The notes beneath the pieces were generated by a model. The model saw only the letters and a program-made list of their open reading frames with translations, did not search any database and was not told where the DNA came from. Source: Candidatus Eiseniibacteriota bacterium (GTDB lineage: Bacteria; Eisenbacteria; RBG-16-71-46; CAIMUX01; VGJL01). Taken from it: a stretch of 64,000 bases of DNA. The translations under genes and the position numbers were made by a program. The stretch is taken from NCBI GenBank assembly GCA_963792585.1, contig CAWBWI010000001.1, positions 1,675,624 to 1,739,623 on the forward strand. Reading direction: 5' to 3'. Within the stretch, counting starts at the first letter, position 1. The number at the start of each line of letters is the position of its first letter. Below are positions 1 through 64,000 of this stretch, piece by piece.

Positions 1-119
1 AGGCGCGCTATCTCAAGAAGGGCTCCATCCGCCGGGAAGAAGGCCGTGTCCGCTACCGCGTCAGCGAATCGAAGACCGACCTCGTCACTATCCGGATCGG
101 CGCGGCGGTGGAGTTCTAG
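1..119 (+). CDS. 3' end of a CDS truncated by the window edge; possible outer-membrane beta-barrel protein
   Basis: Frame from nt 3 reads ARYLKKGSIRREEGRVRYRVSESKTDLVTIRIGAAVEF* (TAG 117-119). The alternating hydrophobic strand ending in Phe resembles a beta-signal. Confidence 0.5.
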   Translation, partial: ARYLKKGSIRREEGRVRYRVSESKTDLVTIRIGAAVEF

Positions 120-144
120 AGACCGACCGTGAGTCCCAGCGGGA

Positions 145-168
145 CGCGGCGGGACGGCCCCCGCCGCG
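145..168 (+). terminator. GC-rich hairpin after the truncated upstream gene
   Basis: Inverted repeat CGCGGCGGG (145-153) / CCCGCCGCG (160-168); no U-tract. Confidence 0.3.
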
Positions 169-332
169 ATCCCCAAGCCCACACTACAGCCTCCTTGTAG
201 CAACGAGAATGTGTTCACAATCAATTCCTCACAATCGCCTTGTCCTCAAGCAATAAAACTCCATAGGATCCTCGGTTCGCTGAATACGGCCGCCGCGACG
301 CGATTGACATGAAATCCCAAGGAGGGGCGACC

Positions 333-1133
333 GTGGCCAAGGAACAGGACAAGATCAGTCAAACTTTGAAGCAACTCGCCGAACAGGCGCGTTTGGATTC
401 GATCGGCAGCATCGACTACCTCACGAACGCCAAGGCGATCGCTCTCGCCGACGGCAAGGTCCAGGATGCCATCAAGGAAGTTCTGAAACGAGACATGCGA
501 CTGACGGAGATTCGCCCCATGCGCGGCTTCGGCTCCGGCCTCATGTCCTTCCCCATCCAATTGGTATTCCGTTCGGGAACCGGTGACAGCCCGATCGATC
601 TCGAGACCGTGTCCTTGGTCGTCACGGTGGAGATCCCCACGCGCTCGGTCAAGCGCGTCGCCGAGGCTCCCGCCGGGATCGAGGGAGCTGCGGGGGACAT
701 CCCCTTCTCGATCGCGGCGACGGCGCACGCCCCCTATCGCGGCGCGCCGCTCACCGAACTCCAGGGCAGGACGATGCGGGAGAGCGCATTCTACGCCGGC
801 CTCGGATTCCCCGTGGGTGCAGGTCGCCCGTCGGCGGGGCAGTGGACGATCGACGACTACAAGACCAGCGACACCCCCACGGGAACGGACACCGGGAGCA
901 CCTCCTACTCCGACGGCGTGGCCGACGACTCGGAGGTCGACGATTCGGGTTCCGACGAGCCAGTCATCGACGACCACATCACCGAGGGGCACCCGGGAGA
1001 TCCCGGATACTGGTCGCCGTTCGATCCGGGCCGCCCTTTCGGAGGCGATCTCCCCCGACCCGGCGACCGTCCGGGTGTCGGCCCGCGACCGGATCCGCGA
1101 GGAGGCACTGCCCGCAAGCGGTCCGGACGATGA
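333..1133 (+). CDS. Putative large graspetide (ATP-grasp RiPP) precursor/substrate protein, 266 aa
   Basis: GTG 333 follows AGGAGG (320-325); alternative ATG at 309. Contains the Thr/Ser/Asp-rich segment WTIDDYKTSDTPTGTDTGSTSYSDGVADDSEVDDSGSDEPVIDDHITE. Its stop overlaps the ATP-grasp start (ATGA 1130-1133). Confidence 0.7.
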   Translation: MAKEQDKISQTLKQLAEQARLDSIGSIDYLTNAKAIALADGKVQDAIKEVLKRDMRLTEIRPMRGFGSGLMSFPIQLVFRSGTGDSPIDLETVSLVVTVEIPTRSVKRVAEAPAGIEGAAGDIPFSIAATAHAPYRGAPLTELQGRTMRESAFYAGLGFPVGAGRPSAGQWTIDDYKTSDTPTGTDTGSTSYSDGVADDSEVDDSGSDEPVIDDHITEGHPGDPGYWSPFDPGRPFGGDLPRPGDRPGVGPRPDPRGGTARKRSGR

Positions 1134-2056
1134 TTCTCCTGATCGCGGAGCCGCAGGATGTCCACGCACGCGTGGTGGCGCGCCGCCTCGAGCTGCGCGG
1201 TGTCTCTCATGCGATCGTGAACTCAGCCGATTTTCCACAGCGCCTGAGGATCTCCGCGCGCTATGCGGATGGCCGCTTCGCGATCCGCATGGCGAACGGC
1301 TCCCCCATCGTCCAGGACGAGGAGATCCAGGGCGTCTGGTTGCGCCGATTCCACGCGCACGACATCTCGACGGCGATCTCTGACGAGGCGGTTGCCGCAT
1401 TCGCCTATCGGGAGGCGCGCGAGCTGTTCCTTGGCTGGACGGCCAGCGTGCGCAATGTCATCAATCCTCGCAGCGAGGAGTGGCGGGCGGAGCTGAAGCC
1501 GTTCCAGCTCTTCGCTGCGCAGGAAGTCGGCCTGCGAATCCCGCGAACCCTGGTCTCGAACGACCCGGCCGAGATCCACGCGTTCGCCGACTCGCTCGGC
1601 GGCGAGGCGATCTTCAAGGTCCTCTCGGCGACACCGTTCCAGTTCACGGCAACTACGGTCCTCGAGGAACGTCATCTGGCGATGCTCGATGCCGCGCCCC
1701 TCGCGCCCACGATATTCCAGGAACGGATCCGGGCCGACCGGCACCTGCGCGTGACGGTGGTGGACGACCATGTCTTCACGGCGGCGATCGAGCCGGTCCG
1801 CGAGGAGGGGATGCTCGACTGGAGGCTGGATCGCGACCCGAAGATGGAACCCTACGACCTACCCGAATCGATCGAGCAGGGCGTGCTGGCGTTGCGCCGC
1901 CGGCTCGGATTGCGGTTTGGGGCGATCGACATGATCCTCGACACCAAGGGCGAGTACGTATTCCTGGAGATCAACCCGGGCGGGCAGTGGCTCTTCGCCG
2001 AGATTCATGCGGGGCTGCCGATCTCGGACGCGATCGCGGATGCGCTGATCGGGTAG
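1130..2056 (+). CDS. MvdC/MvdD-family ATP-grasp RiPP maturase (graspetide synthetase), 308 aa
   Basis: Start MILLIAEPQDVHA at ATG 1130. Motifs: INP..E.RAELKPFQL..A..VGLRIPRTLVSN, IFKVL, PTIFQERI..DRHLRVTVV, DWR, LGLRFGAIDMI..GEYVFLEINPGGQWLF.E...GLPISDAIADAL. Confidence 0.9.
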   Translation: MILLIAEPQDVHARVVARRLELRGVSHAIVNSADFPQRLRISARYADGRFAIRMANGSPIVQDEEIQGVWLRRFHAHDISTAISDEAVAAFAYREARELFLGWTASVRNVINPRSEEWRAELKPFQLFAAQEVGLRIPRTLVSNDPAEIHAFADSLGGEAIFKVLSATPFQFTATTVLEERHLAMLDAAPLAPTIFQERIRADRHLRVTVVDDHVFTAAIEPVREEGMLDWRLDRDPKMEPYDLPESIEQGVLALRRRLGLRFGAIDMILDTKGEYVFLEINPGGQWLFAEIHAGLPISDAIADALIG

Positions 2057-2058
2057 GC

Positions 2059-2083
2059 GGAACGGGACGTGGCCGCCCGTTCC
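2059..2083 (+). terminator. Hairpin just after the ATP-grasp stop codon
   Basis: GGAACGGG (2059-2066) / CCCGTTCC (2076-2083), followed by a second short hairpin; no U-tract. Confidence 0.3.
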
Positions 2084-2179
2084 CGCCGCGGAGATCCCCT
2101 GGCGGATCTGCCTGGTGCGCTCCTCGCCCCTCTGCGTTAGCCTCCCCGGAGAGCCGGCAACCCACTCCGAGGAGGACCC

Positions 2180-4168
2180 ATGCCGCACCCCCCACAGCCC
2201 GATTTCACGAAGCTCCCGATCGATCGCGAGGATGTATGGCAAGGCGGGATGTTCCGCTTTCCCTCCTGGGTCGAGCCCCGGGGGGATCGTGCCCCCTTCC
2301 GACCCTGGCTTGCCATCTGGTGCAGCGGCGTGACCGGGCATGCGTTTTCGCCAAAGCTCGGCGAGGATCCGGCCAGAGACGCCGGTCTCCTCATCGGTGC
2401 GCTCCGGGAGACGTTTCGCAAGGCCGGCAGGGAGGCGTCCCTCCCCGCCCGACTTCAAGTGAGCGATCCTGAAGACGCAGCGATCGTTCGCGCGGCGGTC
2501 GAGGGTACCGGCGTCATCGTCGAGGTCGCCGATCGACTGGAAGCCTTCACGGAGTTCCGGGACGAGATGCGGAAGCATGCTCGGCAGGATCAGACGATCG
2601 ATCCCCTCACCGACGATCCGGAGATCAGCGTGGAGCAGGTGCGCTCATTCGCGGAGGCGGCGGCCGCCTTCTACCTCTACGAGCCCTGGGATCATTTCGA
2701 CCAGGACGACCTCATCGAAATCGAGTGCGACCTTGCCGACGCGAAGCTCCGCCTGGCCACGGTCATGGGATCCGGAAACGAGGAGTTCGGGATCTTCTTC
2801 ATGGAATCGCAGGAGCAGTACGATTCAATCCTCTCGGGCACAGAGAGTGATGGAAGGATCGTCCGTCTGGGCGGAGATTGGGGCGTCACCTTCTGCCCCC
2901 CCTACGAGATCCCCGTCGCGGAGCATGATCTCTGGGAAGACCACGGACTCCCTCTGGCGGACGCCGACGCGTACCCTTGCCCCGTGAGGATCGGCCCGAG
3001 CCGGCGGGTCGGGCGCCCCAACGCTCGCCAGCTTGCCTATTTCGAGGGACTGATGCGCGCTCTGACGCAGTCGACCGAGGACGAGATGGATTCCGGGCGA
3101 TGGGAGAAGACGGTCTCCACGAGTTCGGGGATGACTACGATCCGGCTGCGTCTCCCGGGCGTCTTGGCGGACGAGGCCGGCGATCCCGCCGCGCAGTCAG
3201 GTCTGCGAACGGACCGCCGTGGTATCGAGAAGGGGATCTCGGAGATCCAGCGTTTCATGGCCACGCAGAATTTCAGCAACATCGAGGAGGCGGAGGCCGC
3301 GATCCAGTCGCGGTTCCTCGGTCGCTCGATCGACAGTTTCCCGTCCACCGCAGCCACACCACTCGAACGGGCGCAGGAGATCATGTACGACGCATTCGAG
3401 GCCCGTGGCCGGACAAGGATCAAGCTCGCTCGCCGGGCCTTGGCGATCTCGCCCGACTGCGCGGACGCATACGGCTTGCTTGCCGCGCGCACGAACAACT
3501 TGGACAAGGCGCGGGATCTCCTGAAGGAGGCGGTCGCGGCCGGCGAGCGCGCGGTCCGATCCCTCGGCATCGATGCCGGAGAGATCGCATGGGGCGATAT
3601 CCGGTGTCGGCCCTACCTTCGCGCCCGCTTCGCGCTTGCGGGGGTTCTCAGAGGATTCGGAGAAGTCGAAGACGCGTTGCGGGAGTTCGTCGAGATTCTG
3701 CGAACGGACCCGGACGATCATCAGGGGGTCCGGTACGAACTGCTGACGTTGCTGCTCGAGCTCAAGAAGGACCGTGAGGCTCACGCTCTTCTCGAGCAAT
3801 TCCCGGACGAGGGCGGCGCGCTGTGGCCTTACGCGCGCGCACTGCTCGCCTACAGACAGGAAGGCGGAAGCGCCGAGGCAGATCGACTGGCCGATCGCGC
3901 CCTGAAGGCGAACCCCTTCATGTGGAAGTTCCTCGCCGGGACTCAAGATCCGCCGTTCGACGTGCCGGAGGCCTATCGGCCGGGCAGCCGGGAGGAAGCG
4001 ATCGTCTTCGCCGAGGATCTCGCGCCGATCTGGCAGGACACGCCGGGAGCGGCAGAGTGGATCCGGTCGCGGGGACGGAGTCGATCGAAGGAGAAGGCCG
4101 GCGGCGGGAAGTCCGGCGCCGGTGGGCGTGGGAAACCGAAAGGGCCAAAGAAGCAGAAGCCACGCTGA
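2180..4168 (+). CDS. Hypothetical protein with C-terminal TPR/ST7-like helical repeat region
   Basis: 662-aa ORF with GAGGAGG RBS. C-terminal ERAQEIMYDAF..ARRALAISPDCADAY..RPYLRAR..DPDDHQGVRY pattern of TPR-like repeats; basic tail. Confidence 0.7.
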   Translation: MPHPPQPDFTKLPIDREDVWQGGMFRFPSWVEPRGDRAPFRPWLAIWCSGVTGHAFSPKLGEDPARDAGLLIGALRETFRKAGREASLPARLQVSDPEDAAIVRAAVEGTGVIVEVADRLEAFTEFRDEMRKHARQDQTIDPLTDDPEISVEQVRSFAEAAAAFYLYEPWDHFDQDDLIEIECDLADAKLRLATVMGSGNEEFGIFFMESQEQYDSILSGTESDGRIVRLGGDWGVTFCPPYEIPVAEHDLWEDHGLPLADADAYPCPVRIGPSRRVGRPNARQLAYFEGLMRALTQSTEDEMDSGRWEKTVSTSSGMTTIRLRLPGVLADEAGDPAAQSGLRTDRRGIEKGISEIQRFMATQNFSNIEEAEAAIQSRFLGRSIDSFPSTAATPLERAQEIMYDAFEARGRTRIKLARRALAISPDCADAYGLLAARTNNLDKARDLLKEAVAAGERAVRSLGIDAGEIAWGDIRCRPYLRARFALAGVLRGFGEVEDALREFVEILRTDPDDHQGVRYELLTLLLELKKDREAHALLEQFPDEGGALWPYARALLAYRQEGGSAEADRLADRALKANPFMWKFLAGTQDPPFDVPEAYRPGSREEAIVFAEDLAPIWQDTPGAAEWIRSRGRSRSKEKAGGGKSGAGGRGKPKGPKKQKPR

Positions 4169-4276
4169 ACCGCTCGATCCGGCTTCCGGGTTTACGAGAG
4201 ATTCGTTTCGCGGGGCAACCGACGCCGCTCACAGGTGCATGAAGGAATCATCCTCCGCCGAGGTGATGCTGGAGTC

Positions 4277-7200
4277 CTAGACAGGCGTATCCCCGCCAGC
4301 GACCAATCCCCGAAGCCTCTCCACCTCGCGTCTGGCGTACGGCGACTGGCAATTGGCGACGATCGAGGCGTAAGCGGCAAGCGTCTCCCGCGCCTCATCC
4401 GGCCGGCCGAGGGCGAGGAGAGTCTCGACGTGGTCCGGTCCGACAAAGAGATGAACCACCGTCGATTCCGACCTTCCCAGCATCGCGAGGGTCTCATCGA
4501 TCAGACGCAGGGCCTTGTCGAACCGGCCTTGCCGGATCCGGATGTGGGCCATGCAACGCCAGGCCTCCCCCTTCATGTGCGTCAGGTCGAGGGCCTCGGC
4601 GCGCTCGATTCCCTGGAGACCGACCACCTCCGCCTCCTCCAGATGGCCGAGCTCGGCTAGGGCCCAACCGAGGTAGCAGACCAAGAGGCAGCCGAGACGG
4701 CGCTCGTCCAGGGCGTTGGCGAGCGTGATCCCTTCACGGAATTCACGCTCCGCACGATCCAGGTCCCCCAGCATACCCGCGCACAGCCCCGCGTACATGT
4801 ACGACCATGCCAGTCGCTCGCGCGAGTGCATCCGCCGAGCGATCTCGCGTTCCCGATCGGCGTAGACGAGTCCTTCCTTCCACTCGCCCGTGCTGACCGC
4901 ATCTTCTCCCAGGAACTCGTAGCCGACCGCGATGGCGAGAGGGATCCCGAACTTCTCCCCGAAGGCGATCACAGTGCGCGCCCAGCGGTCGGCGTCGTCG
5001 AAGAGGCCGAGGTGCTGATGTGCGCCGGCGAGATATGCGTAAAGCGGGATCAATGCGGCCGCCTGAGGGGAGCCGATCTGCGTCTGATCGGGCGCCGGCG
5101 CGGCCAGGGCGGCCGCCTGCTCCATCAACTCGATCGCCTTGCGATGACGTCCGGCGAGGTGGTGGAAGCGGCCCGCGACGGTCATCGCATAGGCGACCTC
5201 GAACGGCTCCGTCTTGGGATCGAGCAACTCGAGCGCCTGCTGGACGTAAACGAGCCCCCGGGGATCGGCGTTCGTCACGAGCGCGCTCGCGGCCAGCGAC
5301 TGCAGCCGAGCCCGGTGCAGCGGTTCGGTCGCGAGCGCGAGCGCCCGCTCGAAGTGCTCGCATGAGCCCACGAACTCGCCACGCAGCATGAACGCCCGTC
5401 CGATCGATTCTTCCAGCGCGACCTGCTCCGCGGGCAAACGGAGCGCCTCGGCGCACTCGAGCGCTCGGGTGTAGGCCGCGATCGCCTCGTCGTACGCGAA
5501 GACCTGCTCGGCTGCGGCCGCGGCCTCCTTCGCGAACGCGAGTCCCCGTTCATGATCGCCCGCCTGGATGAAGTGGTGCGCAAGCGTTTCCGCCGGCACA
5601 ACGGCGCGTCGGCGGAGGAGCTCGAGCCCCTCCGCGATCCGGAGGTGGAGTCGGCGGCGACGGACCGGGTTCATCTCCTCGTAGAGGACCTCTCGGATCT
5701 TGTCGTGTGTGAAAGCGAAGGAATCGCCGCGTTCCGCGGCGATCAGTTGCGCGGCCGCCGCCTCATCGAGCGCGTCGAGGATTGCGTCCTCGCCGCGGTC
5801 GCCGGCGGCAATCACGAGCTTCTCGAAATCGAAGATCTTCCCAAGGACGGAGGCGGCGCGGAGGATCTCGTTGCACTCGGGGCGCACACGGTCGAGGCGA
5901 TTGCCGATCGCGGCCTTCATGCTCTGCGGGATCGACAGCTCGGTGATCTCGCTGCGCGTCCACTCCCCACCTTCGCGCCGGACGGACCCCTGTTCGATCA
6001 GCGACTTCAGGACTTCCTCGACGAAGAACGGGTTTCCCTCGGTCTCCTTCTGAACCGCCTCCGCGAACTCGAGGCTCACGTCCTCCCCCAGGAGCGCTCC
6101 GAGCTGCGCCCGCGTCTCCTCGACCGCAAAGCGGCGCAGGGCGATTCGGGTCGTGAGGCGTTCTCGATTCCAGTCGACCAACGCCTTCCCGAGCGGGTGG
6201 GCCCTGTCGAGATCCGTCTCGCGGTACGACGCGGCAACGAGGAGCCGCTCCTCCCTGAGGTTCCGCATGAGATGTCCCAGGAGCCAGAGGGTGCTGGCGT
6301 CGGCCCAGTGAAGATCGTCGATGTAGAAGAGCAGGCCGCGACGCAGCGACAGCTCGCGCAGGGTCTGCGCGACCGCGTCGAAGAACAGGAGGCGCTCTTC
6401 TTGCGGCGACAGCTGGGGCCGGTCCGGGAACGGACCGAGGCGGGTTTCCAGCTCGGGAGCGAGCTTTGCGATCTGGGGCGCGTTCTCCCCGAGGAGCGCG
6501 CGCAGGGTCCCGTCGTTCGCAGTCTCACGCACCCAGCGGCGGAAGGCTTCGACGAACGGCAGATACGGGGTCGTTGCCTCGTACTCGTAGCAGCCCCCGG
6601 CCATGACGATCGCGCCGTCGAGTGCTCCCTGGATCTGGAGTTCCCGGGCGAGCCGGGTCTTTCCCGCACCGGGCTCTCCGCTCACGAGAACGCAGTGGCC
6701 GCGCCGGTCGAGCGCCCGCCTCCAAAGATCCCGCGCTTCGGACAACTCGCGGGAGCGTCCGACGAGACGACCTCGCGAAAGGGCGTCCAGAAGCGCCACG
6801 GCGCCGGTATCCCCCGTCGTCGCGACGGCCGGAGCGGCGAGCGCATCCCGCAGCGCGGCCGCAGTCTCGGCGGCGGTCGCGAAGCGCTGCTCGGGATTCT
6901 TGGCGAGGAGGCGCAGGATGACACTCTCGATCGTCACCGGCAGGTCGGGCCGGATCACGCGGGGTGGGACGACGGGCGCGTGAACGTGCTGCGAGATGAC
7001 GGCGAGCGGATCGTCGCCCGTGAATGGAAGACGTCCCGTGGTCAGCTCATAGAGGACGACACCCAAGGCGTAGAGGTCGGCGCGACCGTCGATGGAACGC
7101 CCCAGCGCCTGTTCGGGAGCCATGTACCCCACACTGCCCGCGATCCCTTCGGCATGGGTCAGGGAGGAATCGCGCACGGGCATCGCAATCCCAAGGTCGG

Positions 7201-7705
7201 CGAGCTTGATGTTCGTGCGCCCGTCACCCTCGACGAGAAGTACGTTCTCCGGCTTCAGATCGCGGTGTACCAGATGGTGGCTGTGGGCATGCTCGAGCGC
7301 TTCGCAGACCTGGCAGCCGATGTCGACGATCCCCGAAAGGTCCTGCGGCGCAACCTGGCGGAGGGTCCTCCCGAGCACGAGCTCCATCACGAAGAATGGC
7401 ACGCCATGCTCCTCACCGACGTCGTGCACCGCCACCACGCGCGGGTGGTTCAGCGCCGCAGCCGCGCGGGCCTCACTCAGGAGACGGCCGCGCGCGTTGG
7501 GACTCGAGGCCGTCTCGGGGAGCACTTTGATCGCCACCTCCCGCTTCAGCTCGAGATCGGTGGCACGGAAGACGATGCCCATCCCCCCTCGCCCGAGTTC
7601 CGAGTCGAGGCGGTAGCGCCCGCGCAATACGACCCCCGGGACGAGGCGGATTCCGGCGATCGCTCTTGAATCGGTGACGCGGGTCTCTTCGGGATCGGGA
7701 TTCAT
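4277..7705 (-). CDS. Ser/Thr protein kinase - AAA/STAND ATPase - TPR protein
   Basis: GRGGMG, VAIK, HRDLKPEN, DLG, YMAPE; Walker A GEPGAGKT; Walker B IDDLHWAD; TEGNPFF; TPR-like C-terminus; no clear TM helix. Confidence 0.92.
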   Translation of the reverse strand: MNPDPEETRVTDSRAIAGIRLVPGVVLRGRYRLDSELGRGGMGIVFRATDLELKREVAIKVLPETASSPNARGRLLSEARAAAALNHPRVVAVHDVGEEHGVPFFVMELVLGRTLRQVAPQDLSGIVDIGCQVCEALEHAHSHHLVHRDLKPENVLLVEGDGRTNIKLADLGIAMPVRDSSLTHAEGIAGSVGYMAPEQALGRSIDGRADLYALGVVLYELTTGRLPFTGDDPLAVISQHVHAPVVPPRVIRPDLPVTIESVILRLLAKNPEQRFATAAETAAALRDALAAPAVATTGDTGAVALLDALSRGRLVGRSRELSEARDLWRRALDRRGHCVLVSGEPGAGKTRLARELQIQGALDGAIVMAGGCYEYEATTPYLPFVEAFRRWVRETANDGTLRALLGENAPQIAKLAPELETRLGPFPDRPQLSPQEERLLFFDAVAQTLRELSLRRGLLFYIDDLHWADASTLWLLGHLMRNLREERLLVAASYRETDLDRAHPLGKALVDWNRERLTTRIALRRFAVEETRAQLGALLGEDVSLEFAEAVQKETEGNPFFVEEVLKSLIEQGSVRREGGEWTRSEITELSIPQSMKAAIGNRLDRVRPECNEILRAASVLGKIFDFEKLVIAAGDRGEDAILDALDEAAAAQLIAAERGDSFAFTHDKIREVLYEEMNPVRRRRLHLRIAEGLELLRRRAVVPAETLAHHFIQAGDHERGLAFAKEAAAAAEQVFAYDEAIAAYTRALECAEALRLPAEQVALEESIGRAFMLRGEFVGSCEHFERALALATEPLHRARLQSLAASALVTNADPRGLVYVQQALELLDPKTEPFEVAYAMTVAGRFHHLAGRHRKAIELMEQAAALAAPAPDQTQIGSPQAAALIPLYAYLAGAHQHLGLFDDADRWARTVIAFGEKFGIPLAIAVGYEFLGEDAVSTGEWKEGLVYADREREIARRMHSRERLAWSYMYAGLCAGMLGDLDRAEREFREGITLANALDERRLGCLLVCYLGWALAELGHLEEAEVVGLQGIERAEALDLTHMKGEAWRCMAHIRIRQGRFDKALRLIDETLAMLGRSESTVVHLFVGPDHVETLLALGRPDEARETLAAYASIVANCQSPYARREVERLRGLVAGGDTPV

Positions 7706-7756
7706 GGAGGGAGGATACCACTCGGGTGTGGGGCGGACTTCACTGGATCCAGCCTC

Positions 7757-8695
7757 CTATGGATCGGTCCGGCTCTCGTGCGGGTGCGCGTCAGCCCCCC
7801 AGATCGGAACATATCCACACTCCTCCACGATCCGCTGTCCCTCCGCCCCAAGCACCCAGTCGATGAACTCCTTGATGGGGCCCTCAGGCGGCGCGGCGGC
7901 GTAGAGGTACAGGTAGCGCGCAATCGGGTAGGCGCCCGAGCGCACATTCGTCGGCGTCGGCGCAACTTCGTCGATCCGGCAATGGTAGACTTGATTGCCG
8001 AAAGCGAGACCACCGAAACCGATTGCGGCGCGGTCGTGCGCGACTGCATCCGCAAGCGCCCAGGTCCCTGATATCGTCGCGGCAGCAGGTGCGTATTCGT
8101 CCCCTTGAAGGACGTGCTCTTGAAGGAAGGCGCGCGTTCCGGAGTTTGGCTCCCGGATACATACCCGGACCCGCTCATCCAGTCCCCCCACATCTCTCCA
8201 GTTCTGGATACTCCCATTCAGCAACTCGCGCACCTGATCAAGGCTCAGATTCCGTACCGGGTTTCCGAAGTTCAGATAGATGCTCAACGCGTCCCGCGCG
8301 CTGAGGATCTGGATCCCGACGCTCCCCGTCCGCTCGAGCAGGCGCCGCGTTTCGTCGGCGGAGAGCGGCCGCGACGAGGTGCACAGATCGGTCTTCCCCT
8401 TGATCAACGCCTCCACCCCCGCGCGTGAACCACCGCCATCGACACGCACGACCACTCCCTGGTGGCTGCGCATGAATTCCTCCGCCCAGCGGCGTCCCAG
8501 GAACGCCATCGTGTCCGAACCCTGTATGTGGATCTCTCTACCGTCGGCGGGGCGGACGGCTGGCGCCGGCCGGGGCGCTGCGCAACCGCAAACTCCGAGC
8601 GCGAGGACGATCCCACAGAGGAGAGACTTCCGGACAATGGGCCGGCGCACGAGGACGCCCCATCGAGTTGATTCGCGAGGACGAGGTGTCTTCAT
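7757..8695 (-). CDS. pstS: PstS-family phosphate ABC transporter substrate-binding lipoprotein
   Basis: IQGSDTM, GGGSRAG, SSR, REPNSGT, GAYPIARYLYLY motifs; lipobox-like LGVCGC. ATG 8695 overlaps the M28 peptidase stop. Confidence 0.85.
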   Translation of the reverse strand: MKTPRPRESTRWGVLVRRPIVRKSLLCGIVLALGVCGCAAPRPAPAVRPADGREIHIQGSDTMAFLGRRWAEEFMRSHQGVVVRVDGGGSRAGVEALIKGKTDLCTSSRPLSADETRRLLERTGSVGIQILSARDALSIYLNFGNPVRNLSLDQVRELLNGSIQNWRDVGGLDERVRVCIREPNSGTRAFLQEHVLQGDEYAPAAATISGTWALADAVAHDRAAIGFGGLAFGNQVYHCRIDEVAPTPTNVRSGAYPIARYLYLYAAAPPEGPIKEFIDWVLGAEGQRIVEECGYVPIWGADAHPHESRTDP

Positions 8696-10503
8696 CGGCC
8701 CTCGGCGTTCGAGCGCAGGCGCGCCATCAGGAAAGGAGAATGCGCCCGCCACTGGGGCTCGAAGGTCCCGCAGGCCAGCGTGTCGGCCATTGCCTGAAGG
8801 ACGCGTAGGTGTTCGAGTGCGGCTTCCATACGCACCGGCTGATGAAGATCGTCGAAGGGAGAATGGTACACACGCAGCCCCCAGTCGAGATACCTCCAGA
8901 GACCGTCATCGGATGATAGATTGATGAATCGGAGTCCCTCCTGAATCAGGATCGACGGAATCCCCGCCTGTGCGAAGGCATACTGATCGGAACGCTGGAA
9001 CTCGTCCCGCACTTGAAAGGCGGCGGGAATGGGGGAAACGGAAAGCCCCAGACGCTCGGCCACGCTGGCCAGAGCGTCGCCCAGGGTCGAATGCTCCGCC
9101 CCGACGCCGACGATATCCTCGAACGTATCGAGAAATGCGATCCCGTCCACATTCAAGGCGGCCGAGGTTCGGTGGAGCGGAACGAGCGGGTGATCGCAGT
9201 AGTAACGCGAGCCCAGGAGCCCCGTCTCCTCGCCGGTAAGGAAGAGGAATAGCACGGAGCGGGCCGGGCGCTCGGCCCGACCGGACATCGCGCGCGCCAT
9301 CTCGAGCAGAGCCGCGACCCCGGAAGCGTTGTCGATCACCCCGTTGTAGATCGAGTCACCCTCGACGGGCGAGCCGATGCCCAGTCCGTCGTAGTGCGCG
9401 CTCATGATCAGGTAGCTGTCCCGCTGGAGCGGGTCGACGCCACGCAGGATCGCCGCGACATTCGGGGCAATGAACTCCCGCCCGTGGAAGCGTCCCCGGA
9501 ACGACATGCGTGCTCGCAGCGGGAAGCTCCGCATCTCGCCCAACGAGTCCATCGCGCAGACGTCGTCATAGCCGAGCGGGGCGGATGCGAAGATGCTCGC
9601 GGCGACGCGAGGATTCAGGAGTGCCGCGAATTGCTCGGGAGGCGCATAGGCGAGCGTACGGTACTCGGTCCCGAATTCTTGCTTGCGCTCCCATCCTTGC
9701 TGCTCCGCTTCGCGGCGCGAGGGAGGCGCATCCACCGGGCGATCCCGATCGAGGACGCGGAATCGCGCCGCGTCACCCGGCGAGGGGAGTTGGATCGTCC
9801 CCCGCGCGCCGTGGGAGAGGGCCACGTTTCGTTTCACCTCGGCCATGGCGTGCCATGTGAGGGGATCGCCGTCGAAATAGCGAGGGTCCTTCGAAGCCGG
9901 TTCTCCGGCCAGGAATAGCACGACGGCGCCGCGGACGTCGACGTTCTGGTAGTCGTTGTAGTCGTATTCGGGGGCGACGATCCCGTATCCGACGAAGATG
10001 AGAGGGACCGGCCTCGCTATATGGGTGGCATCGCCTCCGGAGTAGAGCAGATAGTCATCGCCGTAGTTGAGGTCGATGGACGGCCCGTCGCGAACAATGG
10101 TCAAACGGGTTCCCGGCAAGGTCCGGCTTCCGTGCGTGGGGACGCCCTGGAAGTAGGAACCGTCGGGTCCGGCGGGAACCAGACCGCATGCGGCGAGTTG
10201 TTCGGCGATGTAATCGGCGGCCAGTTCGCCCCCGCGTGTGCCAGGCTCGCGACCCCGCAGGGAATCGCTGCCGAGATACTGGATGTGTTCGGCGAGTCGC
10301 TCGATCGTGGATCGGTCCTCAGGATTGGCTTCGACCTGTGCATGCGGCAATGCAAGACGAGCGTCGCGGGCGGAGTCCGCGTTGCCTCCTTCTCCACTTC
10401 CCACGGTCGATGTGAGCGAGACGACCACTGCGACTTGCAGGGCAACGAGCCGACCCCGTCTCAGGGCCGTCCGGCGGTTTGGGGTCGTTCGTCGGTCGAT
10501 CAT
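8692..10503 (-). CDS. M28-family aminopeptidase with PA domain, secreted
   Basis: LRGREPGT, SAHYDGLG, NGVIDNASG, GEETGLLGS, NVD, RSDQYAF, YHSPFD; PA insert FVGYGIVAPEYDYNDY. Confidence 0.9.
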   Translation of the reverse strand: MIDRRTTPNRRTALRRGRLVALQVAVVVSLTSTVGSGEGGNADSARDARLALPHAQVEANPEDRSTIERLAEHIQYLGSDSLRGREPGTRGGELAADYIAEQLAACGLVPAGPDGSYFQGVPTHGSRTLPGTRLTIVRDGPSIDLNYGDDYLLYSGGDATHIARPVPLIFVGYGIVAPEYDYNDYQNVDVRGAVVLFLAGEPASKDPRYFDGDPLTWHAMAEVKRNVALSHGARGTIQLPSPGDAARFRVLDRDRPVDAPPSRREAEQQGWERKQEFGTEYRTLAYAPPEQFAALLNPRVAASIFASAPLGYDDVCAMDSLGEMRSFPLRARMSFRGRFHGREFIAPNVAAILRGVDPLQRDSYLIMSAHYDGLGIGSPVEGDSIYNGVIDNASGVAALLEMARAMSGRAERPARSVLFLFLTGEETGLLGSRYYCDHPLVPLHRTSAALNVDGIAFLDTFEDIVGVGAEHSTLGDALASVAERLGLSVSPIPAAFQVRDEFQRSDQYAFAQAGIPSILIQEGLRFINLSSDDGLWRYLDWGLRVYHSPFDDLHQPVRMEAALEHLRVLQAMADTLACGTFEPQWRAHSPFLMARLRSNAEGR

Positions 10504-10512
10504 GCGGACTTC

Positions 10513-11325
10513 TCAGAGCGCCTTGCGCTTGACCTTGCAGCGCAGGGCGAACTTGAGCCCCGACCAGGTCTCGTCGATTGCGCAGACCTTGTAGTCGACG
10601 ATGCCCGCACCGAGGCCGGCGGCGCGCACTTCGGGTTGACCAAAATCTCCGGCGAGCGCGGATGTCTTCTTCGGCCAACAGATCCAAATGCCATCGGTAC
10701 CCACACTTGCCACGATAGCCGGAACCCGCCGCTCGAGATCCCGCCGCGAACACACGAACCACAGGATCATGCCGGCCCCTGCCCCGAGGCGGCGGACGAA
10801 TTTCACTCGCTCGGGCAATGCTCCAAGGACGTTCTCCACATCCTCCGGAGGATCGACGAGGCGAATCGACATGCCGGCCCTGATCCCGAGCTTCTTGGGG
10901 AGCGGCGTGCCTGAGTAGCCGGCCATGAGGGAGGTCGGAATGACCGGCTTCATCGGCGCCGGCCGGTTCAGGGCTCGACGCAGTGCCCCCCGAATCCCCC
11001 GCCACGAACCGTAGGTCGCGTCGGGGAGAAGCTGTCGCACCCGCGCGATCTTCTCCGGGTCACCATCGACGAAGATGAGCGGAACGTGCCGCGTCTGTTT
11101 GTACTGCCTGAGAGCGAGGCCGATGTCGCGCCCGTGCGAGGGGATCCGTGTCATGTCGATCACGACGGCGTCGGGCGGATCTGCGCGCAAGCCTCGAAGG
11201 TAGACATCGGTCATGGGTCCGGACACGACGTCGTATCCGGCCGCGCGAAGGGGCGCCGCGCGCCCTTCCGCCTCGGCCGGATTCCAGTGAACGAGGCGGA
11301 TCCGGGGACCGCATGTCTTCTTCAC
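10513..11325 (-). CDS. Receiver-like domain fused to a DUF3052-like domain
   Basis: N-half has REC-like PPDAVVIDM..TRHVPLIFV; C-half is MAGYSGTPLPKKLGI..WICWPKK..GIVDYKVCAIDETWSGLKF. GTG 11325 chosen because a -10 box lies 7 nt upstream. Confidence 0.7.
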   Translation of the reverse strand: MKKTCGPRIRLVHWNPAEAEGRAAPLRAAGYDVVSGPMTDVYLRGLRADPPDAVVIDMTRIPSHGRDIGLALRQYKQTRHVPLIFVDGDPEKIARVRQLLPDATYGSWRGIRGALRRALNRPAPMKPVIPTSLMAGYSGTPLPKKLGIRAGMSIRLVDPPEDVENVLGALPERVKFVRRLGAGAGMILWFVCSRRDLERRVPAIVASVGTDGIWICWPKKTSALAGDFGQPEVRAAGLGAGIVDYKVCAIDETWSGLKFALRCKVKRKAL

Positions 11326-11452
11326 AGCGGTGATTCTAGCAGGACGCGCCACCCTGCGCCGATCCCCTCGGAGCGGGCACGGCACATCCCATGCTACCCA
11401 CGGTCACCCTCCCCCAGGGAGGGTCGAATCGACGACACCAACAGGAGGCCGG

Positions 11453-12223
11453 ATGGGAGATATCGAGATCCGCACGCTTGCGGGAGGGAGGGTCATCCTG
11501 AATCAAGGCAGACCGTATGAAGGTCCGAAGTCGGCGGGCGATCCTCAACTCCAGGCCGCCGTGCGGAGCCACGTGGAGACCTATGTCGGTCCCCTTTCCG
11601 GCGTCTTCTCGTTCCCCCCCGGCCTGATCCAACTGAGAGTCCTCTGGGTCGCACCGTCGGCGCAGCGACGGTTCCACACCCTCGTTACATGCGGACTGGC
11701 GGAGCGGCCGATGAGTCCCCCGCCCGAAGTCGCCGACCTTCGTTGGGCGGAACTGTCGATTTGCCTTCCCCCCGAGTGGCCGATCGATCCGAACAGGAGC
11801 GGCCCCCGCGAGATCACGTGGCCTTTGGACGTGCTGGGCAACGTGGCGCGTTATGCCCATGAAAACGAGACCTGGGTGTGGCACGGCCACACGCTCGGAG
11901 GGCCGGGGCCGGGCGAGTCGTTCGCCGCCGACACACAACTCGCGTGCGTCGCGCTGGGGGATCCCGTCCAGTTCCCCTTCATGTTCCGGGTGCTGGAGTT
12001 GGCGGACGGCCGGCTCGTCTATCTCTTTAACATGATCCCGATCTATGTCGAGGAGCAGCGGCTTGCGATGTGGAGGGGCACCGACCAGCTTCTCGACAAG
12101 CTGGAGGAGAAAGGGATGGCCGGCGTTCTCGACATCCGCAGGGAAAGCGTCGCCGGTCGACGAACGTGGGCAAGGATGGGCCCACCACCGTCGATTCTTC
12201 CGTTTCCTCGTCGGCTCCGGTAG
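11453..12223 (+). CDS. Suppressor-of-fused (SUFU) domain protein
   Basis: AGGAGG RBS; HTLVTCGLAERPM..P..WAELSICLPPEWP, WP..L..VARY.HE..TW..HGHT, IPIYVEE...G.DQLLDKL. Confidence 0.8.
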   Translation: MGDIEIRTLAGGRVILNQGRPYEGPKSAGDPQLQAAVRSHVETYVGPLSGVFSFPPGLIQLRVLWVAPSAQRRFHTLVTCGLAERPMSPPPEVADLRWAELSICLPPEWPIDPNRSGPREITWPLDVLGNVARYAHENETWVWHGHTLGGPGPGESFAADTQLACVALGDPVQFPFMFRVLELADGRLVYLFNMIPIYVEEQRLAMWRGTDQLLDKLEEKGMAGVLDIRRESVAGRRTWARMGPPPSILPFPRRLR

Positions 12224-12339
12224 GAACGGAGCTGCATTGTAGGTCACGCGCTGGCCGCGACGAGGCAGCAACGGCCCGTGTCCTCGGGTAGACGCGCACC
12301 CTTCCGACGGTGTCTACTTCCCAACAACGGAGGTACCCG

Positions 12340-12654
12340 ATGTCGATGGAGCAGTACTTATATCGAGTCACCCCGACCCGGATCGCCATGCTCACCGAGG
12401 GGCCGACCCCCAGCGAAGAGCGGGTGGTCGGCGAACACTTCACTTACTTGCAGCGTGGGGTGGCGGAAGGGGTCGTGATGCTCGCGGGTCGGACGCTCAA
12501 CAAGGACGCATCCACCTTCGGAATCGTGATCCTGCGCGCCGCATCGGAGTCGGAGGCCCGCGCAAAGATGGAGAACGACCCGGCGGTGAAGCAGGGGGTC
12601 ATGAGCGCGCAGCTGTACCCGTTCCGGGTCGCGCTCGCAGGCGCCCTCGACTAG
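12340..12654 (+). CDS. YciI-family protein
   Basis: GGAGG RBS; EHFTYL, LAGRT, FGIVIL.A.SE.EA...MENDPAV..GVM...LYPF. Confidence 0.8.
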   Translation: MSMEQYLYRVTPTRIAMLTEGPTPSEERVVGEHFTYLQRGVAEGVVMLAGRTLNKDASTFGIVILRAASESEARAKMENDPAVKQGVMSAQLYPFRVALAGALD

Positions 12655-12666
12655 ATCCTCCGCGGA

Positions 12667-12702
12667 CGGGAGCGCGCAGAGTGTCGGGAGCGCGCAGGGT
12701 GC
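12667..12702. repeat. Imperfect 18-bp tandem duplication (intergenic)
   Basis: CGGGAGCGCGCAGAGTGT / CGGGAGCGCGCAGGGTGC. Confidence 0.6.
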
Positions 12703-13011
12703 CGGGCGCGGCGATCGCCCGGAAACTCGTCGCCCGTGACGCAGACCCCGCCGCGAGTCGCGCTGACGCCCCGAATGAAAGACATCGCCCCGAGGCCCAC
12801 ATGAACCTATAACACAACTCAGCACAATCAGTTGATGTTTAACCACCAATCTGACCGAGTTCCCCAGTCCCTTATCCCACCGTCTTCGTCTCCACACGCA
12901 GGCCCCCTCTGTGCGCTTTCTCCCCCTCCCGGCATTCTCTTGTGTTCGGCGGGAACCAAGGGGTCCCCCCCGCAGCGAATCCCTAGTCATGACTGAAAAC
13001 CAGGAGGCGAG

Positions 13012-13572
13012 ATGATCCGCATAACCGCAAACCAGGTCTGCAGGGCCTTCTTCCTGTCCTGCATCCTGTGGGCGCCGGCTATCCAGGCCGCCGACGCTCC
13101 GGCTTCCATCCAACCCGGGAGCCAACCGGCGGGAGAAGAGGTCGAGGCGATCCAGGCCCCGGCGATTCCCGTCATGGAGACGGAACTCCCGTTGGGTCTC
13201 GAACTGATTCCCCACGACGCAGTCATAACCGATCCGAACGACAAGGGCTCGGTCTACACCGATGGCTCGCTCGGCGCGATAGCCGGGCCCCCGACCGCCC
13301 TCGAGAGCGCGAAGCTCGCGATGGGCCGCGCCGCGATCGAGGCGTCCCGCCAGGCGGGGACGCTTCAAGTGGCCCCGACCGAGATCACGCCCGATCAGTC
13401 GGGCGACGAGACCGAGGCGATGAAGCTCACGCGGCTGGCCACGACACCACCGGCGCCGGTCATCGCCGATCCGGCCGCCGGCTCGGGCGTGGAGACCGCT
13501 CCCGTCCAGATGGTCGGTCCAGTCGGCATGACCCCCGAGGAGTTGCAGAAGCTCGGAAAGGAGAGGAACTGA
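13012..13572 (+). CDS. Hypothetical secreted Pro/Ala/Glu-rich protein
   Basis: AGGAGG RBS; signal-peptide-like N-terminus ending AIQA; 1-nt gap to the next gene. Confidence 0.7.
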   Translation: MIRITANQVCRAFFLSCILWAPAIQAADAPASIQPGSQPAGEEVEAIQAPAIPVMETELPLGLELIPHDAVITDPNDKGSVYTDGSLGAIAGPPTALESAKLAMGRAAIEASRQAGTLQVAPTEITPDQSGDETEAMKLTRLATTPPAPVIADPAAGSGVETAPVQMVGPVGMTPEELQKLGKERN

Positions 13573-13573
13573 G

Positions 13574-16500
13574 ATGAAGAAGCTCTATCTCATCCTCCTG
13601 CTGCTCGCGGCCACGGCCGCACAGGCGGCGATGATCGAGCCGATGCGCGGCACCTTTACCGAGGCGCAGCTCCAGGCGGCCCGCCAGCAGAGCGCAACCG
13701 CGCCGCAGCCAAGCCAGCCCGGCTGGGAAGACACCGAGCAGATGCGGCTGGACCAGGAGCATTTCAATCGCGCAATCACGTTGAACAGCACCGACGATGA
13801 CGCCACGCACTACGCGCGCGGCCAGACGATGATCATCCATGTCTTCGTCAGCCACAACGGCGGGACGTGGGACGCGACCGAGAGAGGGGACGCCGGCGCG
13901 AAGGCCGCCGTCGCGAAGGACTTCTATCTCCTGGAGACTCCCGCCGACGCGAACCTCCACTTCGATCACGAGGGAACGAACGCGTACTACTACTACTCGG
14001 TCGATCTCAACATCAACATTCCCGACAGCGGGATGACGGGCGCCCTCACGGAGACCTGCCTCGCCACGCTCGGCGTCAACGACGGCGACGCGGACGGCCT
14101 CCTCATCGATGACTTCTCCATCAATCTCCAGAACTGGGATGGTGGATGGGACAACGTCATCATCTGCTTCGAGGCGGATCAAACGGGCCGCGCGTGGGCT
14201 TCCTACGGCGCGGCGCGCTGCGCCCTTTACACGGACGATACCGGCAACGTCTTTGCGCACGAGTGGGGTCACCTCTTCGGCGCCTGTGACGAGTACGTCG
14301 AAGGGGGCGAGTGCAACGGCGGGATCGACTGCGGCGCCTGCCAGAGCTGGTACCTCGACGACACGATCAACAACGGCAACTGCCAGCTCTTGAGCTGCCC
14401 GTCCGACGTCTCGTGTGTCATGATCAACAACACCTTCACCAACATCTGCAACTACACCCTGAACCACTGGGGCTGGGTCGACGAGGACAGCGACGGCATC
14501 CTCGACTGGGTTAAGCGCCACACGACCGGCAACAGCTATGTCAACATTTACGAGATCCCGCACAACGGCTACGCGCTGTGGAACAACACGACCGACGGCT
14601 ACGTGATCAACCAGCAGTGGAACTCATGGTCGGCCGCCGGCCTCCGCAGCCCTGCGGGCGCCGACTACGACCTCAAGATGTACGGCGAGAACAACCACAA
14701 CTTCCTTCTCGCGAGCTCGGCCGCGGGCGGCCAGACCATCGACATCATCGCGAGCGACTACAACCACGACCGGCTGAGCAACGAGCACTTGATCGTCAAC
14801 CGCTTCAGCGGCAGCACCGACAACTATCGGCTCCATTGGGAAAGCGGGACGGGCCTGCTCTATCCGGACGGCGTCGCCCGTGCGGGAAGTTGGCAGGGCT
14901 ACTATGTGGTCCGCTGCTGGGATGTGCCGCTCTACGGCGGCGAGTCGGTTTCGTTCACCCTGGACGTGACCTCCGGCAACCTGGACCTGGGGATGGCCCT
15001 CTTCAAGTCCAACGGTGACGCATACCACGTCGGCCGTAGCTCGGCCCAGTGGGTGCGGGATGCGGCGGGCGTCGGCGCGACCGAGACCTGGACCTACACG
15101 GTCCCGTCGGATGACGTCTACGGCTTCGTCGTCTTCGCCAACAGCGCCGTCGACGGGCAGTACACGATCAAGATTGGCCCGACGGTGGTGGCCCTCGCCG
15201 AGGAATCGCCATTCTATTCGGCCGTGGATCTCCGCCTCTACGAGTACACGCCGAACGCGGCGAGCTGGTCGATCGTCGGCACCCGGCCCGACGCGGGCCA
15301 GAACGTCGGTGTCCGGCTGTTCAGCGATTCGGAGTTCCAGAATGAGCTGGCGAACTCGGATTCCTACGGCGCCGGCGCGATCGAGTTCGACGTCGCCGAC
15401 TACAACGGCCTCATCTACAACACCGACTTCGTGCGGGTGGTCAACCATACGGCCACCGGGAACCACCGGACGGAGTGGGAGCAGGACAACGACCTGATCA
15501 GCGGCGTCGTCAACGAGTCCTGGACATCGCCGCACGTCGGCAAGATCTGGGATGCCTATATGAACGGTGACGACAACTACTTCGTGCGTGAATACCACTC
15601 CGGCAGCCTGGACACGGGCATCTACATGTTCAGCTCGACCGACGGCGACCGGTACAAGGACAGGAACAGCTACGCGGGGGCGAGCAACTTCCGTCCGGGC
15701 GACGACGGGGGCGAGTGGTTCACGATCGGCTCGACCGTGGCGGACTGGTATGGGCTGGCGCAGATCGTCAACGACGAGACTTCCGGCTCCTACAGCATCT
15801 GGTTCGGCCCGAAGCTCAGCCTGGCGCAGGATGCCTCCCACCGGAGAACCGAGGAGGTCGTTTTCGGTACCGCGAGCGTCACCAGCACCTACTGGAGCGT
15901 CTTCGGCGTCCGGCCCTACAACGGCGACAACGCCTCTGTGTGGCTCTATGGGGATGATGCCTACACGATCACCAGCCTGAAGGCGAGCGATCAGGACGCG
16001 GGCAAGGTGAATTTCATCGTGGCGGACTTCAACCATATCCCGACGGGGGACTTCTATCCCCGCTACCGCCGCACGCTCGGAGCCCAGGGTTTCGACGTCG
16101 AGTGGGAGGGAGGATCCGAGTTGCTCACCTGGACTCCCGGCGTGAATCAGATGATCGATCGCACGTGGCCGACCCACGATGTGATCGAGGTCTTCGACCT
16201 CTACGTCACCGCGGGCCAAACGGTGCAGATGAAGGTCGAGGACTTGAGCGGCGGGTCCAACATGAATCTCGGGATCGCCCTCTTCAAGTCCAACGGCGCT
16301 GAGTACTACGCCACGCTCGGCAGCGCCGTCGCATCCGCCGATGTCAATGGCGTCGGTGGCAGCGAGACGATGACCTATACCTTCCCGGCGACGGACTACT
16401 ATGGATTCGTGATCTACACGAGCGGCGACGTCGACGGAGATGCCACCTACCGCATCCGGCTCATCGACCCGGCCACCGCGTCGGTCGAGGGAACCATTCC

Positions 16501-16780
16501 GACCCAACTCGATCTGACCTCGGTCACCGCTAATCCCTTCACGCAGGGATCATCGCTCCGCTACGCGCTACCCCAGGCCGGAACGGTCGACCTGGGCATC
16601 TACGACGTGGCGGGACGCCGCCTCAAGACCCTCGTTCAAGAGGGTCGCCCCGCCGGCAGCTTCGCGGCGGATTGGGATGGACGCGACGATGGGGGCAACC
16701 CCGTGCCTTCAGGGATTTACTTCGCCCGGCTCCGTGCCGGAGTGGAAGAGAAGCGCCTGAAGCTCGTGCGGTCGCAGTAA
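13574..16780 (+). CDS. Secreted metzincin-like Zn metalloprotease with repeated beta domains and C-terminal FlgD-Ig/T9SS-like domain
   Basis: Signal peptide; AHEWGHLFGACDEY (HExxHxxGxxD); Cys-rich segment and Met-turn-like CVM; C-terminal IYDVAGRRLKTL..WDGRDDGG..SGIYFARL. Confidence 0.85.
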   Translation: MKKLYLILLLLAATAAQAAMIEPMRGTFTEAQLQAARQQSATAPQPSQPGWEDTEQMRLDQEHFNRAITLNSTDDDATHYARGQTMIIHVFVSHNGGTWDATERGDAGAKAAVAKDFYLLETPADANLHFDHEGTNAYYYYSVDLNINIPDSGMTGALTETCLATLGVNDGDADGLLIDDFSINLQNWDGGWDNVIICFEADQTGRAWASYGAARCALYTDDTGNVFAHEWGHLFGACDEYVEGGECNGGIDCGACQSWYLDDTINNGNCQLLSCPSDVSCVMINNTFTNICNYTLNHWGWVDEDSDGILDWVKRHTTGNSYVNIYEIPHNGYALWNNTTDGYVINQQWNSWSAAGLRSPAGADYDLKMYGENNHNFLLASSAAGGQTIDIIASDYNHDRLSNEHLIVNRFSGSTDNYRLHWESGTGLLYPDGVARAGSWQGYYVVRCWDVPLYGGESVSFTLDVTSGNLDLGMALFKSNGDAYHVGRSSAQWVRDAAGVGATETWTYTVPSDDVYGFVVFANSAVDGQYTIKIGPTVVALAEESPFYSAVDLRLYEYTPNAASWSIVGTRPDAGQNVGVRLFSDSEFQNELANSDSYGAGAIEFDVADYNGLIYNTDFVRVVNHTATGNHRTEWEQDNDLISGVVNESWTSPHVGKIWDAYMNGDDNYFVREYHSGSLDTGIYMFSSTDGDRYKDRNSYAGASNFRPGDDGGEWFTIGSTVADWYGLAQIVNDETSGSYSIWFGPKLSLAQDASHRRTEEVVFGTASVTSTYWSVFGVRPYNGDNASVWLYGDDAYTITSLKASDQDAGKVNFIVADFNHIPTGDFYPRYRRTLGAQGFDVEWEGGSELLTWTPGVNQMIDRTWPTHDVIEVFDLYVTAGQTVQMKVEDLSGGSNMNLGIALFKSNGAEYYATLGSAVASADVNGVGGSETMTYTFPATDYYGFVIYTSGDVDGDATYRIRLIDPATASVEGTIPTQLDLTSVTANPFTQGSSLRYALPQAGTVDLGIYDVAGRRLKTLVQEGRPAGSFAADWDGRDDGGNPVPSGIYFARLRAGVEEKRLKLVRSQ

Positions 16781-16792
16781 GTCGCCTCCACC

Positions 16793-16825
16793 GGCCCCGG
16801 CCTCAGCGATGAGGCCGGGGCCTTT
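16793..16825 (+). terminator. Rho-independent terminator
   Basis: 13-bp stem GGCCCCGGCCTCA / TGAGGCCGGGGCC with GCGA loop, then TTT; 12 nt after the stop codon. Confidence 0.75.
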
Positions 16826-16877
16826 CCCATCTCGCGCTTTGATCCCGGAGATCTCATCCCTATGATTAGACTCCTCT

Positions 16878-17465
16878 ATGGTGGCCGACCCGGATCCCGG
16901 AGCCCTCGAGTCGACTCGGACGCTCATTCTGCGCGTCCGGAAGGGGGACGAGACCGCGCGGGATCAGCTCTTCTCGCGGTTCCTTCCCGGACTCCGGCGA
17001 TGGGCCCATGGCCGGCTGCCCTCGAAGGCACGAAGCTTGGTCGACACGGACGATGTCGTACAGGTCTCGTTGATGCGCGCCCTCGCCCGGGTGGAGGAAT
17101 TCGATCCGCGCAGGCAGGGGGCATTCCTCGCCTATCTCCACCAGATCCTCCTGAACTGCATCCGGGAGGAGATCCGCCGCGCCGGACGCCGCCCCACGGG
17201 AGAGGAGTCGATCGACGAACTTCCCGAGGATCGTCCCTCCCTCCTCGAGCGAACGATCGGCAACGATGCTCTGAGCGCCTACGATGCGGCGCTCGGTCGC
17301 CTGCCGCAGGAGCAGCAGCAGGCGGTGATCCTGCGGATCGAGTTCGGATTCTCTCACCAGGAGATCGCGGACGCGCTGAGACGTCCCTCCGCCAACGCCG
17401 TTCGCATGCAAATCGCGCGGGGACTCGTTCGTCTCTCGGAGTTGATGGATGCCCACAGGCCCTGA
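16878..17465 (+). CDS. ECF RNA polymerase sigma factor (kinase-associated)
   Basis: sigma2 region GDETARDQLF..DTDDVVQ..FLAYLHQILLN; sigma4 region LP..QQQAVILR..GFSHQEIA..SANAVRMQIARGL; overlaps the kinase gene. Confidence 0.9.
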   Translation: MVADPDPGALESTRTLILRVRKGDETARDQLFSRFLPGLRRWAHGRLPSKARSLVDTDDVVQVSLMRALARVEEFDPRRQGAFLAYLHQILLNCIREEIRRAGRRPTGEESIDELPEDRPSLLERTIGNDALSAYDAALGRLPQEQQQAVILRIEFGFSHQEIADALRRPSANAVRMQIARGLVRLSELMDAHRP

Positions 17466-20400
17466 CGACGCACTGAAGAGAGCCGCCCGTGCCGTCACCG
17501 ACGGAAGCCCCGTCGACTGGGAGAACCTGTCGGCGACCTTTCCGCACCTCCGCTCGCGGCTGGACAAACTGCGGTTGATCGAGTCTCTCGCGGCATCCGC
17601 CCGCACCCCTGTCGCCCCGCCCGACCGGAAGGCCCCGGATCCCAGCGAGATGTTGTTCTCCTGGGGACCGCTTCGGGTAATGGCGAAGATCGGAGAGGGG
17701 AGCTTCGGGGAGGTCTATCGCGCCTTCGACCCGGTCTTGGAACGGGTGGTGGCGCTCAAGTTGCACCGTCTCGCCGGCGCCGTTGCGCGTTCCGCGTTCG
17801 CGCCCCACATCGAGGAAGCGCGCAAGCTCGCGCGGGTCCGCCATCCGAATGTCCTGACGGTGCACGGCGTCGAGGTTCACGATGGCCGCGCCGGTATGTG
17901 GACGGACTTCATCCAGGGCGAGACTCTGGAAGAGCGGATCGTGTCGGCCGGCCCGCTCGGCGTGGACGAGATCGCAGTGATTGCCCGGGACCTATGCCGT
18001 GCCCTCGCGGCCGTCCACGCGGCCGACATCGTGCACGGCGACATCAAGGCGGCGAACGTGATGCGCGAGCGCGACGGCCGGATCATCTTGATGGACTTCG
18101 GCGCGGGATCCTATCTGCATGACCTCCTTTCGGCGGAGCCGGGCGAGGCCGGCCCTGGTCTCGAGTCGATAGTGAATCCCTCGGCGCCCGCCGCCCGCAG
18201 ATTGATCGGGACCCCGCTCGTCATGGCTCCGGAGTTGCTGGACGGCTCCGAGCCGAACGTCAGGTCCGACATCTACGCGCTCGGGGTTCTCCTCTTCCGC
18301 CTCGCAACCGGACGCCATCCGATCGAGGCTTCGACCGCGGAAGAGCTCGTGGAGCGCCACGAGGAGCCGCGGCGCGTGTTCCTCTGGGAGGTCCGCCCTG
18401 ACTTGCCGGAGACCTTCGCCCGGGCGATCGAGAAGGCGCTCGCCCCGCATGCGGGAGACCGATATGCGGACGCGACCGAGATGGGCGTCATTCTCGCGGC
18501 CTCGCTCGGCGCAAGCCCGGAGCATTCGGACACGAAGGCCGGCGCGGTTCGGAATTCGATCCGGTTCTCGACGCGGTTCATCGGACGCGAGCGGGAACTC
18601 GCCGCGGCCCGCAAACTCGTGGTCGAGTCCCCCGTCGTCACCTTCGTCGGTCCTGGAGGCTCGGGGAAGACACGGCTCGCGGCTCGGCTGTGCGAGGAGC
18701 TGGCCGGAGCCTTCCCCGGCGGCGTCTGCTTCGTGGAACTCGCGCACATCACGCCCGCCATGCCGTTGGACGCGGAGATTGCCCGAGCGCTTGGAATCCG
18801 TGAGGAACCCACACGACATTTGCGCGAGATGCTCGTCGAACACCTGGCGGGGGCAGCGCGGCTGCTCGTGCTCGACAATTGCGAGCAGATCCTCGATGGG
18901 TCGCGCGCGTTCTGCGATTTCATCCGCTCGCAATGCCCCAACGTCCACCTGATCGCGACGAGCCGGCAGGCACTGGGAGTGATCGAGGAGCGCATCTACC
19001 ACACACCACCGCTGACCATACCCCCCTCTCCCGGAGGGGGCCGAACCCACGGACTGGAGATCACCGAATCGGAGGCGGTGCGGCTCTTCATCGACCGCGC
19101 CGTTCGCAGCCGACCCGATTTCTCACTGACCGAGGCGAACGCGCCGCACGTCGCGGAGATCTGCCGTCGTCTCGAGGGGATTCCGCTCGCGATCGAACTG
19201 GCGGCGGCGCGCGTGCGCGCGCTGGGCACCGAGGCCCTTGCGTCCCGGTTGGAGGAGAGCTTCAGGCTGCTCACGGGGGGCAACACGGGCCCGGCGCACC
19301 ATTCGACGATCGAGGCATCGATCGACTGGAGCTACCGGCTCCTCGAGGATCCGGAGCGCCGGCTGTTGCGCAGGCTTGCCGTCTTCGCCGGAGCGTGGTC
19401 GATCGAGGCCGCGGAGACGGTCTGCACGGACGATCCGGATCAACCGGGTGAGATCGCCCATGAGCCCATCCTCGATCTGATCACCAGTCTCGTGGAGAAA
19501 TCGCTGGTGACATTCGATGTCCCCCGCGAGGACCGGAACGACGCCGGCTCGGGCGGCGCGGCAAGCGGTGCTTCCTACCGGATGCCGGAGATGGTCCGCC
19601 AGTTCGCGATGGCCGCGCTGCTCCGGTCGGGAGACGCAGATGTGCTGCGCGCGCGCCATCTCGCCTACTTCCTCCGGATCACGGAGGAGATCGGGATGCG
19701 AATCTACGGGCAGGAGCAGGAGCGCCTTCTCCCCTATCTCGAATCCCAGCAGGATAACTACCGCGCCGCGATTCGTTGGTCGATGACCGAAGCCGGAGAC
19801 ATCGATGCCGGCCTTCGCATCGCCGCCCTCATTCGCCGGTTCTGGTTCATCCGGGGATACATCACGGAAGGTCGGCAACTCCTCGACGAACTGGTGGCGA
19901 CGGGACGGGGGACACCCCAGAACAGGGCGAACGCCATCGTGTCATCCGCCAGCCTGGCCTGGTCGAGCGGGGATGCGGCCACGAGCAAGAGGCTCGCCCT
20001 GGAGGCGCTGCGGATCCGGGAAGAGATCGGAAGCGTGGATGGGCAGATCCCGGCCCTCGCCGTCCTCGGCACCATTGCGTCCGACGAGGGAGACTACGGG
20101 CGGGCTCGCATGCTGCTGGAGAAGGCTCTTGCGATCCGTCGCGGGATCCCCGACCTGGCTTCCCTGGCTTCCATCACGTGCAATCTCGGCGTCCTCTGCG
20201 CGCGCGAAGGCGATCTCCAGGCGGCCAGCCGGTACTACGAGGAGGCCTACGCCACGATGGTCGAAATGGGAGATCTCCCCAGCGCCGCAACGCTGCTCAT
20301 GAACTTCAGCGCGACCGCGCGCGACCTGGGAGATCTGCCGCGCGCGAAGGAACTGGCGCTCGAGTCCGTGAAGATCTTCCGAGCATCGGAGAACCGACGG

Positions 20401-20796
20401 GGCCTGCCGAGCGCGGTGCTCAATCTGGCGAAGGTGCACCAGGCGGAGGGAGACCTGGTGACGGCCTACGAGCGGATGTTGGAGAGCCTCGCGGGCGCCC
20501 GTGACCGGGGCGATCACCCCGCGATTGCCGACAATCTGGAATCGATCGCCCAGCTCTGGGTTGCAGATCGGCGTTTCGATCGCGCCGCCCGACTCCTCGG
20601 GGCCGCCGAGGTGCTGAGAGAGGCACACGGGCAGTCGATCCACCCACTAGGACTGCCCGACCACGACCAGGCCGTCATGAGGGCCCGGGAGGCGCTCGGC
20701 GATGAGGCCTTCCGGAGCGCCCAAGCGTCGGGGCGCGCGATGGACCTCGAGCGCGCGATCGCTCACGCGTTCGAGCCCGGCGAGGCGGATCGCTGA
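17449..20796 (+). CDS. Ser/Thr kinase - NB-ARC-like ATPase - TPR protein
   Basis: GEGSFG, HGDIKAAN, DFG, MAPE; GPGGSGKT, LLVLDNCE, LEGIPLAIELAAAR; TPR C-terminus. Confidence 0.92.
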   Translation: MPTGPDDALKRAARAVTDGSPVDWENLSATFPHLRSRLDKLRLIESLAASARTPVAPPDRKAPDPSEMLFSWGPLRVMAKIGEGSFGEVYRAFDPVLERVVALKLHRLAGAVARSAFAPHIEEARKLARVRHPNVLTVHGVEVHDGRAGMWTDFIQGETLEERIVSAGPLGVDEIAVIARDLCRALAAVHAADIVHGDIKAANVMRERDGRIILMDFGAGSYLHDLLSAEPGEAGPGLESIVNPSAPAARRLIGTPLVMAPELLDGSEPNVRSDIYALGVLLFRLATGRHPIEASTAEELVERHEEPRRVFLWEVRPDLPETFARAIEKALAPHAGDRYADATEMGVILAASLGASPEHSDTKAGAVRNSIRFSTRFIGRERELAAARKLVVESPVVTFVGPGGSGKTRLAARLCEELAGAFPGGVCFVELAHITPAMPLDAEIARALGIREEPTRHLREMLVEHLAGAARLLVLDNCEQILDGSRAFCDFIRSQCPNVHLIATSRQALGVIEERIYHTPPLTIPPSPGGGRTHGLEITESEAVRLFIDRAVRSRPDFSLTEANAPHVAEICRRLEGIPLAIELAAARVRALGTEALASRLEESFRLLTGGNTGPAHHSTIEASIDWSYRLLEDPERRLLRRLAVFAGAWSIEAAETVCTDDPDQPGEIAHEPILDLITSLVEKSLVTFDVPREDRNDAGSGGAASGASYRMPEMVRQFAMAALLRSGDADVLRARHLAYFLRITEEIGMRIYGQEQERLLPYLESQQDNYRAAIRWSMTEAGDIDAGLRIAALIRRFWFIRGYITEGRQLLDELVATGRGTPQNRANAIVSSASLAWSSGDAATSKRLALEALRIREEIGSVDGQIPALAVLGTIASDEGDYGRARMLLEKALAIRRGIPDLASLASITCNLGVLCAREGDLQAASRYYEEAYATMVEMGDLPSAATLLMNFSATARDLGDLPRAKELALESVKIFRASENRRGLPSAVLNLAKVHQAEGDLVTAYERMLESLAGARDRGDHPAIADNLESIAQLWVADRRFDRAARLLGAAEVLREAHGQSIHPLGLPDHDQAVMRAREALGDEAFRSAQASGRAMDLERAIAHAFEPGEADR

Positions 20797-20809
20797 GAGG
20801 CCGGTTCCT

Positions 20810-21562
20810 CTAGAAACGGACCGAGAGGGAAGCGCGCATCTCCCCCGTCGACGGATTCCACGCGAACGCGGGCGACGCCCCGTGAGGAGTCAGCTCGGCC
20901 TGCTCGTCCCCTCCTGTGAAGACGAATTGCTGGAGAAGGAAGAGTCCGAAGAGGCTCCCACCCACGATCGCGAAGGTCTGCGCCTTGCTGTCGTGATCCT
21001 TGGCGTCCTGGTACTTCTCCTCGGCCTCGTCCTTGCGGTTCGCGTTGAAGAGTTCTTTGTACTCGTCGTAGCTCGAATTGCCCTTTGAGTTCTCATTCAG
21101 CGCAAGCCCGCCGACGGCAGCGGCGCCGATGAGGCTTCCCCACTTCAGGAATCCACGAAATGCGGATCCACCACCCGTCCCGGCAGGGGTCGACGCCTCG
21201 CCACGCCGGGGCTGCTTCGTCGCCCCCGACGCGGGCGCTTCGGACTCCGTCCCGCCCGGGATCAGTTCATCCGCGGAGATGACCTCGAGGAACTTGGTGG
21301 CCGCCCACCCGAGGGTCCCGTCCTTGAGTCGGATTTGCGTCCAGTCGCCCTGAACCTCGATGAGGGTTGCGGTCGCGTCCTTCGTCAGGGAAGCGACGAT
21401 CGCGTTTGTGGTGCCGGGTCCGCTTCGGACGTTCAGACTCGTGGCTATGACCCGCACTTGCTTCTCGTTCTTCCCCGAGTCCTCCGCAAATGCCATCGAA
21501 GGAAGCAGCCACTGGGCGGAAAGCAGGAGCACCAGGATCCAGACACCCATTCTTCGAGTCAT
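20810..21562 (-). CDS. Secreted SH3b-domain protein
   Basis: Signal peptide; LNVRSGPGTT..GDWTQIR..G.LGW SH3b motif; hydrophobic segments; C-terminal SLSVRF; GGAGAAGG RBS. Confidence 0.75.
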   Translation of the reverse strand: MTRRMGVWILVLLLSAQWLLPSMAFAEDSGKNEKQVRVIATSLNVRSGPGTTNAIVASLTKDATATLIEVQGDWTQIRLKDGTLGWAATKFLEVISADELIPGGTESEAPASGATKQPRRGEASTPAGTGGGSAFRGFLKWGSLIGAAAVGGLALNENSKGNSSYDEYKELFNANRKDEAEEKYQDAKDHDSKAQTFAIVGGSLFGLFLLQQFVFTGGDEQAELTPHGASPAFAWNPSTGEMRASLSVRF

Positions 21563-21753
21563 CCCTTCTCCTCCGGGCGTTCCCGGTTCTCCAGGAAGCG
21601 GTACGCCCTCCGAAATGCCCGCGCGGATGGTACCAGAAGTCTCCAACCCCCGAAACCGGGAGAGGGAGGGCAGAGGGGTCCCCGGCACACCCCTTGACAC
21701 CCCGGTACCCCGCACGACTACGATTCACTGTCCTTATCGGACAGGAGGTCCCC

Positions 21754-22293
21754 ATGCCCAAGAAGTCGTTCCTGACGGACATCAAGACCCTCCGAAAGCG
21801 CGCCCGGCAGCATATCGAGATGGGCGCGGTCACCCCGGGATACAAGGCGGACCTGAAGATCGCCGTGAAGATCCTCAACGAAGCGCTCGCGACCGAGATC
21901 GTCTGCGTCCTGCGCTACAAGCGACACTTCTACATGGCGACGGGGATCAACGCCCAGGCCGCCGCACAGGAATTCCTGCAGCACGCGACCGAGGAGCAGG
22001 CCCATGCCGACCAGATCGCGCAGCGGATCGTCCAGCTCGGAGGCGAACCGAACTTCTCTCCCGAAGGACTCCTCACGCGCAGCCATGCGGAGTACGTGGA
22101 GGGGTCCAACCTGATCGAGATGATCCAGGAGGACCTCGTCGCCGAGCGTATTGCTATCGACAGCTACCGGGAGATGGTCGCCTTCTTCGGCGACGCGGAT
22201 CCGACATCACGGCGAATGCTCGAGGGAATCCTCGCCATGGAGGAGGAACATGCGGACGACCTCGTGAACCTGCTCCAGGAGATCGGTTCCTAG
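21754..22293 (+). CDS. Ferritin/bacterioferritin-like di-iron protein
   Basis: AGGAGG RBS; LNEALATE..LRYKRH, EEQAHAD, EDLVAERIAI..Y, EEEHADDL ferroxidase pattern. Confidence 0.88.
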   Translation: MPKKSFLTDIKTLRKRARQHIEMGAVTPGYKADLKIAVKILNEALATEIVCVLRYKRHFYMATGINAQAAAQEFLQHATEEQAHADQIAQRIVQLGGEPNFSPEGLLTRSHAEYVEGSNLIEMIQEDLVAERIAIDSYREMVAFFGDADPTSRRMLEGILAMEEEHADDLVNLLQEIGS

Positions 22294-22416
22294 AACCGAC
22301 GAGGGTTCGGCGGACGCGATCCCGCCAAGCGGCTACCGGGTTTGACAGTCGCTCGTCAAAGAGTCGAGAATTGGTGTGCCTTCCCGGCGCGGTGCAGGCA
22401 AGAAGCTGGAGGATTG

Positions 22417-25347
22417 GTGAACCCTGAGCCCAGCGACCGCTCCTTTCCGATGCACGAGCGGGATTTTCGCTTTCTCGTCGAGAACACGGAGGACGTGATC
22501 GCCGTCGTCTCGAGCGACGGTATCGTCGTCTATGTGAACCGGCGCGGGATTGCGCGACTCGGCGCTTCCGCCGATGACGTGATCGGCCGTTCACTCCCGA
22601 GCATGATCGCTCCGGAGGAGGTCGAGCGGGTCACGGAGATCCGGGCCGCGCGGCACGCCGGACGCCCCTCCCCACAGAGGTATGAAACCTGCGTCATCCT
22701 ACCGGGAACCGGTCGGATCGAGGTGGAGGTCACCGCTACCCCCACGGAGTGGAACGGGAAGCCGGCGGATGTGATCATCCTGCGGGACATCTCGGAGCGC
22801 AGGAGGGCGGAAGAGCAAATCCGGCACCGGGAGGCCATCTTGCGCAGCGTCGCCGCGGCGGCGGAGAGCCTCGTCCGCTCGATTTCCTGGAAGGATGGCA
22901 TCCAGGAGACCATGGCCATGGTCGGCAGGGCCGGCGGGGTCGATCGCGTCTTCGTCTGGGAAGCCGCCCGTGAGCCGGATGGCGAGATTCGTATTTGCTG
23001 GGCACGATCCTGGGCAAGCGATCGCTACCCCGGGGGTGCCTCCGGCTTGCTCTACGAAGGACTCCGGCTGCGCTCCTCGGGGTTTGACAGGCACATCGAC
23101 GGCTTCCAGCGCGGGCGGATCCTCGCCGAGCCGCTGGACAGATACCCCGAACCGTTCCGCTCGCAATGGGCAGCGGCGGGCATTCGGGCGATACTCGCGG
23201 CGCCCATTCTCGTCGACGGCGAGTGGTGGGGCGTGCTGGGGTTCTCGGACTGCTCGGCCGAACGCGAATGGTCGGCAACCGAGATCGACGCGCTTCGGGT
23301 CCTCACGAGCATCCTCGGCGCCCTCATCCGGCGGGAACGGATCCGTGAGGACCTCGCGATGAGCGAGGAACGCCTCCGGCAGACCGTGGAGCAGGCCCCG
23401 GCGGGCATATTCATCGCCGATGAGCGAGGACGCTATATCGAGGTCAATACAACCGCGTGCCAGATGCTCGGATACAGCCGCGATGAGCTGCTTCGGCTGA
23501 CCGTCTACGATGTGACCCCACCGGAGTTCCGCGAGCTTGGCGCGACAAGTTTTGAGAGGGTGCGAAGTGGTGAACCGGTGATCATCGAGAGCGCGCTCCT
23601 CTGCAAGTCCGGGGTCTCTCTTGCGGTCGAGATCAACGCGAAGCGCCTCTCCGATGGTCGGCTGCAGGCGATCGTCTCCGACATCACCGAGCGCAAGCGC
23701 ACACAGGATGAACTCCGTCGTCGCGACGTGATCCTGGAGGTTGTCAGCACCGCCGCCGAGCGCTTCTTGAACTCCACGGTCTGGGAGGAGCAGATCGGCA
23801 AAGTCCTCGAGCAACTCGCGGGGGCGACCGGCGCCGATCGCGCCTTCCTGTACGAGAATCAGACGGACGCTCATGGCGTCCTCCGGACGATTCGGCGATA
23901 CGGCTGGTTGGACCCCGACTCGAAGGGGACGGTCGCCGCCCAGGCGACGACCGGCTACCCGCTGGCGGACCTGGGACTCACCAGAGAGCTCGGCATTCTG
24001 CGCTCGGGACGGATTCTCCAACTGGAGAGCAAGGATGCGTCCCCACCGCTGGCCAAGGTCCTCGAGCAGATCGGCATCCACGCACTCACCTTGGTGCCGA
24101 TCCTCGTCGAAGGGGACCTCTGGGGCTACTTCGGGCTTGCCGAGAGCGGGGCGACGCGCACATGGCTCCGCGTCGAACTCGACGCGTTGCGGATCGCCGG
24201 TGACATCCTCGGGGCCCTGGTCCGCCGAAGGCGGGTCGAGGCTGCGTTGCGCGCCAGCGAGCAGAAGTACCGGACACTCGTCGAGGGAACGAAGCAGTCC
24301 ATCGTGATGATCGACCGCTACGGGGTCTTCCGGTTCGCAAACACCACTGCGGCGACCCGCCTCGGCACGACCCAGGAAGCGATCACCGGCAAGACGATGT
24401 GGGAGCTGTTCCCTCAGAAACTCGCCGACGAGCAGATGGACATCCTGCGCCAGGCGATCGACGAGCGAGAGCCGGTGGTCGTCGAGCGGGCGACCATCGT
24501 GCAGGGCACGGAGCGGTGGCACGAGACGCGCATCCACCCGCTCGTCGACGACGAACGCCGGTGCGAATCCGCGCTCGTTCTGATCAGCGATATCGGCGAC
24601 CGGAAGAGGGCCGAGGCGGAGATCATCTCCTACCAGAAGAGGCTTCGCTCGCTCTCCTCCGAGCTGATGCTGGCCGAAGAGCGGGAACGGCGGAGGATTG
24701 CTGCCGAGTTGCACGACCGGATCGGGCAGTCCCTCGCAATTGCAAAGATGAAACTGGGCGCCGCGCGGCAGATGAGTGCGTCGGAGCGAATGAACCAGAT
24801 CCTCGACGAGATGCGCCGACTCCTGGATGAGACGATTCAGGACACTCGACTGCTGACTTTCGAGATCAGTCCCCCGATCCTCTACGAGCTTGGCTTCGAG
24901 CCCGCTGTCGAGTGGCTCGCGGAGAGATTCCACGAGCGTCACGGGATTGAAGCTTCCTTCCTGGACGACCGCCAACCGAAGCCGCTCGGAGCCGACCTCC
25001 GCGTCTTCCTGTTCCAGGCGGTTCAGGAGCTCCTTCTCAACGTCGTCAAGCACGCAAAGGCGCGGTCGGTTCGGGTGAGCGTGCGCAGAGAGGGGGAACA
25101 GATCGTCGTTGGCGTGGCCGATGACGGGATCGGATGCGATCCCGTCCAGATCGCTGCGATCGGCTCGACCCATGTCGGTTTCGGGCTCTTCAACATCCGC
25201 GAGCGGCTGGGACTCCTCGGCGGAAGGCTCGAGATCGAGTGCTCCTCGGAAGGCGGAACCATGGCCTGCCTGCGGGCGCCGCTCCGCACAGGAACCCCCA
25301 CGGAGGGAGGAACGAGAGATGGGTCTGAGAATCCTACTGGCCGATGA
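22417..25347 (+). CDS. Cytoplasmic PAS-GAF-PAS-GAF-PAS sensor histidine kinase (HisKA_3 type)
   Basis: GTG 22417 after GGAGGA; repeated DISERR/DITERK PAS ends; ERRRIAAELHDRIGQ H-box; ELLLNVVKHA, DDGIG, GFGLFNIRER. Confidence 0.9.
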   Translation: MNPEPSDRSFPMHERDFRFLVENTEDVIAVVSSDGIVVYVNRRGIARLGASADDVIGRSLPSMIAPEEVERVTEIRAARHAGRPSPQRYETCVILPGTGRIEVEVTATPTEWNGKPADVIILRDISERRRAEEQIRHREAILRSVAAAAESLVRSISWKDGIQETMAMVGRAGGVDRVFVWEAAREPDGEIRICWARSWASDRYPGGASGLLYEGLRLRSSGFDRHIDGFQRGRILAEPLDRYPEPFRSQWAAAGIRAILAAPILVDGEWWGVLGFSDCSAEREWSATEIDALRVLTSILGALIRRERIREDLAMSEERLRQTVEQAPAGIFIADERGRYIEVNTTACQMLGYSRDELLRLTVYDVTPPEFRELGATSFERVRSGEPVIIESALLCKSGVSLAVEINAKRLSDGRLQAIVSDITERKRTQDELRRRDVILEVVSTAAERFLNSTVWEEQIGKVLEQLAGATGADRAFLYENQTDAHGVLRTIRRYGWLDPDSKGTVAAQATTGYPLADLGLTRELGILRSGRILQLESKDASPPLAKVLEQIGIHALTLVPILVEGDLWGYFGLAESGATRTWLRVELDALRIAGDILGALVRRRRVEAALRASEQKYRTLVEGTKQSIVMIDRYGVFRFANTTAATRLGTTQEAITGKTMWELFPQKLADEQMDILRQAIDEREPVVVERATIVQGTERWHETRIHPLVDDERRCESALVLISDIGDRKRAEAEIISYQKRLRSLSSELMLAEERERRRIAAELHDRIGQSLAIAKMKLGAARQMSASERMNQILDEMRRLLDETIQDTRLLTFEISPPILYELGFEPAVEWLAERFHERHGIEASFLDDRQPKPLGADLRVFLFQAVQELLLNVVKHAKARSVRVSVRREGEQIVVGVADDGIGCDPVQIAAIGSTHVGFGLFNIRERLGLLGGRLEIECSSEGGTMACLRAPLRTGTPTEGGTRDGSENPTGR

Positions 25348-25966
25348 CCATCGGATCATGCGCGAAGGATTGCGGGCGCTCCTCCAGGAGCAGCCCACGA
25401 TGACGGTCGTCGGAGAAGCGGAGAACGGCCGCAAAGCGGTTCAGCTCGCGAAGGAACTCACACCCGACGTCGTGATCATGGACGTGACGATGCCCGAGAT
25501 GAACGGGATCGAGGCGACCACGCAGATCAAGGCCGCCATCCCCGGAGTTCGCGTCATCGCCTTGTCGATCCACACGGATCGACGCTTCGTGATCCAGATG
25601 TTTCGGGCCGGAGCGTCAGGATACCTGCTGAAAGACTGCGCATTCGAAGAACTGACCCGCGCGATTCGTACCGTCTCGGACGGCCAGGCTTACCTGAGCC
25701 CCGGCATCGCCGGCGTTGTTGTCGAGGAGTTTCTTCGAACGCTGGCGAGCGACGGGGGTACGGGGGTTCCGTCGCTGAGCGGCCGCGAGCGGGAAGTCCT
25801 CCAACTCACCGCCGAGGGACGGAGCATGAAGGAGATCGCTTCGGCCCTGCATGTCAGCGTCAAGACCATCGAAACCCACCGGCGTCAGATCATGAGCAAG
25901 CTGGGCGTGAACAGCGTCGCAGAGTTGACCAAGTACGCGATTCGGGAAGGTCTGACTCCCCTGTAG
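25319..25966 (+). CDS. NarL/LuxR-family response regulator
   Basis: LADDH, DVVIMDVTMP, GYLLK; HTH LSGREREVL..KEIA..LHVSVKTIETHR. Confidence 0.93.
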   Translation: MGLRILLADDHRIMREGLRALLQEQPTMTVVGEAENGRKAVQLAKELTPDVVIMDVTMPEMNGIEATTQIKAAIPGVRVIALSIHTDRRFVIQMFRAGASGYLLKDCAFEELTRAIRTVSDGQAYLSPGIAGVVVEEFLRTLASDGGTGVPSLSGREREVLQLTAEGRSMKEIASALHVSVKTIETHRRQIMSKLGVNSVAELTKYAIREGLTPL

Positions 25967-26037
25967 ACGCACTCCCCCTGCGGCCCCTCGCTGCCCGGAC
26001 ATCCGGTTGGCAGGCTAAGGATTTTGGACCTGCGAAG

Positions 26038-26052
26038 TCAGGATCTGCCTGA
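26038..26052. promoter_or_regulatory. Palindrome, candidate NarL-type regulator site
   Basis: TCAGG-ATCTG-CCTGA, 72 nt downstream of the response regulator stop. Confidence 0.35.
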
Positions 26053-26343
26053 TTGCCGATTCATCCGCCAGAGTCGATGCTCCTTTAGCCGGGGTTGGAT
26101 AGGTTCACTCGGAACCTGGGCGAGCATCCCAATCCGCCGAGAGCATGGAATTGCTGACCGACCGGAGGGGCTCGCGATCGTGGTGTCGGGCGATACCGTT
26201 GACTATGTGACAGTGCCTGACGTCTTTTCGTCATACGTCTGATCTACCGCCGGTTGCGGATGGGAAAGTGGGGGTCGGTGAAAGCCGGCCCCCACTGTTT
26301 GTGGCCCCTGGGACTCCCGACACCGTGTATTCTCACAACAGCC

Positions 26344-27135
26344 ATGAACCGACCGCTTTGTGTCCACGATCAGTCCATCCTCGAGGCTCACCTTCGGCGA
26401 AGTCCGATCCTCCACTTGTATGAACTCGGCGATCTCGATGAGTTTTTCTGGTCGCACACGACCTGGCATGCCCTCCCGGAAGGGGACGGTCTCGCGGCCT
26501 CGACACTCGTCTATTCGGGGACAGATCTCCCCGTTCTGATTGCGATGTCCGAGGATCGGTCCGGTCGGATGCGGCAGTTGCTGGACGGGATCCTGCCCTT
26601 CCTCCCATCGCGCTTCTACGCCCACCTGACCGACGGGTTGGACGAGGTCTTCAACACGGACTACCGGATCGAACCCCATGGCGCCCATCTGCGGATGAAC
26701 CTGGCGCACCCGGAGGTCGTGGCGAGGATCGATGGCCGGGGCGCGACGCAGCTTGGTCGAGCGGACCTGGAGGCCATTGGCGGCTTATATGGAACCGCAT
26801 ATCCGGACAACTGGTTCGATCCTCGCATGCTCGACACCGGCGCATACCACGGCATCCGGGAAGACGGACGGCTCGTCGGCGTCGCCGGCGTGCATGTCTA
26901 CTCCCCCGCCTACCGCGTGGCCGCCCTCGGGAACATCGCGACCCATCCGCTCCATCGGGGGCGGGGCATCGGCGGCGCCGTGACGGCCTCGGTTTGCCGC
27001 TGGCTTCTCCGCACGACCGACATTATCGGCTTGAACGTCCGGGAGGACAACGCGGCCGCGATCCGTTGCTACGAGCGCCTTGGATTCGAGACCTATGCGG
27101 GGTACGGCGAATACCTATTGGAGCGAAAACGGTGA
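26344..27135 (+). CDS. GNAT-family acetyltransferase
   Basis: LGNIATHPLHRGRGIG motif A; LNVREDNAAAIRCYERLGF motif B. Confidence 0.88.
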   Translation: MNRPLCVHDQSILEAHLRRSPILHLYELGDLDEFFWSHTTWHALPEGDGLAASTLVYSGTDLPVLIAMSEDRSGRMRQLLDGILPFLPSRFYAHLTDGLDEVFNTDYRIEPHGAHLRMNLAHPEVVARIDGRGATQLGRADLEAIGGLYGTAYPDNWFDPRMLDTGAYHGIREDGRLVGVAGVHVYSPAYRVAALGNIATHPLHRGRGIGGAVTASVCRWLLRTTDIIGLNVREDNAAAIRCYERLGFETYAGYGEYLLERKR

Positions 27136-29006
27136 TGGACGCGTCGAAAGATCCTCGCGCCGCGTACGAGGACAGGCTGAAAGCACGGGTCGCGCTTGCG
27201 CGCTCGCTATCGAGGCGGGAGGGCGCGATCGCCAACGCCCGGCTGCTCCTCTTCGGAGCCTTCTTTCTCCTCGCATGGCTCGGCTTCATCAGCCGCGGCA
27301 TTTCCCCCGCTTGGTGCGCGCTCCCGTTGGCGCTCTTTCTCTGCCTGGTCGTCGTCCACGATCGCGTGATCCGGGCGCGCAAGCGGGCGGAACGCGCCGT
27401 CGCCTTCTACCGGCGCGGCCTCGCACGGCTCGATGACGCATGGGTGGGCACGGGGGAGGCGGGAACGCGGTTTCTGGATGCCGCACACCCGTATGCGGAG
27501 GACCTCGATCTGTTCGGACGCGGGTCACTCTTCGAACTGCTCTGCGCCGCCCGCACGCTGGTGGGTCAGCAGACCCTGGCCGACTGGCTTTGCAATCCGG
27601 CGTCTCCCGCCACGATCAGAGAACGGCAGCCGGCGGTTGCCGAGTTGTCCTCGAAGATCGACCTGCGGGAAGACCTGGCCGTGCTCGGCGAGGCTGTCCG
27701 CGAGGGAACCGATCCGCACGCCCTGACCGCCTGGGCGTCGGCGCCCGAACGTAGGCTCGGGCGGGAGATCCCCATCATCTCCACGGCCCTCACCGCGCTC
27801 GCCGTCGCCACCCTGCTCGCGTGGACCCGCTTCCACGCGGGACCCCTGCCCTTCGCCGGGGTAGTCTTGCTGCAGATCTTCTTCCTGCAGCGATGGCGGC
27901 GCCGGATCGCCACCGTCCTTGCGGCGGTCGAAAAGCCGGGCAGCGAGTTGCAACTGCTCGCGCAGACGATGCGCCGGCTGGAGGCGGAACCGTTCGAGGC
28001 GCCGCGATTGCGAACGCTTCGATCCGCACTCGATACCGAGGGCCTTCCGCCTTCCAAGCGGATCGCCGGGCTCGCGCGGCTCCTCGATCGGGTCGAATGG
28101 GCTCGCAACGCGATCTTCGCACCCCTCGCGCTGATCCTCATGTGGTCCCCCCACCACGCCTATGCGATCGACGCCTGGCGCGGCCGCTACGGCGCAGCGA
28201 TCGCCCTGTGGCTGGATGCGCTCGGAGAGTTGGATGCCGCTTGCTCCCTGGGCGGGCAGGCATTCGAGCGCCCCGCCGACTGCTTCCCCGAGATCGTCGA
28301 CGGGGATCCCGTCTTCGATGCGGTCGGACTGGGCCACCCTCTTTTGCCCGAGTCGCAGTGCGTCCGCAATGACGTGCGTTTGGGCGAAGGGCTTTCGCTC
28401 TTGATCATCAGCGGGTCGAACATGTCGGGTAAGAGCACCATGCTCCGCACCGTCGGCGTGAACTCCATCTTGGCGTTCGCGGGCGCCTCGGTGCGCGCGC
28501 GAAGCCTGCGGATCTCGCCTCTCGCGGTCGGCGCATCGATCAGCCGCCACGACTCATTGCAGGAAGGCACGTCCCGCTTCTACGCCGAGATCAAACGGTT
28601 GCGCCAGATTGTCGATATCGCCGGCGGGACCATCCCACTCCTCTTCCTGGTCGATGAGATCCTGAACGGCACGAACTCCCACGATCGGCGGATCGGCGCC
28701 GAGGCGGTCGTTCGCGGGCTCGTCGATCGCGGAGCGATCGGAATGATCACGACCCACGATCTCGCCCTGGCACGGATCGCGGAACCGCTCGCGGATCGCG
28801 CGGCCAATATCCACTTCGAGGACTCCATCCAGGACGGACGGATCGCCTTCGACTACACGATCCGCCCCGGGATCGTGCGCAAGAGCAACGCGCTGGCGCT
28901 CATGCGCGCGGTCGGGCTGGATGTCGGAACGAAGGACGACGCCGCGTGGCGCGGCTTTGCGGAAGATAGCGCACCGACCGACCCCGAGCCGGAGGGGATC
29001 CTCTAG
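27135..29006 (+). CDS. Membrane-anchored MutS-like ATPase (domain V only; not canonical MutS1)
   Basis: N-terminal TM helices; HPYAEDLDLFG; GHPLL; Walker A SGSNMSGKST; SRFYAE; LFLVDEILNGTN; TTHD. Confidence 0.85.
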   Translation: MDASKDPRAAYEDRLKARVALARSLSRREGAIANARLLLFGAFFLLAWLGFISRGISPAWCALPLALFLCLVVVHDRVIRARKRAERAVAFYRRGLARLDDAWVGTGEAGTRFLDAAHPYAEDLDLFGRGSLFELLCAARTLVGQQTLADWLCNPASPATIRERQPAVAELSSKIDLREDLAVLGEAVREGTDPHALTAWASAPERRLGREIPIISTALTALAVATLLAWTRFHAGPLPFAGVVLLQIFFLQRWRRRIATVLAAVEKPGSELQLLAQTMRRLEAEPFEAPRLRTLRSALDTEGLPPSKRIAGLARLLDRVEWARNAIFAPLALILMWSPHHAYAIDAWRGRYGAAIALWLDALGELDAACSLGGQAFERPADCFPEIVDGDPVFDAVGLGHPLLPESQCVRNDVRLGEGLSLLIISGSNMSGKSTMLRTVGVNSILAFAGASVRARSLRISPLAVGASISRHDSLQEGTSRFYAEIKRLRQIVDIAGGTIPLLFLVDEILNGTNSHDRRIGAEAVVRGLVDRGAIGMITTHDLALARIAEPLADRAANIHFEDSIQDGRIAFDYTIRPGIVRKSNALALMRAVGLDVGTKDDAAWRGFAEDSAPTDPEPEGIL

Positions 29007-29425
29007 GCCTTGGTCTCTTCCGAGGCGCCCGTCCGCTTCAGATCGACGGAGATCGAGTTGATGCAGTATCGCTGACCCGTCGGCGCAGGTCCGTCATCGA
29101 AGAGATGTCCGAGGTGCGAGCCGCAGCGGCTGCAAGTCACCTCCGTGCGGATCATCCCGTGGCTCCGGTCTTCGGTCAACGTAATGCGCTCGGGATCGAT
29201 CGCATCGAAGAAGCTCGGCCAGCCGCAACCAGAATCGAATTTCAGGTCGGAGCGAAAGAGCTCCGCGCCGCAGCCCGCGCACCGGTAGACGCCCGGCTCG
29301 TGACAGTCCCAGTACTCCCCCGTGAAGGCGCGTTCGGTCCCCTTGCGTCGAAGCACTTCGTACTGCTCCGGTGTGAGTAGCTTGCGCCACTCCTCCTCGG
29401 TTCGCTCGAGTCTATCGTCCACCAT
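29003..29425 (-). CDS. msrB: Peptide-methionine (R)-S-oxide reductase MsrB
   Basis: GTERAFTG, CAGC, KFDSGCGWPSF, RTEV.CSRC.SHLGHLFDDGP, RYCINS. Confidence 0.96.
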   Translation of the reverse strand: MVDDRLERTEEEWRKLLTPEQYEVLRRKGTERAFTGEYWDCHEPGVYRCAGCGAELFRSDLKFDSGCGWPSFFDAIDPERITLTEDRSHGMIRTEVTCSRCGSHLGHLFDDGPAPTGQRYCINSISVDLKRTGASEETKA

Positions 29426-29440
29426 CGATCTCCTCTTGTC

Positions 29441-30340
29441 CTATGGTGTCGCGGGGCGCGCCCCATCGAGCACTTTGCGCAATGCCCGGATGTGGTCCGG
29501 AGTGGTCCCGCAGCACCCACCCACAATCGCGACGCCGATGTCGAGCAGCTCCCTTGCCCTCGCGGCCATGAATTCCGGCGTCTCCCGATAGACGATCGAG
29601 GTTCCGTCGCGTTCGGGCAGTCCGGCATTTGGCTGGATCAGGATCGGCAATGTCGATTGCCCGCGAAACTCGCGCGCCACTCCGATCATCGATTCGATCC
29701 CGCTCCCGCAGTTCGATCCGACCACATCCGCCCCCGCCTCGGCAAGCTCCCGCGCCGCGCCCTCGATCGTCGTTCCCATCACCGTGCGGTAGCCGCGCGG
29801 CGTCGCGTCGAATGTCATCGTCGCAAAGACGGGGATTTCGGCGGAAACCGCGCGAGCCGCGGCGATCGCGAGCCTCGCTTCGGCGGGATCCATCATCGTC
29901 TCGATTGCGATCACGTCGGCGCCCGCCGCGACCAGCACTTCGATCTGCCTGTGGTAGCCGTCGAGAATCGCCGCGGGATCGGCGTCCCCGTACGGCTTGA
30001 GGATCCGGCCCGACGGCCCCACCGACCCGGCGATCCAGGCGCGGCGACCGATCGCCGCGCGAACCCGCTCGACCGCAAGCCGGTTGATCGGCTCCATCGA
30101 GCCTTCGATTCCGTAGAGGGCGAGCTTCATCGGGGAACCGCCGAATGTGTTCGTCGTGACGAAGTCGGCTCCCGCGTCCGCATATGCCCCGGCAATCTCG
30201 ACGAGCCACTCCGGATCGGTCAGGACGATCGACTCGGGGCAGACGCGCGGCTTCAGTCCGCGGGCGATCAGCATCGTCCCCAGACCGCCGTCGAACAGGA
30301 GTCGCTCGCCCGCCCGGAGTCGCGCGAGGATCGGGTTCAT
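29441..30340 (-). CDS. Homocysteine S-methyltransferase domain protein (stand-alone MetH Hcy module)
   Basis: LFDGGLGT, TTNTFG, AGSVGPSG, IETM, Zn-ligand motifs GSNCG and GGCCGTTPDHI, PNAGLP. Confidence 0.9.
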   Translation of the reverse strand: MNPILARLRAGERLLFDGGLGTMLIARGLKPRVCPESIVLTDPEWLVEIAGAYADAGADFVTTNTFGGSPMKLALYGIEGSMEPINRLAVERVRAAIGRRAWIAGSVGPSGRILKPYGDADPAAILDGYHRQIEVLVAAGADVIAIETMMDPAEARLAIAAARAVSAEIPVFATMTFDATPRGYRTVMGTTIEGAARELAEAGADVVGSNCGSGIESMIGVAREFRGQSTLPILIQPNAGLPERDGTSIVYRETPEFMAARARELLDIGVAIVGGCCGTTPDHIRALRKVLDGARPATP

Positions 30341-30969
30341 CCGAGCAGGGCCTGCACGCGCTCCACCGCGTTCGCGCCGTCGAAGCCGTATGCATCGGCT
30401 CCGAATTCGCGCGCGATCTCCTCCGACAGCGGGGCGCCGCCGACGATGGTGCGGATCTTCCCGCTGAGGCGGCGGGCGCGGAGGAGGTCGACGACTTCCT
30501 TCATCACCGGCATCGTCGTCGTGAGCAGGGCCGACATGCCGATGACCGTCGCGCCCGATTCCCTCGCGGCCTTCACGAACTGCTCCGGAGCGACGTCGTT
30601 GCCCAGATCGATGACCTCGAATCCGGCGCCCCGGAGCAGGATTGCGACGAGGTTCTTGCCGATGTCGTGCAAGTCCCCGCGGACCGTGCCGATCACGATC
30701 TTCCCCCGGAGCGGGATTCCCTCCTGGATGAGCAGGGGTTTCAGTTCATCCATGCCCGCGTACATCGCCCGCGCGGCCATGAGGACGTCGGGGAGGAACA
30801 TCTCGTGGTGGCGGAACTTCTCCCCCACGACATTCATCCCCGCGATGAGACCTCGATCGAGGATCTCCTTGGGTGGAATTCCGAGAGCGATCGCCTGGCG
30901 CGTCAGCGCCGCGACCCTCTCCTCCTCACCCAACTTCAGATCCTCCGCGATCCGGGTCAGTATCTCCAT
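30337..30969 (-). CDS. Corrinoid (B12-binding) methyl-carrier protein, cap plus B12 domain
   Basis: GMNVVGEKF..MFLPDV; GDLHDIGKNLV (DxHxxG); MSALLTTT; VGGAP. Confidence 0.93.
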   Translation of the reverse strand: MEILTRIAEDLKLGEEERVAALTRQAIALGIPPKEILDRGLIAGMNVVGEKFRHHEMFLPDVLMAARAMYAGMDELKPLLIQEGIPLRGKIVIGTVRGDLHDIGKNLVAILLRGAGFEVIDLGNDVAPEQFVKAARESGATVIGMSALLTTTMPVMKEVVDLLRARRLSGKIRTIVGGAPLSEEIAREFGADAYGFDGANAVERVQALLG

Positions 30970-30979
30970 CCCGCCCTCC

Positions 30980-31693
30980 CTAGTCGTGTTCCATGACCCG
31001 CAGGATGCGCGCGCGGCAACCTCTCGCCCGGCATTCGCGGCAGAACGGATAGCTGTCCTCGAAAGCGTGGATCTCGCGCGCTCCCGCGACGACCACGCCC
31101 GACATCGATTTCAATGGCTGCATCAGGTAGCTCTCCCGCAGGCTGATCCCGATCTCCTCGGGCTGAAGGGCGGCAAAGAGCCTCCGCTGCCCGCTAATGT
31201 GCCAGCCGCAGTAACCGGGGCTGTAGCGAAGCACCCCGATTCTCGGCCCGCCAATCCAGTGCCACCCGAGCGTTTCGCGAAAGCGACCCTCGATCCGATC
31301 GCCGGCCTGCTCGGTCGCCGCGGAGGCGACGGCATCGAGCATCGTACCGAGCGCGAATTCACGGGACCCGAAGCGCCGCAGGATCTCGCAGCTGACCGCT
31401 TCGCCGACCGTGAGGGCGAAGAGCGCCATCCGGTCCGCGCGAGGGAAGACCTGCGCCAGAGGCGTCACGGGCTCGTTGCGGTCCTCGCCGTGATAGATCG
31501 ACACGAACTCTTCGGGCGAGATATCCGCCACAACGGCCTCGGGCGCCGCGTGGGATGCGAAGATCTCATATGCGGACCGCAGCATCTCCTCGTTGCGCGG
31601 GCTCGGAGTCCCCGGAGGCATCCCCAGTTGCGCCAGGACCGCGCCTCGATCGGGAAGGATCTCCTCGGCCGGGATCTCGACGATATCCCTCAT
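30980..31693 (-). CDS. Stand-alone MetH reactivation (AdoMet-binding)-like domain protein
   Basis: LFALTVG, MLDAVAS..EQA, RYSPGYCGW, GISL.ESYLM.PLKS.SG; C-terminal CRECRARGC. Confidence 0.8.
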   Translation of the reverse strand: MRDIVEIPAEEILPDRGAVLAQLGMPPGTPSPRNEEMLRSAYEIFASHAAPEAVVADISPEEFVSIYHGEDRNEPVTPLAQVFPRADRMALFALTVGEAVSCEILRRFGSREFALGTMLDAVASAATEQAGDRIEGRFRETLGWHWIGGPRIGVLRYSPGYCGWHISGQRRLFAALQPEEIGISLRESYLMQPLKSMSGVVVAGAREIHAFEDSYPFCRECRARGCRARILRVMEHD

Positions 31694-33144
31694 GGGTCAC
31701 GCGCCGGGAGGGACGGCATTCCATGACGACGGGCCTCCGTCTCCATCCTGCGGACCAGCTCTTGCTTCGCGGAATCGGACAGGCGGGAAGGAGTCGCCGC
31801 GGAGATCTTCCTCTCGACCTCCCGGTGAGCCCTCTCTCCGAGCGTGAGACCGCCTTCTTCGAGCCACCGGGAGCGGTTCGCCCGATCGATCACCGGGCCG
31901 GGGAATAGGTGCTCGTCGCGGAGATGCCGGCGCGTGTGCTTGGAGATCAGGAGGTGTCCCTCCCGAAGGAGTTCTTCGAAATGGGGCAGCGCCGGGAAGT
32001 CATCCCTCGGGACGATGCCGCGACCGAGTCGCAGCGCCATCCCGGCAATCTCGTTGTCGAGGAGGAGCTTTTCCAGACTCTGGCAGCTCTCGAAGTCGAG
32101 CATCCCGGGGCCCGAAACGCTTTGAATCCCCGAAAGAACGGCGAGTGTCGCTCCCATCGAGGTCTCGAGACCGGCCTGCGCATCGAGCTGCTTTGCATCG
32201 CTGAGGGATGTATAGGCCTGCGTCGGTAGGCCGAGATGGCGGCCGATCTCGGCATAGGCGCAGTCGAGGAGCATCGTCTCGGGCGCGCCCATCGGGGTCG
32301 TCTCGTAACGAACGTCGAATGCGGCGGGAGAGCCGCCGTAGAGGACCGGTGCGCCCGGAGCGGCCAGCTGACCCATCACGATGCCGCTCAACGTCTCGGC
32401 GGTGTGCTGGACGAGGCTGCCGACGATCGTCACCGGCGACATGAATCCCGTGAGCGGCATCGAGATCGTCTCGACGGGAATGCCGGACCGCGCGCAGTCG
32501 ATGAGGTTCTGCGAGGTCACCCGGCTCCACTTCAGGGGCGCGGTCGGACAGCAGGAGAAGATGGTGAGAGGCTTGGCTGCGAGCTCTCCCTCAGAACCGC
32601 GGACGATCACCTGGAGATCGCGCATGATCTCGAACGACTCGATCGTGAAGGCGCCGGTCACCACGGGCTTCTCGCCGTAAAGGAGGCTCAGGAAGAGCCG
32701 GTAGCTGTCCTGAATCGGCTCCGGGACGTCGGCGGGGATGAAGGCGGTGCTCTGCGCGGCGATGTGTTCGAGCCCATCCACGAGCTTGACGTGGCGAATG
32801 TAGTCACGCGTGGTCGGCTTACGCATTTTCCCCGTATCCGGGTCGAGGATATGGATGGCGGCGGAGCCGGGCGTGAAGTAGGTCCTTCCGTCCACGAAGT
32901 CGTGGGTTTCGACCCCGAGAAGATCGTGCAGCTTGAAGGAGCGCGGCGCGGTTCCGAGCGCCCGGTCGATCAGATCGCCGGGGATGCGGGCCCGGCCGCC
33001 CTCGATCGCGGCGCCATGATCGCCCAGCAGGGCCAGCGCCTCCGGGTTGTGGATCTCGGTCCCGAGCGTCGCCAGCAGGCTGCGCGCCTCGGCGAGGATT
33101 CGTTCGATGAGCGGAACATCGAGGAAACGGACGGTGGGTCTCAA
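31690..33144 (-). CDS. MttB-superfamily (trimethylamine methyltransferase-like) corrinoid methyltransferase, non-pyrrolysine
   Basis: PTAPLKW, SPVTIVGSLVQHTAETLSG..QL..PGAPV.YG, MGAPE, SLSDAK..DAQAG.E, GMLD..SLEKLLLDNEI; no in-frame TAG; TTG start. Confidence 0.9.
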   Translation of the reverse strand: MRPTVRFLDVPLIERILAEARSLLATLGTEIHNPEALALLGDHGAAIEGGRARIPGDLIDRALGTAPRSFKLHDLLGVETHDFVDGRTYFTPGSAAIHILDPDTGKMRKPTTRDYIRHVKLVDGLEHIAAQSTAFIPADVPEPIQDSYRLFLSLLYGEKPVVTGAFTIESFEIMRDLQVIVRGSEGELAAKPLTIFSCCPTAPLKWSRVTSQNLIDCARSGIPVETISMPLTGFMSPVTIVGSLVQHTAETLSGIVMGQLAAPGAPVLYGGSPAAFDVRYETTPMGAPETMLLDCAYAEIGRHLGLPTQAYTSLSDAKQLDAQAGLETSMGATLAVLSGIQSVSGPGMLDFESCQSLEKLLLDNEIAGMALRLGRGIVPRDDFPALPHFEELLREGHLLISKHTRRHLRDEHLFPGPVIDRANRSRWLEEGGLTLGERAHREVERKISAATPSRLSDSAKQELVRRMETEARRHGMPSLPARDP

Positions 33145-33251
33145 CGCGTTGCCCCCCCCGAGCCAGATCGGAACGCTGCGGTTCGTTCGGACGCTGGCGA
33201 TACTAGCACCGAAGGCAGGGGGGCGGCCAGGAGACGGGAGGTCCAGGAAAC

Positions 33252-33277
33252 GGGAGGTCCCGTCGTCGGGACCTCCC
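33252..33277 (-). terminator. Rho-independent terminator of the cytochrome c gene
   Basis: 11-bp stem GGGAGGTCCCG / CGGGACCTCCC, 4-nt loop, followed by GTTT on the minus strand. Confidence 0.6.
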
Positions 33278-33287
33278 TCCTGGCGGA

Positions 33288-33884
33288 CTACTTGCCCATC
33301 GGCGCCATCTGGTGCGTCGGCGCCTGGTTCCTGATAGGCGGGACGGACTGGAGGTAGGCGAAGATCGACTTCAAGTCCTCATCGGTTGCCTTGCCGATCC
33401 CCGGCCACGGCATCGGCGGGAGGATCGGCTCGCCCTTGCCCATGTGCTTTCCCGTCCTCATCGCCTGAATGAAGATCTCGGGGGTCCAGGAGCCAATGCC
33501 GGTTTCCATGTCGGGGGTGAGATTGTAGGAATAGGAGATTCCCCATGGTCCGGCGAACACCGTCCCGGAGCCATCCCCGAACCACATCCACGAGCCTTCA
33601 GGCTTCGGAGGCGGGGAGATCTGCATTCCCTCCGGAGAGCCCGATAGCAGACGCGCCATGTCGGGCTCCGGCCCGTTGGGCCCCATCTTGAAAGGCGTAT
33701 GGCAATCGTTACAGCCGCCCAACGCAACGAGGTACTTGCCTCGCTCAATCATCGCCTTCTCCCCGCCCGGAGCCGGAGCAGCCTGCGCCGGCCGGACACC
33801 ATGGACTTCGCTCATCACGAGGAGAATCGCCGGCAAGCTGACAACGAGCATGCCCAAGAACTTGGTCATCGATGACCTGGTCAT
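33288..33884 (-). CDS. Periplasmic c-type cytochrome (single CxxCH)
   Basis: Signal peptide; ERGKYLV..GGCNDCHTP; NLTPD..GIGSW; PPMPW (axial Met); DEDLKSIFAYL. Confidence 0.85.
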   Translation of the reverse strand: MTRSSMTKFLGMLVVSLPAILLVMSEVHGVRPAQAAPAPGGEKAMIERGKYLVALGGCNDCHTPFKMGPNGPEPDMARLLSGSPEGMQISPPPKPEGSWMWFGDGSGTVFAGPWGISYSYNLTPDMETGIGSWTPEIFIQAMRTGKHMGKGEPILPPMPWPGIGKATDEDLKSIFAYLQSVPPIRNQAPTHQMAPMGK

Positions 33885-34114
33885 ATTCAAATACCCCCAC
33901 TGATTCGTGACTGGATGACGTGACTCTGGGCTCGCGCCCATCCTCCCCCTCCTTCGGCCCGGTCCGAAACGGGGAGGGAGCAACAGGCATTCTGCCCGGG
34001 ATCTCGCCATGATCAACACAAAAAATCGCGTGGCTGAGTAGCCGCGCTCATAGTGTAGAGTCACAGGTCTCCTAGAAACCACGCGGGCCCCACTCACCGG
34101 AGGTCGAGAACCGC

Positions 34115-35716
34115 ATGATCTTCGTATGCAGGCGACAAGTTTGCCGAGTTTTCTGGATTGGCATCGCCGCCATGATCGGCATGTATCCCATTGTCGCACA
34201 ATCTATTACGCAGGTACCCTCCGTCGCGCAGCCGGACAGCGCGCTGGCGGTCACTCTCGCGGGGATCGAGGGGGCGCCCCTTGCGCTCCCCGACGCCGTC
34301 CGGTTGGGGCTCGAAGCGACCTCCGCAGTCCGCGAAGCGCGGGCCGGACTCGAGGCGGCCCAGGAGGCGGTAGGGCGGGAACGGGGTTCGTTCGATCCCA
34401 CCTTGTTTGCCGACCTTACCCGGAGGAGTGACGATCGGTTGACGGCTTCGGCCTTCTCCGGCGCTCCGGTACTGAAGACCCGCGAGACGATCGCATCGGG
34501 GGGCGCCAGCGTCCACCTGCCGATCGGCACCGACCTGTCGGCCACACTGAACGCGCAGAGGACGACGACAAATTCCTCGTTCGCTTCCCTCAATCCACAG
34601 TACGACGCGTTCGCCGGACTCACGATCAGACAGCCGCTCCTGAAGGGATTCGGCCCCGCAGCGAACCAGGACTTCAGGTCCACCCAGCGAATCCTCGATG
34701 CGGCGCGGGCCGGCTATCTCGACGCCGTCCTGGGCGCGCGGGCGGACATCGAGTCGACGTACTGGAATCTCTATGCGGCGGAGCGGGATCTCGCCGTGCA
34801 GGAACTGATCTTCGAGCGCGCCCAAGCTCTTCTGGTCGAGACGCGCACCCGCGCCACGGCGGGACTGGTCGGTCCGAGTGCGACCGCGAGCGCCCGCGTC
34901 TTCGCCGCAGAACAGGAGCAGGCCGTTCTGGACCGTGAGGAGGATCTCGATCTGATCAGCGATCGGTTGGCGACCCTGATCGGGGTCCGCCCTCCCGGCG
35001 GACAGCGGCGGTGGCGTCCCACGGAAAGCCCGTCGACCGACGTCGCGGTCCTGCCGGCCGACTCCCTCGTCGCGCTCGCGATTCAGCGAAACCCCGGCCT
35101 CGCCGCCCTGCGCGCCGCGTCGGAATCGGTGCGCGCGCTCGAACGCGGGGCGGCGTGGGATGCTCTTCCGCAAGTCGATCTCGTCGGATCGATCGGCGGC
35201 TCGGGGCTCTCGGGGACCGGGCGGGACGTCATCTTCGGCAGCGATACGCTGCGTGCCGAGTCGAAAGGCGATCTGGGTGAGAGCCTGCGACAGGTTCGCT
35301 CGCGAGACTATCCGAGCTGGAGCGCGGGCATTCGTTTCTCGATGCCCTTGCTCCTCCGCGACGGGAGAGGCGAGCGAGATCGTCTGCGCGCGGAGACCCG
35401 TCGGGCCGACGAAGTGACGGTCGCCACCGAGCGCGCGATCGAGGAGCGCGTGCGCGCGGCCCATCGTGCCCTCGTCCACGCCGGCCAGCGTTTGGCGGCC
35501 GCCCGGGAAGGGGTCGACGCCTCGCAGGAGCAGGTTCGGATCGGACTCGTCGAGTACCGAAACGGCCGTTCCACAGCCTTTGAAATCGTCCGTCTGGGCG
35601 CCGACCTCGCCTCGGCCCAGCAACGCTACTCCCGGGCCCTCGTGCGCGCCGCGCAGGCGACGGCGGAGATTCGGTACCTGACCGCCGAGGATCCCCCGAT
35701 CCTCGCGTCGGAATGA
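34115..35716 (+). CDS. TolC-family outer membrane efflux protein
   Basis: QPLLKGFG, YWNL, ALPQVDL, YRNGRST..E; first gene of the MFP-RND operon. Confidence 0.85.
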   Translation: MIFVCRRQVCRVFWIGIAAMIGMYPIVAQSITQVPSVAQPDSALAVTLAGIEGAPLALPDAVRLGLEATSAVREARAGLEAAQEAVGRERGSFDPTLFADLTRRSDDRLTASAFSGAPVLKTRETIASGGASVHLPIGTDLSATLNAQRTTTNSSFASLNPQYDAFAGLTIRQPLLKGFGPAANQDFRSTQRILDAARAGYLDAVLGARADIESTYWNLYAAERDLAVQELIFERAQALLVETRTRATAGLVGPSATASARVFAAEQEQAVLDREEDLDLISDRLATLIGVRPPGGQRRWRPTESPSTDVAVLPADSLVALAIQRNPGLAALRAASESVRALERGAAWDALPQVDLVGSIGGSGLSGTGRDVIFGSDTLRAESKGDLGESLRQVRSRDYPSWSAGIRFSMPLLLRDGRGERDRLRAETRRADEVTVATERAIEERVRAAHRALVHAGQRLAAAREGVDASQEQVRIGLVEYRNGRSTAFEIVRLGADLASAQQRYSRALVRAAQATAEIRYLTAEDPPILASE

Positions 35717-36849
35717 TGAGGAGATTCCTGATGATCGCGATCGATCGATACCCTGATTCCCCACGATTCGCTGCGTGCTTGCTCCTCGCCCTCCTCGCCG
35801 TCGCGCCGGGGTGCGCGAAGAAGAACGCGGCGCAGGGCGGCTTCAAGATGCCTCCGACGCCGGTCGAGACCGCGATCGTCGCCTCCGCCCCGATGGTGGA
35901 TCGATTCGAGGTGATCGGATCGATCGAGGCGGGGGAGGCGATCACCGTCGTGTCCGAGATCGATGGCGCGATCGTGAGCCTTCCCTTCCGTGAGGGCGAG
36001 CCGATCCGCCGGGGCGGCCTGATCGCCCAGATCGACGACGCCCAGCTTGCCGCGGACGTCGACCGCGCCGAGGCGCTGCGCGCGCAAAGCCAGGCGACCT
36101 TCGATCGCGTGAAGTCGGTCGTGGATCAAGGGGCCGGCGCGCCCCAGGACCTCGACGACGCCGCCGCGGCCCTGAAGGTGGCGGAGGCCAATCTGGCGCT
36201 CGCCCGCACGGCGCTGGCCAAGACCCGGATCGTCGCGCCGTTCGACGGGATCGCCGGCGCCCGTCGCGTCAGCCCCGGCGCCTTCGTCCGCGCGGGACAG
36301 GCGATCACCGACCTCGCGCAGATCACCGAGATCCGGGTCAACTTCTCCGCGCCCGAGCGCTATCTCGGCAAGCTCGCACGGGGCGCCGGGTGACCATCTC
36401 CACGACCGCCTATCCGGGCTACGGAACTCAAGGGCAAGATCGATGTGATCGAGCCCGTGCTCGACCCCGCGACGCGCAGCGCGCGAGATCGTCGCGCGCG
36501 TGGCCAATCCCGGCGGACGATTCCGCCCGGGCATGTCGGCGAACGTGACCGCCGTCCTGAGCGAGCGCGGCCGACGCGCTCGACCGTGCCCAACGAGGCG
36601 GTCTTCGTCGAGGGCAACCAGGCCTTCGTCTACGTCGTGAAGGCCGACAGCACGGTGACGCGCGACGGCGCTGACCCTCGGGATCGCGCACGCCGGAGGC
36701 CGTCGAGGTCGTCCAGGGTCTCGACGCCCGGAATGCGGGTCGTCCGCGCCGGCCACCAGAAGCTCTACGAGGGCGCGAAGGTCATGCCGATCCAGAGCCA
36801 GGGGGCGGCCGCCAGTTCTGCGGCGCCGGGCGCGGGAGGGGCGCGATGA
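35713..36849 (+). pseudogene. RND efflux membrane-fusion protein, frameshifted near 36390 and later (probably sequence error)
   Basis: Lipoprotein start (APGC), IVAPFDG, F.APE. Continues in other frames as IEPVLDPATRS, VPNEAV and VVRAGHQKL. Confidence 0.75.
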
Positions 36850-39800
36850 AGCTCTGCGAACTCTCCATCCAGCGGCCGGTCTTCGCGACGGTGATGAGCC
36901 TCGCGATCATCCTCTTCGGGGTCATCGCCTTCACGCGTCTTCCCGTGCGCGAGTACCCGGACATCGATCCGCCGATCGTCTCGATCACGACCTTCTACCG
37001 CGGCGCGAGCCCGAGCGTCGTCGAGACCGAGATCACGAACGTCCTCGAGGAGCAGCTCGCCACCCTCGAAGGGGTCAAGACGATCGACCTCGATCGAGCC
37101 AGGAGCAGGGCTCGGTCGATCACGATCGAGTTCGAGCTGAACCGCGACGTCGACGAGGCGGCGAACGACGTGCGCGACCGGGTCTCGCGGATCCGCGGCT
37201 CGCTCCCGCGCGAGGCCGACGACCCGATCGTCGCGAAGGTCGACGTCAACGCCCAGCCGATCGTCTGGATCGCCCTCTCGAGCGACCCGCCACGACGGAC
37301 TCGAGCTGACCGACGTCGCCGACCGCGTCCTGAAGGAGCGGATCCAGCGGCTGCCGGGCGTCGGCGTCGGTCATCATCGGCGGCGAGCGCCGCTACGCGA
37401 TGCGCGTCTGGCTCGACCCGATGCGGATGGCCGCCCACGGTCTGACGGCGCAGGACATCGAGGCGGCGATCCGGACGCGAGAACGCCGAGATCCCCGGCG
37501 GCCGCGTCGAGGGAACCGGGCGCGAGTTCGCGGTGCGCACGCGCGGCGACCTGACCACGCCCGAGGAGTTCGCGGCGATCATCGTCACGCAGAGCGAGAA
37601 CGACGTCGTGCGCCTGGGCGACGTGGCCGAGGTCGCGATCGGCGCCGAGGACGAGCGGACCGTCGCGCGCTACAACGGCCAGCCGGCCGTCGGCCTCGGC
37701 ATCGTCAAGCAGTCGAAGGCGAGCACGATCGACGTCGCCGCGCGCCGTGCGCGGCGCGCTGCCCGAGCTGTCGCAGAGCCGCTGCCCGAGGGCATGCGCC
37801 TCGACGTCGCCTACGACTCCTCGACCTTCATCGAGGATTCGATCCACGAGGTGACGGACACGCTCCTGATCGCCATGTGCCTCGTCGTGCTCGTGATCCT
37901 GGTCTTCCTGAAGAGCTTCCGCGCGACGATGATCCCGACGATCGCGATCCCGATCTCGATCATCGGCACCTTCGCGGTGGCCTACTTCCTGGGCTTCACG
38001 ATCAACATCCTGACGCTGCTGGCGCTCGTGCTCGCGATCGGACTCGTCGTGGACGACGCCATCGTCGTGCTGGAGAACATCTTCCGGCACATGGAGATGG
38101 GCAAGAGGACGCAGGCAGGCGGCGTTCGACGGCTCCAAGGAGATCGGCTTCGCCGTCCTCGCGACGACGATCGCGCTGGTCGCGGTCTTCGTCCCGGTCG
38201 CCTTCCTGACCGGCACCGTCGGGCGGCTCTTCAAGGAGTTCGGCATCTCGGTGGCGGTCGCGGTGCTGATCTCGGGATTCGTCGCACTGACCCTGACGCC
38301 GATGCTCTGCTCGCGGATGCTGCGGCCGCTGCACGGCGGCGGCACGGGCTGGACGACCCGCTCCTTCGACGCCTTCTTCAACTTCCTCGATCGCGTCGTA
38401 CGAGCAGACGCTGCGCACGGCGCTCCGCCGCCGTCCCGCTCGTCGTCGCGGCCGCCGTCGCGTTGATCGTGGTGAGCGTGGGGGTCTTCAAGCTGCTCCC
38501 GCGCGAGCTGGTGCCGACCGAGGACCGCGGCATCGCCTTCGGCATCGTCATCGCGCCGGAGGGCTCGACGCTCGACTACACGGACCGCTACATGCGGCAG
38601 GTCGAAGCGATTCTGCTGCCCCTGCCGGAGCGCAACGGACTCTTCACCGCGATCGGCTCTCGGCTTCGGCGGGCCCGGGACGGTCACCAACGGCTTCGTC
38701 TTCCTCAACCTGAAGCCGCGCGCCGAGCGCGACGAAGTCCCAGCAGGAGATCGTCGCAGGAGCTCTTCCCGCAGCTCTGATCTCGATCCCCGGCGTGCTC
38801 GCCTTCGTGATCAACCCGCCGAGCCTCGGCGGGCAGTTTCGCCTCGAGTCCGGTGGAGTACGTCCTGCAGGCGGAGAGCTACGACGAGCTGCGCCGGCGC
38901 GGTCGGCACGATGATGGCCAAGGCATCGAAGCTCGGCTACCTGGTCAACCTGGACACCGACCTGCGTCTCAACAAGCCGCAGCTCGACATCGCGATCGAC
39001 CGCGAGCGGGCCGCGGGCCTCGGCGTCTCGGTCACCGACATCGGCACGCACGCTGGAGACGTTCCTCGGCGGCCGCGTGGTGAGCGAGTTCAAGCGCGGC
39101 GACGAAGCAGTACGACGTCATCGCGCAGATGAAGGCCGGCCGGTCGCGCGACCCCAGACGCGATCGACGGCATCTACCTGCGCGGCAACGGCGGCCTGGT
39201 GCAGCTCGCGAACGTCGTGAACGTGCAGCGAGACGGTGGCGCCGAAGGAGCTGAACCACTATCAACCGCGTGCGCTCGGCGACGATCACGGCGAATCTCG
39301 CGCCGGGCGTGAGCCTCGGGACGGCCCTGGACGCTCTCGACCGGATCGCCAGGCGAGAGCTGCCCCCGTCGATCAAGCGCGAGCTTTCGGCGGCCAGTCG
39401 CGCGAGTTCCGCGAGTCGAGCTCCAGCCTCTACTTCATGTTCCTGCTCGCGGTGGTCTTCATCTTCCTGGTGCTGGCCGCGCAGTTCGAGAGCTTCGTCC
39501 ACCCGCTCACGATCCTGCTCTCGGTGCCGCTGGCCGTGGTCGGCGCGCTCGTCTCGCTCTATCGTGTTCCGCCAGAGCATGAACATCTACTCGCAGATCG
39601 GGCTGATCATGCTGATCGGCCTGGTGACGAAGAACTCGATCCTGATCGTCGAGTACGCGAACCAGCTTCGCGCGCGCGGGATGGACGACGGTCGAGGCGG
39701 TGGTGGAGGCCGCGCGCATCCGGCTGCGACCGATCCTCATGACCTCCTTCGCGACGATCTTCGGCATCCTGCCGATCGCGATCGGCCTCGGCGCCGGCGC

Positions 39801-39993
39801 GGAGTCGCGCCGGCCGCTCGGCATCGCGGTCGTCGGCGGGATGGTCTTCTCGACCTTCCTGACGCTCGTGCTGGTGCCGGTCGTCTACACGCTGCTCTCG
39901 CGCTTCACGCGCGCCGAGGTGCACGAGACGGAACCGTCCCGCGCGACGGCCGTCGGGGGCGGGGCCGCGCCGAGGCCGCAGACGGCGCGCTAG
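36846..39993 (+). pseudogene. AcrB/MdtB-like RND permease with multiple frameshifts (probably sequence error)
   Basis: Fragments in different frames: [76 protein letters not shown]. Confidence 0.85.
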
Positions 39994-40940
39994 CGCAGGA
40001 GCGCCGCGATCTCTCCGAGCTCGTCGCGCGTCAGATCCCAGTCGGCGGCTTTCGCAGTCTCCTCGATCTGCGACGGCCGGCGCGCTCCGACGATCGCGGC
40101 TGTCAGCTCCGGACGGCGGAGGACCCAGGCGATCGCGAGCTGGCCGACCGTGCGCCCGGCGCGACCGGCGATCGCGCGGAGTTTCTCGACCAGTTCGAGG
40201 TTCTGGGTGAGAAGAGGTTCCTGGTACTGGCGGGCATTGCGTCTCCAGTCATCCATGGGAAGGGCCGCCATCCGCTCGCGGGTGAAACCGCCGCTCAGGA
40301 TCCCCGCCTGCATCGGGCTGTAGACGATCACCCCGATCCCGTGCTCGCGGCAGTAACCCAAGAGCTCGCCTTCCACGATGCGATGGACCATGCTGTAGGG
40401 CGGCTGGAGCGAGGCGACGGGGTGGATTGCGCGAATGCGTTCGAGTTGCTCGACGTTGAAGTTCGAGACCCCAGCGTGCAGGATCTTTCCCTCGCCGACG
40501 AGCCGGGCGATCTCACACCAAGCTTCCTCGATGTCCTCGGGAGGGTTCGGCCAGTGGATCTGGTATAGATCGATTCGATCGGTGCGGAGCCTGCGAAGGG
40601 AATCTTCCACCTCGCGACGCACGCTCCCGGCCTTCAGGCGACCGAACGGCGTCGTCTCCCCAGGGTTCCAGACGAGACCGCACTTCGTGGCGAGGATCAC
40701 CCGGTCGCGGCGTCCTTCGATCGCGCGCGCGACGACCTCCTCGGAGTGACCGAGGCCGTAGACGGCGGCCGTATCGATCCAGTTGATCCCCAGATCGAGC
40801 CCGCGGCGGATCGCGGCGATCGACTCGTTGTCGTCCTGCGGGCCCCATCCGAAGGCCCAGCCTCCTCCGCCGATCGCCCAGGCGCCGAATCCGACCGTGG
40901 TCAGTTCGAGGCCGCTGACTCCCAGCTTGCGTGTGCGCAT
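39990..40940 (-). CDS. Aldo/keto reductase
   Basis: [44 protein letters not shown]. Confidence 0.93.
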
Positions 40941-41021
40941 GTCGTCCCCCTGGAAGCGAATCGCCGCCTCTGGCCCCCCGCGAGTTTCGTGAACTGTAGC
41001 ACAAGAAACTTTGAGACCCGC

Positions 41022-41051
41022 TTGCCGGACCCGCGACCCTTCTCGCATACT
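41022..41051 (+). promoter_or_regulatory. sigma70-like promoter of msrP (apparently leaderless)
   Basis: TTGCCG-18-CATACT, 6 nt before ATG 41058, no SD. Confidence 0.45.
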
Positions 41052-41057
41052 GGAACC

Positions 41058-42008
<951 letters not shown>

Positions 42009-42011
42009 ACG

Positions 42012-42665
42012 ATGGCGGACGCGGCCGCGAAAGCGATGCGTCCCTCCCCGCGACGGAAGCGCTGGATCAAGCCGGTCGCCTTCGTTCTCTGCCTCGTCCC
42101 CCTCGGCAAGATCGCCTATGACGCATTCCTGGGCCAGGGACTCGGGGCGAATCCGATCGCAGAGATCCTGAACCGTCTCGGCTTTTGGACCCTCACGCTG
42201 CTCACGGCCACCCTCGCCTGCACGCCCCTCAAGATCGTCTTCGGATGGACCTGGCCGCTGCGGCTGCGCCGGATGCTCGGGGTCTTCACGTTCGCATACG
42301 CGTTTCTGCACTTCACGACTTACTTCGCGATCGATCAGCTCTTCGACCTCCGTGCGATCCTCGCCGACATCGTGAAGCGAAAGTTCATCACGCTCGGGTT
42401 CGTCGCGTTCCTGGTCCTGATCCCGCTTGCGCTCACATCCACCAACGCCGCCGTACGCCGCATGGGTTTCGTCCGCTGGAAACGACTCCACCGCCTCGTC
42501 TATCTCGTCGCCGGCCTCGGCCTCATCCACTTCTATTGGCGGGTCAAGGCGGATCACCGGGAGCCATGGATCTACATCGGCATCATCGCCGCACTGATGC
42601 TCGCGCGCGGGATCTCCTGGCTGCGAGGTCGGGCTCGCAGGCGCGTGATTAGACCTGCCGTGTAA
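42012..42665 (+). CDS. msrQ: Heme-binding membrane subunit MsrQ
   Basis: LACTP, RRMLG..Y..LH, LALTS, WKRLHRLVY..IHFYW; follows msrP. Confidence 0.93.
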   Translation: MADAAAKAMRPSPRRKRWIKPVAFVLCLVPLGKIAYDAFLGQGLGANPIAEILNRLGFWTLTLLTATLACTPLKIVFGWTWPLRLRRMLGVFTFAYAFLHFTTYFAIDQLFDLRAILADIVKRKFITLGFVAFLVLIPLALTSTNAAVRRMGFVRWKRLHRLVYLVAGLGLIHFYWRVKADHREPWIYIGIIAALMLARGISWLRGRARRRVIRPAV

Positions 42666-42698
42666 CGCGGAACCGAGCTAGGGGATTCGGCACGGCGC

Positions 42699-42728
42699 TT
42701 GACTGCTCCGATGCCGAAGGCTTATCGT
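42699..42728 (+). promoter_or_regulatory. sigma70-like promoter
   Basis: TTGACT-18-TATCGT upstream of the CDS at 42792. Confidence 0.35.
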
Positions 42729-42791
42729 TGATGGGCCGATGAAGCGGCACGATGTCCGCGTCCCCGAACCACGCAACGCAGAGGTCAACGT

Positions 42792-44765
42792 ATGCGAACC
42801 CGCAGCAGCGTCGTCATGGTCGGCCTTGTCCTTGGATTGGCCGCCTCCCCCGCCGGGGCGCAGTTCTGGCGTCAGAACGACCAGATCTTCAATCCCAGCG
42901 GGATTCCTTCGCTCTTCTTCTCCCAGCCCCGCTTCGCCGATCTGGATGCCGACGGAGACCTCGACCTCATTCTGGGCAGCACGGAAAGTACGCCCCTCTA
43001 CTACCAGAACACAGGGACGTCCACCAACCCGGCCTTCTCCGAAGGGCCCGAAATCTTCGCTCCCGTGGGCGAGTTGGATGCCGAGGTCGGGGTCTGCGTC
43101 GACCTGGACGGCGACTCGGACCTGGATTTCGTCACCGGGGGATACAATGGGTTGGTCCTCTTCGAGAACACGGGAAGCCCAACCGCCCCCGTCTTCGTCA
43201 AGCGCGCGGGCTTCTTCTCCGCCCTCGCGACCGGCTCGAATCCCGTTCCGACGCTGGCCGATCTCGACGGCGACCAGGATGCCGATTTGCTCATCGGCCT
43301 CAGCGAGAGTGGCGTCCTGAAGTACTACGCCAACACCGGCACGCCCACCGCCGCCGTGTTCCAGGAGTCCGGAGCCGAGACTTGGTTCGACATCGGCCTC
43401 TACGCGTATCCGTGGTTCGTGGACCTGGATGGAGACCTCGATGTCGACTTGGCCTCCGGGCGCGATGCGCACGGGTTCGAATACTATCGCAACGACGGCG
43501 ACTCCTCGGCCTGGGTCTGGACGCCGAATTCAGCCGTATTCGCGGGCCTGGGAGAGGCGACCTACTGGAACTCCCCGTGTCTGGTCGATCTCAACGGAGA
43601 TGACCGACCGGACCTCATCTTCGGGACGAGCGCCGGGCCGTTGCAGTACTACGTGAACGGCGGACCGCCGGAGAACCCGCAGTGGAACGTCAATACGAGC
43701 CTCTTCGGCGGCGTCCTGGACGTCGACGCGGCCAGCTCCCCCTTCTTCTTCGATTTCGATGCAGACGGTGATCTGGATCTCGTCAGCGGCAGCCAAGCGG
43801 GCGGCATCAAGTACTACGAAAACGTGGGAACGAGCGGGGCTCCCGCCTGGCGAGCCGCGCACGGCTACTTCGCCGCCATCGATCACTCGATCTATTCCGC
43901 CATCGCGCTCGGCCGTCTCGACGGCGACGAACAACCCGACGCCGTCGTTGGCGACCTCTCCGGAAACCTGTTCTATCACCACAACACGGGATCGGGCTTC
44001 GAGTATGACGCGGGCGTGTTCGCGGGAATCAACGTCGGAGCCTGGTCGGTTCCCCGGCTGGTGGACATGAACGCCGACGGGGATCTGGACCTGGTGGTGG
44101 GCAACGAGGCCGGCCGGCTGCGTTACTTCGAAAGCATCGGCACCGGCTCCATGGAGTGGCGCGAAGTCGTCGGGTACTTCAGCACGATCGATATCGGATC
44201 CAATTGTTCGCCGACACTGGGCGACTATGACCGCGACGGAGACATCGACCTCCTCACCGGGGACATCGGCCATGAACTCCAGTACTTCCGGCATGCAGGC
44301 ACAGCCTGGCAGGAGGATCCGGGCGTGGTCGCCGGGCTCGTGGTGGGCCAGAACGCAGCCCCCGCGTTCGGCGATCTGGATCATGACGGCGACCTTGATC
44401 TGACCGTCGGCAACTACTCCGGCACATTCAACTACTTCGAGAATACCGGGCCCGTATCGAGCATTTCCGCCGATGAAGACCTGGATGCCCGCCCGATCCG
44501 CCTTCAGGCGGGTCCGAACCCGTTTACGGACCGCGTGACTCTGACCTTCAAACTGCCGAAGGCCGCCCCAGTCGATCTGGCGATCTACGATGCCGCCGGG
44601 AGGCGTGTTCGCCAGTTGCTCGGCGGCCTCGTCCCCGCGGGCGCGCACACGATCGTGTGGAACCGGGCAGGCGCCCCCGATCCCGGCGGGACCAGCGGCG
44701 CCTACTTCTGCCGTCTCAAAGTACGCGACTCAACCCGGACGATCGCACTGACCCGCGTCAGGTGA
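42792..44765 (+). CDS. Secreted FG-GAP/VCBS-repeat protein with C-terminal FlgD-Ig/T9SS-like domain
   Basis: About ten P...DxDxDGDxDLxxG...Y.NxG repeats; GPNPF..IYDAAGRRVRQL..SGAYFCRL. Confidence 0.88.
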   Translation: MRTRSSVVMVGLVLGLAASPAGAQFWRQNDQIFNPSGIPSLFFSQPRFADLDADGDLDLILGSTESTPLYYQNTGTSTNPAFSEGPEIFAPVGELDAEVGVCVDLDGDSDLDFVTGGYNGLVLFENTGSPTAPVFVKRAGFFSALATGSNPVPTLADLDGDQDADLLIGLSESGVLKYYANTGTPTAAVFQESGAETWFDIGLYAYPWFVDLDGDLDVDLASGRDAHGFEYYRNDGDSSAWVWTPNSAVFAGLGEATYWNSPCLVDLNGDDRPDLIFGTSAGPLQYYVNGGPPENPQWNVNTSLFGGVLDVDAASSPFFFDFDADGDLDLVSGSQAGGIKYYENVGTSGAPAWRAAHGYFAAIDHSIYSAIALGRLDGDEQPDAVVGDLSGNLFYHHNTGSGFEYDAGVFAGINVGAWSVPRLVDMNADGDLDLVVGNEAGRLRYFESIGTGSMEWREVVGYFSTIDIGSNCSPTLGDYDRDGDIDLLTGDIGHELQYFRHAGTAWQEDPGVVAGLVVGQNAAPAFGDLDHDGDLDLTVGNYSGTFNYFENTGPVSSISADEDLDARPIRLQAGPNPFTDRVTLTFKLPKAAPVDLAIYDAAGRRVRQLLGGLVPAGAHTIVWNRAGAPDPGGTSGAYFCRLKVRDSTRTIALTRVR

Positions 44766-44821
44766 CGGCAGCATTCGGAGCGATCGCGTCTCCGTCCGGT
44801 TCGAGGGGAACGGGTCGCTGA

Positions 44822-46531
44822 TCACTCTCTGCAGACGATGATTCGCGCGCTACCCCAGTCCCCCTCCGCCGTCGGCTGCCAGCGGATGAAGTAGACGCCG
44901 CTCCTCACATCCGTGCCGAGAAGCTCCCGCACCGGAAGATCCACATCACCGGCAAACGTCCGCCGCCCGATCAGACGCCCCGTGGGATCGCAGATCGTCA
45001 CGCGACCGGCCCGCCCCTCCGGCGGGGAGAGTGTGATGCGGCCGCCGGCGAAGACCGGGTTCGGCGCGACACGCAGCGGCAGGACCCGAAGACCGGGTCC
45101 TTGCGCGACGTCGGCGGGGTTGAGTCCGATGTAACGGCCGTGGTTCGCCACGTTCTGCCGGATCTTGGGCCAGTCCATCCGTGAGGTCGGCGTCGCCACG
45201 CTCCCGTCGACATCGAAGACGTAGACCCGTCCGTGACCGTTCATGTCGCTTCCCGCAACGGCCATCTCGAAACCACCATCCCCATCCGCGTCCATGATGT
45301 GGGTCGATGAGTGAGAGTTCAAGTCGCTCGGGCTGTACAGGGTCTTCGGGAATCCGGGTAGGACGCTCCCGGCGAGGTTCCATCCCGAGACATATTGCGC
45401 AGAGGAGAACCAGTAGGTCAGGAAGATCTCCTGGAGACCATCATTGTTCACATCGACGACCGACGGCGATGAAATCTGTTGGATGCCGGCGATCGTCTTC
45501 GGATAGCCCGCCATCTCGAGGCCGCTCGGGAGGAGGATGTGCAACTTCGCGTCGGCTGTGACCGTTACGATCTCGGGGACACCATCCCCTTGGACGTCCG
45601 CGACCGCGGGATTGCAGCGGGAGGAATTGCCCTCCGCGGCGATCGTCCTTGGCCATCCGGTCATCACATTGCCGTCGGGATGCCAGACCCAGAGCCTCGA
45701 GCCCTGCGATCCCGGATCCCCTTCCTGCGCGATGATCTCGAGGGTTTCGTCCCCGTCGAGGTCGGCGAGAGCTGGGGAGGAGTAGATCGGCCTGATCACC
45801 TTCGGCCACCCTGACGCCACGGTGCCGTTGGCGTGGATCAGGTAGACCCCCCAATCCGGATAGCAGACATTGCCGACCGCCACCTCAAGCGATCCATCGT
45901 GGTCGACGTCGCCGACCGCCGGCGCGGACCATTGCGGGTTGTTGATCGGCACGCTCCAGGTGAAAGGCCAGCCCGGCAACGGCACGCCGGTCCTGTCGTA
46001 GAAGAAGACCCCCTGCTCCCCCGCTGTTCCAACGTCGAGATGCGAGTCGCCGTCCAGGTCGACGATGACCGGGCAGGTGAGGTTCGTGATCGAGATGAAG
46101 GGAACATCGACCGGCCATCCAGCCTTCGGAGCTCCTGTCATCCCATCCAGAACCCAGAGGCGCGCGGTCGGCAGGGTCGAGGCGATTGCGACCTCGGCGT
46201 GCCCGTCGCCGTCGACGTCGTCAACCGCCGCGTGCATCTGGACGTTTCCTACGTTCCGCGACCAGAGGAGGGCGCCGCCCAACGTGTACGCATAGATGTA
46301 GAGATCGTCGGCGGCGATGACCTCCGGGGTCCCGTCCCCGGTCAAATCCGCGAAGATCGGCGTCGCGATCATCTCGCGCGTCGACTGCGGCCAGGATCGA
46401 TCGCCGCCCGGCAGATCGCCGTCATCGGGGAGGGGCGCCGGCGTGAACGCCAGTCGGCTCACCGGAGCGGCCAACCCGGACGCCGAGGCGAGAATCGTGA
46501 GCAGGAAACCTGCGAATGCGATGCGGAGCAT
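44822..46531 (-). CDS. Secreted FG-GAP/VCBS-repeat protein (GWP-type repeats) with C-terminal sorting-like domain
   Basis: Repeats of PAVxDxDxDGxxE..GWP; APNP..D.TGR..SGVYFIRW; GGAGG RBS. Confidence 0.85.
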   Translation of the reverse strand: MLRIAFAGFLLTILASASGLAAPVSRLAFTPAPLPDDGDLPGGDRSWPQSTREMIATPIFADLTGDGTPEVIAADDLYIYAYTLGGALLWSRNVGNVQMHAAVDDVDGDGHAEVAIASTLPTARLWVLDGMTGAPKAGWPVDVPFISITNLTCPVIVDLDGDSHLDVGTAGEQGVFFYDRTGVPLPGWPFTWSVPINNPQWSAPAVGDVDHDGSLEVAVGNVCYPDWGVYLIHANGTVASGWPKVIRPIYSSPALADLDGDETLEIIAQEGDPGSQGSRLWVWHPDGNVMTGWPRTIAAEGNSSRCNPAVADVQGDGVPEIVTVTADAKLHILLPSGLEMAGYPKTIAGIQQISSPSVVDVNNDGLQEIFLTYWFSSAQYVSGWNLAGSVLPGFPKTLYSPSDLNSHSSTHIMDADGDGGFEMAVAGSDMNGHGRVYVFDVDGSVATPTSRMDWPKIRQNVANHGRYIGLNPADVAQGPGLRVLPLRVAPNPVFAGGRITLSPPEGRAGRVTICDPTGRLIGRRTFAGDVDLPVRELLGTDVRSGVYFIRWQPTAEGDWGSARIIVCRE

Positions 46532-46654
46532 CTGGACCTCCTGTTTGAGCCGATCGAGGCGATCGCTGCTGGAAGACAGCCGGCAACCGAATGCTGCGGG
46601 CTCGATTATAGCGCGTCGGGATTGGGAAGAACAGGGGTCCGCCGTTCTCTGCGG

Positions 46655-46703
46655 CTGCCGTATGAAAATGTCATCCTCTTACTGCCATGCGAAAATGTCA
46701 CCC
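46655..46703. promoter_or_regulatory. Direct repeat pair upstream of a TATAAT box, candidate activator site
   Basis: CTGCCGTATGAAAATGTCATCC and CTGCCATGCGAAAATGTCACCC, 27-bp period; minus-strand TATAAT at 46605-46610. Confidence 0.45.
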
Positions 46704-46849
46704 CATGGAGACGATTCACCTGCTGGGGAAGTCTGAGCTCAGATCAAGGCGAAGCTCGCAGGGGCTTCATGCCCATCGTGTTCGTGAGCACGCAAGAAGC
46801 CCGGAGCGCCATCGCGCCCCGGGCTTCCAGCTTCGGCTCGAGAGTGCGT

Positions 46850-48661
46850 CTACTCGACCTTCAGCATCTTGCTCGTCGCGATCTCATCACCCACGCGGAC
46901 GGTGTAGAGATACAGCCCGGCCGGAACATGGCGTCCCGCGTCATCGTCGCCGAACCAGCGGACCCGATGCTCTCCCGCCTGCTGCGTCGCGTTCAGCAGC
47001 GTACGAACATGCCGCCCGCTCGCATCATAGACATCCGCCTGAACCGCCGCGGTCCTCGACGTCGTGTACTTGATCGTCGTAACGGGGTTGAACGGGTTCG
47101 GCGCGTTCTGCTCGAGTCGAACTACGCGCGCCGGCAGCGCCCCTTCCGCGACGTCCATGACGGTGCTCGTCTGAGCGCTGAACTTGAAGTCCTTCCCGCT
47201 CGATCCGCAGGCCCTCTTCAGCTCGACGCCCATGTAGACGTGATCCGTCTCGTTCCAGCGGGTCAGTTCGAAGGTCGCATGGCCCGTGGCGTCGATCGGG
47301 ACGATGTATTCCTCGAAGATATTCTGGCCGGCGAACTTCCGGATGAACAAGAGCTGCCAGTTGTACTCACAGGCGTTCAGCCCGCTGAAGGTGACCGTCA
47401 GCTTGTTATCCGTCGATCCGGTCTGTGGCTTGAAGCGCGTGTAGTTCGTCCCGAGGGAGACGGGCAACCTCGTGCTGGTCGGGTGGACATCGGTCTGCGG
47501 ATAGGTCGTGATGTCCTTGTCAAATGCGATAGAGACCGGATTCGGGTCGTACCACTCGCCCCCCTCGCTGTAGTGATTTCCGTCCGCCCGGAGGCATGTG
47601 TAGTAGTTCCACCGCGCCCACTCGTTCACCGCCAGATCCCACGTGAACGCCGGGTCGTATTGCCCGATGACGTTCTCGAAGGCGTTCGTCAGGTTCGTGT
47701 TGACTGCGTCGTAGTACCAGATGTCCTTCACGATATCGATCGCGAACCGCTCCCCGAGATAGGTCGGCCAGACCATGCAGGCGTATTCCCACTGGCCATC
47801 GGCATCACGGAGACCGTTCCAGGGACGCGCGAAGAAGGAGCGGAGATAGCCGACGTATTGATTGCTCTCGTCATAGACCATATCTTCGGACCATGTCGCG
47901 CAGTTCTCCATCCACCAGGACGATGTCTGCGCATTGAGCCCCATCTGGACCACGTGCATGTACTCGTGGACGACGGTCACACGCATGTTGTCCCAGATGC
48001 TGCCGCCGTACTGCGTGAAGTCGTGATCGATGATGAAGTAGGCGGTATAGGAGTTCGGATACGGAGCGCCCACGGGTGTTTCGGGGAATGTGACTCCCAT
48101 CACCCCATTTCCCAATGCGTCGCAATAGCAGTCGATCTTGGTGTTTCCGCCGGCGCCCCCGTCCGAGGGCGGTGCGGGATATCCCATCGCCACGAACTGG
48201 TTGTAGCCCCGTTCGCAGGAGGAGATGACCGAATCGCGGAATGCCGTGTTCGGCCAACCGTAGATGATGTTTGCCCCGCTCGTGGAATAGTGCACGCGGA
48301 AGTGAGGCGTGTCGACATAGCTGTCAAGGTTCGGACGAACCCGTAGCCGTTCCAGATACGCGCCGTCTTCCTGCGGGAGCTCGCTTCGACGCTGTGACGC
48401 GTCGATGTACGTCGGTGTGCCGCACCGGATCGGGACGGCATCCGCGACCCGGTATTCCTGGGGAAGCCTGTTCGGGTCGAACAGGGCATAGAGGCGGTAG
48501 AGCAGGGCCTGGGCCTGGGTGATCTGCTGGGCCGCGAGCGCCTCATTGATCGTCGTGAGGGGGGATCGCGCGGGCTCCGGCTGATCCGCCGCCCAGGCAA
48601 AGACGGGCATGAGGATCGCAAGCCCCAGGACCAGAAGACCGATACCGTGGAGAGACTTCAT
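46850..48661 (-). CDS. Secreted Zn metalloprotease (MXAN_6640-like) with C-terminal FlgD-Ig domain
   Basis: Signal peptide; IRCGT cysteine-switch-like motif; HFRVHY; TVVHEYMHVVQ..WWMENCATWSE; QNAPNPFNP..GRHVRTL..W.G.D..G. Confidence 0.85.
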   Translation of the reverse strand: MKSLHGIGLLVLGLAILMPVFAWAADQPEPARSPLTTINEALAAQQITQAQALLYRLYALFDPNRLPQEYRVADAVPIRCGTPTYIDASQRRSELPQEDGAYLERLRVRPNLDSYVDTPHFRVHYSTSGANIIYGWPNTAFRDSVISSCERGYNQFVAMGYPAPPSDGGAGGNTKIDCYCDALGNGVMGVTFPETPVGAPYPNSYTAYFIIDHDFTQYGGSIWDNMRVTVVHEYMHVVQMGLNAQTSSWWMENCATWSEDMVYDESNQYVGYLRSFFARPWNGLRDADGQWEYACMVWPTYLGERFAIDIVKDIWYYDAVNTNLTNAFENVIGQYDPAFTWDLAVNEWARWNYYTCLRADGNHYSEGGEWYDPNPVSIAFDKDITTYPQTDVHPTSTRLPVSLGTNYTRFKPQTGSTDNKLTVTFSGLNACEYNWQLLFIRKFAGQNIFEEYIVPIDATGHATFELTRWNETDHVYMGVELKRACGSSGKDFKFSAQTSTVMDVAEGALPARVVRLEQNAPNPFNPVTTIKYTTSRTAAVQADVYDASGRHVRTLLNATQQAGEHRVRWFGDDDAGRHVPAGLYLYTVRVGDEIATSKMLKVE

Positions 48662-48741
48662 GTGCGGGCCTCCTTGACACAGATGTCATGGACAAGACTT
48701 CCACTCCGATGCGTCTATTAGAGGAGCTAAGCATTTCGCGT

Positions 48742-48775
48742 TCACGATGATAGCGAAGCTAATCGTGACCGTCAA
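48742..48775 (-). promoter_or_regulatory. sigma70 promoter overlapped by an imperfect palindrome
   Basis: Minus-strand TTGACG-17-TATCAT (48775-48747); TCACGAT...ATCGTGA inverted repeat at 48742-48768. Confidence 0.6.
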
Positions 48776-49119
48776 GTAGGTGGGCCCCGCAGTATGTGGG
48801 CCTCGCGGCGTTGCGTCGGGCCGCGTCACAGGAGCGAGAGAGGTAACTCCTTCCATGACAACCGGCCACGCAGAGGATTCACGGCGCTAAATCCGTGACT
48901 ACCGTCTCAGGGGCAAGCTCTCTGATCGCCCTGATCATACGGCAGAAGGAAGCCCCCGAGCCAACCCTCCGCGGGTCTTCAACTCTGGAGCCCCATGGGA
49001 CCATCCTCGGGCCCGGCCCCGTCCGTCCGGCAAGAAGTTCGCACGCCGAACGGCCGCCGACGTCGAAGATCCCGAACTGGATTGACCCCTCGATCGGAAT
49101 CGCCAATTATGAAGCCCTC

Positions 49120-49578
49120 ATGCACGGAGTCGCGGGCACGCCCTTTGGATCTTCCATCTTCTGGTCGGGTGTTCTGGGCTGGACGGTGGCATCCATTCTC
49201 AAGATCATGGTCAACTGGCGCCGCACGGGGCGCGTTGACTTCCACTACCTGACCAGTTTGGGTGGGATGCCCAGCGCGCACTCGGCCATGGTCAGCGCCC
49301 TGGCGACCTCCGTGGGGCTGCGTGAGGGCTTCGGCAGCACGATCTTCATCGTCACCTTGGCGTTCTCCATGGTGATCATGTTCGACGCCTCCACGGTACG
49401 GCGCGCTGCGGGGCTGCAGGCCACGCTCTTGAACCAGATCGTGGACGTGGTCCTCAAGCAGCATCACTTGCCCACGGAGAAACTGAGGGAGATCCTCGGT
49501 CATACTCGGGTGGAGGTCTTCGCGGGCATGCTGGTGGGGGTCGGCGTCGGCATCGTAGTCGATCTGATGTTACGCTAG
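49120..49578 (+). CDS. Divergent PAP2-family (DUF212) membrane protein
   Basis: GGMPSAHSA, MFDASTVRRAAG.QA..LN, LREILGHT..EV..G. Confidence 0.9.
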   Translation: MHGVAGTPFGSSIFWSGVLGWTVASILKIMVNWRRTGRVDFHYLTSLGGMPSAHSAMVSALATSVGLREGFGSTIFIVTLAFSMVIMFDASTVRRAAGLQATLLNQIVDVVLKQHHLPTEKLREILGHTRVEVFAGMLVGVGVGIVVDLMLR

Positions 49579-49692
49579 CGCGCAGTTCAGTCGCATGACG
49601 CGGCGCTTGGGCGCCTTGAAAATCCGGGGTGCGCGGTCGTTCTCGGAGTTCCGCACCCCACCGGTTCCAAGATTGCTGAGGAGGTTGCGACG

Positions 49693-50403
49693 ATGAAGCA
49701 CGGAGTGCTGGTTTCTCGTCTATCCGTGGGGATCCTGGGCCTGGGCCTGCTTCTCGCAGGCTGCGGACCCAAGCCGAAGCCAAGGATGGGATTCTTCCTC
49801 GACATCCGCAAGAACACGCTCGAGCAGATCGACAAGGACGGGGTTCGCATCTCCGTGAAGCCAATCACGATGGAGAACTACACCTCCTTCCCCCGGACCT
49901 TCACGAACCTTGCGGCGGAAGGCCCAGGCGGATCCACGACGACTCCATGGACCGACGTCAACATCCCCGCCTTCGAGCTCACGGTCTTGAACAACACGAG
50001 TCATGTCCTGAAGTTGAGCAAAGCCGTCATCAAGTTGCAGGACGACCGCGGGATCATCTATGAACCGTCGACGAAGGCGGACCTCGACGCGATGGCGGAC
50101 GCCCGTGCGAAGGCGCTTGCCGGCGAACAGGTGAAGGTCGACATCCCCGCGGCCAAGGCGCGAATCCTGGCTCTCAAGCTCGTGGACCAGAATTTGGAAC
50201 TTCTCCCCGGGATCGCGGAGAAGGTCTACTCGACCTTCAACTACCCTGAGGAGCCATCGACATTCCTCGCGGGGAGGAGTTCCCTGAAGTTGATGCTCTA
50301 CGAAATCCCCGTGCTTACGGATGAAGCCGGCGAGGTGACGAGAACGACCAACTTCGAGTTCACATACGACATCCACACGCGGGCGGTTGGGGCAACCAAG
50401 TAG
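49693..50403 (+). CDS. Hypothetical lipoprotein
   Basis: GAGGAGG RBS; lipobox LLAGC. Confidence 0.75.
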   Translation: MKHGVLVSRLSVGILGLGLLLAGCGPKPKPRMGFFLDIRKNTLEQIDKDGVRISVKPITMENYTSFPRTFTNLAAEGPGGSTTTPWTDVNIPAFELTVLNNTSHVLKLSKAVIKLQDDRGIIYEPSTKADLDAMADARAKALAGEQVKVDIPAAKARILALKLVDQNLELLPGIAEKVYSTFNYPEEPSTFLAGRSSLKLMLYEIPVLTDEAGEVTRTTNFEFTYDIHTRAVGATK

Positions 50404-50457
50404 CCTCGAATCAACGCGGCACGGCTCCGCACGGTCCGTCGCAGGTCCGGAACTTCA

Positions 50458-52686
50458 TCACCTCGGCAGGATCACCTTCACGGCGTGCGTCTCGCCGCCC
50501 ATCGCGAGACGGATGAAGTACAGGCCCGGCGGCGCGGCCCGGCCGTCTCCCGTCGAGCCGTTCCACACGACCGTCCGCGGAGGCGCGGAGGCGTCGATCG
50601 GACGCGCCGCCCCACTGTCGAGGCTGGCCACCCGTCGCCCGAGCACATCGAAGACGCCGAGGTCGAACGAACTGTCGCGCGCCGGACGCAGATCAATCTC
50701 GAAACGATCCCCCACGATCGGACGGACGCGCAGGACCGCTGTAGCCGCGGCGCCGCGGGAGGGCGGAAAGCCGTCGACGGAAGCCGGATCGATGCGCGTC
50801 GCCTTCATGATGCAGTTGGCGCCGCCACCGACCCAGAAGCCGTCCTCCACGGCGGTGATGCAGGATCCCCCGATCGCGGCCGGAAGCGTGAGATCCTCCC
50901 ACGTCGCGCCGCCGTCCTCGGTGATGACGATCGAGCCGTCGACGTAGAAGCTGCCTGTCGTCACTCCCCCATGGATGTTGTCGGGAGCGAAGGAGAGGTC
51001 GGTCGCGGTGCCGGCCCATACTCTGCTCCAGATCCCGCCGCCGTTCGTGGTGCGGTAGATCCCGGTCGATCCCGTGGGGATTGTTACGAACCCGGTCTGC
51101 GTGTCGCGCCAGTGCATGTCCAGCATGTAGCTCGTGAGTCCCGTCGTGCCGGCAGGAGCCCAGGACGCTCCGCCATCGGTCGTCTTGTACAGGATCGGCA
51201 AGCCGTTCGCGTACCCCCCAACGAAGCCCGTGCCGGGGTCCGGGAACGAGATCGCCAGAAGACCGCTCGTTGCGGGAAGGCCGACGCTACGGGGCTCCCA
51301 CGTCGCGCCGTAGTCCGTCGTCCGGTAGACCTTCGACTGCGTCTGACCGAAGACAGCGGCGAATGCGGTTCCTGAGGACGGAGTGGAGATGTGAAAGGCC
51401 TGGCCGTTGACCGGTGGATTCGGAAGGTCGACGGACGTCCAGGTCGTTCCGCCGTCGGTCGTGCGCCACATCCGTCCGTAGTCACCGGCCGCGACGGCGC
51501 GCGCCGCATCCCAATAGACGATCTCGCGCGTGAAGCTGATCGCGGGTCCGCCCGGCTGCGGCTCCCAGGTCGATCCTCCGTCCGGCGTGTGGAGCCAGAA
51601 GGTGGGCGGAGACCCGGCCGTCCCGGCTGCGCCGGATCCACCGGGGCCGATCCCGATCGCGCCGATGATCCCACGGGGATGATCGAACGCGGCGTAGGTC
51701 GTGTTCGTCCACGACTGGCCGTTGTCGGTCGAGCGGTAGAGGTCTCCTTCGCTCGAGGGGAGGATCAAGGTCCCGTCATCGAGACGGTCGAGGTCGAGGA
51801 AACCGCCCAACCCGCTATTGAGACGGTTCGTCCAGTTGTCGCCGCCGTCGGTCGTCTCCCACACCGTCGCGCCCTCGAGGTTCGTGCAGACCAGGTAATG
51901 GAGAGGACCAAAGACGATCGCATTGCCCATGTAGGTTATCGGATTGACCATCGCGCCCGTCCAACTCGCCCCGGCATTCGTGGTCTTCCAGATGTGGAAA
52001 TCGCTCAGGATCGTACCGTGGCTCGCGTCCGTGAAGAATCCTTCGCTGAACGCCTCCGATTCGGACACGCCATTCAAGGGCGCCCATGTCTGGCCGCCGT
52101 CCGTAGTCCGGCGGGCGAGAAAGGTCCCGAGGACGTAGCCGTTCGAGGGGTCGAGCCAGACCTGCTCGTGCAGGTCGTTCGGTCCCGCCGAGGAGAGCAG
52201 GGCCCAGCTGGCTCCGGCGTCGGTCGATCGAAGAACCTGACCGTTGTTTCCCACCGCGGAGAGAATGGATCCGGTCACAACCTCGAGATCGGTCAGGGTC
52301 GTTGTCGAAGGATTCGCAACCGGTGACCAGGAAACCCCGGCATCGGTCGATTCGAATATCCCCGGGGCGGAGCCGACCGCGAGCAGGTGCCCGGGGCCAC
52401 GCACGAGGATATCTTCGAGATCCGCGGCGAAGTCCGGGAAGAGATCGCGTTGCGTCCACGTGACCCCGGCGTCCGTCGTGAAGAGAACCGTGCCCCGCGG
52501 GCCGACGGCATATCCGGTCGTGGCATCCTCAAAATCCGTTCCGCCAAGCGCGTTCCCCTGAGGCGTGGGAAGCCTCCACGAGAACTCGTACTCGTCGGCT
52601 CGGGCCGGGTTTGACGGGGCGAGCCCGAAGGTGATTGCCAAGAGAAGGGCCGCGGGGAACATACTCGGGGCAGTGCGACGCATCAT
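50458..52686 (-). CDS. Secreted YCF48/BNR (Asp-box) repeat beta-propeller with C-terminal FlgD-Ig domain
   Basis: More than 12 T.DGG.TW / S.D.G.SW Asp-boxes; PTPQGN; VFDVLGRRVASL..WNG..GLYFIRL. Confidence 0.88.
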   Translation of the reverse strand: MMRRTAPSMFPAALLLAITFGLAPSNPARADEYEFSWRLPTPQGNALGGTDFEDATTGYAVGPRGTVLFTTDAGVTWTQRDLFPDFAADLEDILVRGPGHLLAVGSAPGIFESTDAGVSWSPVANPSTTTLTDLEVVTGSILSAVGNNGQVLRSTDAGASWALLSSAGPNDLHEQVWLDPSNGYVLGTFLARRTTDGGQTWAPLNGVSESEAFSEGFFTDASHGTILSDFHIWKTTNAGASWTGAMVNPITYMGNAIVFGPLHYLVCTNLEGATVWETTDGGDNWTNRLNSGLGGFLDLDRLDDGTLILPSSEGDLYRSTDNGQSWTNTTYAAFDHPRGIIGAIGIGPGGSGAAGTAGSPPTFWLHTPDGGSTWEPQPGGPAISFTREIVYWDAARAVAAGDYGRMWRTTDGGTTWTSVDLPNPPVNGQAFHISTPSSGTAFAAVFGQTQSKVYRTTDYGATWEPRSVGLPATSGLLAISFPDPGTGFVGGYANGLPILYKTTDGGASWAPAGTTGLTSYMLDMHWRDTQTGFVTIPTGSTGIYRTTNGGGIWSRVWAGTATDLSFAPDNIHGGVTTGSFYVDGSIVITEDGGATWEDLTLPAAIGGSCITAVEDGFWVGGGANCIMKATRIDPASVDGFPPSRGAAATAVLRVRPIVGDRFEIDLRPARDSSFDLGVFDVLGRRVASLDSGAARPIDASAPPRTVVWNGSTGDGRAAPPGLYFIRLAMGGETHAVKVILPR

Positions 52687-52767
52687 CGTTCGGAGACTCC
52701 TGTACGGCCAGCAAGTCCATGGTTTCAGAGGAATCGGGAGCTTCTAAGGCTCGATTGTCGACCGGTG

Positions 52768-52797
52768 ATCGTACGAAGTGCGGGCATTCCTCGTCAA
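52768..52797 (-). promoter_or_regulatory. sigma70-like promoter
   Basis: Minus-strand TTGACG-18-TACGAT upstream of 52686. Confidence 0.45.
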
Positions 52798-52899
52798 GGC
52801 TGCGCCTATGGATCGGCCGATCTCGGGGTCAGGACCCAATTCGGGGAGACAGCACCCCGTCCCCGGGTTTCGGCCGGCGGATTCAGGCGGCGTGTCGGC

Positions 52900-53586
52900 T
52901 CAAGTTCCACTCGACGGCGCATCCGGGGGCACAGACGGCGGCGTCCCCTCCCCGTTCAGTTCGCGCCAGAGCCATGCGCGCGCAAAGGTCCAGTCTCGCA
53001 AGATCGTGCGGGAGGAGACGCAGAGAACCTCCGCCGTCTCCTCGATCGTGAGCCCGGCGAAGTAGAGCATCTCGACGACGCGAACCTTCCGCGCGCCCTC
53101 CGTCGCGAGCCGCTCGAGGGCGCGGTGCAGATCGAGCAGATCGACGGGCGAATCCACGTTCCCGAGGAGGCTCTCACTCAGGGTGACCCGCTGATCACCG
53201 CCTCCGCGCTTTGCCGCCCGTCGCGCCCGCGCCGAATCGATGATCACTCGCCGCATCACCGTGGCTGCGACCGCGACCAGATGGCCCTGTCCGTGAGGGG
53301 TGAAGCGGCTTTCGCGGGAGAGACGCAGATATGTCTCATGAACCAGCGCGGTGGGCCGCAGCGTTTCGGCCGCAGCCTCGCCGCGTAGGATGCAGGACGC
53401 GAGCGCGCGCATCTCCTGGTAGACGGTGGGAAGGAATTCATCCAAAGAGCGGGAATGATCGAGCGTCGCTCGCCCGACAATCTCTTCAACGAATCCCTCG
53501 ACGACCTCGACATCGGGATCCCGTGAAGAACGCGGATCGTCCGCGCGCCGCCGGCTCGGGCGCTCGGACTCTTCACCTCGGCTCAC
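52900..53586 (-). CDS. ECF sigma factor, TIGR02999/ECF43-like (kinase-associated)
   Basis: LPTVYQEMRALA, TLRPTALVHETYLRL, AATVMRRVIIDSAR.R.AAKRGG, VVEMLYFAGLTIEETAEVL.VS.RT..RDW.FARAWL; start uncertain. Confidence 0.9.
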   Translation of the reverse strand: MSRGEESERPSRRRADDPRSSRDPDVEVVEGFVEEIVGRATLDHSRSLDEFLPTVYQEMRALASCILRGEAAAETLRPTALVHETYLRLSRESRFTPHGQGHLVAVAATVMRRVIIDSARARRAAKRGGGDQRVTLSESLLGNVDSPVDLLDLHRALERLATEGARKVRVVEMLYFAGLTIEETAEVLCVSSRTILRDWTFARAWLWRELNGEGTPPSVPPDAPSSGT

Positions 53587-53614
53587 GGCCTCTCCCTCCC
53601 TCCGCAATCCGGCC

Positions 53615-56600
53615 TTACGATGACCCCGGATCGACGAGCGTGATCAGGTCGTACAGGTCCTCGCCCGGCGTGACGCGGGCCTCGCGCGACAGCTCTTCTT
53701 CGCCAAGCTTCTCACGCAGGTCTTGATTCCACTGCGCGAGCATGGCGAGCGTTTCGGGCCGGAACGTAATCTCGCCCGCCTCCCGGAGTCGCTCAACCGG
53801 GGAGAGGATCCGGGCGGCCTGGACATACCGCCCCTCCTGATGCGCGAGCCGGATGCACGTTGCGAGAGCGGAAGCGAAGGCGGCCCGGTCTCCGACCCGC
53901 TTGAGTAGGCGAAGAGTCTGGATCAGGTGGGCTCGGGCCCGATCGAATCGCCCATCGGAGATATCGACGTCGGCGAGCATCTGGCGTGTCCGCGCTTCTC
54001 CATGGATATCGCCATCCGACTCGTGGATGGCGAGCGCCGTCTGCAGAAACTCGTGCGCCCTCTCTCTTTCGCCGAGGACAATGGAGGTGTATCCGAGGTT
54101 CGTGAGAGCTTTCGCCTCGGCGAGCCGATCTCCCAACTCCCTGGAAATTGCGAGGTACCGCTCGCAATGGGTGCGGGCGGTCTGGTAGTCGTTGCGCGCC
54201 CCGGCGACGACGCCCAGGTTCCCGACACAGACGGCCGCGCCGCCCCGATCCCCCGCCTCCTCGAAATAGCGTTTGCTCTCGAGCAGGAGCGCCTCCGAGG
54301 AGGCCGGATCACCCCGATGCAATGCTTCGACCGCGGCCGTCTCGTGCGCGAGCGCGAGCGGTCCAGGTTCTCCCAGCGAGCGGGCGAGCGCGAGCGATTC
54401 CTCGATGACCGGCGCCGCGAGATCCATCTGGTTGAGGAGAACGTGGAGGAGCCCGGCCTGCGCCAGAACGCCAACCTCCGCATGACGATCCTCATCGCCC
54501 CAGGATGGATGAGGGACTTCCGCGCGGGCGGCCAGCAGCCGGTCGAGCCACCCGAGCCCCTCGATCCAGAGTCCCTTCTGCAGCCAGTAGTACGCCAGCC
54601 GGTCGGCGAGAGCGAAGGCCGCGTCGAGCCTGTCGCGGGAGAGGGCGAGATCGATCCCGTTGAGGAGATTCGGATAGTCCGGCTCGATCCTCCGGACCCA
54701 CGCGGAGCGGAGCACTAACCTCTCCGGATCGCGCAACGCCGCCGTCGCCCGCAGGCGCTCGAGGTAGCGGGACTCGACCTCCGCGCGTTCCCCCGGCTCT
54801 TCGTCGAGGCGCTCGGAAGAGAAGGCGCGGATCGTCTCGAGCATCCGGTACCGAGCCGCGGGAGCGGCGTCGCGAGAGCGCCCGGTGAGCTCCGGCTCGA
54901 CCAGCGATCGTTCGACCAGGCGGGCCAGGAGGTCGCACACCCTCCACCTTTCGATCCCGCCCCACCCACCGCAGACATCCTCGGCGTCGGCGAGCGTACT
55001 GCCTCCGCGAAAGACCGAGAGGCGGCGCAGCAGCACCCTCTCCTCGCGCTGTAGCAGACGGTCGCTCCACGACAGCAACTCGTGCAGGGATCGATGGCGC
55101 GGCGGGGCGGTCGAGAGCTCTCCCGGGAGCGACCGTCCCTCCTCGATGCGGGCAAGGATCTCCTCCAGCGGAAGGGAACGCACCGGGGCCGCGGCCAGCT
55201 CGATCGCGAGTGCAAGCCCATCCAGGCGACGACATATCCGGACGACCGTTTCGAGATCCTCATCGTTCGGGGAGAAGCGCGGGTCGCGCGAGCGGGCACG
55301 ACCGAGAAAGAGCTGGACCGCCTCGCACTCGGCGGCGGGCCCGATCTCCTGCGATTCCGCCGGGATTCCGAGCGGAGGCACCGGGACGATCTGTTCTCCC
55401 GCGATCGCGAGGGGCTGTCGGCTCGTTGCGAGGATCGACACGGCAGGGGCGAGCGTCAGAACCTGCTCCGCGAGGCGTGCGACCGCCTCAACGAGATGCT
55501 CGCAGTTGTCGAGCACGAGCAACGCCGGCTCCCGGTGACAGGCCGCTGCGATGCTCCGTACGAGTCGGTCCGCTTCCCCGTCCAAGCGGATCTCGCGGAT
55601 CCCTAGCGCCCGCGCCACAGCGGCCGGGGCCTCCGCACCATCTGTGAGGGCGGCGAGATCGACGAACCAGACCCCACCGGGATACATCGATTCGCGCATC
55701 GACGCCGCCTCGAGAGAAACTCTCGTCTTGCCGACCCCTCCCGGCCCGATCAAGGTCACAAGCCGACACGCGGCCAGCGCCTCGGCGAGGGTGTCGAGAA
55801 GCGCTCCTCTGCCCACGAAGGATGACAGTGGCAAGGGTAGGTAGCCGCGCTTCCCTCCCACTTCAGCAGCCCGCTCCGCCTCTCGCTCCAACCTTTGGTG
55901 GCGACTCCCGGTGCGCGAAGAAAGAAGCCCCATCGCCCGGGCACGCAGCAACTCCTCTTCGAGCACCTGGCGGGCAAGGACGGCGCTCGGCCTCCGCGAG
56001 GGCTCGGGCTGCAGGCAGTCTCTCAGGAGGTCGCGCAGCGGTTTCGAGATCGTCTCGGGGAGTTGATCGGCCGCCGTCTCTCCCCGGCGATTCGCCTCCA
56101 AGATCTCCCCGAGACTCGTGCCCCGAATTGCCGGCGCCCCGAGGAGACACTCGTGGAGCACGCAGCCGAACGCCCATAGGTCGGAGGCGGGGGCGAGCTC
56201 CTCTCCCCTGCACTGCTCGGGACTCATGTACCCCGGAGTGCCCCCAACGCGCCGGCGTCCGGACGCAGGGTCAGCCGAATCGCCGGTGAGCGTGGCCAGA
56301 CCGAAGTCGAGAACCTTGACCCAACCCTGCGGTGTGATCCGGATATTCTGCGGCTTCAGGTCACGGTGGATGACGGAGCAGGTGTGCGCCGCCTCGATCG
56401 CCGCGGCGATTTGGCGCCCCATGTCCAGACCAAGCTCCGGAGCAAGGGGGCCTTCCTTCAGACGGTGAGCGAGCGTCATCCCGGGCACATACTCCATGGT
56501 GAGGAACGCGACCACCCCCCCATCTTCGGAGGGGTCCTCCTCGATCGAGTGGACCTGGGCTACGTTCGGATGGAGCACGCTCGCAAGAAGACGCGCTTCC

Positions 56601-56944
56601 TCGCGTAGCCGGGCCCTTTCCTCCTCCGCGCGCGGGAGGGGAACGAGGGTCTTGATCGCAATCAGGCGATCGAGGTCCGGGTCCCGCGCGAGATAGACGA
56701 TTCCCGCTCCGCCTCGATCGATCTCCTCCACGATCTCGTACTTGCCGAAGCGCGCGGGGGGGGACGGCCGCGCCCGTTCCGGCGGTGCGAGGAACCGAGG
56801 CGCGGAGAGAAAAGCGCGCAGAAGACTCTCGAGCTCGTCACGAAGCGCTGGATCGCTTGCGCCGAGCGCCTCGAGTCTCGCTCGCCGTTCATAGGGAGGA
56901 AGCTCGGTCAGCTCGTGGAAGATCTCATCCATGTCGTCCGACAT
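53615..56944 (-). CDS. Ser/Thr kinase - NB-ARC-like ATPase - TPR protein
   Basis: N-terminal EIFHE..ELPP.ER..L..D..LR.ELESLL segment typical of ECF-linked kinases; HRDLKPQN, DFG, YMSPE; GPGGVGKT, LLVLDNCEH, LDGLALAIELAAA; TPRs. Confidence 0.92.
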   Translation of the reverse strand: MSDDMDEIFHELTELPPYERRARLEALGASDPALRDELESLLRAFLSAPRFLAPPERARPSPPARFGKYEIVEEIDRGGAGIVYLARDPDLDRLIAIKTLVPLPRAEEERARLREEARLLASVLHPNVAQVHSIEEDPSEDGGVVAFLTMEYVPGMTLAHRLKEGPLAPELGLDMGRQIAAAIEAAHTCSVIHRDLKPQNIRITPQGWVKVLDFGLATLTGDSADPASGRRRVGGTPGYMSPEQCRGEELAPASDLWAFGCVLHECLLGAPAIRGTSLGEILEANRRGETAADQLPETISKPLRDLLRDCLQPEPSRRPSAVLARQVLEEELLRARAMGLLSSRTGSRHQRLEREAERAAEVGGKRGYLPLPLSSFVGRGALLDTLAEALAACRLVTLIGPGGVGKTRVSLEAASMRESMYPGGVWFVDLAALTDGAEAPAAVARALGIREIRLDGEADRLVRSIAAACHREPALLVLDNCEHLVEAVARLAEQVLTLAPAVSILATSRQPLAIAGEQIVPVPPLGIPAESQEIGPAAECEAVQLFLGRARSRDPRFSPNDEDLETVVRICRRLDGLALAIELAAAPVRSLPLEEILARIEEGRSLPGELSTAPPRHRSLHELLSWSDRLLQREERVLLRRLSVFRGGSTLADAEDVCGGWGGIERWRVCDLLARLVERSLVEPELTGRSRDAAPAARYRMLETIRAFSSERLDEEPGERAEVESRYLERLRATAALRDPERLVLRSAWVRRIEPDYPNLLNGIDLALSRDRLDAAFALADRLAYYWLQKGLWIEGLGWLDRLLAARAEVPHPSWGDEDRHAEVGVLAQAGLLHVLLNQMDLAAPVIEESLALARSLGEPGPLALAHETAAVEALHRGDPASSEALLLESKRYFEEAGDRGGAAVCVGNLGVVAGARNDYQTARTHCERYLAISRELGDRLAEAKALTNLGYTSIVLGERERAHEFLQTALAIHESDGDIHGEARTRQMLADVDISDGRFDRARAHLIQTLRLLKRVGDRAAFASALATCIRLAHQEGRYVQAARILSPVERLREAGEITFRPETLAMLAQWNQDLREKLGEEELSREARVTPGEDLYDLITLVDPGSS

Positions 56945-57196
56945 ACGGCAATGGTAGAGCATCGACTTCGGGCGGCGCGCAAGAACGAGAGTCTCGCGCT
57001 GCATGGAGCAGACTGTCCGCCGGTCGACCTGCGCATTTCCACGCCTGTGGCCGATGCTTGTGACATTGTGAACTTCCTCTCGATCAGACGGCGCCGGCCT
57101 CCGATTCGTCCATGCTTCGGCGGGCCGGCGCATTCTCCGGCGGTGAGGAAGCGCCCGCAACGGCGGGACCGAGGGACCATCTCGAAGCCTGGATGC

Positions 57197-59401
57197 TCAG
57201 TTCAACCGGACGATCGCGCGCTTCGCGAGCTCCCGCCCGACCCGGATGCGACAGAAATAGGTCCCGGCCGCGACAGACCTTCCCGCGTCGTCGTGTCCGT
57301 CCCACTCCACGTTGCGCTCCCCCGCACCCTGACGCTCCGCAACCAGCGTCCGTAGGCGCCGGCCGGCCACGTCGAAGATCTCCATCCGCACGAGCGCGTC
57401 GCGATCGACGGTATAGTGGATGGTGGTCGACTGGCGGAACGGGTTCGGGTGGTTGCCCAAAAGCGTTCCGTTACCGCGGACCGTCGCGGCGGCCTCATCG
57501 AGGCCCGCCGGCGTGACGATCGAGAAAACGATCCGCACCCGATCTGGATCGCGATAGACCGTGATCTCCTCCACGCGGACCGACCCGTCCGCATCGACGA
57601 CGGTCACCCCTGTTTGCAGCATATCCCCATCGCTCACGCGCACGACGCTCCAGTCCACCAGGCTTTCGGGGGCGGGAAGGAAACGCTGCGGTTTGCGGAT
57701 CACGAAGCCCGCGGTGACGCTCGCCTGCGGGCAGGAGTCGATAGGAGAGCCTCCACCGCCGATCAAGTAGGCGGTGACGCCCCAGCGGGTCGCGGTGTCG
57801 ACGATCGTCGAGCGCTCCCAATCGTGATATCCGCCCCAAGTCCCCCATGGATCACCTGTGGCCGGATCGCCATCGCCCGGGTCGGCGCTTTCGGACCGGC
57901 CCTGAAAGTCCGAGAACGCGGGAAAGGATTGATCCGATCGGTACAGCATCTGCGTGGCGGCGTCGTCGCGTCGCGTCTGCTGGTTCGCGGCGATCCCGTG
58001 CGACCAATGGCCGTTCCATTGCTCGAGGCCATGCCCGCGCTCGTCCCAGTAGAGGTGGATCCCCCAGCCCTGGGCGTCCGCTTCCCTGTAATTCGCGACG
58101 ACGAGCGAGTCCCATCGCATCGTTCCGTTCAAGTCATCCTTACCGCTGAAGACGCGGGTGAACGGCAGGTCTCGCTCCGGAGAGACATTTGTCGTCATGT
58201 CCCAGAGGTCCGCCATTCGCACGATCCCGCCATCGCGATTGATGAGGTTCGTCGGCAAGTTCATCGCGGCGTCGCCGAACATGGGATGGGGGAATTCGGG
58301 TCCGCCGAACCCGTTGTTGAAGATGCAGACGCTCGCGAAGGCGTTCGGGTAGGCCTTCGCGATCTGGTTCGTGCCCGAGGACCCCATGCTGTGTCCCATG
58401 ACGGACACCCGATGGCGGTCCACATCCAGACGCCGGATCATCCACTCATTGATCCAGAGCAAGCGTCGCTGCGTATAGTTGATCACCGTGTCCCCCGGCG
58501 CGGGATCGGCCGGCGGCGCAAATGGGTCGTAGTTCTTCCGCCATCCAAAGAACCAGGTGTTCTGATTTGTTTGCGGCTGACCATCGATGTTGCGGACGAG
58601 GCGGTCGTCGTGCGCCACGAGGTACCCCTCGGTGATCCTGAGGTCGATCTCGCGGCGATCTCCGGGAAAGGACTGCTTGGCGCTACCGTCCCCGCCATGG
58701 AGGAACCAGACGGCCGGGAGCAGCCCGCCTCCTGCGCCGCCGACCGGCTCGCTGACGATGAAGACGTGAGGGGCGCCGTTCTTGTGGAGGTTCGCCATCA
58801 CGGGAAAGTCGGGTCGGCCGGAGCCTTCGTCATCGCGTCCGTCGACCCACACGCAGTAGATCGTGTACGGGTTGCCCGCCGGAGTGATACCGCTGACCTG
58901 CGCATGGCACTCCACATGATCCGCCGGATCGTAGGCGGCGGTAACAGGAGTGGCGGTGACGCTGTTCGTCACGTCCGTCTCGCCCCATGGGGCGACCGCA
59001 TAGTACTTCGACCCCGAGGCGTGCAGGGTCTCGACGAAGAGCCCCTCGTCATCGGCAAGGGTGTACGTGCCCAGGCCGGTACTGTCGGGGATCGTGTAGG
59101 TTTGGTCCGGGTCGCTTGCGTTGAGTTTCAGCCGCCCTCCCGTCCATTCCGCTTCGAACAGCCGGCCGATCATCGTCGCATCGGCCGTGTTGGTGAAGGG
59201 CGCCGGACCGGTGTAGATCGCATATGTCTCGGGAGCCGGGGCGGCGCCTTTCCAGATGATCCAAACCTGCCCATCGGCGTACCAGGCTCGGACATCGGAA
59301 GCGCCCGCGGCCCGCGCTTGGGGCGTCAGCGACCAGAGGGGAGCCGATAGCAACGCCGCCAGGACGAAGGGCCCGTGGATTCTCGACGTTTTCGTGTACA
59401 T
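57197..59401 (-). CDS. Secreted alpha/beta-hydrolase-fold protein with C-terminal FlgD-Ig domain
   Basis: FLHGG, nucleophile elbow GHSMG, GKDD, HG; NHPNPF..IFDVAGRRLRTL..WDGHDDAG..GTYFCRI; GGAGG RBS before ATG 59401. Confidence 0.8.
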   Translation of the reverse strand: MYTKTSRIHGPFVLAALLSAPLWSLTPQARAAGASDVRAWYADGQVWIIWKGAAPAPETYAIYTGPAPFTNTADATMIGRLFEAEWTGGRLKLNASDPDQTYTIPDSTGLGTYTLADDEGLFVETLHASGSKYYAVAPWGETDVTNSVTATPVTAAYDPADHVECHAQVSGITPAGNPYTIYCVWVDGRDDEGSGRPDFPVMANLHKNGAPHVFIVSEPVGGAGGGLLPAVWFLHGGDGSAKQSFPGDRREIDLRITEGYLVAHDDRLVRNIDGQPQTNQNTWFFGWRKNYDPFAPPADPAPGDTVINYTQRRLLWINEWMIRRLDVDRHRVSVMGHSMGSSGTNQIAKAYPNAFASVCIFNNGFGGPEFPHPMFGDAAMNLPTNLINRDGGIVRMADLWDMTTNVSPERDLPFTRVFSGKDDLNGTMRWDSLVVANYREADAQGWGIHLYWDERGHGLEQWNGHWSHGIAANQQTRRDDAATQMLYRSDQSFPAFSDFQGRSESADPGDGDPATGDPWGTWGGYHDWERSTIVDTATRWGVTAYLIGGGGSPIDSCPQASVTAGFVIRKPQRFLPAPESLVDWSVVRVSDGDMLQTGVTVVDADGSVRVEEITVYRDPDRVRIVFSIVTPAGLDEAAATVRGNGTLLGNHPNPFRQSTTIHYTVDRDALVRMEIFDVAGRRLRTLVAERQGAGERNVEWDGHDDAGRSVAAGTYFCRIRVGRELAKRAIVRLN

Positions 59402-59752
59402 GGAAGTCCTCCCGTGCGGACCTCCGCCTTGATCCCCTGACCGCCAAGGGTCGGGCGGGCAAGTCCCCACTTGGGTAACGCGAGGACGGCCGTCGAAAAC
59501 AGACACACGCAATTGCGACTCGGGACGATTTCCTTCCTGAGATGGGCCACCGCGCTCGGCGGCCGCCCCCCCCGTGGGTTGTCCCCTCCATGGACCCATC
59601 TCGTTGCGGCCCCGATCGCATGCAGCATGACGGTGATACGCAAATCCTCTATGATGCGACGTATCAGGAATCAAGCGCTGCATCGTCGTCCCGGCCACAG
59701 GGATCCGTTCGTCCGTGGCGGGTCCCGCCTGCCGGCGGGAAGGAGGGAACCC

Positions 59753-60130
59753 ATGCGATGGATCGCCACTATGTCGTTGGCGCTGTTGATTTGTCTCCCT
59801 GCGTCGAACGCGTCCGCAGGCCGCATCTTCGGCGACATTAAACTGGACGGGAAGCCCGTGCCGGCCGGCATCACGCTGAGGATTGCCCTCGTGCCGCCGG
59901 TCAGCGCTCCCGGCGCCGAGTCCAAACCTGTGACGGTCGTGGCCGATTCCACGGTCACCGACAAGTTCGGTTCCTACAAGCTCACCGTCAAGGAAGAGGG
60001 AAAGTGCATTCTTACCCTCGTGTACGAGAAGCAGGCTTACTCGCTCGAGGTCTTCTCATACAAGCAGGCGACCCGCTACGACATGATCCTCGAGAAGAAG
60101 GACGGCACGCTGGCACTGAGAAGGAGGTGA
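59753..60130 (+). CDS. Small secreted beta-sandwich (prealbumin/carboxypeptidase-regulatory-like) protein
   Basis: GGAGG RBS; signal peptide ending ASA; G.I..DGKPV..TVTDKFGSYKL. Confidence 0.65.
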   Translation: MRWIATMSLALLICLPASNASAGRIFGDIKLDGKPVPAGITLRIALVPPVSAPGAESKPVTVVADSTVTDKFGSYKLTVKEEGKCILTLVYEKQAYSLEVFSYKQATRYDMILEKKDGTLALRRR

Positions 60131-60137
60131 GCGGAAC

Positions 60138-61037
60138 ATGAGCGAGGGACCCGTCACGAAGCGGGACACGTGGGACAAGATCGACATTCTCATGCGCCCG
60201 ATGGGTGGGTTGCTGACGGCGGTGGCCATCACCGTCCTCGGGTTCATCACGTCGAACGCCCTCAGTCAGCGGCAGGCGATCGACACGAATACACGCCTCT
60301 ATACCGAACTGATGAGTCGCCGCGAGGAGGCGGAAAGCGCGCTCCGCAAGGACATGTGTGTCTCCATCATCAACTCCTTCGTGAACCCGCGCGACACCGG
60401 GCTCAGCGCCTCCGTGCTCAATCTCGAGATGCTCGCCTACAACTTCCATGAGTCACTCAATCTGAAGCCGCTGTTCACGGAGATGCGGCGGCGTGTCGTC
60501 CGCGAACGGGAAGAGGCCAAGACGGATGCGGCCCGCGCGGAGGACGACGCATACCTCGACCGACTGGAGAGCATGGCGCGAGAGATCGTGCGCCGGCAGA
60601 TGATCGTGCTGGAAGGCGTCGGCAAGAGGTTCGACCGCACGATCGACCTTTCGGGTGATCCCGGCGGAACCAGTCTGGAGCCGGAGACGCTGACGCTCGA
60701 CGGAGTTTCGACGACATTTGCGATCGACGTCCTGGATGTCGATCGGGCGAACCGCGAGATTCGGATCGGCCTCAACATCGAGACCCCGGATCCCGAACTG
60801 GGTCGCCAGACGAAGGTGGCGACCTTCGGCGTCACCTATTTCGACTTCCCGATGATCGACAACACGCGGCTCGTCGGCGGCCAGCGCTGCTCGGTGGTGT
60901 TGAACGACATCTCCGACCAGTCCGCCGACATCACGCTCGTGCTCTTCCCCGGGACGTATGCAAGCCTGAAGGAGAAACCGTACTACAACGAGGTCATCGA
61001 GAATGTGTTGACTGCGAACAGGCGGCTAACACGTTGA
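60138..61037 (+). CDS. Hypothetical single-TM protein
   Basis: AGGAGG RBS; N-terminal TM helix, coiled-coil-like middle and beta-rich C-terminus; 7 nt after the previous gene. Confidence 0.75.
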   Translation: MSEGPVTKRDTWDKIDILMRPMGGLLTAVAITVLGFITSNALSQRQAIDTNTRLYTELMSRREEAESALRKDMCVSIINSFVNPRDTGLSASVLNLEMLAYNFHESLNLKPLFTEMRRRVVREREEAKTDAARAEDDAYLDRLESMAREIVRRQMIVLEGVGKRFDRTIDLSGDPGGTSLEPETLTLDGVSTTFAIDVLDVDRANREIRIGLNIETPDPELGRQTKVATFGVTYFDFPMIDNTRLVGGQRCSVVLNDISDQSADITLVLFPGTYASLKEKPYYNEVIENVLTANRRLTR

Positions 61038-61121
61038 ATTCGGCCGGTTAGGTCCGAGACCGGCGCCTCGAGGAAGGCACGCGGAGCTTTCGCTCCACTC
61101 AGGGAGAGGGGCCTGATCCGA

Positions 61122-62510
61122 ATGGGTCTTTCGCGGACTGGGGTGTCACCGTTCCGGAGGTTCTTCTTCGAGACGAGTCTGGGTATGACTCGCCCATGGA
61201 GGCGCAACCTGGAGGGGCTCCGGCGCGGGCAGGCCCTAGGTGAGGAAGGAACGCGGAAGCTACAAGGACGGCTTCTCGAACAACTCCTTGAGCACGCTGC
61301 TCATCATGTCCCCTACTATCACGATCTCTTTGCAGCGCACGGCCTGCTGAGCGGCGGACGGGTCCGGATCGGCTCTCTGGCGGAGCTTCCGTGCTTGGAT
61401 CGTGCGACCCTGCGTCACGAGTTCGATCGACTCCGTTCCGATGACCTCGCCCAGAGATCCTGGACGGTGAACAGCACGGGAGGTTCGACGGGAGAACCGG
61501 TTCGATTCATTCAAGATCGTGAATCGGGTTTCTGGCGCGCCGCCGTTGAGCACCTCTTCGACGAATGGGCGGGAGTCCCTTTCGGCACGCGACGAGTCCG
61601 GCTGTGGGGGTCGGAGCGTGATCTCTTCGTCGGCCGGGAGCCTCTCAAGGTCCGCCTCTACAGATGGCGGAGGAACGAGATCTCGCTGAACTCCTTCCGG
61701 ATGACTCCGGCGCAGATGCGAACATACACGGAACGGATCAACGCGTGGCGTCCGGGCCACATCGTGGGTTACGCGGACAGCCTCTATGAATTCTCACGAT
61801 TCCTAGAACGTTCCGGCCTCACCGTCAATCCGCCGGATTCGATCATGAGTTCATCCGGCACCCTCCTCCCCCACCAGCGCGAGACGATCGAGCGCATCTT
61901 TCGGGCTCCCGTATTCAACCGCTATGCCTCACGGGAGTTTGGCGGCATCGCGAGCGAGGACGGGACGCACGACGGCCTGGTCGTGGCCGCGCCCCACACA
62001 TGCGTGGAAGTTCTCCGGCCTGACGGCTCGCCCGCCGGGCCGCTCGAGGAAGGAGAGGTGGTGATCACCTCCCTGACGAACTACGCCATGCCGCTCATCC
62101 GTTATCGGATCGGCGACCTGGCTTGTCCGGCGGAGCACGGGTCCGCGAGAACCGGCTGGCCGGTCCTCGCGCAGGTCACGGGACGTGTCACCGACACGTT
62201 CGTGCGCCCCGACGGCGGGGTGGTCTCTTCCCTCTACTTCATCCATCTGGTGGGAGTCATCCTGAGGGCTGGATGGATCCGCAGATTCCAGGTGATCCAG
62301 GAGGAACCTTCCCGAATCATCGTCAACCTGGTCCTCGAGCCCCCTTTCACGGAGGACAGCCCAGACTTCCTCCTGGGAACCCGGGAGCTCACGGACAAGA
62401 TCCGTCTCGCCATGGGCGAGGACTGCAGGGTTGAATTCCAGGTTCGAGAGGGAATCCCCACGGAGTCATCCGGGAAATTCCGGTACGCCATCAGCCGCGT
62501 CGCGCGGTGA
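61122..62510 (+). CDS. Phenylacetate-CoA ligase-like (CapK-type) adenylate-forming enzyme
   Basis: HVPYY, STGGSTGEP, YASRE, TSLTNYAMPLIRYRIGD, GR..D, FQVIQ, SGKFR; start uncertain. Confidence 0.85.
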   Translation: MGLSRTGVSPFRRFFFETSLGMTRPWRRNLEGLRRGQALGEEGTRKLQGRLLEQLLEHAAHHVPYYHDLFAAHGLLSGGRVRIGSLAELPCLDRATLRHEFDRLRSDDLAQRSWTVNSTGGSTGEPVRFIQDRESGFWRAAVEHLFDEWAGVPFGTRRVRLWGSERDLFVGREPLKVRLYRWRRNEISLNSFRMTPAQMRTYTERINAWRPGHIVGYADSLYEFSRFLERSGLTVNPPDSIMSSSGTLLPHQRETIERIFRAPVFNRYASREFGGIASEDGTHDGLVVAAPHTCVEVLRPDGSPAGPLEEGEVVITSLTNYAMPLIRYRIGDLACPAEHGSARTGWPVLAQVTGRVTDTFVRPDGGVVSSLYFIHLVGVILRAGWIRRFQVIQEEPSRIIVNLVLEPPFTEDSPDFLLGTRELTDKIRLAMGEDCRVEFQVREGIPTESSGKFRYAISRVAR

Positions 62511-63735
62511 CCTGCCTTCGTCCCCCGGCATAGGCGCGTATGCGCTTCGCGGCCTTGCGAACCTGTCGCCAGGCGAGTTTCCTGCCGCCGATCCAGAACG
62601 GTCGGAGATCGTCGAGCGCGAACACCGCGAACGAGCGGGCCTTTGTGAGAGACCAGAGCCAGGGTCCCCAACCAAGCTGCCCGGCCCTGTGCTTCTGGCG
62701 AAACGAACGAGCGTCTCGGGCGAAGTCGAGCCACTTGAGGCCGTACCTCTGCCGGGGATGAACCTCGCGGGCTAGCGTCGGGTGTCGCACGGCATCGAGA
62801 TAGGCGATCCACGAGAGATCGACGCCGCATGCCTGGAACAGCGCATTGTGATAGTACGAACGACCGTTGATCTCGAGAAAATAGAGTCGACCCGTGCTTC
62901 GTTCCCGTACGTATTCGACCGCGACGAGACCCCTGTAACGAATCCGCTTCAGACAGGATACGGTCCTCTCGGCAATCTCGGGGAGGTTCTCGCTGATGCC
63001 AAAGCAGGTGACACCGAAGTCAGGCTGAAGCTGGCGGATCTTCCGTCCCGTGTAGACAGCCAGAGGCTCTGAATCGCGGTCCAGGTAGGCGGCGCAGACC
63101 AGGATATGCCCGTCGCCTCCCACGATGATCTCCTGGAAGACGCCCATGTTGGCCAGCTGCGGATAGGCAGTAAAGAATTCCTTGAGCGCATTTTGATCTT
63201 GAAAAACGATGTTCTTCGCGTGTCCGGGCAGATAGAAGGAGTAGTGGTTCTTGGGCTTGTACAGGACCGGGTAGGGCATTCCGGGCGCGATCTCACACAA
63301 GTGCGCGAACGACGAGGCAACGTAGGTCGCCGGAATCGGCATGCCGCAATCCACCGCGAGATTCTTCGTCGTGTCCTTGTTCAGTATGTCGAGCATCGTG
63401 TGCCGCTCGGGGAGCACGAACAAGGCCGTCGAGGCCAGTTCCTGCTCATGATTGGAGAGCAATGACAAGGATTCGTCGCTGGTCGGAAAGATCACCGGCG
63501 GCGCGGGCATGCCCCGACACAAAGCCAGGAGCTGGGGCAGAAACTCGGCCTCATCGTTCGCGGGCAGGTCGATGGCCTCGCAATAGCGCGAGTAGCCGGC
63601 CACCCCATGCTCGATGAACGCTGCCCCGAATACTCGGACCCCCTTGCGGCCCAAGCTGCGGATGACACCGAGCCCATTTACACCCAGGTCGAGCACAATG
63701 GCCGGATTCCGGAACGACGATCTATCAGCACCCAT
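62491..63735 (-). CDS. ATP-grasp carboxylate-amine ligase (D-aspartate-ligase-like)
   Basis: NGLGVIRSLGRKG, SRY, IFPTSD, YPVLYKP, FQEIIVG, GRKIRQ, YFLEINGR; distinct from the MvdC type. Confidence 0.8.
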   Translation of the reverse strand: MGADRSSFRNPAIVLDLGVNGLGVIRSLGRKGVRVFGAAFIEHGVAGYSRYCEAIDLPANDEAEFLPQLLALCRGMPAPPVIFPTSDESLSLLSNHEQELASTALFVLPERHTMLDILNKDTTKNLAVDCGMPIPATYVASSFAHLCEIAPGMPYPVLYKPKNHYSFYLPGHAKNIVFQDQNALKEFFTAYPQLANMGVFQEIIVGGDGHILVCAAYLDRDSEPLAVYTGRKIRQLQPDFGVTCFGISENLPEIAERTVSCLKRIRYRGLVAVEYVRERSTGRLYFLEINGRSYYHNALFQACGVDLSWIAYLDAVRHPTLAREVHPRQRYGLKWLDFARDARSFRQKHRAGQLGWGPWLWSLTKARSFAVFALDDLRPFWIGGRKLAWRQVRKAAKRIRAYAGGRRQVTARRG

Positions 63736-64000
63736 GGGAGCGGACCTGCCGCAGGCTGCAGTCGTTGGAGCATACGCCCGCGCCGTCCCGGCGCCCAAAG
63801 CTGGCCTCTGTGGACCTTCGATGGTGCACCATCTGGACCCTCCACAACGTGTTCAAAGTGGCGCACGGATTCTACACCCTCGCGAGGAGCTTCCGCAGCA
63901 AGAGTCCCACGCCCTTCACGCCCCTCTCCTCGGGCGGGCACGACCCGTCGCCGATCCGCCGCAGGGGGGTCCCTATTCACGAGTCGAGCCCCCTTTGGGA

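What the first reader, a model, noticed from the sequence alone, without database searches (positions are those of the whole stretch)
333..2056. Two-gene graspetide-like system with an oversized (266 aa) protein precursor
Seen: a MvdC/MvdD-type ATP-grasp ligase whose ATG overlaps the stop of the upstream ORF (ATGA 1130-1133). The pair is bracketed by hairpins (145-168, 2059-2083), and the upstream ORF has a block dense in Thr/Ser/Lys and Asp/Glu. Established: graspetide synthetases (microviridin MvdC/D, plesiocin PsnB, thuringinin TgnB) join Ser/Thr/Lys side chains to Asp/Glu as omega-esters/amides on an adjacent precursor, usually a short peptide or a leader plus tandem cores. Inference: this ORF is the substrate. 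It matches neither the microviridin TxKYPSD core nor the plesiocin TTxxxxEE repeats, and its architecture (large N-domain, single long core, tail) may define an undescribed graspetide class in a poorly studied lineage.
Basis: partly seen in the sequence, partly recalled or inferred. Interest (0 to 1): 0.88.

Follow-up and report, generated by a model that had tools for sequence, protein, structure and literature searches.

The report
Graspetide ligase with protein-sized precursor
A two-gene unit encodes a peptide-stapling ATP-grasp enzyme and, just upstream, a 266-residue protein that is probably its substrate, extending a recently recognised trend of unusually large precursors for this class of natural products.

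Summary
ORF A (333-1133, 266 aa) and an ATP-grasp gene (1130-2056, 308 aa) overlap by ATGA, and both are coding by codon-position GC.

The ligase is a graspetide macrocyclase, not RimK/LysX. It has the MvdD pre-ATP-grasp domain, its best family match is TIGR04187 (1e-67), all 6 PDB hits are graspetide ligases, and the DWR loop is intact.

ORF A matches no Pfam or NCBIfam family. It belongs to a rare, mostly metagenomic family of about 39 credible cluster representatives. The family has a confidently folded alpha+beta N-domain (1-113), an invariant-Pro motif (121-131, DIPFSIAATA), a helix (140-157), a disordered Ser/Thr-then-Asp/Glu core (170-218) and a Pro/Gly/Arg tail.

A controlled complex prediction (0.61 against a best control of 0.00) docks the 121-131 motif and the helix onto the ligase. 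The contacted region corresponds to the leader pocket described for PsnB and MdnC.

The ATGA-coupled pair recurs in 2 of 2 readable metagenome contigs. No protease, transporter or small precursor ORF lies nearby.

Large graspetide precursors with a folded N-domain are already published (CorA, 2026). I therefore rate this a new variant of a known kind, not a new class. Ring chemistry and the product's fate are untested.

The parts
141..173 (+). GC-rich stem-loop between the upstream 258-aa ORF (ends at 119) and ORF A; probably the upstream gene's terminator
   Evidence: dG -28.6 kcal/mol, z -3.6, 1 of 200 shuffles as good; no T-run
321..325 (+). GGAGG ribosome-binding site, 7 nt before the GTG start
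   Evidence: sequence; the same AAGGAGGGG context lies before the start in L002
333..1133 (+). ORF A, 266 aa: proposed graspetide precursor protein (P0001)
333..671 (+). N-terminal folded domain, residues 1-113: three helices then a four-stranded antiparallel sheet; function unknown
   Evidence: block pLDDT mostly 90-97 over 1-113, dipping to about 75 in two loops; no PDB fold match at E<=0.001; 0 of 34 family members hit Pfam or NCBIfam
693..725 (+). Leader-like recognition motif, residues 121-131 (GDIPFSIAATA; family consensus PFxLAVPS); P124 is one of only 3 invariant columns in 34 sequences
   Evidence: invariant P124; all of 121-131 in the confident interface; F125 and P124 touch ligase 162, 185, 188-194
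750..803 (+). Amphipathic helix, residues 140-157 (RExxF..LG); second predicted contact with the ligase
   Evidence: H140-157, pLDDT ~75; 142-159 touch ligase 14-18 and 291-293
840..986 (+). Proposed core, residues 170-218: hydroxyl half (T172, T178, then alternating T181...S193), YSDG turn, then acidic half (D198/199, D203/204, D208/E209, D213/214, E218)
   Evidence: 15 S/T, 15 D/E, 1 K of 49; D/E lag 5 p=0.0004, S/T lag 2 p=0.005; D199 and D204 conserved in >=90% of 34; disordered, small hairpin at 192-197
987..1130 (+). Pro/Gly/Arg-rich tail, residues 219-266, with WSPFDPGRPFGG conserved in the close clade; role unknown
   Evidence: 11 P, 12 G, 9 R+K of 48
1130..2056 (+). Graspetide-type ATP-grasp ligase, 308 aa (P0002); R72/R73, R207, DWR 230-232 and E280/N282 are invariant
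2053..2089 (+). Stem-loop just after the ligase stop; a possible terminator but not statistically distinctive
   Evidence: dG -22.2, z -1.0, 32 of 200 shuffles as good

Best explanation
This is a self-contained two-gene graspetide unit. ORF A is a protein-sized precursor.

Proposed mechanism, with the status of each step:
1. A short linear motif around the invariant Pro124-Phe125 (residues 121-131), together with helix 140-157, docks onto the leader-binding region of the ligase's central domain (ligase residues 162-194). This mimics the way the leader Phe of plesiocin and microviridin precursors sits in a hydrophobic pocket. This step is predicted, with controls.
2. The ligase uses ATP to phosphorylate side-chain carboxylates of Asp/Glu in the acidic half of the core (198-218). 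This is inferred from the family mechanism.
3. Ser/Thr hydroxyls of the hydroxyl half (172-193) attack, giving several omega-ester (macrolactone) links. The links probably run across a hairpin whose turn is the invariant YS(D/N)G at 192-195. This is inferred from the sequence pattern. A single lactam through K177 is possible.

The folded N-domain (1-113) lies upstream of the recognition motif. It is not predicted to touch the ligase, and its role is open. The cluster encodes no protease or exporter, so whether a peptide is released is unknown.
For: Ligase identity:
- It carries PF21068, the MvdD pre-ATP-grasp domain (7.8e-11, above the cut-off).
- TIGR04187, MvdC and MvdD models score 1e-67, 5e-60 and 6e-49, against RimK at 9e-11 and LysX at 2e-5.
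- All 6 of 6 PDB sequence hits are graspetide ligases: AMdnB, MdnB, MdnC, 9bou, CdnC and PsnB.
- D230-W-R232, R207, R72/R73 and E280/N282 are invariant in 38 homologues.
- The D(F/W)R loop, Arg213 and Arg72 are the conserved functional residues named for PsnB (preprint 10.1101/2021.03.09.434688; passages and section 11 read).

Linkage of the two genes:
- The ATGA overlap is present here and in both metagenome contigs that reach past the homologue's stop (2 of 2: L002 and L003). L003 has a different upstream neighbour.
- Three further homologue pairs share contig lengths: 41713, 26081 and 11747. That they lie on the same contig is inferred.
- One 4173-nt contig of a ~93% identical relative spans both genes.

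Substrate features:
- In 34 aligned family members the only invariant columns are A33, V106 and P124. The only other columns conserved at >=90% are A37, D199 and D204. So the motif Pro and two core Asp are among the six most conserved positions.
- The N-domain is conserved while the C-terminal region varies. That region nevertheless stays rich in Ser/Thr (14-35%) and Asp/Glu (12-24%) in 33 of 34 members.
- One member (P0139) carries three repeats of the core.
- Acidic residues recur at lag 5 in 5 of 5 close members (p<=0.0014). Asp recurs at lag 4 in 11 of 34 members (p<=0.003).

Docking:
- ipSAE is 0.61 (runs 0.63, 0.56, 0.61) and the best of 3 controls is 0.00.
- The mark was reached by 58 of 80 solved complexes and by 2 of 110 mismatched pairs. 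These counts hold only roughly here because my own alignments were used.
- The runs agree in at least 29% of contacts, and the partner's pLDDT is at least 53.
- The confident interface is precursor 121-131 and 142-159 against ligase 14-18, 162-194, 235-236 and 291-293.
- The 162-194 patch lies 13-45 residues before R207. The PsnB pocket (Y171...F203) lies 10-42 residues before R213.

No competing substrate was found:
- The flanking intergenic ORFs are not S/T/D/E-rich.
- No TIGR04186 precursor scores over the cut-off in the genome.
- The genome has a single PF21068 ligase.
Against: - No chemistry is shown. Dehydration, ring positions and even which half donates are all inferred.
- The complex pass may reflect the model's memory of solved ligase-leader complexes. 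It shows likeness, not binding. The core itself was not placed with confidence.
It could not be read for any of the ~28 distant family members.
- Four of the seven closest ligase homologues (P0009, P0010, P0013, P0014) have no contig-length twin among the precursor homologues. This may be an effect of 90% clustering.
- A distant N-domain homologue (hhalign probability 96.5%, E 8.6e-10) occurs in 2 of 401 sampled genomes of another order. Those genomes gave no PF21068 match, and the homologue has no S/T/D core. The domain is therefore not strictly tied to graspetide ligases.
- The ligase scores below the curated cut-offs of every NCBIfam graspetide subfamily (228 bits against 350).
- The leader-like motif lies at residue 124, whereas Makarova et al. 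found such motifs typically within the first 30 residues.
Confidence: 0.75

Rival explanations
1. ORF A is a partner or scaffold protein that binds and activates the ligase, as MirC does for MirB or CorC for CorB. It is not itself modified, and the true substrate is encoded elsewhere.
For: Partner-protein-dependent graspetide synthetases exist (PMC13097080, sections 9 and 11). ORF A has a well-folded domain and is predicted to bind the ligase. An N-domain homologue exists as a stand-alone 139-aa protein beside other genes in two genomes.
Against: The predicted contact is made by a linear Pro-Phe motif, not by the folded domain. The disordered C-terminus keeps the Ser/Thr-then-Asp pattern across the family, with D199 and D204 conserved in >=90% of members and a triplicated core in P0139. 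No other candidate substrate lies nearby, and none of the TIGR04186 type scores over the cut-off in the genome.
Confidence: 0.1
2. The ligase modifies ORF A by a different ATP-grasp chemistry. One example is RimK-like addition of amino acids to the protein. Another is isopeptide links to a second protein instead of intramolecular rings.
For: The RimK domain model also matches (1.4e-6). The acidic tract resembles RimK-type acidic substrates (my own knowledge of RimK and ribosomal protein S6).
Against: Graspetide maturase models score far better than RimK or LysX (1e-67 against 9e-11 and 2e-5). The MvdD pre-ATP-grasp domain and the DWR loop are present. The protein ends in a basic Pro-rich tail, not an acidic C-terminus. 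The core has only one Lys.
Confidence: 0.05
3. The adjacency is only translational coupling of two functionally unrelated genes.
For: Context could be read directly in only 2 relatives.
Against: The ATGA overlap is conserved at 59-88% protein identity with differing flanks. The controlled complex prediction passes. In the phylum the precursor family was found only in the genome that carries this ligase clade (1 of 206). Five other genomes have only 30-35% identical ligases and no family member.
Confidence: 0.05

Closest known systems
Corallotide system CorA/CorB, graspetide group 15 (Carter et al. 2026, PMC13097080)
   Same: The precursor is protein-sized (~22 kDa). It has a folded N-terminal domain that the enzymes bind, followed by a poorly structured C-terminal region bearing repeated ring-forming motifs. 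The ligase is of the TIGR04187 type.
   Different: CorA's N-domain is all-helical (1-86), its motif is KxxxD x5, and it forms lactams. Its cluster adds a 2OG oxygenase and a beta-lactamase and is restricted to Corallococcus. Here the N-domain is alpha+beta (113 aa), the core is Ser/Thr plus Asp/Glu with a single Lys, there are no accessory genes, and the phylum is different. I could not compare the sequences because CorA was not obtainable with these tools.
RODEO graspetide groups 34, 35 and 41 (Carter et al. 2026, section 7)
   Same: These groups are described as having long or large precursors with repeating ring-forming motifs. Group 35 contains only a synthetase and a precursor.
   Different: Membership could not be tested. 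The present family was not found in the representative genomes or plasmids I searched, so it may be absent from the NCBI-based RODEO set.
Plesiocin/PsnB and microviridin/MdnC (graspetide groups 2 and 1)
   Same: The ligase fold and catalytic motifs match (DWR loop, conserved Arg). A leader Phe is bound by the central-domain pocket. Thr/Ser-to-acid ester rings form across a hairpin, and cores can be repeated.
   Different: Those precursors are short peptides with an N-terminal leader. Here the recognition motif lies at residue ~124, behind a folded domain. Reading the sequence directly, the core has neither TxKxPSD nor TTxxxxEE.

Membership tests
Graspetide synthetase (MvdC/MvdD-type ATP-grasp macrocyclase) | MvdD-type pre-ATP-grasp N-terminal domain | tested here: met
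   PF21068 matches at 42.6 bits (cut-off 27), residues 1-113
Graspetide synthetase (MvdC/MvdD-type ATP-grasp macrocyclase) | D(F/W)R loop, the conserved acid-recognising Arg (PsnB R213) and Arg72 | tested here: met
   DWR at 230-232, R207 and R72/R73 are invariant in 38 homologues. R207 aligns with the ELR Arg of MdnB. The features are defined in the PsnB preprint.
Graspetide synthetase (MvdC/MvdD-type ATP-grasp macrocyclase) | Closer to graspetide ligases than to RimK/LysX | tested here: met
   1e-67 against 9e-11 and 2e-5; 6 of 6 PDB hits are graspetide ligases
Graspetide synthetase (MvdC/MvdD-type ATP-grasp macrocyclase) | ATP-dependent side-chain lactone or lactam formation on the precursor | not testable with these tools
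   Needs co-expression and mass spectrometry
NCBIfam subfamilies TIGR04187 (SAV_5884), TIGR04185 (MvdC), TIGR04184 (MvdD), TIGR04192 | Score above the curated cut-off | tested here: not met
   228.5 against 350, 203 against 425, 167 against 475, and 78.5 against 230. The ligase is of this kind but belongs to none of these curated subfamilies.
Known graspetide precursor families (TIGR04186 GRASP_targ; microviridin; plesiocin) | Match to the precursor model or core motif | tested here: not met
0 NCBIfam or Pfam families for P0001 at E<=1, and 0 of 34 family members at E<=0.01. No TxKxPSD or TTxxxxEE is seen on direct reading.
Graspetide precursor in general (Makarova et al. 2022 criteria) | Leader motif Phhx(1,2)h, typically within the first 30 residues, plus a core with Ser/Thr/Lys and Asp/Glu, encoded next to the ligase | tested here: inconclusive
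   A Pro-hydrophobic motif (PFSIAA; family consensus PFxLAVPS) exists and is predicted to dock, but it lies at residue 124. The core composition and the adjacency criteria are met.
Corallotide-type (group 15) system | KxxxD repeats; co-occurring 2OG-Fe(II) oxygenase and beta-lactamase | tested here: not met
   There is one Lys in the core. The neighbours are a DUF6930/TPR protein, a kinase, a carbonic anhydrase and BNR proteins.

The most novel reading that the evidence does not exclude
The product is not a released peptide. It is the whole ~28 kDa protein, whose disordered C-terminal region is enzymatically stapled into a multi-rung Thr/Ser-Asp ester ladder. This would be an ATP-driven counterpart of the spontaneous ester and isopeptide cross-links of Gram-positive adhesins.

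In this reading the conserved alpha+beta N-domain is a portable carrier or handling domain for ribosomal peptide modification. It is fused in cis here, and it is encoded as a separate 139-aa protein beside a repeat peptide and a carbamoyltransferase-family enzyme in other bacteria.
Probability: 0.2. Interest if true: 0.75.

Novelty: new variant of a known kind. Interest (0 to 1): 0.55.

Why it matters
Graspetides are mined as protease inhibitors and as stapled scaffolds, and precursor prediction is the bottleneck in that mining. This family offers three things.

- It is an uncatalogued precursor type whose recognition motif is internal, behind a folded domain. Short-ORF and N-terminal-leader heuristics would miss it.
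- Its periodic cores suggest a ladder of up to about six ester rungs. Some members have xTxx x6 followed by xxxD x6; this clade has alternating Ser/Thr followed by acidic pairs every five residues.
- It is a minimal two-gene unit that could be tested directly in E. coli.

It also adds a second, unrelated example to CorA. That supports the idea that graspetide chemistry is applied to proteins, not only to peptides.

Tried and rejected
Searches for relatives with readable context:
- Genome contigs with alignment A1: 63 pattern hits, none confirmed.
- A DNA pattern for GSIDx3NA[KR]AIA: 4 hits, all spurious on translation.
- Plasmids by tblastn with P0001 and P0148: no match.
- Whole phylum with the family HMM: 1 of 206, the window's own genome only.
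- ESM Atlas on residues 1-165: no usable hit.

Fold of the N-domain: Foldseek against the PDB gave nothing at E<=0.001. The best hit was a cathelin-like domain at 0.054, followed by weak NTF2-like, VirB8-like, PatG-DUF and amine-oxidase N-domain hits. I assign no fold. The first AF2 model, from 6 sequences, was poor (pLDDT 51) and was replaced by the model from 34 sequences.

Two hits of the HMM search, P0155 (1037 aa) and P0159 (1710 aa), are repetitive proteins. I dropped them as spurious. Nine short fragments were also left out of alignment A2.

Downstream DUF6930/TPR gene (2180-4168) as part of the system: rejected. Orthologues occur in 8 of 20 relatives, none of which has the precursor family.

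'Empty site' test for an insertion: the flanking genes are not adjacent in G003 or G004, so the test was uninformative.

Sequencing runs: all holders carried only small shares of the sampled words (<=0.14), so I draw no conclusion about habitat. The RNA-library contigs (X3, X17) do not show transcription, because DNA can be present in such libraries. Two 21-nt matches (1178-1198 and 1684-1704) to an unrelated contig are chance.

Literature: searches for 'graspetide' with 'large precursor', 'long precursor', 'unusually large' or 'N-terminal domain', turned up only Carter et al. 2026 for protein-sized graspetide precursors. For Makarova et al. 2022 I read section 5 and parts 1-2 of section 6 and found no such family there. 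Part 3 of section 6, section 7 and all supplements were not read. The supplements of both papers were closed, and they may list this family.
Full report
**What is there**

The window begins inside a 258-aa ORF that ends at base 119. A stable GC-rich stem-loop follows at 141-173 (dG -28.6, z -3.6). After a GGAGG at 321-325, ORF A starts with GTG at 333 and ends at 1133 (266 aa, P0001). Its stop overlaps the ATG of a 308-aa gene (1130-2056, P0002) in the sequence ATGA.

Both frames have the GC3 excess expected of real genes in this 65.6% GC window: 0.80 and 0.85. The overlapping 384-aa antisense ORF has 0.60. A ~93% identical relative found in public runs differs by 128 substitutions and no gaps over 1900 bases. 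Of the 38 differences listed between 359 and 941, 32 fall on codon position 3 of ORF A. The second hairpin, just after the ligase stop, is not better than shuffles (z -1.0), and neither hairpin carries a T-run.

**The enzyme**

P0002 has the MvdD pre-ATP-grasp domain (PF21068, above the cut-off) plus an ATP-grasp body.
- Full-length NCBIfam matches are to graspetide maturases: TIGR04187 1.1e-67, MvdC 5e-60, MvdD 6e-49.
- RimK and LysX reach only 9e-11 and 2e-5. All the graspetide scores are below the curated subfamily cut-offs.
- All six PDB sequence hits are graspetide ligases.
- In an alignment of 38 homologues, R72/R73, R207, D230 and R232 (the DWR loop) and E280/N282 are invariant.
- The D(F/W)R loop, Arg213 and Arg72 are the residues shown to be functionally critical and conserved in PsnB (preprint 10.1101/2021.03.09.434688).

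This is the only such ligase in the genome.

**The upstream protein**

P0001 matches nothing in Pfam or NCBIfam.
- A word-indexed search found five close relatives, all metagenomic, at 59-88% identity.
- An exhaustive profile search found 41 cluster representatives at E<=0.001. Two are spurious repeat proteins.
- None of 34 aligned members matches Pfam or NCBIfam.

The alignment shows this layout:
- a conserved N-terminal ~160 residues, with the motifs SIGSID, NAKAIAL, GFGS, LPTRSVKRI, PFxLAVPS and RExxF..LG;
- a variable C-terminal region that is first Ser/Thr-rich and then Asp-rich.

Only A33, V106 and P124 are invariant, and only A37, D199 and D204 are additionally conserved at >=90%.

AlphaFold2 with the 34-row alignment gives block pLDDT of mostly 90-97 for residues 1-113, with two loops near 75. 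That region forms three helices and a four-stranded sheet. Confidence is low for 114-138. A helix follows at 140-157, and the chain is disordered from 165 on, apart from a tiny hairpin at 192-197. Foldseek finds no PDB fold at E<=0.001.

**The core**

Residues 170-218 contain 15 Ser/Thr, 15 Asp/Glu and one Lys in 49 positions.
- The hydroxyl residues alternate: T181, T183, T185, T187, S189, S191, S193 (lag 2, p=0.005).
- The acidic residues recur every five positions: D198/199, D203/204, D208/E209, D213/214, E218 (p=0.0004).
- The acidic pattern holds in 5 of 5 close members and the hydroxyl pattern in 4 of 5.
- Distant members instead show Asp every four residues (11 of 34 at p<=0.003).
- By eye, P0146 and P0148 have about six xTxx units, a (S/T)xGG-type turn, and six xxxD units.
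- P0139 has three copies of the core.

A conserved leader part, a variable but patterned core, and occasional core repeats are the normal logic of graspetide precursors (Makarova et al. 2022, section 5).

**Linkage and docking**

Both metagenome contigs that could be read past the homologue's stop (2 of 2) carry the ligase with the same ATGA overlap. One of them has a different upstream neighbour. Three further homologue pairs share contig lengths, from which I infer co-location. Four of the seven closest ligase homologues have no such twin, which 90% clustering could explain.

In the phylum (206 genomes held), the family occurs only in this genome. Five other genomes have only 30-35% identical ligases.

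A complex prediction with controls scored 0.61, with the best control at 0.00.
- The mark was reached by 58 of 80 solved complexes and 2 of 110 mismatched pairs. These counts hold only roughly, because my own alignments were used.
- The runs agree in at least 29% of contacts, and the partner's pLDDT is at least 53.
- The confident interface is precursor 121-131 (GDIPFSIAATA) and 142-159 against ligase 14-18, 162-194, 235-236 and 291-293.
- The 162-194 patch lies just before R207. The Phe-binding leader pocket of PsnB (Y171...F203) lies just before R213, and MdnC has an analogous pocket.

Ligase-leader complexes have been solved, so the pass may come from the model's memory. It shows that this motif looks like a graspetide leader, not that it binds.

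**Surroundings**

I found no protease, transporter or tailoring enzyme nearby.
- Upstream lie a carbonic anhydrase, an unassigned 258-aa ORF, and BNR/sortilin proteins with secretion tails.
- Downstream lie a DUF6930/TPR protein and a kinase-AAA-TPR regulator.
- The TPR gene has orthologues in 8 of 20 relatives that lack the pair, so it is not part of the unit.
- No S/T/D/E-rich small ORF lies in the flanking intergenic DNA.
- No TIGR04186 precursor scores over the cut-off in the genome.

**Against the model, and open points**

- No chemistry has been observed.
- A distant homologue of the N-domain (hhalign probability 96.5%) occurs in 2 of 401 sampled genomes of another order. Those genomes gave no PF21068 match. 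There it is a 139-aa protein followed by a TMTPGLAGL-repeat ORF, a weak Frankia_peptide match, a carbamoyltransferase-family gene and, in L025, a DUF6445 gene.
- The N-domain is therefore not exclusive to graspetide systems and may be a more general handling or carrier domain.

**Comparison and verdict**

The closest published case is corallotide. CorA is ~22 kDa, has a helical N-domain (1-86) bound by the enzymes, carries five KxxxD lactam motifs, and is modified by a TIGR04187-type ligase (PMC13097080). The same paper lists groups 34, 35 and 41 with long or large precursors, and group 35 is ligase plus precursor only. Their definitions are in supplements I could not open.

Protein-sized graspetide precursors are therefore not new. 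What differs here is:
- an uncatalogued alpha+beta N-domain;
- an internal recognition motif;
- an ester-type, periodic core;
- a minimal two-gene unit in a small phylum.

I rate this a new variant of a known kind. My confidence that ORF A is the ligase's substrate is 0.75, and interest is 0.55.

Noticed in passing
L024:7983-11267 and L025:4955-9037 (two genomes of another order, G503 and G447): A 139-aa homologue of the N-domain (hhalign probability 96.5%, E 8.6e-10) ends right after a leader-like GVAFQLP. In L024 it is followed by an ORF made of TMTPGLAGL repeats that ends ...VAVPSLAGP, a weak Frankia_peptide (PF14407) match and a carbamoyltransferase-family gene. L025 carries the carbamoyltransferase-family and DUF6445 genes on the same side. 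Neither genome gave a match to the MvdD-type ligase domain. This may be a different ribosomal-peptide system that uses the same domain in trans.
   Followed up: partly
window 1008-1055 (residues 226-241) and family members P0130, P0134, P0140, P0143, P0144: A second linear motif (PFGG and/or a P-[VI]-[IL]-I-x-P stretch) lies after the core in this clade and in P0140, P0143 and P0144, but before the core in P0130 and P0134. Its position is movable. It could be a cleavage site or a second docking site.
   Followed up: no
protein P0129 (311 aa, family member): Its N-domain is normal, but the C-terminal 150 residues are Arg/Ala-rich with only 7% Asp/Glu. This looks like an out-of-frame or frameshifted gene call rather than a real variant core.
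   Followed up: no
window 250-2150: A ~93% identical relative (128 substitutions, no gaps) carries both genes on single contigs in coded runs X4 (DNA) and X17 (RNA library). Expression is not shown by this.
   Followed up: partly
L021:5197-10266 (7 to 2 kb upstream of the window start): Two large BNR/sortilin-repeat proteins, one with a Por_Secre_tail sorting domain and one with a FlgD_ig C-terminal domain. These suggest a lineage with type IX-like secretion. The phylum holds only 206 species genomes in the collection.
   Followed up: no
window 2180-4168 and 4277-7705: A DUF6930 plus TPR protein that is conserved in 8 of 20 relatives, and a convergent 1142-aa Ser/Thr kinase-AAA_16-TPR regulator. 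Both are unrelated to the graspetide pair by distribution.
   Followed up: partly
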